Assembly: GCA_964422525.1 (NCBI GenBank) | Contig: CAYRAU010000001.1 | Location: 1 to 29,449, forward strand | Source of the DNA: Candidatus Woesearchaeota archaeon | Lineage (GTDB): Archaea; Nanobdellota; Nanobdellia; SCGC-AAA011-G17; CAYRAU01 | Reading direction: 5' to 3' | DNA length: 29,449 nt | Shown here: positions 1 through 29,449 of the stretch, piece after piece | Layout of the letters: each line of letters opens with the position of its first letter | Position numbering within the stretch: position 1 is the stretch's first letter | The notes under the pieces: model-generated | Database searches by the model: none | The model's input: only the letters and a program-made list of their open reading frames with translations | What the model was told of the DNA's origin: nothing | Translations under genes and position numbers: made by a program

Positions 1-1
1 G

Positions 2-88
2 ACTTATACTTTAGAAAATAATAATCTTAAAAAGGCAAAGCCTGTTTTTAAATTTGAGCTTGATATGGACAAGGCAAGCTCTTTTTAA
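2..88 (+). CDS. 3' end of an upstream CDS (partial; ...KPVFKFELDMDKASSF*), product unknown
   Basis: Frame +2 is open from the window edge to TAA at 86-88, 1 nt before the RPA ATG at 90, the tight spacing typical of this window. Confidence 0.35.
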   Translation, partial: TYTLENNNLKKAKPVFKFELDMDKASSF

Positions 89-89
89 A

Positions 90-1094
90 ATGTTTAATCT
101 AAGCTACGAAGAAATTGTTGATAAAATTGTAAATGAGAAAGGAATACCTAAGCAGGACATTCAGAGCAAAGTGGACTATAAGCTAAAGCAGCTTTCAGAC
201 CTTATAAGCAAGGAAGGAGCAGCCCACATAGTTGCTAATGAGCTTGGAGTTAAGCTTGTTAATCCATTGCAGAAAAGAAGGATGAAGATAAAGGACGTGA
301 TTGCCGGACTAAATTCTGCTGATATTGTTGGGAGGGTAATTTCTGTTTATCAGGTGAGAAGCTATAACAAGAACGGAAGAGAAGGCAAGGTTGCTAATTT
401 TATTCTTGGCGATGAGACAGGAACAATAAGGGTAGTTTTATGGGATACAAACCATATTTCCAACATAGAATCTGGAACCCTGAAAGAAGGCATTGTAATC
501 AAAATAAAGAATGCTTACGTAAAGGACAATAATGGCTATTCTGAACTGCATGTTTCTAACAAAGGAAAGATATTGTTTGATGTTGATGAGGAAATAGGCG
601 AAGTAAGCCTGGAATTAAAGCCTATATACAGGTTTAAAAAAATTAATCAGCTTTCCAAGGAAGAATCAGGAGTTGGCATACAGGGAACATTAGTCCAGAT
701 ATTTGAGCCTAAGTTTTACGATATATGCCCTGAGTGCAGCAAGAAAGTTGTTTTTGAATCCAGCAAATTTACATGTGCTGAGCACGGGGATATTGTGCCA
801 AAGGTTGCAATAGTTTTAAACTGCTATGTTGATGACGGAACTGAAAACATAAGAGTTACAGCTTTCAGGGACGCAGCATTAAGAATTTTAAAATTAAATG
901 ATGTTAATGACTTAAAGAGTAATCCTTCTTTGTTCATAGACCTAAAGGATGGATTGATTGGCAAAGAGGTTTTTGTCACAGGAAGAGTTGTAAAAAACAC
1001 TATGTTTGACAGACATGAGCTAATTGCTTCAAAGGTGGAAGATGCTGACCCATTGGAAATAGCAAATAAGCTGGTTGATGAAATTGCTAGGTAG
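90..1094 (+). CDS. rpa: Replication protein A (ssDNA-binding): N-terminal helical domain, two OB folds, C3H zinc finger
   Basis: OB-fold signatures (GKVANFILGDETGTIRVVLWD; CYVDDGTENIRVTAF), CPEC..CAEH zinc motif, N-terminal LISKEGAAHIVANELGV. ATG 90 preferred over the track's TTG at 54. Confidence 0.9.
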   Translation: MFNLSYEEIVDKIVNEKGIPKQDIQSKVDYKLKQLSDLISKEGAAHIVANELGVKLVNPLQKRRMKIKDVIAGLNSADIVGRVISVYQVRSYNKNGREGKVANFILGDETGTIRVVLWDTNHISNIESGTLKEGIVIKIKNAYVKDNNGYSELHVSNKGKILFDVDEEIGEVSLELKPIYRFKKINQLSKEESGVGIQGTLVQIFEPKFYDICPECSKKVVFESSKFTCAEHGDIVPKVAIVLNCYVDDGTENIRVTAFRDAALRILKLNDVNDLKSNPSLFIDLKDGLIGKEVFVTGRVVKNTMFDRHELIASKVEDADPLEIANKLVDEIAR

Positions 1095-1542
1095 AACCCA
1101 TCTTTTATTTTCAGTTATTCTTGGCTTGTTTTATATTGATTATTTTGGCTTTGAAGGCAGCAAAATACTTTTTTACCTTACCCTTGCTGTTGGAAGCCTG
1201 CTTCCTGATATCGATCATCCAAAAAGCATCCTAGGAAGAAAAATATGGCCTGTTTCAAGTGTAATAAATTTCTTGTTCGGCCACAGAAGCATAATGCACA
1301 GCTTATTTTTTATATTTGCCGTATGCTTATTAGTTTATTTCTTATGGCCTTTGTATTTTATTCCTGCTTTTATTGGATTATTAAGTCATCTATTTTTGGA
1401 TGTTTTAAGCAAGGAAGGCCTGAATTTATTATACCCTCTTAGGATATTTTACGTTAAAGGATTTATAAAAGTAGGCGGATTAGCCGAGAATTTGTTTTTT
1501 CTTTGCCTGATAATATTAACAATATTGAAAATATTTGCTTAG
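1078..1542 (+). CDS. Membrane-bound metal-dependent hydrolase (YdjM-like)
   Basis: GRTH, LLPDIDHP, HRSIMHS and SHLFLD motifs with several hydrophobic helices; overlaps the rpa 3' end by 17 nt. Confidence 0.85.
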   Translation: MKLLGRTHLLFSVILGLFYIDYFGFEGSKILFYLTLAVGSLLPDIDHPKSILGRKIWPVSSVINFLFGHRSIMHSLFFIFAVCLLVYFLWPLYFIPAFIGLLSHLFLDVLSKEGLNLLYPLRIFYVKGFIKVGGLAENLFFLCLIILTILKIFA

Positions 1543-1550
1543 CATAAGGG

Positions 1551-1558
1551 TTATATAT
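1551..1558 (+). promoter_or_regulatory. TATA box for 1579 ORF
   Basis: TTATATAT starts 28 nt upstream of ATG 1579 and is preceded by a purine-rich BRE-like ATAAGGG. Confidence 0.55.
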
Positions 1559-1578
1559 TTTCCTAGGCTAACCTTGAT

Positions 1579-2100
1579 ATGCTTAAATTCATATTAATTG
1601 CAATGTTGCTGGCTGCAATAGCCGTTAATGCTGCTGTTGTAGAAAATGTAGAAATAGGCAAAGGAGAAAACTATGTCATTGAGGACAGAAATGTCAGCCT
1701 TGTTAATTCTAATAAATACGGCGTGATAGTATGCGTTAATGGCATTAAAAGCATTATGAATTATAATAATGACGAGAAAATAATAAATGACGTTTTTCTG
1801 GAATTGCAAGGAAGCGAGGATAATAAGGCTGTTTTTGATATAGAATATGAATGTGACGGAAGATGCATCTGCAGGAGCTCAGAGTGTTCCAATCAAGCCT
1901 GCTTTGACAGTATTAATTCAGAGGTCTTGGCAGAAAATGAATTGTCAGACGCGGTAGAAGTTCAAGATACTGAGCAAGATGAATTTGAAGTCTTTGATGA
2001 AGCTGGCGAAGGAAATCCCGTAAACAAAACATTGCTTACTGTAGTTTTGATTTTGATTGTAATATTGCTACTTTCTATAGTATTAATAAAAAGAAAATAA
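1579..2100 (+). CDS. Secreted, C-terminally anchored Cys-rich hypothetical protein
   Basis: N-terminal signal peptide, CDGRCICRSSECSNQAC cluster, acidic linker, C-terminal TM helix ending in KRK. Confidence 0.8.
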   Translation: MLKFILIAMLLAAIAVNAAVVENVEIGKGENYVIEDRNVSLVNSNKYGVIVCVNGIKSIMNYNNDEKIINDVFLELQGSEDNKAVFDIEYECDGRCICRSSECSNQACFDSINSEVLAENELSDAVEVQDTEQDEFEVFDEAGEGNPVNKTLLTVVLILIVILLLSIVLIKRK

Positions 2101-2101
2101 A

Positions 2102-2995
2102 TTATTTGCTGCTAAGCCATGCATCGAAGTCTCTAATCCACTCTTTGACAAGACTAACATAATATGCCATTGTGTTTTCTAATTTATCTCCAGAACTTAG
2201 AGTATGCACGGAATTTACTCTGTTTAAAAGATGCACAAATTCCTGCGTGTTTGACGCGAATGCTTCAACATCCTCATTTTTAAAAGCATTTTGAGAATTC
2301 CTGTAAGCTATTTGCAGCCCTTCTATAGCTGCTGTTTCAAAACCTGAGCGCAATGCTTCATTCATGCTCATATAGCCGTTACCAGTATTAACAATTTTTA
2401 CATTATCTGTAAAAAAGCGAGGATCTCCGGTAAATACTGCAAATGTTCCATATACACCAAGCTCTAAGGCGTTGTTTTCGCCTATCTTATAATTATCTGC
2501 CAATGATCCCAAGGTTGTCACTCTACCTGATTCATCTTGTATAGGCACTGTTGCCAATGCTTTTATTGAAATTTCTGTCGTATATCTTCTGAACATTTTT
2601 CCATATTGATTTACCCTAGTTGGATCATTTCTTATTCGTGTAACTTCATCCTCAACAAAACGAGCAACACTTTCATTATGGTTTTCATAATAGTTTCTTC
2701 CGATTACAGCTATATCTTGAGCTTTTTGATCGCTATATTGCTCAGCTCTTTCTAAACCAGTCCTTGCTCTTTCTTCTAAATCATCTCTTGTCTTATTGCT
2801 CCATTCCTTTGCTTCTTCAGTCCTTTCTTTAGTTCTTTCTTTAGTCTCTTCAACCTTTTCTCTAACTCTTTCCCCTGCTTCCCTAGCTTTTTCTCTGGCT
2901 CTATCCAGCCAACTTTGACTATAAGCATCAGAAAAGCCAATACTGCTTGCAAGAATTAAACTAGATAATATTAAGCCTCTTTTTGATAATCTCAT
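2102..2995 (-). CDS. Secreted hypothetical protein with N-terminal 11-residue amphipathic repeats
   Basis: Long ORF with signal-like N-terminus (RLSKRGLILSSLILASSIGFSDA) and a TATA box at 3027-3018. Confidence 0.75.
   Translation of the reverse strand: MRLSKRGLILSSLILASSIGFSDAYSQSWLDRAREKAREAGERVREKVEETKERTKERTEEAKEWSNKTRDDLEERARTGLERAEQYSDQKAQDIAVIGRNYYENHNESVARFVEDEVTRIRNDPTRVNQYGKMFRRYTTEISIKALATVPIQDESGRVTTLGSLADNYKIGENNALELGVYGTFAVFTGDPRFFTDNVKIVNTGNGYMSMNEALRSGFETAAIEGLQIAYRNSQNAFKNEDVEAFASNTQEFVHLLNRVNSVHTLSSGDKLENTMAYYVSLVKEWIRDFDAWLSSK
2714..2911 (-). repeat. Six tandem 11-aa (33-nt) protein repeats
   Basis: WLDRAREKARE/AGERVREKVEE/TKERTKERTEE/AKEWSNKTRDD/LEERARTGLER/AEQYSDQKAQD. 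Confidence 0.6.
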
Positions 2996-3017
2996 CAATC
3001 ATATGCATATTATAACC

Positions 3018-3027
3018 TATATTTAAA
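3018..3027 (-). promoter_or_regulatory. TATA box for 2995 ORF
   Basis: TTTAAATATA on the minus strand, 32-23 nt upstream of ATG 2995. Confidence 0.55.
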
Positions 3028-3062
3028 CTTTACTAGACACACGGACAAGTCCTGCCCAATCA

Positions 3063-3072
3063 TTTATAAATA
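3063..3072 (+). promoter_or_regulatory. TATA box of the PC4-like/radA operon
   Basis: TTTATAAATA; implies a roughly 45-nt leader containing the SD-like AGGTGGTG (3128-3135) before ATG 3139. Confidence 0.55.
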
Positions 3073-3138
3073 ATATTGTCATTTTACTATTGTCTGAAAG
3101 GACATCTGAAAAAAATCCGAATAGGAAAGGTGGTGCAA

Positions 3139-3399
3139 ATGGTCAATAGACCTATAAAAAAATTTAGAGCGGCAAATATAGAAGGTGCTGTTTGGCTGAA
3201 TTCTAAGGAAAGCGAAAACGGAATAATTGGCTTTAAGACAGTTACTATAAGCAGGAGCTTCAAAAAGAAAGATGATGATACTTGGAGAAGCGAAGTGATA
3301 AATTTGAGGAAAAGCGATTTGATAAAATTGCAGGTTGTGTTAAATAAATTAAGCAACGAGCTATTCCTGTCAGAAGACAGCTATAATAAAGGAGATTAA
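3139..3399 (+). CDS. Small conserved protein, putative PC4-like ssDNA-binding fold
   Basis: ATG 3139 has an SD. Beta-rich pattern (PIKKFRAANIEGAVWLN..KTVTISRSFK..TW) followed by a helix (LRKSDLIKL..VL). Stop lies 1 nt before the radA start. Confidence 0.7.
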   Translation: MVNRPIKKFRAANIEGAVWLNSKESENGIIGFKTVTISRSFKKKDDDTWRSEVINLRKSDLIKLQVVLNKLSNELFLSEDSYNKGD

Positions 3400-3400
3400 A

Positions 3401-4354
3401 ATGAAAGACGAAAAAGAATTTTCATTCAAGGATTTGCCAGGGGTAGGAGCTGCTACAGCTGAAAAATTAGAATTAGCAGGCTATGATAATTTGATGAGCA
3501 TAGCAACATGCAGCCCGGCTGAAATGGTTGAAGTCGCTGGAGTTACAGATGTTACAGCAAAGAAAATAATTAATGCTGCGAGAAAAAAGTTGGATATGGG
3601 TTTTGAGTCTGGGGAAGACTTGTTAAAAAGAAGAGAGCAAGTTGTCAGAATAACAACGGGCTCCAAAGCATTTGATTCTTTGGTTGGCGGAGGATTTGAA
3701 ACTGGAAGCATCTCAGAATGTTTCGGGGAGTTTGGATCTGGCAAGAGTCAGCTAGCACATATATTGTCAGTAAGAACTCAAATGCCTGTTGATAAAGGCG
3801 GAGCTGGAGGAGCTGTAGTTTTTATTGATGGAGAAGGCACTTTCAGGCCAGAAAGAATTAAGCAGTTTGCAGAAGGCTTAGGCGTTGATCCTATGGAAAC
3901 CTTAAAAAATATAAAAGTTGCCAGAGCTTTTAATTCAGACCATCAGATGCTTGTTGCTGAGAAAGTGGAAGATTTGATTAAAGACGGATTTCCTGTAAAA
4001 TTAATTATAGTGGATTCTTTGACAGCGCACTTTAGGGCTGACTTCTCAGGAAGAGGGCAATTAGCAGACAGGCAACAGAAACTAAATAGGCATATGCATA
4101 CTTTGATGAAAATAGCAACCAACTATAATGTTGCGGTTTATGTGACAAATCAGGTAATGGCAAAGCCAGACACTTTCTTTGGAGATCCAACAGCGCCAAT
4201 TGGCGGAAATATAGTCGGGCATAACAGCCAGACTAGAGTTTACTTGAGAAAGGGAAAGAAAGGAAGCAGAGTTGCCAAGCTGATTGACAGCCCTTATCTT
4301 CCGGATGGGGAATGCGCATTCAAGGTTACTGAAAAAGGGCTAGAGGATGTTTAA
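3401..4354 (+). CDS. radA: DNA repair and recombination protein RadA
   Basis: N-terminal HhH (LPGVGAATAEKL), Walker A GEFGSGKS, Walker B IIVDS, LADRQQKLN, GGNIVGH, RVAKLIDSPYLP; SD GGAGA at 3391. Confidence 0.97.
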   Translation: MKDEKEFSFKDLPGVGAATAEKLELAGYDNLMSIATCSPAEMVEVAGVTDVTAKKIINAARKKLDMGFESGEDLLKRREQVVRITTGSKAFDSLVGGGFETGSISECFGEFGSGKSQLAHILSVRTQMPVDKGGAGGAVVFIDGEGTFRPERIKQFAEGLGVDPMETLKNIKVARAFNSDHQMLVAEKVEDLIKDGFPVKLIIVDSLTAHFRADFSGRGQLADRQQKLNRHMHTLMKIATNYNVAVYVTNQVMAKPDTFFGDPTAPIGGNIVGHNSQTRVYLRKGKKGSRVAKLIDSPYLPDGECAFKVTEKGLEDV

Positions 4355-4355
4355 A

Positions 4356-4370
4356 TTTTTTTATTTTTTT
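4356..4370 (+). terminator. Oligo-T terminator after radA
   Basis: TTTTTTTATTTTTTT immediately after the stop; archaeal oligo-U type terminator. Confidence 0.55.
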
Positions 4371-4408
4371 AATAAACTTTAAATAGCTAATAATTTTTAT
4401 AATATTAT

Positions 4409-5017
4409 ATGAGAAGACTATTTAGGAGAACAGGCTTAAGATACAGGAACCGCATAGAAAACAGGAAAAATTTGTTTCATTCTTCAAAAATAAGCATTTC
4501 AATCAATAATTACGGGGATATTTTTTCCGATTTTGATCCAAGGCCTTACTCGCAAAGAGCTTTGTCAGACGATTTCTTGTCTGAAACAAAAAAAGCAAGC
4601 CTTGACAAGCAGGCTGGCAAGTTTGAATTAGATTTTTTGCTGCCACAAAGAAAAAGAAATCTTGACAATGAAAAAATAATTAAGAGAAGACTAAGAATGC
4701 ATTTTAACAGGCATTATGATCTTGCTAAAAGCGAGATGAGCCATATCATAAAAAAAGGGGCTGCTTTTTCAGTCATGGGCATCATATTCATGTTTTCTGC
4801 CACTTTGCTTCACTTCAAGTTTAGCGAACCAAGCTTATTAATAAGCTTTTTTATTGTTCTTTTGGAACCTGCTGGATGGTTTTCATTTTGGGAAGGTCTT
4901 TATCAAATAGTTTTTGAATCAAAAACAGTAAAACCAGAGCTTGATTTTTACACAAAGATGTCAAAATGCAAAATAAATTTCTTGTCATACAAAACTAAAG
5001 GGCGTACAGGGATTTGA
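4409..5017 (+). CDS. Hypothetical membrane protein (two C-terminal TM helices)
   Basis: DIFSDFDPRPYSQRALSDDFL region, two hydrophobic segments, EPAGWFSFWEG; TTTAAATA at 4378. The last 19 nt are antisense to tRNA-Arg. Confidence 0.75.
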   Translation: MRRLFRRTGLRYRNRIENRKNLFHSSKISISINNYGDIFSDFDPRPYSQRALSDDFLSETKKASLDKQAGKFELDFLLPQRKRNLDNEKIIKRRLRMHFNRHYDLAKSEMSHIIKKGAAFSVMGIIFMFSATLLHFKFSEPSLLISFFIVLLEPAGWFSFWEGLYQIVFESKTVKPELDFYTKMSKCKINFLSYKTKGRTGI

Positions 5018-5072
5018 ACCCTGGTCTTAGCCTCCGCAAGGCTATATACTATCCAGACTGTACTATACGCCC
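4999..5072 (-). tRNA. tRNA-Arg (anticodon GCG), CCA not encoded
   Basis: Cloverleaf: acceptor GGGCGTA/TACGCCC, D arm GTAC/GTAT with A20, anticodon arm TAGCC-TTGCGGA-GGCTA, T arm CAGGG-TTCAAAT-CCCTG; discriminator U at 4999. Confidence 0.92.
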
Positions 5073-5713
5073 TAACGTATTACTGGATAATCTCTGCTTC
5101 TTCTGTTAATTAACTCGAATATCCAGAACAAAATCATCTTTATATAACCAATCTTTTCATACCGCCTCATGTTATTAACAACATAACAGTTAGCTATGAC
5201 AAACCTGCCCAGCTTTCTAGCTTCTTTTATCATTTTATTAGCTTCTTTTGTTGGAACTTCTTCAAAGCCAGAGGTGTTAAAATAAACTTCTTTCTTAAAA
5301 AATATTATCCCTGTAGCCCAGCCAAGAAAAGCAAACCTATTTCTAAAGCGACACATTAATCTTGCGATTATCTTACTATTGTCAGGCTTTACTTTGCATG
5401 AGCCAAATACGCCTTTTTCCAGGCTTTTTTTTATCTCTTCCAAACAGCCAGGCTCCATTACAATGTCAGCATCCATGAAAACCAATATGCTGCCTTTAGC
5501 TTTCTTAGCTCCTAAATTTCTTGCCAAAGCAGCATTTTTTTCTTTTATAGAAATGACAGAAGCGTATTTTTTAGCTATTTTTTCAGTCCTGTCTGAGCAG
5601 CCATTGCATACAACTATTAATTCCTTGTCAGATTTTTGGTTAATGACAGCTCTTAAGGAATTGGCAATAACCTTTTCCTCATTGCAGGCAGGCATTATTA
5701 CTGAAAAATCCAT
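5072..5713 (-). CDS. Glycosyltransferase family 2
   Basis: FSVIMPACNEE, VVCNGCSDRT, ARNLGA, FMDAD (DxD), MRRY. ATG 5713 preferred over the track start at 5752. Confidence 0.9.
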   Translation of the reverse strand: MDFSVIMPACNEEKVIANSLRAVINQKSDKELIVVCNGCSDRTEKIAKKYASVISIKEKNAALARNLGAKKAKGSILVFMDADIVMEPGCLEEIKKSLEKGVFGSCKVKPDNSKIIARLMCRFRNRFAFLGWATGIIFFKKEVYFNTSGFEEVPTKEANKMIKEARKLGRFVIANCYVVNNMRRYEKIGYIKMILFWIFELINRRSRDYPVIR

Positions 5714-5734
5714 GCTTAAACATAATACCAAAGT

Positions 5735-5742
5735 TTTATAAA
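5735..5742. promoter_or_regulatory. Palindromic TATA box shared by divergent genes
   Basis: TTTATAAA with exactly 21 nt to each divergent ATG (5713 minus, 5764 plus). Confidence 0.7.
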
Positions 5743-5763
5743 GATTTATCAAAAATTACAATT

Positions 5764-5934
5764 ATGGAAACTAAGGCTGTTCAGGAAAAATCAGGAAAAT
5801 CCTTTGTAAATGATTATGGCGCAGTTAGCTTTACCTGCCCTGTATGCAAAAACACTTTAATCAAGAGAACCAGCCATGAAAGAAGGCTAGGGGCAAAATA
5901 CGTTTGTGAGTGCGGCTTCTCGGGACCTAACTGA
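5764..5934 (+). CDS. Small zinc-ribbon protein, DUF1610/HVO_2753 family (56 aa; not in ORF track)
   Basis: METKAVQEKSGKSFVNDYGAVSFTCPVCKNTLIKRTSHERRLGAKYVCECGFSGPN*. TGATG overlap with EF-1beta, the usual archaeal neighbour of this family. Confidence 0.85.
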   Translation: METKAVQEKSGKSFVNDYGAVSFTCPVCKNTLIKRTSHERRLGAKYVCECGFSGPN

Positions 5935-6209
5935 TGGCAAATGTTGTTATAACATTAAAAGTAATGCCTGAAGGCGTTGACACAAATTTAGAAGATTTAA
6001 AAAAAGCGGTTAATTCTAAAATCAAGAAATTCAGCGGAGGAGACTCTAGAATAGAAATAGAGCCTGTAGCTTTTGGCTTGAAAGCCTTAAAATTTACTTT
6101 TGTGTCTGATGAAAAAAAAGGCGGCACAGATGAGCTTGAAAATCAAATAATTAATATAGAAGGAGTTAATAGTGTTGATGTAATAGATGTCAGAAGAGCA
6201 TTAGGATGA
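5934..6209 (+). CDS. ef1b: Translation elongation factor aEF-1beta
   Basis: MANVVITLKVMPEGVDTNLE..EPVAFGLKALK..GGTDELE..IEGVNSVDVIDVRR. Confidence 0.95.
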   Translation: MANVVITLKVMPEGVDTNLEDLKKAVNSKIKKFSGGDSRIEIEPVAFGLKALKFTFVSDEKKGGTDELENQIINIEGVNSVDVIDVRRALG

Positions 6210-6826
6210 ACAACCCATTAACCCAGGAACAAATCGACACAATAAATGAGATTGCAAAGCTTCCGGCTGAGCAGCAGAAAAACAAGCTGCAGGAATTTCT
6301 AAAAACCTTAAATGAAGAGCAGATAGAATTTTTGAGAAGTCAGCAGAAGCCAGCAAAGTGCATATTCTGCGCTATTGTCAATAACGAGATAGAGAGCTTT
6401 AAGATTTATGAAGATGATGCTGTCTTAGCTGTTCTTGATATCAATCCAGCATCAAAGGGCCATGCCTTGGTAATTCCCAAAAATCACTACAGGTTTCTTA
6501 CAGATATAGAAGATTTAGAGTCTATTTTTGGCGTTGTAAAATTAGTTGCTGAAAAACTTTATGAATCTTACAAAGCAGATACAAATATTTTAATCAACAA
6601 TGGATTTGCTGCAGGGCAAAAAATGGATCATTTCTCAATTAATGTAATTCCAAGATATGAAAAAGACAAGATTAATTTTAGCTGGAAGCCTGCTGAAATC
6701 AGCAAGGAAGACTTGGGTAAAATTGCGAAAGAGCTTAAGGTTGAGGCTAAGAAATCCAAAGAAGTTTACAAGGAGCCTGAAAAAGAGGAATATCCAGATT
6801 TTGAAGAAGATGAATTAGTTCCTTAA
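6206..6826 (+). CDS. HIT-family protein with degenerate histidine triad and helical N-terminal extension
   Basis: CIFC, IYEDD, LDINPASKGHALVIPK are HIT signatures; the triad position reads HFSIN-VIPR instead of HxHxH-VIPR. Confidence 0.85.
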   Translation: MNNPLTQEQIDTINEIAKLPAEQQKNKLQEFLKTLNEEQIEFLRSQQKPAKCIFCAIVNNEIESFKIYEDDAVLAVLDINPASKGHALVIPKNHYRFLTDIEDLESIFGVVKLVAEKLYESYKADTNILINNGFAAGQKMDHFSINVIPRYEKDKINFSWKPAEISKEDLGKIAKELKVEAKKSKEVYKEPEKEEYPDFEEDELVP

Positions 6827-6827
6827 C

Positions 6828-7421
6828 TTATTGATTTGAAACCATATGCCTATATTTATTTTCAAGCAATTTTAAAACTAATGTTTTATTTCTTGATGCT
6901 GAAGAAAAAGTATAACCTCTATGTTGTTCCAAAGCTTCTGCTAGTGCCGCTATTTTTGTATTAACTTTATCATCTGGCAATGTTTCATACAAGCCTTGCA
7001 ATGTGTAAACTGGACATCTTCTTACATATGTAATATCACAATATCTTCTTTCTAATTCCAAATCTAATGGATGTTCAAAGAAAACCCCTTCTTTTATCAC
7101 AGTTATATACTCTAAACTTCTACTATTACCTAACACTAATTCATCATCAAAATGGACATGCGCATCTTCTAATGGATATAACTCTCTTAAATCAACTACC
7201 CCTCGGCATATATGAAGGCCTTGCATATGTTTCCTATTTAATTTGCTATCTTCTGTTACGTGGAAATCGCCTGCATAAAGCTTTTCTGCTCTTGCAACAA
7301 CTTCTGCCATATATCTTAATTCCCAAGTATTTTTAAAAGGACCTTGCCAACCAGACAAAGTTATTGTTAAGTTAAATAATGGTCTCGCAAGCTTTTTCTC
7401 TTTCTTTAATAGACCTAACAT
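6828..7421 (-). CDS. Hypothetical protein (orphan-like)
   Basis: 197-aa ORF filling the gap, with its own TTATAA box at 7449-7444 and an A-rich BRE; no family recognised. Confidence 0.65.
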   Translation of the reverse strand: MLGLLKKEKKLARPLFNLTITLSGWQGPFKNTWELRYMAEVVARAEKLYAGDFHVTEDSKLNRKHMQGLHICRGVVDLRELYPLEDAHVHFDDELVLGNSRSLEYITVIKEGVFFEHPLDLELERRYCDITYVRRCPVYTLQGLYETLPDDKVNTKIAALAEALEQHRGYTFSSASRNKTLVLKLLENKYRHMVSNQ

Positions 7422-7464
7422 AAATTAATATTGATGTATATACTTATAATTTTTTCCTTTTATA

Positions 7465-8325
7465 TCAGAATTCAGGAACTAAAATATTTCCGAATACCAA
7501 GCTGATTATAACCCCAATTAATATTGCAGGCACAAACTCAATTCCGTATCTTACTAAAACGCTTTTTATGCTCGTCTTTTTTATAATGCTTATCTGCTCT
7601 TTTGTTATTCCAGGGCTTTTTTTGCTGTAAATAAGTTTGCCATTTGCCCTGATATTATTGACAATCCAATCTCCTTCTGTCAGTTTTCCAATTGGAATGA
7701 CTCTTTGCATGTAAACTTTCTCGACGAATTTAACCAGGATAAATAGATTCTGCACCAGCAATACAAGAACAACTGCTATTAAAACTGCCAGTTTTGCGAA
7801 TTTGCTTTCTATTAAAAATGACAAGGCTATTAATATTATTCCTGCAATCAAGATTTTTTTGTTGTAGTAACTGCTAATTTTTGCATTTCTGATTTCTTTT
7901 CTTTTAATTAATGCTATGATAATTATGTAAATCACGCCATAAACTGCGCCGAAAAATAATATGTTGATAAGCAAAGTAAGCATGAAAGGTATTCGCAAGT
8001 CAGGACTGAATACATTTAATAAAAAAGACGGATAGCTTGCCAGTGTTATTCCAAGCCCCATCAATAATTTTGCATCTCCCCCGCCCCACTGCCTCAAATA
8101 ATAGAATGATGTTCCTATAACTGCAAATACAGCCAGGCTTATTAAACCAATTATTAAAAAATTAAAATCATTAAATAACAAATAATGCGTCAATCTTAAA
8201 GACAAGCCGATTAATATTAGGCTGTAACTCAGCCAGTCAGGCACTTCTTTTGTTTTAAAATCGTAGATTGTAGCAAATGTCAGCCATATCAAGCCAACTG
8301 CCAATAAAATATAATCAGTAAACAT
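7465..8325 (-). CDS. A24-family prepilin/class III signal peptidase (FlaK/PibD/EppA-like)
   Basis: Catalytic Asp motifs IYDFKTKEVPD and WGGGDAKLL, multiple TM helices, C-terminal LTEGDWIV..GIT and EFVPAILIG. Confidence 0.9.
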   Translation of the reverse strand: MFTDYILLAVGLIWLTFATIYDFKTKEVPDWLSYSLILIGLSLRLTHYLLFNDFNFLIIGLISLAVFAVIGTSFYYLRQWGGGDAKLLMGLGITLASYPSFLLNVFSPDLRIPFMLTLLINILFFGAVYGVIYIIIIALIKRKEIRNAKISSYYNKKILIAGIILIALSFLIESKFAKLAVLIAVVLVLLVQNLFILVKFVEKVYMQRVIPIGKLTEGDWIVNNIRANGKLIYSKKSPGITKEQISIIKKTSIKSVLVRYGIEFVPAILIGVIISLVFGNILVPEF

Positions 8326-8348
8326 TAATATTTACGGGATAAACAAGG

Positions 8349-8356
8349 TTTATAAG
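8349..8356. promoter_or_regulatory. TATA box probably shared by divergent peptidase and GGR genes
   Basis: TTTATAAG is 29 nt before ATG 8378; the same TTATAA core read on the minus strand is 30 nt before ATG 8325. Confidence 0.6.
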
Positions 8357-8377
8357 TTTTTTTAATAATTTAATACT

Positions 8378-9451
8378 ATGATATCTGTTATTGGCGCTGG
8401 TCCAGCTGGAAGCTATGCAGCAAGCCTTTTAGCTAAAGACTACGATGTTAATCTTTATGAAGACCATAATAAAATAGGCATTCCTTTTCAATGCACTGGA
8501 ATATTAACAAGTGCCATAGAAGACATAATAAAGCTGCCTAAGAGGCTGGTGCTGAACAAGCTAAGCAAAGTTAAGCTTTATTCGCCAAAAGGCGCGAGCT
8601 TTGAGATAAATCTAAAAAAGCCTGATTTGGTTATTGACAGAATAGGCTTTGATCAATACATTGCTGAATTAGCTGTTAAAAACGGAGCCAAGCTCCATTA
8701 TAATCATAGGCTTATTGGGCTGCAAGACAATAAACTAAAATTCAAAGACAAATTTGTTGAAACAGATTATATCATAGGGGCTGATGGTCCAATGTCAACT
8801 GTTGCAAAATCAGCCGGATTATTTGGAGAGAGGCGGTTTTTTCTTGGAAGGCAGTTTCAAGCAAGGCTAAAAGAGCCGATACCGAAAGATACATTTGAAG
8901 TTTATTTTGGCGCAGCTCCTGATTTTTTTGCCTGGGCTGTTCCGGAAAATGAAGAGCTGGTAAGAATTGGAATTGCAACTGTCGGAAATGTTAATGCTTG
9001 TTTTGACAAATTTATACTGCCAAGAGTAAGAGGGAGCATATGCGGATGCCAAGCTGGATTAATTCCTGTTTACAATCCTAAACTAAAAACAAGCAAAGAC
9101 AATATATTCTTGATTGGAGATGCTGCAACCCAAGTTAAGGCAAGCACTGCAGGCGGGATAATTCAGGGAATGCAGGCTGCAGGTTATGCCGATCAAGCAA
9201 TCAGGGAAAATAAAGATTATGAAAAATTATGGAGAAAGACTCTTGGAAAAGAGCTCTATCTTCATTTAATGATTAAAAAAGTTTTATACAACTTTAAAGA
9301 TGAAGAATATGAAAAATTATTGTCAATACTAAAAGATGAACTTGGCAATTTTAATAGAGACAATGCGCTAAAAGGCATAACCGCTCTTCTTTTCAGAAAA
9401 CCAAGCTTTTCTTTGTTTTTGGCAAGTAAGGCAAAATATTTATATAGGTAA
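8378..9451 (+). CDS. Geranylgeranyl reductase family FAD-dependent oxidoreductase
   Basis: GAGPAGS FAD motif, PFQCTG, DRIGFDQ, IIGADG, FAWAVP, LIGDAATQVK.TAGGI. Confidence 0.85.
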   Translation: MISVIGAGPAGSYAASLLAKDYDVNLYEDHNKIGIPFQCTGILTSAIEDIIKLPKRLVLNKLSKVKLYSPKGASFEINLKKPDLVIDRIGFDQYIAELAVKNGAKLHYNHRLIGLQDNKLKFKDKFVETDYIIGADGPMSTVAKSAGLFGERRFFLGRQFQARLKEPIPKDTFEVYFGAAPDFFAWAVPENEELVRIGIATVGNVNACFDKFILPRVRGSICGCQAGLIPVYNPKLKTSKDNIFLIGDAATQVKASTAGGIIQGMQAAGYADQAIRENKDYEKLWRKTLGKELYLHLMIKKVLYNFKDEEYEKLLSILKDELGNFNRDNALKGITALLFRKPSFSLFLASKAKYLYR

Positions 9452-9473
9452 ATCCGCCTTTTTATAGATTAAT

Positions 9474-12383
9474 ATGTGGCATTTGGTAAAAAAAGAGCAT
9501 CTATTCATATTTCTGGCAATATTTACTGCACTTGTAGTTTTTAACTCTTTTAATTTTAACTTAAATAGTTTGGTTGCTTATGATGATCAGACCTGCGTAA
9601 ATCAGGGCTATCAATGTTGCATTCAAGGCAAAAATGCGGAAAGCCAATATGATAATTCATGCGCATTAAATGAAAAATGCTATGATTCCTGCACTCAATA
9701 CTCAAGCTACGGCATAAACGCAATAACAGGACTTGGCCTTTTTGGATTCTTAAAGGAATCTTTCAATGAAGATTCCATAACTTCATCAACATTCGTAGAT
9801 TCAAATCCGGGAATAGACGCTAATGACCTCAAAGTAGACTTGATTGACACAGGCAATAACGGAGTATTGCAAGTTAACATTGATGCATCAGTTGAACTGG
9901 AAAATTCAGAATTCATATGCAGAATATTTTACGGGGATGGGCAGGAAGACAGAATTGAATATTCTCAAAGCTACAAATATCCTGCTAATTTGGACTTTTC
10001 AGGAGGCAACTTTGCTCTGTTCCATTGGTATAGCGCTGGAGGCTTGAAAAATATTGAAGTGCCTTGCAACGGCTTCAATCCAAATACAGGGGATTTTGTA
10101 TTTACAATTACAAAAACAGTTACAGTATCTGGTCAGGCGCCACCTGCTTCAGGAGACACTACACTCCCTGTAATCAGCTTGCAGTTGCAGGATGCTTATA
10201 CTGGAGCTGGCGGAAGCACAACAAATGACGGAATAATTCATGCAATATTATCTGCCAATGATCCTCAATCTGGCATTGCAACATGCCAAATAATGATTGA
10301 CAATAATAATTTCATAAGCATTCCAAGCACAACAACGGTTTATACATTTGGAAGTTCAGCTCAAAAGCTGTCAGATGGAACTCATCAGGTAGCTTACAGA
10401 TGCTTTAACGGCAATAATTTGTGGGACCAAAAAACAGCAAACATAGCTGTTTTATCAGGCAGCCCAGTAACTACTGTTACTGGCAATTACTTTAAAGATG
10501 GATTGGATGGATTAGTAAAAACTTGCAGAGCGCCTGGAAATATATGCAGCGGAACAACCAAAGACAATACAGCAGATGTTGCTTCATGCGCAAATGATTA
10601 TCAATGTGTGTTTAACGGACAATGTTACAATCCAAGAAGCTTAATTGATGTAAGCGCAAAGTTTGTTGATGATTTTGATTCAAGCACAGACAAGGAAGCT
10701 TGTGTAAGCTACTTTTTAGTCAGCCAGCAGGACGGCAGGCAGGCAGGAGCATGGGTTGATGCGGATATAGGAGACTCGGGTTCTGATGGCAGGAATTACT
10801 GTGAGGTGTTCTGGCCAAATGCAAAATGGGTTTCATCAAATGTTAAATGCGAAGCATTCCAAAGATTTGGAAATATAAGCTTAGATTACTGCGATGATAC
10901 AAGAGCCGGATTGTCTACTAATACAGTTGAAGGCGTAACTTCCAACTATTGCTGCGGTGATGACCCTAATGAGAATTATGTAACAACATCTGGAAGAAGC
11001 GCATGCTGTTCAAGCCCAGCTGCAACAGTTGACCAAAATGGCAATTGCATGGTTCCAGCCCCTCTTGGCAATGTTGAAATTATTAATGTTACTACAATAC
11101 CTGCTGACAAAGCAGTGCATTATGGCTCATTAGATGTATTTTGCAGCATTTCTTCAACTGATCAGGCAAGCTCAATAAGAAATTGTGTGCAGGCAAAGAT
11201 TGATACTAATGCATGTTCATTCACCAGGCTGTCTTCAAATAACATTGTGGAATTCAGGAACTGCAATGTAGGCGGAAATATTGGAAATGCCACTGTTACA
11301 TGCTCTGTTTCAGACTTATGCAGAACTACAAGCCTGGAAACTAAGTCTAAATCAAAAACAATTCAGATAACAGCTCCAAAGATATGCAAAGATGGCGATA
11401 CAGAAAAACTCGCTTTAATTAAAAGATTAAGTGTAATAGATGTTGATTTGGATGAAACTGATTTTAATGTTGGAGATGAATTAAGCGTAAAAGTTGAGGT
11501 TGGCAAGGATTCAAGCTTAAGAGAAAGATTGGATGTAGGAGTAAGCGCAATTATTTATGATCTGACTGTTAATAGAATAGTTAATGAGAAGAAAGTAACT
11601 GGAATAATTGACTCAAGAGCCGACTCCAATATATTTACAATTAACTTGGAAGTTTTAAACAAGGAATTTATGGACAGCGATGACTCTTATAGGTTATACA
11701 TAAAGGCATATGACTCAAAAGATGAGTCAAGCTTATGCGTAGAATCAAGCAGCATAGATTTGACAATAGACATTGATGATGATTTAGGCGGTTCAATAAG
11801 AGATGCTAACTTAAGTGTTGACAGAGATAATGATGGCTACAATGAAAACAGAGACTGCAATGATAATGATAGGCTAGTAAATCCCGGAGCATCTGAAGTC
11901 TGCAATGATAATATAGACAATAACTGCAATGGTGAAATAGATGAATTTTGTACAAGCATACCCCAACCTGCCAGTTCTGATTCTGATAATGACGGCATGG
12001 ATGATGACTGGGAAATCCAGCACTTTGGAGATTTAACCACTGCCAATGCCAATTCAGACTTTGATAAAGACGGAACAAAAGATGTAATAGAATTCTTTAA
12101 TAATACAGATCCAAAAATTTCAGGCGAAGGCAGCAATAACACTCTTTTAGTTTCAGTAATTATAGTATTATTGATGATAGTTGGAGTTGTTTTATACTTT
12201 ATAATTGGCAAGAAAAAACCAAAAGTTTTTAACTTCACAAAAGCCAAGAATACTAACGAATTAGTAAATTATATTAAAAGAACCTCGCAAAAAGGTTACT
12301 CAAAACAGCAAATAACAAAGATTTTGCTAAGCAAGGGATGGCACACAGATGAGATTGAGCATGCATTCAAAAAGACTAAATAA
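9474..12383 (+). CDS. Large (969 aa) mosaic cell-surface protein
   Basis: N-terminal hydrophobic helix, Cys-rich modules (incl. CCGDD), PKD/Ig-like segments, DxDxDG..DCND..PGA.E.C.D.IDNNCNG metal-binding motif (11820-11951), TSP3-like DSDNDGMDDDWE repeat (11979-12113), C-terminal TM and cytoplasmic helical tail. Confidence 0.85.
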   Translation: MWHLVKKEHLFIFLAIFTALVVFNSFNFNLNSLVAYDDQTCVNQGYQCCIQGKNAESQYDNSCALNEKCYDSCTQYSSYGINAITGLGLFGFLKESFNEDSITSSTFVDSNPGIDANDLKVDLIDTGNNGVLQVNIDASVELENSEFICRIFYGDGQEDRIEYSQSYKYPANLDFSGGNFALFHWYSAGGLKNIEVPCNGFNPNTGDFVFTITKTVTVSGQAPPASGDTTLPVISLQLQDAYTGAGGSTTNDGIIHAILSANDPQSGIATCQIMIDNNNFISIPSTTTVYTFGSSAQKLSDGTHQVAYRCFNGNNLWDQKTANIAVLSGSPVTTVTGNYFKDGLDGLVKTCRAPGNICSGTTKDNTADVASCANDYQCVFNGQCYNPRSLIDVSAKFVDDFDSSTDKEACVSYFLVSQQDGRQAGAWVDADIGDSGSDGRNYCEVFWPNAKWVSSNVKCEAFQRFGNISLDYCDDTRAGLSTNTVEGVTSNYCCGDDPNENYVTTSGRSACCSSPAATVDQNGNCMVPAPLGNVEIINVTTIPADKAVHYGSLDVFCSISSTDQASSIRNCVQAKIDTNACSFTRLSSNNIVEFRNCNVGGNIGNATVTCSVSDLCRTTSLETKSKSKTIQITAPKICKDGDTEKLALIKRLSVIDVDLDETDFNVGDELSVKVEVGKDSSLRERLDVGVSAIIYDLTVNRIVNEKKVTGIIDSRADSNIFTINLEVLNKEFMDSDDSYRLYIKAYDSKDESSLCVESSSIDLTIDIDDDLGGSIRDANLSVDRDNDGYNENRDCNDNDRLVNPGASEVCNDNIDNNCNGEIDEFCTSIPQPASSDSDNDGMDDDWEIQHFGDLTTANANSDFDKDGTKDVIEFFNNTDPKISGEGSNNTLLVSVIIVLLMIVGVVLYFIIGKKKPKVFNFTKAKNTNELVNYIKRTSQKGYSKQQITKILLSKGWHTDEIEHAFKKTK

Positions 12384-13563
12384 GAAAGGGGCTAGCGGAC
12401 CGCCAAGCGCAGGGCCTGTAGCAGTTTTAATATTTATTATAGCATTATTCATGGCAATTTACATATTATTATTGCCTCAGGATGACAGGGATCAGTTGCT
12501 AAACCAAAATCTTACAGATGACAATGATGTTGCTGAAAGATTTGGCGAAAGCTTGTTTTTGCTAGAGCCTAAAACAACCGGAATTATCAAGCCTTTTTCA
12601 AGCGATAAAGAAGTTCATGACATAGATTCTGTTAACCTTTTTATTAAAGAAGAGCCTGAAGTTGAATTGCTTGCAAATTCATTGTTTGTAACAAGGACAA
12701 TATTCAGCGACAATTCGAAGAAATTAAGCTTCAGGTCAGATGACTTGGAATTATTGGATAAGGTTACTTTATTTTTTAATGTCTTTGAAAGTGAAGGCAG
12801 ACTTATAATATTGGTTAATAACGTTGAAATATTCAATGAGCCTGCCAGCGGCCAGCAGAGCGTTACAATTCCATTAATATCCTTGGAAAGACTTAATGTT
12901 ATAGAATTTAAGGCATCATCACCTGGCGCAGCAATATGGAGCTCAAATAAATATAGATTATCCGACATCAGGCTAAAGCAGAACTTCAAGCTTGAAAATA
13001 CAAAAGAATCAAGAACATTTGTTTTGACAGAGGCTGAAGCAAAAGAGAATGCAAAACTATCATTTGAAGTTTACTGCAATAATCCATCAACTTCAAGAGC
13101 AAGCAGATTGAAGATTTTAATTAATAACAAGCAGATTGAAGAAGAGGTTATAGAATGCACTTCTGTCACAAAAAATATTGATGTTGACAGCGAAGACCTG
13201 ACTGAAGGAAAGAATATTCTGATGTTTGAAGTGACAAAAGGGGATTTGTTAATAAATAACATAGAACTGGAGACAAAAGTCAAGGAAGGCGGGGCATTAA
13301 AGTATGACTTCACAGTTACTGAAGAAGATTTTGATGATATACTATCGGACATTGTGGAAGCTGAAATAAGATTTGACTTTAGCAGCGAAGACAGAAAAAG
13401 AGCCACGATAGACATTAATGGCAACAAATTTACATTAGATACTAAAGATTTGTCATTCTCCAAAACAGTTTCAAGCTTTATAAGGGAAGGAAATAACTTT
13501 TTGAGAATAACGCCTTTGAACGAATTTGAAGTGGATAATCTTGAAATCAGGCTTATTGAATAA
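12361..13563 (+). CDS. Surface protein with putative class III (type IV prepilin-like) signal peptide
   Basis: MHSKRLNKKG|ASG..AVLIFIIALFMAIYILLLP N-terminus, three related beta-rich modules; overlaps the upstream gene by 23 nt. Confidence 0.7.
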   Translation: MHSKRLNKKGASGPPSAGPVAVLIFIIALFMAIYILLLPQDDRDQLLNQNLTDDNDVAERFGESLFLLEPKTTGIIKPFSSDKEVHDIDSVNLFIKEEPEVELLANSLFVTRTIFSDNSKKLSFRSDDLELLDKVTLFFNVFESEGRLIILVNNVEIFNEPASGQQSVTIPLISLERLNVIEFKASSPGAAIWSSNKYRLSDIRLKQNFKLENTKESRTFVLTEAEAKENAKLSFEVYCNNPSTSRASRLKILINNKQIEEEVIECTSVTKNIDVDSEDLTEGKNILMFEVTKGDLLINNIELETKVKEGGALKYDFTVTEEDFDDILSDIVEAEIRFDFSSEDRKRATIDINGNKFTLDTKDLSFSKTVSSFIREGNNFLRITPLNEFEVDNLEIRLIE

Positions 13564-13581
13564 AAAGAGGTTTTGTATTAA

Positions 13582-14904
13582 ATGCCCGTTGTAGAATATA
13601 TAAAGGATAAAGGTACATTTAGCGAAGGTTTCAAGTCTTTAATGAGGCCTTTTGGCTGGCTTCTTAAAGCTTTAATCTGGATTGCTGGATTTTTGGCTGC
13701 GGCTTATATCATATTTTTTCTTTATAATTACTTCACGCAAGGAACAGCCCAGGCTCAACTTGGAGATATACAAGCTGAAGCGCAATCAAGGGGATTCTTT
13801 GATGTTGCAAAAGACACATTAAGCTTTTTCGTTGAACTGCCTCAAAATCCTGGACAAGCTCTTGCGCGTGGGACACCATTTACACAGCATATTGAAGAAA
13901 AGCCAGGAGTTAAAGTAGGGGTTAATATAGAAGAATTCAAAAAAACAAGAGATATATACGAGCCGGGCTCTGAAATTTCAGCCAGAGGGGAGATAAGCAA
14001 AATAATAACTGAGTCTGTTGACTTTGACCAGGAAATTGACGTTTCTATTGAATGTAAGGTCGATGATGATAAAGGCCCTGTTATTACAGAATTAAGCGAA
14101 CGTTTGGATCAAACAATAACACCAAATCAAGCGCAGAAATACACGCTACCTATCGGCTCAACAAGATTAGGTGTTAACTGCATATTGCCTAAAGGAAATG
14201 ATTTTGCAGTATTGGATGAAGGCAAAACAGAGCAATCAAGGCAATTATACCTTTCTGTTGACTTTCCATTTACCAGCGACACAAGATTTAACATATATTT
14301 CATTGATCCTGAAAGCAAGCTTGAAGCAGACCAAGCCAGATTAAATCCTTTTGAGCAGCAGAGAATTAATGATCCATATCTTGATGTAAACAACCAATTT
14401 GTCAGAATTCCTCAATTTAATTATCCGATGGCTATTGGCGGCAAGTTATTGAATTTGCCATGGGAATTGGGCAAAACTTATTTCACTGAACTGGAATTCA
14501 GTTACGGAAAACGTACTGAATGGGTTGGCCATATCGCAAAGCTTGATGACCTGTTTATAGTTCTTCCTTATAACCTAGAGATTATACCTGGAAGCAGCGA
14601 TTTTATTCCAACAGATGACATTAGGGCTTTGCCTGAAAATTCTTTTGGAGATCTAAAAGCTTACAGACTAAAGCAGGAAAAGATTGATGAGTTCAATAAT
14701 ATCTGTGGGGAAAACACAAGAGATGAGGAATGCAGGAGCAAATATTCAAACATAGATGTTTTTTACAAGATATCATTTAGAGTAACAGACATTCCGGAAT
14801 CGGGAGGAATATCTGTCTTAGAGGGCGGAGCAAGGGCTTATTACACATTTAGAACATTAAAGTCAACATCAATAAGAATACGGGATTTTGAAAACACAGT
14901 TTAA
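13582..14904 (+). CDS. N-terminally anchored extracellular beta-rich hypothetical protein
   Basis: One TM helix near the N-terminus (GWLLKALIWIAGFLAAAYIIFFLY), paired Cys, SD-like GAGG at 13567. Confidence 0.75.
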   Translation: MPVVEYIKDKGTFSEGFKSLMRPFGWLLKALIWIAGFLAAAYIIFFLYNYFTQGTAQAQLGDIQAEAQSRGFFDVAKDTLSFFVELPQNPGQALARGTPFTQHIEEKPGVKVGVNIEEFKKTRDIYEPGSEISARGEISKIITESVDFDQEIDVSIECKVDDDKGPVITELSERLDQTITPNQAQKYTLPIGSTRLGVNCILPKGNDFAVLDEGKTEQSRQLYLSVDFPFTSDTRFNIYFIDPESKLEADQARLNPFEQQRINDPYLDVNNQFVRIPQFNYPMAIGGKLLNLPWELGKTYFTELEFSYGKRTEWVGHIAKLDDLFIVLPYNLEIIPGSSDFIPTDDIRALPENSFGDLKAYRLKQEKIDEFNNICGENTRDEECRSKYSNIDVFYKISFRVTDIPESGGISVLEGGARAYYTFRTLKSTSIRIRDFENTV

Positions 14905-14905
14905 C

Positions 14906-15826
14906 ATGAAAGCTAATAAAGTAATATTTTCATTATTGATTATTTCAGTAGTTTTTATTGCGGCATGCGGTTTAGAAGAAAATAATATCTTGCCTAAAAA
15001 TAATGAAGTTGATATAGTCTTTAAAAATATAAGGAATGAAGTGCCATTAAGCAGGGATTTTCTTGGGCCTGAAATAATAAGACTTCAAGTAGACATTGCA
15101 AATAACGGCGAATTTGATGTTAACAATGGAGTCATTTATTTTACAGATACTCATGCGGGCATAGGCGGAATATCAAATGATTTACCGTACCAATTTTCAA
15201 TAGCTTCTTCTTTTTCAAACGGCAAGAGAATAAGCCCATCGATCTTATCAGACCAAACAATAGAAGAATTATACTATGAATTTCCAAGTTTGGATGCAGG
15301 ATCCCAAGCTTTATTGACTATAAGCGCAAAGCCTGTCTATGAAGTTGCCTTGAATGATATATTTATTGAGGGCATATGCATTCAGAGCTTAAACTCTAAA
15401 GAGTGCAATGACAGAGAAACTTATTCTTCAAGCAAAATAAAAAACAGCAGAGCTCCTTTAATGATTGACAAAATAGAAAAGATAAATGTGCCAGGTGATA
15501 GCGAGGCAAGAGTTAACTTTAATTTTTATCTTAAAAAGCCAGACAGGAAAGGTTTTGTGGTAAATGATTTAAGCGCAGCTGCAGACAGCAACTTCGGCTT
15601 TGTCAATTTTATTGCGGAATTAGACGGCAACCCATTGACATGCTCTGGATTGAATTATTTCGGAAGCCAGCTTAGCTGGGACAAGTCAAAGACTGACGGA
15701 GTTTTAAGATGCGAAGTTCAGGTGCCGATTGAAGAGTTTTCATACAGCATATTAACAGTTAGCATGGATTATATTTATTCCGGAGCCATTAAATCAGCTT
15801 CAGTAAAATTTATAAAGAACGTATGA
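14906..15826 (+). CDS. Putative lipoprotein, paralog of 15839-16753
   Basis: Signal peptide ending FIAA-C21; shares N.GE(F/Y)D, S.AP(L/V) and LT(V/I).(M/L)DY.Y with the next gene. ATG 14906 lies 1 nt after the previous stop. Confidence 0.75.
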   Translation: MKANKVIFSLLIISVVFIAACGLEENNILPKNNEVDIVFKNIRNEVPLSRDFLGPEIIRLQVDIANNGEFDVNNGVIYFTDTHAGIGGISNDLPYQFSIASSFSNGKRISPSILSDQTIEELYYEFPSLDAGSQALLTISAKPVYEVALNDIFIEGICIQSLNSKECNDRETYSSSKIKNSRAPLMIDKIEKINVPGDSEARVNFNFYLKKPDRKGFVVNDLSAAADSNFGFVNFIAELDGNPLTCSGLNYFGSQLSWDKSKTDGVLRCEVQVPIEEFSYSILTVSMDYIYSGAIKSASVKFIKNV

Positions 15827-15838
15827 TGATAGTTAAAT

Positions 15839-16753
15839 ATGAATAAGTCCATTATAGTCTTCTTGGCTTTTGTAGCTTTACTATTTTTAGGAGCATCATG
15901 CGACAAGACTGACAATTCTGGGGAAAAAACAGGCCCGTTCTTTGGAGGAACAAAAGGAATAACAACAACATTTGTTTCAGGCAATCCTCCAAGCAAGTTC
16001 AATGATGACCAGAATGTTCCTGTCAAGATATTATTAAAAAATGAAGGCGAATATGATTTAAAGTCAGGCGATGCCAAAGTCAAATTAATAGGATTAAATC
16101 CTTCTACATTTGATTTTCAGGGCAATTTCCTTTCAAACAGCGGAAACTTAAGAGGCAAGAGCGAATTATTGCTTGAAGGCGGAGAGCAGGAAGTAAACTT
16201 TGGAGATTTAAAATACTTAAGAACAGTCACTAATTCGCAAACATTCAAATTAAGAGCAAAAACATGCTATCCTTACCAGACAGAAGCCAGAGTTCCTGTA
16301 TGCATAAAATCAACTCAGCTTGAAGAGACAGGCGATGAGATAGAATGCGAGGTTTCAGGAGAAAAGGTAACATCTAATTCAGTTTCATCAGCTCCGGTCC
16401 AAGTAACATCATTAGAAGAAGAATTGCTTGGAAGCGACAGGATTAAGTTTACTGTAATGATTGGCAATGCAGGCATCGGGGATGTTCATAATTCCAACTT
16501 AAAATGCGATGATATTGAGAAAGAGCCTTCAGCAGGCAAGAATGAAGTGAACCTTGAAATTCTTGACACAAGTGTTAAATGCTTCTTTAGGGACGGCACA
16601 GAAAGCAACAGGGGCATTGTTGAGATAAACGGACAGCCTTTGACATGCTCGAAAGAAGTCAAGGAGAGCTTTGAGGATGTATTGACAATAAAACTCGATT
16701 ATAAATATATTGACAGGACAGAGTTCAAAGACATTGAAATAGTTGAAAGTTAG
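15839..16753 (+). CDS. Putative lipoprotein, paralog of 14906-15826
   Basis: Signal peptide ending LGAS-C21; GPFFGG, GNPP, NEGEYD, CYPYQT..VCI, SSAPVQV, LTIKLDYKY. Confidence 0.8.
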   Translation: MNKSIIVFLAFVALLFLGASCDKTDNSGEKTGPFFGGTKGITTTFVSGNPPSKFNDDQNVPVKILLKNEGEYDLKSGDAKVKLIGLNPSTFDFQGNFLSNSGNLRGKSELLLEGGEQEVNFGDLKYLRTVTNSQTFKLRAKTCYPYQTEARVPVCIKSTQLEETGDEIECEVSGEKVTSNSVSSAPVQVTSLEEELLGSDRIKFTVMIGNAGIGDVHNSNLKCDDIEKEPSAGKNEVNLEILDTSVKCFFRDGTESNRGIVEINGQPLTCSKEVKESFEDVLTIKLDYKYIDRTEFKDIEIVES

Positions 16754-16783
16754 TTTTATTAAGTTTCTCGATTCTTGTTAATT

Positions 16784-18013
16784 ATGATAATTGCTGATTT
16801 GCAGATTCATTCAAGATATGCGAGAGCATGCAGCAGAAACACAAATTTTGATTTGCTTGAGAAATACGCAAGAATCAAAGGCTTGAATTTGCTTGGAACG
16901 GGAGATTTTCAGCATCCTATCTGGAACAAAGAGATAAAAGAAAAATTAAAAGAAGATGAAAATGGAATACTTTGGTCAAAGACAGGTTTTCCTTTTATAT
17001 GGCAGACAGAAATAAGCTTGATGTACAAGCAGGTAAAATCAAGGAAAGTCCATCATCTGATATTTTCTCCGAATACTGAAGTTTCAGACCAAGTCATACA
17101 TGCTCTGTCAAAAAAAGGAAGGCTGGATTACGATGGAAGGCCTATATTCGGCTTTACTTCAATCGAATTAGTTGATATGATGAAAGAGATTGATGACAAA
17201 ATAGAAATTATTCCAGCTCACTGTATGACTCCTTATTTTGGTTTGTACGGCAGCATCAGCGGCTTTGATTCTCTACAGGAATGTTTTCAGGATAATGCCA
17301 AGCATATTCACGCTGTTGAAACAGGCATGAGCGCAGACCCCACAATGCTCTGGCGCTTTAATGACGCGAAAAGAATTAATTTAGTAAGCTTTTCTGATGC
17401 GCATTCTTATTGGCCATGGAGATTAGGCAGGGAAGCTACTGTCTTTGATTTTAAAGAATTAACTTATGACAATGTGATAAAAGCTATAAGAACAGGAAAC
17501 GGCTTGAATAGCACAATAGAAACAAGCCCAAGCTATGGAAAATATCATTATGACGGCCATAGAAGCTGCAAGATAAATTTTAGTCCTGAGCAGACAAAAA
17601 AAGCCAATGGCATATGCCCAAAGTGCAGCAAGCCAATGACCATAGGTGTTTTGAACAGAGTTAATGAACTGGCAGGAGAAAAAGAAGGATTCAAGCCTGA
17701 GAATGCAAAAAATTTTATTGATTTGATTCCATTGACAGAGCTTATAGCAACCAATCTTAATACAAAATCGCTTAGTTCTCAAAAAGTTTGGCTGATTTAC
17801 AATAATCTTATTGGAAAATTCAACAATGAGCTAAATGTCCTGATTAATATAAGTTATAACGACCTTATTAATGTAGTTGATGCCAAGCTTGCTAAACTAA
17901 TTGTTGATATAAGAAACGGCAAGCTGGAAATTATTCCTGGTTACGACGGCGTTTATGGAGAAATTCTTGCAGGCAGCCATTCTGCAAAGCAAAATACGCT
18001 AAATAACTTTTAG
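16784..18013 (+). CDS. endoQ: Endonuclease Q family (PHP domain + zinc-binding region)
   Basis: ADLQIHS, LLGTGDF, QTEIS, VHHLI, IPAH, VETGMSADP, FSDAHS, LGREAT, GKYHYDGHRSC..CPKC, IIPGYDGVYG; C-terminal PIP-like QNTLNNF; TATA box at -29. Confidence 0.88.
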   Translation: MIIADLQIHSRYARACSRNTNFDLLEKYARIKGLNLLGTGDFQHPIWNKEIKEKLKEDENGILWSKTGFPFIWQTEISLMYKQVKSRKVHHLIFSPNTEVSDQVIHALSKKGRLDYDGRPIFGFTSIELVDMMKEIDDKIEIIPAHCMTPYFGLYGSISGFDSLQECFQDNAKHIHAVETGMSADPTMLWRFNDAKRINLVSFSDAHSYWPWRLGREATVFDFKELTYDNVIKAIRTGNGLNSTIETSPSYGKYHYDGHRSCKINFSPEQTKKANGICPKCSKPMTIGVLNRVNELAGEKEGFKPENAKNFIDLIPLTELIATNLNTKSLSSQKVWLIYNNLIGKFNNELNVLINISYNDLINVVDAKLAKLIVDIRNGKLEIIPGYDGVYGEILAGSHSAKQNTLNNF

Positions 18014-18777
18014 CCAATGTAATTTACGTCTGAGAAAGGCTTTGTCTTTCCTTTTTTTTGCATATCAGCCAGCTTTGGCTTTTTATTAAGACCTTTTTCC
18101 ATTTCATTGATCTCTTTATCTAGATATTTGAAGTCCATTCCAATCTCAAATTTTTTATTCAATACTTTCAGTATTTCCTTTGCGCCTCTAATTCCTAGAT
18201 ATGACGGATGCCCGAATGTCTGGGCCAGAAGAGATATTGCTGGTATGTTTCTTCTTTTTGACAATCCCAATAATAATCCAGAGACGCCTACTATAGGCCC
18301 TACAACTCCGAATATTTGGTTGTTCAAATTCAGGTTTTTGTATTTCTTAATCAGGCTCTTGTCATTTCCAGTGCAAAATACTTGGGGAGCCTTTGGTATG
18401 TTAGGCATTCCTATTCCGCCTGTTGTTATTATTTCCCTGCCATTGAATTTCTCAAATACATTTAGCACTTCTTCGCAGAATTCATAGCATGAAGATTCAT
18501 CAAACGGCTGGACATCGCCTGCCAGGAACAAAAAGTCTTTTCCCTTTATTTTTTTATGATAAAGCTCTATCTTTGGCAGGTCAATTAAATTCTCTTCGTT
18601 TACAAAAACAGAGTTTGGGAATGAATTTGATTGTATTTCAATTATCCTGTCAGCACTCAGGCTTTCTATCATAAAATCAACAGCAACTTTTCCAACATTG
18701 CCTATGCCTGGAAGACCTTCTATTAGAATAGGATTCTTCATATTTATCTTTTTTATACTTTTTATGTTGAAGCTCAT
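18010..18777 (-). CDS. PAC2-family proteasome assembly chaperone
   Basis: PILIEGLPGIGNVGKVA, FLFLAGDVQP, IITTGG, PIVGVSGLLLG; usual position after nop10. Confidence 0.9.
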   Translation of the reverse strand: MSFNIKSIKKINMKNPILIEGLPGIGNVGKVAVDFMIESLSADRIIEIQSNSFPNSVFVNEENLIDLPKIELYHKKIKGKDFLFLAGDVQPFDESSCYEFCEEVLNVFEKFNGREIITTGGIGMPNIPKAPQVFCTGNDKSLIKKYKNLNLNNQIFGVVGPIVGVSGLLLGLSKRRNIPAISLLAQTFGHPSYLGIRGAKEILKVLNKKFEIGMDFKYLDKEINEMEKGLNKKPKLADMQKKGKTKPFSDVNYIG

Positions 18778-18935
18778 GTTAAATTTTGTTTGTATTTTCT
18801 TCTGTATTCCCCGAATTTGTCTTCAGGGCTGAATTTCGGCGGCTTAGGCGACATAGTTTTAGCGCTGCACTTTGAGCAGACTTCTTTTAAAGTGAATGTC
18901 TTGCAGCTCTTGCAGTAAAGTATTTCTTTAGTCAT
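18774..18935 (-). CDS. nop10: H/ACA RNP protein Nop10 (53 aa; not in ORF track)
   Basis: MTKEILYCKSCKTFTLKEVCSKCSAKTMSPKPPKFSPEDKFGEYRRKYKQNLT*; ATGA overlap with PAC2. Confidence 0.93.
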   Translation of the reverse strand: MTKEILYCKSCKTFTLKEVCSKCSAKTMSPKPPKFSPEDKFGEYRRKYKQNLT

Positions 18936-19695
18936 CTCTGTTGAATTTAATAAGCCCCTGATTCTTCATCATGCTGGTTGCTTCATCCAATGATTTTTTA
19001 AGAAGCAATTCAGCTTTCTTATAGTCTGATGCGTTAACCACCATTTTATATCTTGGAGCGCCAAGGTACAGTATATCAATGTCCTTATTTTTTATTCTAT
19101 TTAATACTTGCTTTATTATTTCTATGCCATTGCCTTTTTCTGATTTCAATTCCAATACGCCGCTTATGGCAACTTTCTTAGGGCTTATCTTGTCTTTTAC
19201 TACTTTTGATATTTCATCTGCCAGCTTTTCATTTATTCCAAGCTCTTTTAGATTTATATCTTTGTTTACAATGTCCTGGAAGCAAGCATTTAAAGTTGGA
19301 TATTTTTCAAGTATCTTGGTTCCGGCTTCCTTGTACATGTAAGCAATGTCTTTTTTCAAGCTGTTAGCTATGGATTCAAGAATTTTTTCAGCCTTCTGCT
19401 CCTGCTTGTACTCATCATTCTTATTTATCTTTTGAGCCTGATTAACTCTTCTTAATGACAAGTCTATGTGCCTTTTTTCCTTGTCTGTCCTTAATACTTT
19501 GCAGATTACCTTCTTGCCTTCCTGGACATAATCTCTTATATTTCTTATTCTTCCAGGAGAAACTTCAGAAATATGAATCATGCCTTCTTTTCCATACTCA
19601 TCAAGCTCCACAAACACAGAATGAGGCAGAACTTTCTTTACAGTGCATATAAGCAGTTCCCCATCCTCTGGAAATCCAGGCTTCTTATAGAACAT
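18928..19695 (-). CDS. eif2a: Translation initiation factor 2 subunit alpha
   Basis: FPEDGELLICTV, GMIHISEVSPGRIRNIRDY, IDLSLRRV, YLGAPRY. ATG 19695 preferred over the track start. Confidence 0.95.
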   Translation of the reverse strand: MFYKKPGFPEDGELLICTVKKVLPHSVFVELDEYGKEGMIHISEVSPGRIRNIRDYVQEGKKVICKVLRTDKEKRHIDLSLRRVNQAQKINKNDEYKQEQKAEKILESIANSLKKDIAYMYKEAGTKILEKYPTLNACFQDIVNKDINLKELGINEKLADEISKVVKDKISPKKVAISGVLELKSEKGNGIEIIKQVLNRIKNKDIDILYLGAPRYKMVVNASDYKKAELLLKKSLDEATSMMKNQGLIKFNRDD

Positions 19696-19697
19696 TT

Positions 19698-19883
19698 TTA
19701 ATCTAAAACTTCCAAGACACGAGCGCCAATCTTGCACTTTCCACCTGTTGGCGTTGCCAGTGTTTTGTTGCAGACAAGGCATTTAATTTTTGAAGACGGC
19801 TTGCCGAATATTATCTGCTCGTTCTTGCATTTGCATTTAACTCTGATAAACTTGCTTGTTGGCTCTCTTATGTTTGTTTCCAT
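19698..19883 (-). CDS. rps27e: 30S ribosomal protein S27e
   Basis: [34 protein letters not shown]; operon position. Confidence 0.93.
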
Positions 19884-19884
19884 T

Positions 19885-20196
19885 TTATTCAATCAATATT
19901 TTCTTAGTTCTTATTCCCTTATTTTGAAGCGTTGACTTTTTGCATACATCGCATGTGTATTTGATGTTTGTTTTTTTGCTTGTTTTTGCGCCTGTCATTT
20001 TAAACTTGCTTAAAGCCGGCTTTGAGCCCCACTTTCCCAAGTTTCCAAAGCCTCTTCCAAGACCTCTTTTTTTAGCTCTTGCTATTGAGCCATGTTTTAA
20101 TGAGCCTCTTTCTTTTCCTTTTACCTGACTAATTTTCTGATCAGTATATTTTCTGCAAAATTTGCAGTATTTCTTTATTGATTTTGGTAGTTTCAT
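19885..20196 (-). CDS. rpl44e: 50S ribosomal protein L44e (eL42)
   Basis: [27 protein letters not shown]; operon position. Confidence 0.93.
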
Positions 20197-20795
20197 ATTA
20201 ATTCAGCTCTCTTGTTCTTGACTATTACCTCAGCCACATTTAACGGAAGATTTGCCACATTTTCCCTTTCAAAAGGGCCATAAACATTCATGTCATCCCC
20301 GACAAATCTCGGGACTGCCTGCACAAACCTTACCAGCTTTGTTCCAGATTCCTCCTGGTTTTTTAACTCTTTCGGTTCTTCAATAGAAGGCATTTTCATG
20401 GTCAAAAGATTGTCTAGTATGCTTGACCTGTAATTCTTCAGCAAATTTATTAGGTCATTAAAAAGCTTTTTCTCTTCATTTAGGCCATTTACGCTGATGT
20501 TTTGCTTTGATCTAGAAGAAAATACAGCAGCCTGAATTATCTTGTTTTCCCTTCTGTCATAAAGCTCCTTTAGAATCTTTCTTACATTCTGAATCTGCCT
20601 TTCAGTTTTCTCTATTTCCTTGGCTGCAAATATTGAATCCTTTTCTTTCTGCGAATTTAATATTGATGTTTTTTCCTGCATGTACTTAACAACATCATCA
20701 AAAAAACTGTCATCCAGCTTGTTTAATTCTGATTCATTCTTTTCTTTTCTAAGAACTTCATATAAAGCTTCATAAGTTATAATGTCTTTTGCCAT
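20193..20795 (-). CDS. gins: GINS complex protein (Gins15/Gins51 type)
   Basis: ITYEALYEVLRKEK..LNKLDDSFF, RRENKI, C-terminal VRFV..VPRFVGDDM..YGPF..VANLP; upstream of L44e as in many archaea. Confidence 0.85.
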   Translation of the reverse strand: MAKDIITYEALYEVLRKEKNESELNKLDDSFFDDVVKYMQEKTSILNSQKEKDSIFAAKEIEKTERQIQNVRKILKELYDRRENKIIQAAVFSSRSKQNISVNGLNEEKKLFNDLINLLKNYRSSILDNLLTMKMPSIEEPKELKNQEESGTKLVRFVQAVPRFVGDDMNVYGPFERENVANLPLNVAEVIVKNKRAELI

Positions 20796-20839
20796 TTATC
20801 CCCCAATATTGGCTAATGCCAGTTAATTTAAATCTTTTA

Positions 20840-21880
20840 TTATAATAGTTTAAATAAGTTTTTTCCTTCAACCTGCTTCAGAGAGCCTTTTTTGCATGAT
20901 ACTTCATCAAACCTTGGAGTATTGTCTTTTTCTTTGCCATATATAAGCAGTGGCACAGGATCCTTGCTGTGTCTTCCCAGCTGATAAGGCGTGGCATGAT
21001 CCGCTGTTACGCATATTATAACCTGCTTTAACGCTGTTAATGGCTTCAGCCTCCTGTCTAAATTTTCTATTGCCTTGATCTTGTTTTTCAAGCTTCCAAG
21101 ATGGCCGGGTATATCCGGATCTTTAATCTGAAGATAAACATTTTTCCTGCTTTTTAATATTGCATTTATTTCATTTTTTTTGTTAATGATTTTCATTCCA
21201 AGAAGCCTTGCCAACCCGTATTCAACAGGCATGTCGCCAATCATAATCCAATTTTTAAGCTTTTTAACTCTTGGAATTTTGTTGCTTGCCCCTCTTAAAA
21301 GAATTGTTTTATCCCTTAAAATTTTCTTTGCTTCTTTTATGAAATTATTTATTTTCCTTGATGTTTTTTTATCGCCTTTGCATGCAAGCTCTTTATTGCT
21401 GCCCCTAATTGCCATAGAATAATTTCTGAATCTTGCGTAATTTGGATGAGTGTTTGTTATGTTTGGCGAGGCATTTTTTACAACAACAACGCATCTATGG
21501 CCTTTCGTGGGTATTATTTTAATGTCTTTGTCTATTTTATCTAGTTTTTTTATCAAATTTCTTGGAGCATCAACTCTTGAAGTTATTTTATTATTTTTTA
21601 TTTTCATGAAGTTGCCTCTTAAATAAACATTTTCTTTGCTAATCTTTAAGCCAGCTCCCAATGCTTCTATTACGCCTCTGCCAGGATAATTTTTCAGCTT
21701 CTGCCCAAGCAAAACAAATTGCGCAGCATCTGACTCCGGAGCTATGCCTTTTACAGGATGCATTAATCCTGTTTTTCCATTTTTAGCCAGGAAGTCAAGA
21801 TTTGGATGCTTGCTTAATTTTAATGAAGTATTAGGCATTATGTCGGCAACGCCATCAAGAATTATAAGGATTTTCCGCAT
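20840..21880 (-). CDS. apgM: Cofactor-independent phosphoglycerate mutase, archaeal type
   Basis: ILDGVAD, PESD (Ser nucleophile), GRGVIEALG, DIPGH, TADHATP, HSKDPVP. ATG 21880 preferred. Confidence 0.85.
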   Translation of the reverse strand: MRKILIILDGVADIMPNTSLKLSKHPNLDFLAKNGKTGLMHPVKGIAPESDAAQFVLLGQKLKNYPGRGVIEALGAGLKISKENVYLRGNFMKIKNNKITSRVDAPRNLIKKLDKIDKDIKIIPTKGHRCVVVVKNASPNITNTHPNYARFRNYSMAIRGSNKELACKGDKKTSRKINNFIKEAKKILRDKTILLRGASNKIPRVKKLKNWIMIGDMPVEYGLARLLGMKIINKKNEINAILKSRKNVYLQIKDPDIPGHLGSLKNKIKAIENLDRRLKPLTALKQVIICVTADHATPYQLGRHSKDPVPLLIYGKEKDNTPRFDEVSCKKGSLKQVEGKNLFKLL

Positions 21881-21917
21881 AATAAATTTTATAATTGCTG
21901 CGTATTTAAAATTTGCC
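21881..21917. promoter_or_regulatory. 37-bp divergent promoter region (apgM/truD)
   Basis: TTTATAAT (21888-21895) is 30 nt before the truD ATG; TTTAAATA (21910-21903, minus) is 30 nt before the apgM ATG. Confidence 0.65.
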
Positions 21918-22904
21918 ATGTACGTGCTTAAAGAAATCCCAGAGGACTTTATTGTAGAAGAAGTAATTAGCCTTGACCTAAAAGATAAAGGGGATTATTC
22001 CTACTTTTTGCTCGAGAAAACAGACTGGACAACCAGGAATGCCATAAGAGCATTGGCAAGAAGATTTAGGATAAAGGAAAAAAGGTTTAATATTGCTGGA
22101 AATAAAGACAGGAATGCTGTAACCAAGCAGTATGTTTCTGTTTTTAAGATAGGAAAAAACGCTCTTGAAAGAATAAAAATAAACGGCCTGAACATAAAAT
22201 TCATTGGATTTGGAGATGAAAGACTAAAGCTGGGCAAGCTTGAAGCAAATAAGTTTGAGATAGTTGTAAGAAATCTTGATAAGAAATGCGAGAAAGTCAG
22301 CTTTATTCCAAATTATTTTGATGAGCAGAGATTCAGCTCAAAAAATCCGTTGATAGGCAAGGCATTTGTAAAGAAAGACTTTAAGGAAGCATGCAGTCTG
22401 TTAATGCTTGATTATGAGAACAATGATTATATAGGGGCTTTAAGGAAAGTTGACAGGTGGCTTCTAAGGTTTTACCTTAATTCGTATCAAAGCTATTTGT
22501 TCAATGAGGCTTTGAAGGAATACATAAGGAGAAATTATAAGGAAGTTTTCCAGGTTGACTATAGCTTTGGTTCATTATTGTTTCCAAAAAGCAGAAAGAT
22601 GCTTAACATCAAGATTCCGATTCCAACTTACAATACTGTTTTAGAAAATGATGAAATAGGATTAATCTACAATGAGATTCTTGAAAAAGAAAATGTAATA
22701 TTATCTGATTTTAAAATCAGCCAGATGCCGGAATTAGTCACAGACACTGTTTACAGGGACGCTTTTGTCAAGTTGAATGATGCCAATCTTGATTTTTATG
22801 ATGATGATCTGCATGCCAATAAGCTAAAAGCAAAGTTTAGCTTTAATCTGCCTTCTGGAAGCTATGCAACAATTGCTGTAAAAGCTTGCTTTGCAGATTT
22901 TTAA
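21918..22904 (+). CDS. truD: tRNA pseudouridine(13) synthase TruD
   Basis: KEIPEDFIVEE, AGNKDRNAVTKQ (catalytic Asp), GKLEANKFEI, PNYFDEQRF, SYQSYLFN, FNLPSGSYAT. The track's 21744 start overlaps apgM and is rejected. Confidence 0.95.
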   Translation: MYVLKEIPEDFIVEEVISLDLKDKGDYSYFLLEKTDWTTRNAIRALARRFRIKEKRFNIAGNKDRNAVTKQYVSVFKIGKNALERIKINGLNIKFIGFGDERLKLGKLEANKFEIVVRNLDKKCEKVSFIPNYFDEQRFSSKNPLIGKAFVKKDFKEACSLLMLDYENNDYIGALRKVDRWLLRFYLNSYQSYLFNEALKEYIRRNYKEVFQVDYSFGSLLFPKSRKMLNIKIPIPTYNTVLENDEIGLIYNEILEKENVILSDFKISQMPELVTDTVYRDAFVKLNDANLDFYDDDLHANKLKAKFSFNLPSGSYATIAVKACFADF

Positions 22905-22958
22905 ATCGAAATATTTAAATACTGTTTAGCAATTAACTTATTTATTAAAAAGGAGGTA

Positions 22959-23351
22959 ATGCAGTTGGACAAAAATAATGTTATAACTATAGTTGCTGTA
23001 GTCCTTTTGGTGGGTGCAGTTTTATTCTCGTTTGATTATGATGCTACTGGCAGAGCAGTTTCAGCTTCAAGTTTAGTAACAGTAAGCCCAGAGGTTGCAA
23101 GCGCTGGAGATTATGTGACAATACAGGTATTGCCAAGCAGCAAAGGAGTCAATAGAGAAATTAGCATTTATGATGGCAGTGGCTTAAGAAAAACTCAAAT
23201 AAGCTTTAGAGAATGCAGTTCTTTCAAATGCAGAGCAAGCACATCAACAGCATACAAGACTGGATCTGACTGGGAACCAGGAGTATACTCTGTAAGTTAC
23301 TTTGATTACAACAAAGGAGCATTTGAGAAAGCATACTTCACAATACAATAA
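22959..23351 (+). CDS. Small secreted/anchored Ig-like protein, paralog 1
   Basis: Signal-anchor helix, ATGRAV motif, C....KC pair, GVY..DY..KAYFT; SD AGGAGGT at 22951. Confidence 0.8.
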   Translation: MQLDKNNVITIVAVVLLVGAVLFSFDYDATGRAVSASSLVTVSPEVASAGDYVTIQVLPSSKGVNREISIYDGSGLRKTQISFRECSSFKCRASTSTAYKTGSDWEPGVYSVSYFDYNKGAFEKAYFTIQ

Positions 23352-23365
23352 TTTTTTATTTTTTT
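23352..23365 (+). terminator. Oligo-T terminator between the paralogs
   Basis: TTTTTTATTTTTTT directly after the stop, followed by a new TTTATATA box at 23373. Confidence 0.5.
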
Positions 23366-23418
23366 CAAAATATTTATATATTGGTTGTGGGCTTAAAATA
23401 AAGAGAGGATGATAATTA

Positions 23419-23802
23419 ATGGACAATAAAATCAAGGTTTCTATTATAGTCTTAGTTGTTCTTATAATCGCAATGGTCTTTTTCAATCAGGGAGATTTTA
23501 CAGGCAAGGTAATCTCAACGCCAAGCATTGTAACTATTAATCCAGATGTTATTTCGCCAGGCGAATATCTTGAAATTACTGGAATTCCTTCAAAGAACGG
23601 CTTAAGCAAGAAGTTCTATATCTGTGATGACGGCGCTTTCTGCAGATGGCATACAACAATGAAAACATGCGAAGGCTACAAATGCACAATACCATTTTCA
23701 GCAAGATACAAGACAACTTCATTAGAGTCTGGAGTCTACTACTTAAAATTCTATGACTATACATTGGACGATTATATTAAAGCTTACTTTACTGTAGCAT
23801 AA
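23419..23802 (+). CDS. Small secreted/anchored Ig-like protein, paralog 2
   Basis: Signal-anchor helix, FTGKVI motif, CEGYKC, YKT..ESGVY..YDY..KAYFT; collinear with 22959-23351. Confidence 0.8.
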   Translation: MDNKIKVSIIVLVVLIIAMVFFNQGDFTGKVISTPSIVTINPDVISPGEYLEITGIPSKNGLSKKFYICDDGAFCRWHTTMKTCEGYKCTIPFSARYKTTSLESGVYYLKFYDYTLDDYIKAYFTVA

Positions 23803-23942
23803 TGGAAACAATATATCTCTGCACAAACTGCAATTTTAAGTTCAGGCACACCAATTCGAACCTGAAATTCAGGTGCCCTTACTGCAATGAGTCAAGATAT
23901 GTCACAGAATCCAGCGCAAGCAGGATTTTAGAGGAAAGCTAA
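23802..23942 (+). CDS. Small zinc-ribbon protein (46 aa; not in ORF track)
   Basis: METIYLCTNCNFKFRHTNSNLKFRCPYCNESRYVTESSASRILEES*; TAATG coupling to the upstream gene; CxxC...CPxC. Confidence 0.7.
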   Translation: METIYLCTNCNFKFRHTNSNLKFRCPYCNESRYVTESSASRILEES

Positions 23943-23973
23943 ATTTTATAAACTCTTTTTCTAGATTTTATTC

Positions 23974-25083
23974 ATGTTTAAGTTTCTAAAAGACAAGATT
24001 AAGGAAGCTGTAAATAGATTCTCCAAAGATGTTGAAGAGCCTAAGGAAGAGCCAGCTAACCAGGAAGTAATCAAAGAGAAAGAGCCTGAGAAGAAGCAGG
24101 AAATCATTCATGATAAGCCTTTGGAAAAAGCCAATGAATTCAAGAAGCATGAAATAGCTAAAGAAGAGCCAAAAATTGAGGATGAAAATCCTGCAAAAGC
24201 TGAAAGCAAAGAGCCAGGCTTCTTCAAGAAACTGACTCAAAAGGTTACAAGCAAAAAAATAGATGAAGGCAAGTTTGAAAGTCTGTTTTACGACCTGGAG
24301 TTAATATTGTTAGAAAACAATGTTGCCTTGGATGTTGTGGACAGAATAAAAGAGTCAATGAAAATGGATTTGGTTGATGTTGACATTAAAGGCAGTGTTG
24401 CTGACAGAATTAAAGAAAGCCTTAGGGAAAGCGTAAATGAAATACTTTCTTTTAAACAATTGAATATTATTGATAAAATAAAAGAGAAAAAGCCTTTTAT
24501 CATCTTATTTGTCGGCATTAACGGCTCAGGCAAGACAACTACAATTGCCAAATTTGCTAATCTGCTTAAAAAAAACAAGCTGAAATGCGTTATTGCAGCT
24601 TCTGACACATTCAGGGCAGCTTCTATAGAGCAATTGGAATATCATGCTGAGAAGCTTGGCATTAAGCTTGTCAAGCATAAATATGGAAGTGATCCTGCAG
24701 CTGTTGCTTTTGATGCCATAAAGCATGCAGAAGCCCATAATCTTGATGTTGTCCTGATAGACACTGCAGGAAGAATGCACAGCAATGAAAACCTGATTGA
24801 TGAAATGAAAAAGATAGTAAGAGTTGCAAAGCCTGACTTGAAGATATTTGTCGGAGAAAGCATAACTGGAAATGACTGCTTAGAGCAGGCTAAAACATTC
24901 AACAATGCCATTAATCTGGACGGCATAATACTTTCAAAAGCTGATGTAGATGAAAAAGGCGGGACAGCCTTGTCTATAAGCTATGTAACAAAAAAGCCTG
25001 TATTATACATGGGAACAGGCCAGTCTTATGATAATTTAGAGGAATTTAGTAAGGAAAAAGTAGTAAAAAGCCTTGGTTTGTGA
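23974..25083 (+). CDS. ftsY: Signal recognition particle receptor FtsY
   Basis: GINGSGKTTTIAK, DTFRAASIEQL, DTAGR, SKAD, GTGQSYDNL; charged N-terminal region; TTTATAAA at -29. Confidence 0.96.
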   Translation: MFKFLKDKIKEAVNRFSKDVEEPKEEPANQEVIKEKEPEKKQEIIHDKPLEKANEFKKHEIAKEEPKIEDENPAKAESKEPGFFKKLTQKVTSKKIDEGKFESLFYDLELILLENNVALDVVDRIKESMKMDLVDVDIKGSVADRIKESLRESVNEILSFKQLNIIDKIKEKKPFIILFVGINGSGKTTTIAKFANLLKKNKLKCVIAASDTFRAASIEQLEYHAEKLGIKLVKHKYGSDPAAVAFDAIKHAEAHNLDVVLIDTAGRMHSNENLIDEMKKIVRVAKPDLKIFVGESITGNDCLEQAKTFNNAINLDGIILSKADVDEKGGTALSISYVTKKPVLYMGTGQSYDNLEEFSKEKVVKSLGL

Positions 25084-25146
25084 ATAAGATAGGCTTTTAA
25101 ATACTTATATATCCTCACTTTCATAAAAATTAGGGGAGGTATTAAT

Positions 25147-25290
25147 ATGACTGAAGCTCGCTGTATGAAATGCAAAGGTAATGTAGAAATTAAGAATCCA
25201 CAAACGGTTACAATGAAGAACGGCTTAAAAGCTATTAAAGGCATATGCCCTGATTGTGGCACTAAAGTGTTCAGAATAACTGGCAAATAA
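25147..25290 (+). CDS. DUF5679-type small basic zinc-ribbon protein (47 aa; not in ORF track)
   Basis: MTEARCMKCKGNVEIKNPQTVTMKNGLKAIKGICPDCGTKVFRITGK*; strong SD GGAGGT at 25135-25140 and upstream TATA-like boxes. Confidence 0.88.
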   Translation: MTEARCMKCKGNVEIKNPQTVTMKNGLKAIKGICPDCGTKVFRITGK

Positions 25291-25292
25291 GA

Positions 25293-25910
25293 ATGAAGTT
25301 CAGATATTATGCTTTAACTTTAGTCGGCATTAATATTTTAATTTTTATTCTACAAAATTTTTTTCCTTTTATAAATAACAACTTTATTCTTTATTCTTCA
25401 AGAGTTCTTTCAGAGCCATGGATGCTTATTACTGCTGTGTTTTTGCACGCTAATATTGTTCATCTGGTTTACAACAGCATGGCACTAGGCATATTCGGAA
25501 GCGTTTTAGAGAGCATTATAGGAAGCAAGAAGTTTCTGGTTATTTACCTTGTCACTGGCGTTTTAGCAAGCTTGGTTTCAGTTCCCTTTTACAACGCAGC
25601 TTTAGGAGCCAGCGGAGCAATATTTGGAATAATTGGGACATTGGTTGTTTTAAGGCCAAAGATGATAATATGGCTTAATTTCATGCCTGCCCCAATGTGG
25701 CTTGCAGCTATTATCTGGGCTGTAATTGATGTTTCTGGAATATTTTTGCCTGGAAACACAGCTAACATCGCCCATCTTGGAGGGTTATTTTTTGGACTGC
25801 TTATAGGATTTTTCTTATTAAAAAGATTCAGGGAAAGAAAAGGCTCAAAGCTTTCAGATGCCTTAACCGGGAAAGATATTGATTCCTGGGAAAATTACTA
25901 CATGAGGTAG
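25293..25910 (+). CDS. Rhomboid intramembrane serine protease
   Basis: PWMLITAVFLHAN..HL.YN, GASGAIFG (Ser), AHLGG (His), multiple TM helices. Confidence 0.93.
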   Translation: MKFRYYALTLVGINILIFILQNFFPFINNNFILYSSRVLSEPWMLITAVFLHANIVHLVYNSMALGIFGSVLESIIGSKKFLVIYLVTGVLASLVSVPFYNAALGASGAIFGIIGTLVVLRPKMIIWLNFMPAPMWLAAIIWAVIDVSGIFLPGNTANIAHLGGLFFGLLIGFFLLKRFRERKGSKLSDALTGKDIDSWENYYMR

Positions 25911-25940
25911 TTTTAAATATTTTTACAATGTAATTAAATC

Positions 25941-26258
25941 ATGATAATCGTAAATACTCCGACAATTGAAGACAAGAAAATAAAAGAAGTTCTTGGATTA
26001 GTAAAAGGAAGCACTGTAAGAGCTAAATGGTTCGGCAAGGATATAATGGCTGGCTTGAAGCAGATTATTGGCGGAGAAATTAAAGGATATACTGAAATGT
26101 TGGCTGAAGCAAGAGATAATGCCACTCAAAGAATGATAGATGAAGCTAAAAAGCTCAATGCAGACGCAATAGTAAATGTTAGATACGCAACAAGCAATAT
26201 TATGCAGGGCGCTGCTGAAATCCTGGTTTATGGAACTGCTGTCAAACTAAAGAAGTAG
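25941..26258 (+). CDS. YbjQ/UPF0145 family protein
   Basis: VLGLVKGSTVRAK..GKDIMAGLKQIIGGEIKGYTEML..AR..LNADAIVNVRY..EILVYGTAV. Confidence 0.93.
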   Translation: MIIVNTPTIEDKKIKEVLGLVKGSTVRAKWFGKDIMAGLKQIIGGEIKGYTEMLAEARDNATQRMIDEAKKLNADAIVNVRYATSNIMQGAAEILVYGTAVKLKK

Positions 26259-26342
26259 TTATTTCTTCAAGTAAGCTTCAAACACAGGCTTTAAGTTTTC
26301 TATAACCCTTAAATTTATAAAGATTCTTTCCAGGATTAATCT

Positions 26343-27689
26343 ATGGTATTGGAGAAGTTTTCCACATCTTTAAAGAATGTATTAAGCAAGATAGCCAAGT
26401 CTATATTTTTGGATGAAAAGCTGATAAATGAGATAATAAAAGAGATTCAAAGGGCTTTGCTGCAGGCAGATGTCAATGTGCAGTTGGTTTTTGACCTGAG
26501 TGAAAAGATAAAAAAAAGAGCCTTGCAGGAAAAAGTTCCTTCAGGAATAACTCAGAAAGAGCATTTGATAAAAATTGTTTATGAAGAATTGACTAATTTC
26601 CTGGGCGGAGAAAAAGAGGAAATAACAATTGAGCAGAAAAAGCCGTTTAAAATCATGATGGTAGGGCTTTTTGGATCTGGCAAAACAACAACTATCGGAA
26701 AATTGTCCACTTACTACAAAAAAAGAGGATATAAAGTTGCAACTTTGGGATTGGATGTTCATAGGCCAGCAGCTCCCCAGCAATTAAAGCAGATTAGCGA
26801 GCAGATTCAGGTTCCTTATTACATTGATGAAAAGGAAAAAGATGCTTTAAAGATTTATAATGGGTTTAAGAATGAGTTTGACAAATATGACATCTTGATT
26901 ATTGACACAGCAGGCAGAGACGCATTAAGCCAGGATTTGATAAAAGAAATTAAAGAATTGAATGAAAAGATCAAGCCTGATGAAAAAATCCTTGTTATCT
27001 CAGGCGATATAGGCCAGGCTGCCCAAAAGCAGGCAGAGGCATTTAATGAATCCTGCAAAGTTACAAGCGTTATTGTAAGCAAGCTGGATGGGACAGCAAG
27101 AGGCGGCGGAGCTTTAGCAGCATGCTCTGCAACAAATGCCAAGATAAAATTCATAGGAACTGGGGAGAAACCAAATGACTTGGAATCTTATAATCCAAAA
27201 GGATTTGTCTCAAGAATTCTTGGAATGGGCGACATAGAAGCTTTATTGGAAAAAGCCCAGGAGTCAATGACAGAAGAAAAAGCCCAGGATTTAAGCAAGA
27301 AGCTTTTGAAAGGCGAGTTTAATTTATTGGATTTGTATGAACAGATGGAATCCATGAAAAAAATGGGGCCTTTAAACAAGATTATGGACATGATTCCCGG
27401 CATGGGGCAGTTAAAGCTTCCCGGAGACATGCTAAAGGTTCAGGAAGGCAAGCTTGAAAAGTGGAAGCACGCAATGAATTCAATGACAAAAGAGGAACTG
27501 GAAGACCCTGAAACAATCGGCACTTCTAGATTAGCCAGAATAAGCAAGGGCTCAGGAGTTCCTGTTTCTGAAATAAGGGAATTAATAAAGCAGTATAAGC
27601 AGAGCAAGAAGATGATGAAGCTCATGAAAGGAAAAGATCCTGGCAAGATGTTTAAAAAACTGCAGGGAAAAATGCCTTTTAAAATATGA
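26343..27689 (+). CDS. srp54: Signal recognition particle protein SRP54
   Basis: GSGKTTT, DVHRPAA, DTAGR, SKLDGTARGGGAL, RILGMGD, Met-rich M domain (SMTKEELEDP..SRLARISKGSG); TTTATAAA at -29. Confidence 0.96.
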   Translation: MVLEKFSTSLKNVLSKIAKSIFLDEKLINEIIKEIQRALLQADVNVQLVFDLSEKIKKRALQEKVPSGITQKEHLIKIVYEELTNFLGGEKEEITIEQKKPFKIMMVGLFGSGKTTTIGKLSTYYKKRGYKVATLGLDVHRPAAPQQLKQISEQIQVPYYIDEKEKDALKIYNGFKNEFDKYDILIIDTAGRDALSQDLIKEIKELNEKIKPDEKILVISGDIGQAAQKQAEAFNESCKVTSVIVSKLDGTARGGGALAACSATNAKIKFIGTGEKPNDLESYNPKGFVSRILGMGDIEALLEKAQESMTEEKAQDLSKKLLKGEFNLLDLYEQMESMKKMGPLNKIMDMIPGMGQLKLPGDMLKVQEGKLEKWKHAMNSMTKEELEDPETIGTSRLARISKGSGVPVSEIRELIKQYKQSKKMMKLMKGKDPGKMFKKLQGKMPFKI

Positions 27690-27844
27690 AGCACAAAAAC
27701 TTGATTTACGCTTTTATAATTTTAATAGTAATCTATTTCCCATTGTCTTTAATCATAGAAAGCAGGCCTGCATTAATATTAATAGCAGCTGGCTTGGCTT
27801 TATTGTTGTCATCTTTGGCTAATTACTTTGAAAGAAAAAAATGA
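27686..27844 (+). CDS. Small two-TM membrane protein (52 aa; not in ORF track)
   Basis: MKHKNLIYAFIILIVIYFPLSLIIESRPALILIAAGLALLLSSLANYFERKK*; ATGA overlaps at both ends (with srp54 and bud32). Confidence 0.65.
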   Translation: MKHKNLIYAFIILIVIYFPLSLIIESRPALILIAAGLALLLSSLANYFERKK

Positions 27845-28452
27845 AAATACTAAAACAAGGAGCAGAGGGCATAATTTATCTGGAGAACGGAAATTTAGTA
27901 AAAGAAAGAATTAGAAAAAGCTACAGGCTGGAAGAGATTGATTCTAAGATTAGGAAGTTCAGAACTAAAAGAGAAGCCAAGATTCTGGAGAAAACAGAAA
28001 ACTCTCCCAAAGTCCTGAAGATTGATGAAAACAACAGCAGAATAATAATGGAATACATTAAAGGCGATTTGTTAAAAGACAGGCTTGATGATTATAATAA
28101 AGAAAAAATGCTTAAGGTCTGCAAAGAAATTGGAGAAGAAGTGGCTGGACTGCATGATAAGAATATTATTCACGGGGATTTAACAACAAGCAACATGATA
28201 CTAAAAGATGACAAGGTTTATTTCATAGATTTCGGCTTGGGCTTTTTTTCAGCCAAAGAAGAGGACAAAGCTGTTGATATAAGATTGTTCAAACAGGCTC
28301 TGGAAAGCAAGCACTACAAGCATTTTGATATTTGCTTTAACGCTTTCTTGCAAGGATACAAAAAGAGCGAAAATTCCAAGCAGGTATTGGCAAGACTGGA
28401 TAAGGTAGAATTAAGGGGGAGATATAAAAGAAAGAAAAATGGCAGAGCCTAA
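27841..28452 (+). CDS. bud32: KEOPS kinase/ATPase Bud32
   Basis: KQGAEG, KERIRKSYR..ID..RTKREA, HGDLTTSN, IDFGLG, EDKAVD, VELRGRY. Confidence 0.95.
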   Translation: MKILKQGAEGIIYLENGNLVKERIRKSYRLEEIDSKIRKFRTKREAKILEKTENSPKVLKIDENNSRIIMEYIKGDLLKDRLDDYNKEKMLKVCKEIGEEVAGLHDKNIIHGDLTTSNMILKDDKVYFIDFGLGFFSAKEEDKAVDIRLFKQALESKHYKHFDICFNAFLQGYKKSENSKQVLARLDKVELRGRYKRKKNGRA

Positions 28453-28564
28453 CCTATTATTAGTGGTTTTTTTGTCTTTAATCAGCTTGTTAGTTGTAGC
28501 TTATTTGATATTTCATCCAGACAGCGCTTTTAGAAGAGGTAAGAAACCTTTAAAAAAGCAGTAA
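28439..28564 (+). CDS. Small single-TM protein with basic tail (41 aa; not in ORF track)
   Basis: MAEPNLLLVVFLSLISLLVVAYLIFHPDSAFRRGKKPLKKQ*; overlaps the bud32 end by 14 nt and fills the gap before the tRNA. Confidence 0.5.
   Translation: MAEPNLLLVVFLSLISLLVVAYLIFHPDSAFRRGKKPLKKQ
28549..28556 (+). promoter_or_regulatory. TATA box for tRNA-Gln
   Basis: TTTAAAAA preceded by AAGAAACC, 32-25 nt before tRNA nucleotide 1. Confidence 0.55.
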
Positions 28565-28580
28565 ATTCTATTTATTTTGT

Positions 28581-28665
28581 AGCCCCATCGTCCAGCGGCC
28601 AAAGACACGGGCCTTTGGAACTATGAGGAAAGCCCGGAACCCAGGTTCGAATCCTGGTGGGGCTA
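28581..28665 (+). tRNA. tRNA-Gln (anticodon UUG) with 12-nt intron at 37/38 (28619-28630)
   Basis: Acceptor AGCCCCA/TGGGGCT (A1-U72, archaeal Gln hallmark), anticodon stem CGGGC/GCCCG enclosing 19 nt (7-nt loop + 12-nt intron), T arm CCAGG-TTCGAAT-CCTGG; no encoded CCA. Confidence 0.93.
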
Positions 28666-28703
28666 TACAATAATTTTATAAATTTCAATGCCCTTCAAAT
28701 AGC

Positions 28704-29090
28704 ATGGCAAGTGAGTTACAACAAGACTCTCGTATAAATGATTGCGGGAGAGATTATGACCTTGCTGTAGCCCAATATAGAAATATTACAGAACTACCAG
28801 GTTATACGTTAACGTTAAGGAAGCCTTTAGAGGTTGCTCTTTTTGAAACTTTTTATGGTTGAAATTCTCCAGGTTTTCGTGCTACTCATTTATTGCCTCT
28901 TGCCAATAATTCTGATGGTCAAGTTATAAGCGGCACAGATAAAACTGAAGATTTAGCCTGTCAAGATTTAAGTACCAAAATAGTTATTCGTTACGAATGT
29001 CTTCATATCGGTGTGCCAATAAAAGGTTTGTCACATGACGATATGATATTGCAAAAGCAGTATTTAGAATCAATTATAGCCAGAGCTTAA
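28704..29090 (+). pseudogene. 128-codon ORF interrupted by an in-frame TGA (28860-28862)
   Basis: ATG 28704 has TTTATAAA at -29. The frame continues past the single TGA (YG*NSPG) into the track's 28893-29090 ORF. Confidence 0.6.
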
Positions 29091-29129
29091 AACAAAAACC
29101 TTTTTATATCTAAAATACTTAATATCTAC

Positions 29130-29387
29130 ATGAAAGAAAAGCAAGAACAGAAAATTGGAGTTGTTAAAAGCTTTTTTAGCAAAATAAATGTTGCTGCTAT
29201 TGCTCTGGAAGCTGATTTGAAGATTGGAGACAAGATAAGGGTTAAGGGAGCTACAACTGATTTTCAGCAAAAAGTTGCTTCAATGCAGATTGACAGAGAA
29301 GAGATTACAGAAGCCAGCCAAGGCGATGAGATAGGCATTAAAGTTAAGGAAAGAGTAAGGCCTAATGACTTTGTTTATAGGATTTAA
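29130..29387 (+). CDS. Small stand-alone beta-barrel protein, EF-Tu domain II-like / U32 peptidase C-terminal-like
   Basis: IGVVKSFFSKINVAAI.L..DLKIGDKIRVKG.TTDF.Q.V.SMQID...A..GDEIGIKV.ERVRPND.VY. Confidence 0.85.
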   Translation: MKEKQEQKIGVVKSFFSKINVAAIALEADLKIGDKIRVKGATTDFQQKVASMQIDREEITEASQGDEIGIKVKERVRPNDFVYRI

Positions 29388-29449
29388 TGTGAAGATTTCT
29401 AGAGTCATTCACCAAAAACAAGGCTTTTAACGGCTATAATGCCTAAATT

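Follow-up and report, generated by a model that had tools for sequence, protein, structure and literature searches.

A small protein with a predicted PC4-like fold, encoded in front of radA across an archaeal phylum, as a candidate RadA accessory factor

To our knowledge, how RadA is loaded onto RPA-covered ssDNA in archaea is poorly understood, with RadB as the main candidate for the task. RadB, Rad52, RecO and the RadA paralogues aid the recombinase on ssDNA, and this is also the role that we tentatively propose here for a small archaeal protein. Proteins with a PC4-like domain have been catalogued as a fold class whose type II members are β4-α homodimers with swapped helices, and one of them, the PC4 homologue of phage T5, has been linked to recombination-dependent replication (PMC7549692). 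Members of this class are typically sequence-unspecific ssDNA binders (PMC3575825, PMC7549692). Within it, YdbC-type ssDNA binders coexist with the main SSB in Firmicutes, and PC4 and PUR proteins were stated in 2013 to be absent from archaea (PMC3575825). The single-repeat PUR protein of Borrelia burgdorferi, Pur-alpha/BpuR, binds its own mRNA and controls its translation (PMC6736767).

The locus that we compare with these systems lies in a stretch of 29,449 nucleotides of a Candidatus Woesearchaeota archaeon (hereafter the window), which belongs to a 484-kb MAG that is 75% complete. An 86-aa open reading frame precedes radA in it, among the following features:

54-1094, plus strand: gene for an RPA-like ssDNA-binding protein (Pfam: OB fold plus Rep_fac-A_C zinc ribbon), part of the conserved neighborhood
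1075-1542, plus strand: gene for a YdjM-family membrane protein (PF04307, 2.4e-28), typically placed between RPA and the small gene
3036-3053, plus strand: promoter-proximal element GACAC-AC-GGACAAGTCC-T, 10 nt before the TATA box
3063-3070, plus strand: TATA box TTTATAAA, ~70 nt 5' of the ATG, aligning with the TATA boxes of related loci
3107-3128, plus strand: purine-rich leader UGAAAAAAA followed by the mini-hairpin UCC-GAAUA-GGA, just 5' of the Shine-Dalgarno (SD) site
3129-3135, plus strand: SD-like GGTGGTG of the small ORF, read from the sequence, 3 nt 5' of the ATG
3139-3399, plus strand: small ORF of 86 aa, from an uncatalogued family, with a predicted β4-α (PUR/PC4-like) fold, a basic core and a short acidic tail
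3401-4354, plus strand: radA, 317 aa, intein-free (PF08423, 3.6e-94, plus an N-terminal HhH domain)

The small ORF starts with the ATG at 3139-3141 and ends with the TAA at 3397-3399, and a single base (3400) separates this stop from the radA ATG at 3401. Coordinates and translation thus agree with the initial annotation of this DNA, which had described an 86-aa ORF with its own SD and a stop 1 nt before radA. The equivalent SD site in aligned leaders of related loci reads GGAGG or GAGGT, and the SD of radA itself, AAGGAGAT, is located within the last codons of the small ORF. Judged by its sequence, the 317-aa gene at 3401-4354 is unambiguously a RadA (Rad51/RadA). Because the 5' neighbor of the small ORF, a gene at 2102-2998, lies on the opposite strand, the small ORF opens a co-directional unit. 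The annotation had gone further and called it the first gene of the radA transcript, which is probable given the TATA box at 3063-3070 and a 1-nt gap with no room for a promoter or terminator.

We examined ~130 loci and found the small gene almost always immediately upstream of radA on the same strand. Within the window's order, radA followed directly 3' of the small gene on the same strand in 29 of 30 loci, the exception being a contig end. The pair was also present in all 20 loci taken from a further 20 families in the phylum and in 79 of 84 additional loci (80 of these 84 from a metagenome scan), where the five failures comprised three contig ends, one 618-nt gap and one unexplained case. 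Among the 201 order genomes searched, the two genes were adjacent and co-directional in more than 110 for which both places were listed, and the few exceptions were contig ends or second copies (G088, G091, G174). Linkage to radA, on which the proposal of a recombination mediator had leaned, is thus conserved, and the small gene has the genomic association with the recombinase that a mediator would be expected to show.

The translational coupling claimed for the pair applies to the window, with its 1-nt gap, but not to the family as a rule. By estimate, a median of about 78 nt (n=126) separated the small gene from radA, and 30 of the 126 pairs (~24%), the window included, overlapped or stood no more than 10 nt apart. 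Adjacency to radA is therefore the rule and stop/start coupling a frequent variant.

Approximately 15 genomes of the order had neither gene, six had RadA only and two had the small gene only. Since genomes without the small gene were mostly also without a detectable radA, we count this pattern as co-occurrence support for a RadA accessory. In five genomes of the same class, from families without the small gene, radA was present with no small ORF in front of it; RadA thus does not depend on the small protein.

The neighborhood extends beyond the pair. An RPA homologue was located within 3.5 kb upstream in 34 of 50 loci with enough sequence (33 on the same strand), and the complete order RPA, YdjM, small gene, radA was found in 29 of 50 loci with at least 2.5 kb of upstream sequence. 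The window also contains RPA and YdjM genes, but two unrelated genes are inserted. One lineage that lacks the small gene (L141) shows the order RPA-YdjM-radA. Gene order suggests that the small gene joined an older RPA-YdjM-radA cluster.

Three further observations concern these neighbors. In the window, the RPA-like gene (54-1094) overlaps the start of the YdjM gene (1075-1542) by 20 nt. The RPA-YdjM pair is kept upstream of radA even in lineages without the small gene (L141). Finally, in several Woesearchaeales an intein (Intein_splicing plus LAGLIDADG_3) is inserted into RadA behind residue ~284 and lengthens the open frame to 800-880 aa, as in L151:87-2543 (G064) and ~15 further genomes.

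How widespread is the small protein? A word-indexed search returned nine homologues with 49-80% identity, and a profile made from these nine matched 938 clusters at E≤1e-3 among 1.84 billion representatives searched; at the stricter E≤1e-10 it matched 92. In the window's order the profile matched 177 of 201 genomes (96 of 102 among the high-quality ones), and across the phylum 256 of 301 high-quality genomes, a tally that counts two unpublished genomes, G400 and G401, which bear on none of the other results. The family is near-universal in GTDB Nanoarchaeota, and with homologues in this many genomes of the order and the phylum the small ORF is no chance frame. No Pfam, NCBIfam or PHROG model matched the family when an alignment of 89 sequences was used, nothing was found for the small protein in the PDB by sequence or profile search, and matches in the ESM Atlas were unnamed clusters only. 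Representatives with N- or C-terminal extensions carried no Pfam domain. Literature searches returned no description of the small gene/radA pair.

Long or radA-fused forms of the small protein were not found, which is weak evidence. A 408-aa “open frame” in one genome (G434), considered as a fusion of the small protein with RadA, was rejected, as a TAG stop divides it into two genes. In a single metagenomic fragment (P0120, 111 aa), the C-terminal half of the small protein reads without a stop into the N-terminal HhH segment of RadA, possibly a natural fusion or else a sequencing or assembly error. At another locus (L040; G355:C1, ~255.2-255.9 kb), a single radA is preceded by two paralogues of the small gene in tandem, whose products could make a heterodimeric (type-I-like) PC4-like unit.

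We then consider the fold. An AF2 model based on the nine-sequence alignment (pLDDT 81.7) matched no fold clearly, with a lowest E of 0.07 in Foldseek and a highest Z of 5.3 in VIA, the latter for a YbaB-type protein. The model based on the 89-sequence alignment (pLDDT 90.4) has strands at residues 7-11, 14-25, 28-42 and 49-57 and a helix at 58-77. Alternating β-strands followed by a helix had been read from the letters alone, and the model bears this out with four strands and a 20-residue helix, the ~70-residue β-β-β-β-α unit that defines PC4-like type II.

This model was compared with 48,161 chains in a scan independent of Foldseek, with a second look at the matches. Borrelia burgdorferi Pur-alpha (3nm7_C, 3n8b_A) ranked first, at Z 7.4-7.6 with an rmsd of 2.2-2.3 Å over 70 of 75 residues, so that the model superposes as a whole domain on a solved PUR repeat. 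Other PUR repeats followed, with human PURA repeat III at Z 6.7 and Drosophila Pur-alpha at Z 6.3 in the scan, and 8chw_B at Z 6.7 and 5fgo at Z 6.3 in the second look. COMM domains reached Z 6.1-6.4 over residues 11-84 only. PC4 proteins ranked lower, namely human PC4 (Z 5.8, and 5.9-6.0 in the second look, at an rmsd of about 5 Å), the PC4 homologue BPSL1147 (Z 5.7) and MoSub1 (Z 5.1-5.5), together with MRP1/2 (Z 4.8), levivirus coat proteins (Z 4.5-5.0) and AcrIIA22 (Z 4.5). Whirly proteins also appeared in the second look. Scores of Z 6-7.6 are middling on the tool's own scale, and the PUR matches span the full domain. In Foldseek, all matches of the 89-sequence model had E values above 0.01, with a COMM domain on top. 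The list of structural matches is essentially the published catalogue of PC4-like domains (PMC7549692). The model thus supports a PC4-like (β4-α, “type II”) fold for the small protein, closest to a single PUR repeat.

Sequence comparisons gave a different picture. The PC4 model PF02229 matched none of 89 family members, and nothing among the proteins of the window's own genome even at E≤1; as a control, the same HMM detected the phage T5 gene with 32.8 bits. Comparison of the 89-sequence family with 24 T5-type PC4 proteins, which are a narrow subfamily, yielded an hhalign probability of 0.2% (E 0.33). PF04845 (PurA) and PF11680 (DUF3276) had no match in the window's genome at E≤10, and a single one of the 89 members reached DUF3276, at a non-significant E of 0.059. 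PF09901 (DUF2128/YdbC) was absent from the Pfam results of all 89. Because the fold matches but the PC4 and PUR HMMs and profile comparisons are silent, we file the small protein, on its sequence, as a new family of the PC4-like fold class and not as a member of the PC4 or PUR family. The original label “PC4-like” accordingly survives as a predicted fold class, with Pur-alpha rather than PC4 as the nearest structure, and falls as a statement of sequence membership in PC4.

Set against the described systems, the small protein resembles Borrelia Pur-alpha/BpuR in size, in basic character and in consisting of one β4-α unit. The two share no sequence or HMM similarity, the host here is an archaeon, and Borrelia has nothing comparable to the fixed place before radA. 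With the C-terminal domain of PC4/Sub1 and the T5 PC4 homologue (1pcf, 6ycs, 4bhm) it shares the β4-α topology and an aromatic and basic sheet, but the distance is greater (Z 5.1-6.0, rmsd about 5 Å, with neither a Pfam match nor, for the T5 type, an appreciable hhalign score). YdbC/DUF2128 and SP_0782 of Firmicutes are likewise small prokaryotic proteins of PC4-like fold; they differ in having no recombinase linkage, in being absent among the structural matches listed, and in the lack of any PF09901 match on the side of the small protein.

Conservation within the family is concentrated in a few residues. Among the 89 members, P5, G12, N21, W49 and D60 are nearly invariant (W49 in 84 of 89), and W19 (79 of 89), R39 and Y/F41 are strongly conserved. 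The exposed-aromatic pattern F, W, F, W noted earlier is present in the small ORF as F9, W19, F32 and W49. Net charge averages +3.4 over the core (residues 5-77), with 85 of 89 members positive there, and -2.6 over the tail that follows the helix, with 73 of 89 negative. An acidic tail, likewise noted from the window alone, is weak in that copy (SEDSYNKGD) but holds as a trait of the family. Many ssDNA binders combine a basic body with an acidic tail.

RadB was a natural point of comparison, as the small gene had been expected to anti-correlate with radB. It does not: TIGR02237 identified RadB-type genes, separate from radA, in 5 of 5 complete genomes with the small gene (three of the five matches exceed the curated cut-off), and the window's own genome has a RadB-like gene on contig C4 (131.9 bits). 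With RadB present beside the small gene, no missing mediator needs replacing, and since both occur in the same genomes the small protein would be an addition to RadB and not a substitute for it. The two also differ in that RadB is a RecA-fold ATPase, to which the fold of the small protein is unrelated, and in that the genomic association of RadB with the recombinase is less tight. RadB, the small gene and RadA can cluster, as in one complete genome in which the RadB gene lies ~1.7 kb from the small gene/radA pair (G204:C1:157223-160943).

Our preferred reading, to which we give a probability of roughly 0.4, is that the small PC4-like-fold protein binds ssDNA as a presynaptic accessory of RadA. 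This reading draws on the association of the gene with radA, and in many loci with RPA, on the predicted fold, on the charge pattern and the nearly invariant W19 and W49, and on the precedent of the T5 PC4 homologue; the possible fusion in P0120 would also favor it. In such a scheme, modeled on known PUR cases, two copies of the protein would pair by swapping helices, and the basic sheet of this homodimer, studded with aromatics, would bind single-stranded nucleic acid. The protein would be co-expressed with RadA from one promoter, and in the window its translation would be physically coupled to that of radA. It may then help RadA to gain or keep access to RPA-covered ssDNA, and its acidic tail may make protein contacts or regulate the protein itself, as such tails do in other ssDNA binders. 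What we infer for the protein is that it dimerizes, binds ssDNA, contacts RadA or RPA and possibly promotes filament formation. Conserved adjacency to radA could also reflect co-regulation only.

A less likely, though still serious, explanation is that the small protein is an autoregulator of the operon, which binds its own purine-rich 5' leader or promoter and so sets its own level and that of RadA. In its favor, the closest solved structure is Borrelia Pur-alpha/BpuR, and the purine-rich leader before the small gene recalls the binding of BpuR to its own mRNA. The leader is also conserved. The motif UGAAAUAAAA and a 3-bp GNRA-type mini-hairpin stand directly 5' of the SD of the small gene (window; L002-L138), and the string UGAAA[ACU]A[AG], short spacer, SD and AUG was found in 97 of 131 loci. 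Of 86 unique sequences, 56 can form a spacer hairpin of at least 3 bp and 54 of these hairpins have a G..A loop, compared to 6.5% and 0.9% of shuffled spacers, and the stems covary (UGC/GCA 38, UCC/GGA 9, UGG/CCA 5, UCG/CGA 2). The mini-hairpin is predicted in every fold of the window leader, and no Rfam family matches the element. Against autoregulation, the window leader taken as a whole is no more stably folded than its shuffled versions (z -0.95 to -1.16).

A fold of the window leader that masks the ribosome-binding site was considered but is not supported (z -0.95, 0.16 and -1.16 against shuffles), and the leader, a short one, contains no CCUC anti-SD. Longer leaders in other orders do have a CCUC able to pair with the SD.

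The promoter bears on autoregulation as well. A conserved promoter-proximal element stands on the operon, with a palindromic core GGACAAGTCC at 3043-3052, and boxes of the GACAA type occupy the equivalent promoter place in relatives. The combination of GACAC..GGACAAGTCCT and then TTTATAAA occurs in exactly two copies in the 484-kb genome. The second copy, at C30:4472-4505 (L148:973-1006), lies 5' of a gene for a 222-aa LAGLIDADG endonuclease (C30:4527-5195), and the sharing of the element between this gene and the small-gene/radA operon suggests a shared regulator. Taken as sequence, the promoter element and the leader suggest a small regulon plus control at the level of the leader. For the small protein to be that regulator, however, a palindromic promoter box fits a dsDNA-binding dimer (wHTH-type) better than a PUR fold, there would be no need to stay beside radA phylum-wide if further genes, the LAGLIDADG gene among them, belong to the regulon, and a phage homologue (below) occurs in a different context.

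The free-standing LAGLIDADG gene (C30:4527-5195) looks leaderless. Its product has marginal similarity to the endonuclease of the RadA intein (E 0.003 over the motif).

An extended form of the preferred accessory reading, which we hold to be unlikely, makes use of the same control region. Here the protein would be an archaeal recombination factor that spans the phylum and had escaped notice, a dimer of PUR/PC4 fold that captures ssDNA and passes it on to RadA. It would thereby take the place of Rad52 or RecO with an unrelated fold, under a damage-type regulon defined by the shared promoter box and with a leader that the protein itself may sense.

A shade more doubtful is that the small protein is a general single-strand nucleic-acid-binding or nucleoid protein, a second SSB-like factor, comparable to YdbC beside the SSB of Firmicutes, that would serve in replication, repair or the handling of RNA and whose position at radA would mean no more than shared expression. 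Such a role would suit the sequence-unspecific ssDNA binding typical of PC4-like proteins (PMC3575825, PMC7549692), a near-universal presence in the phylum as for a housekeeping gene, and the single family member that we found outside archaea. This 81-aa protein (L149:2283-2528), a true member of the family (hhalign 99.2%, E 6.9e-20), is encoded on the bacteriophage-like 41-kb IMG/VR contig IMGVR_UViG_3300010389_000040, which also carries a sigma-70-type factor. Its gene is flanked by a RadC-like JAB gene on one side and a gene of the GP88 family on the other, and the contig has no radA, so the family is confined neither to archaea nor to radA, and the basic activity of the protein may therefore be independent of RadA. 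Neither the archaeal nor the phage member had a homologue among GenBank phages and PLSDB plasmids. What speaks against a general binder is the rigid gene order across ~100 families, unusual for mere co-expression, together with the several overlapping or 1-nt junctions with radA.

A protein-protein adaptor, in which a COMM-like module scaffolds RadA or other factors, is very improbable: the COMM domain of COMMD proteins is a sheet-plus-helix unit that dimerizes by handshake, scores nearly as well as PUR repeats (Z 6.1-6.4) and is the top Foldseek match, but it has three strands, an N-terminal helical (HN) domain and no charged surface (PMC13392464), whereas the small protein was rejected as a COMM domain on account of its four modeled strands, its 86 aa with no further domain, its basic core and the lack of a Pfam COMM match.

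An accessory of RadA at the presynaptic step thus remains the reading that we favor, and recombinant RadA, RPA and the 86-aa protein, all three of them small, would suffice to test it directly. The small protein is a candidate new partner or regulator of archaeal recombination, and its family would add an abundant archaeal branch to the PC4/PUR fold class. It also brings a compact candidate control region, made up of a promoter box and a leader hairpin. What gives the association its weight is that a predicted ssDNA-binder fold is welded to radA across a phylum of small-genome archaea, organisms with few dispensable genes.
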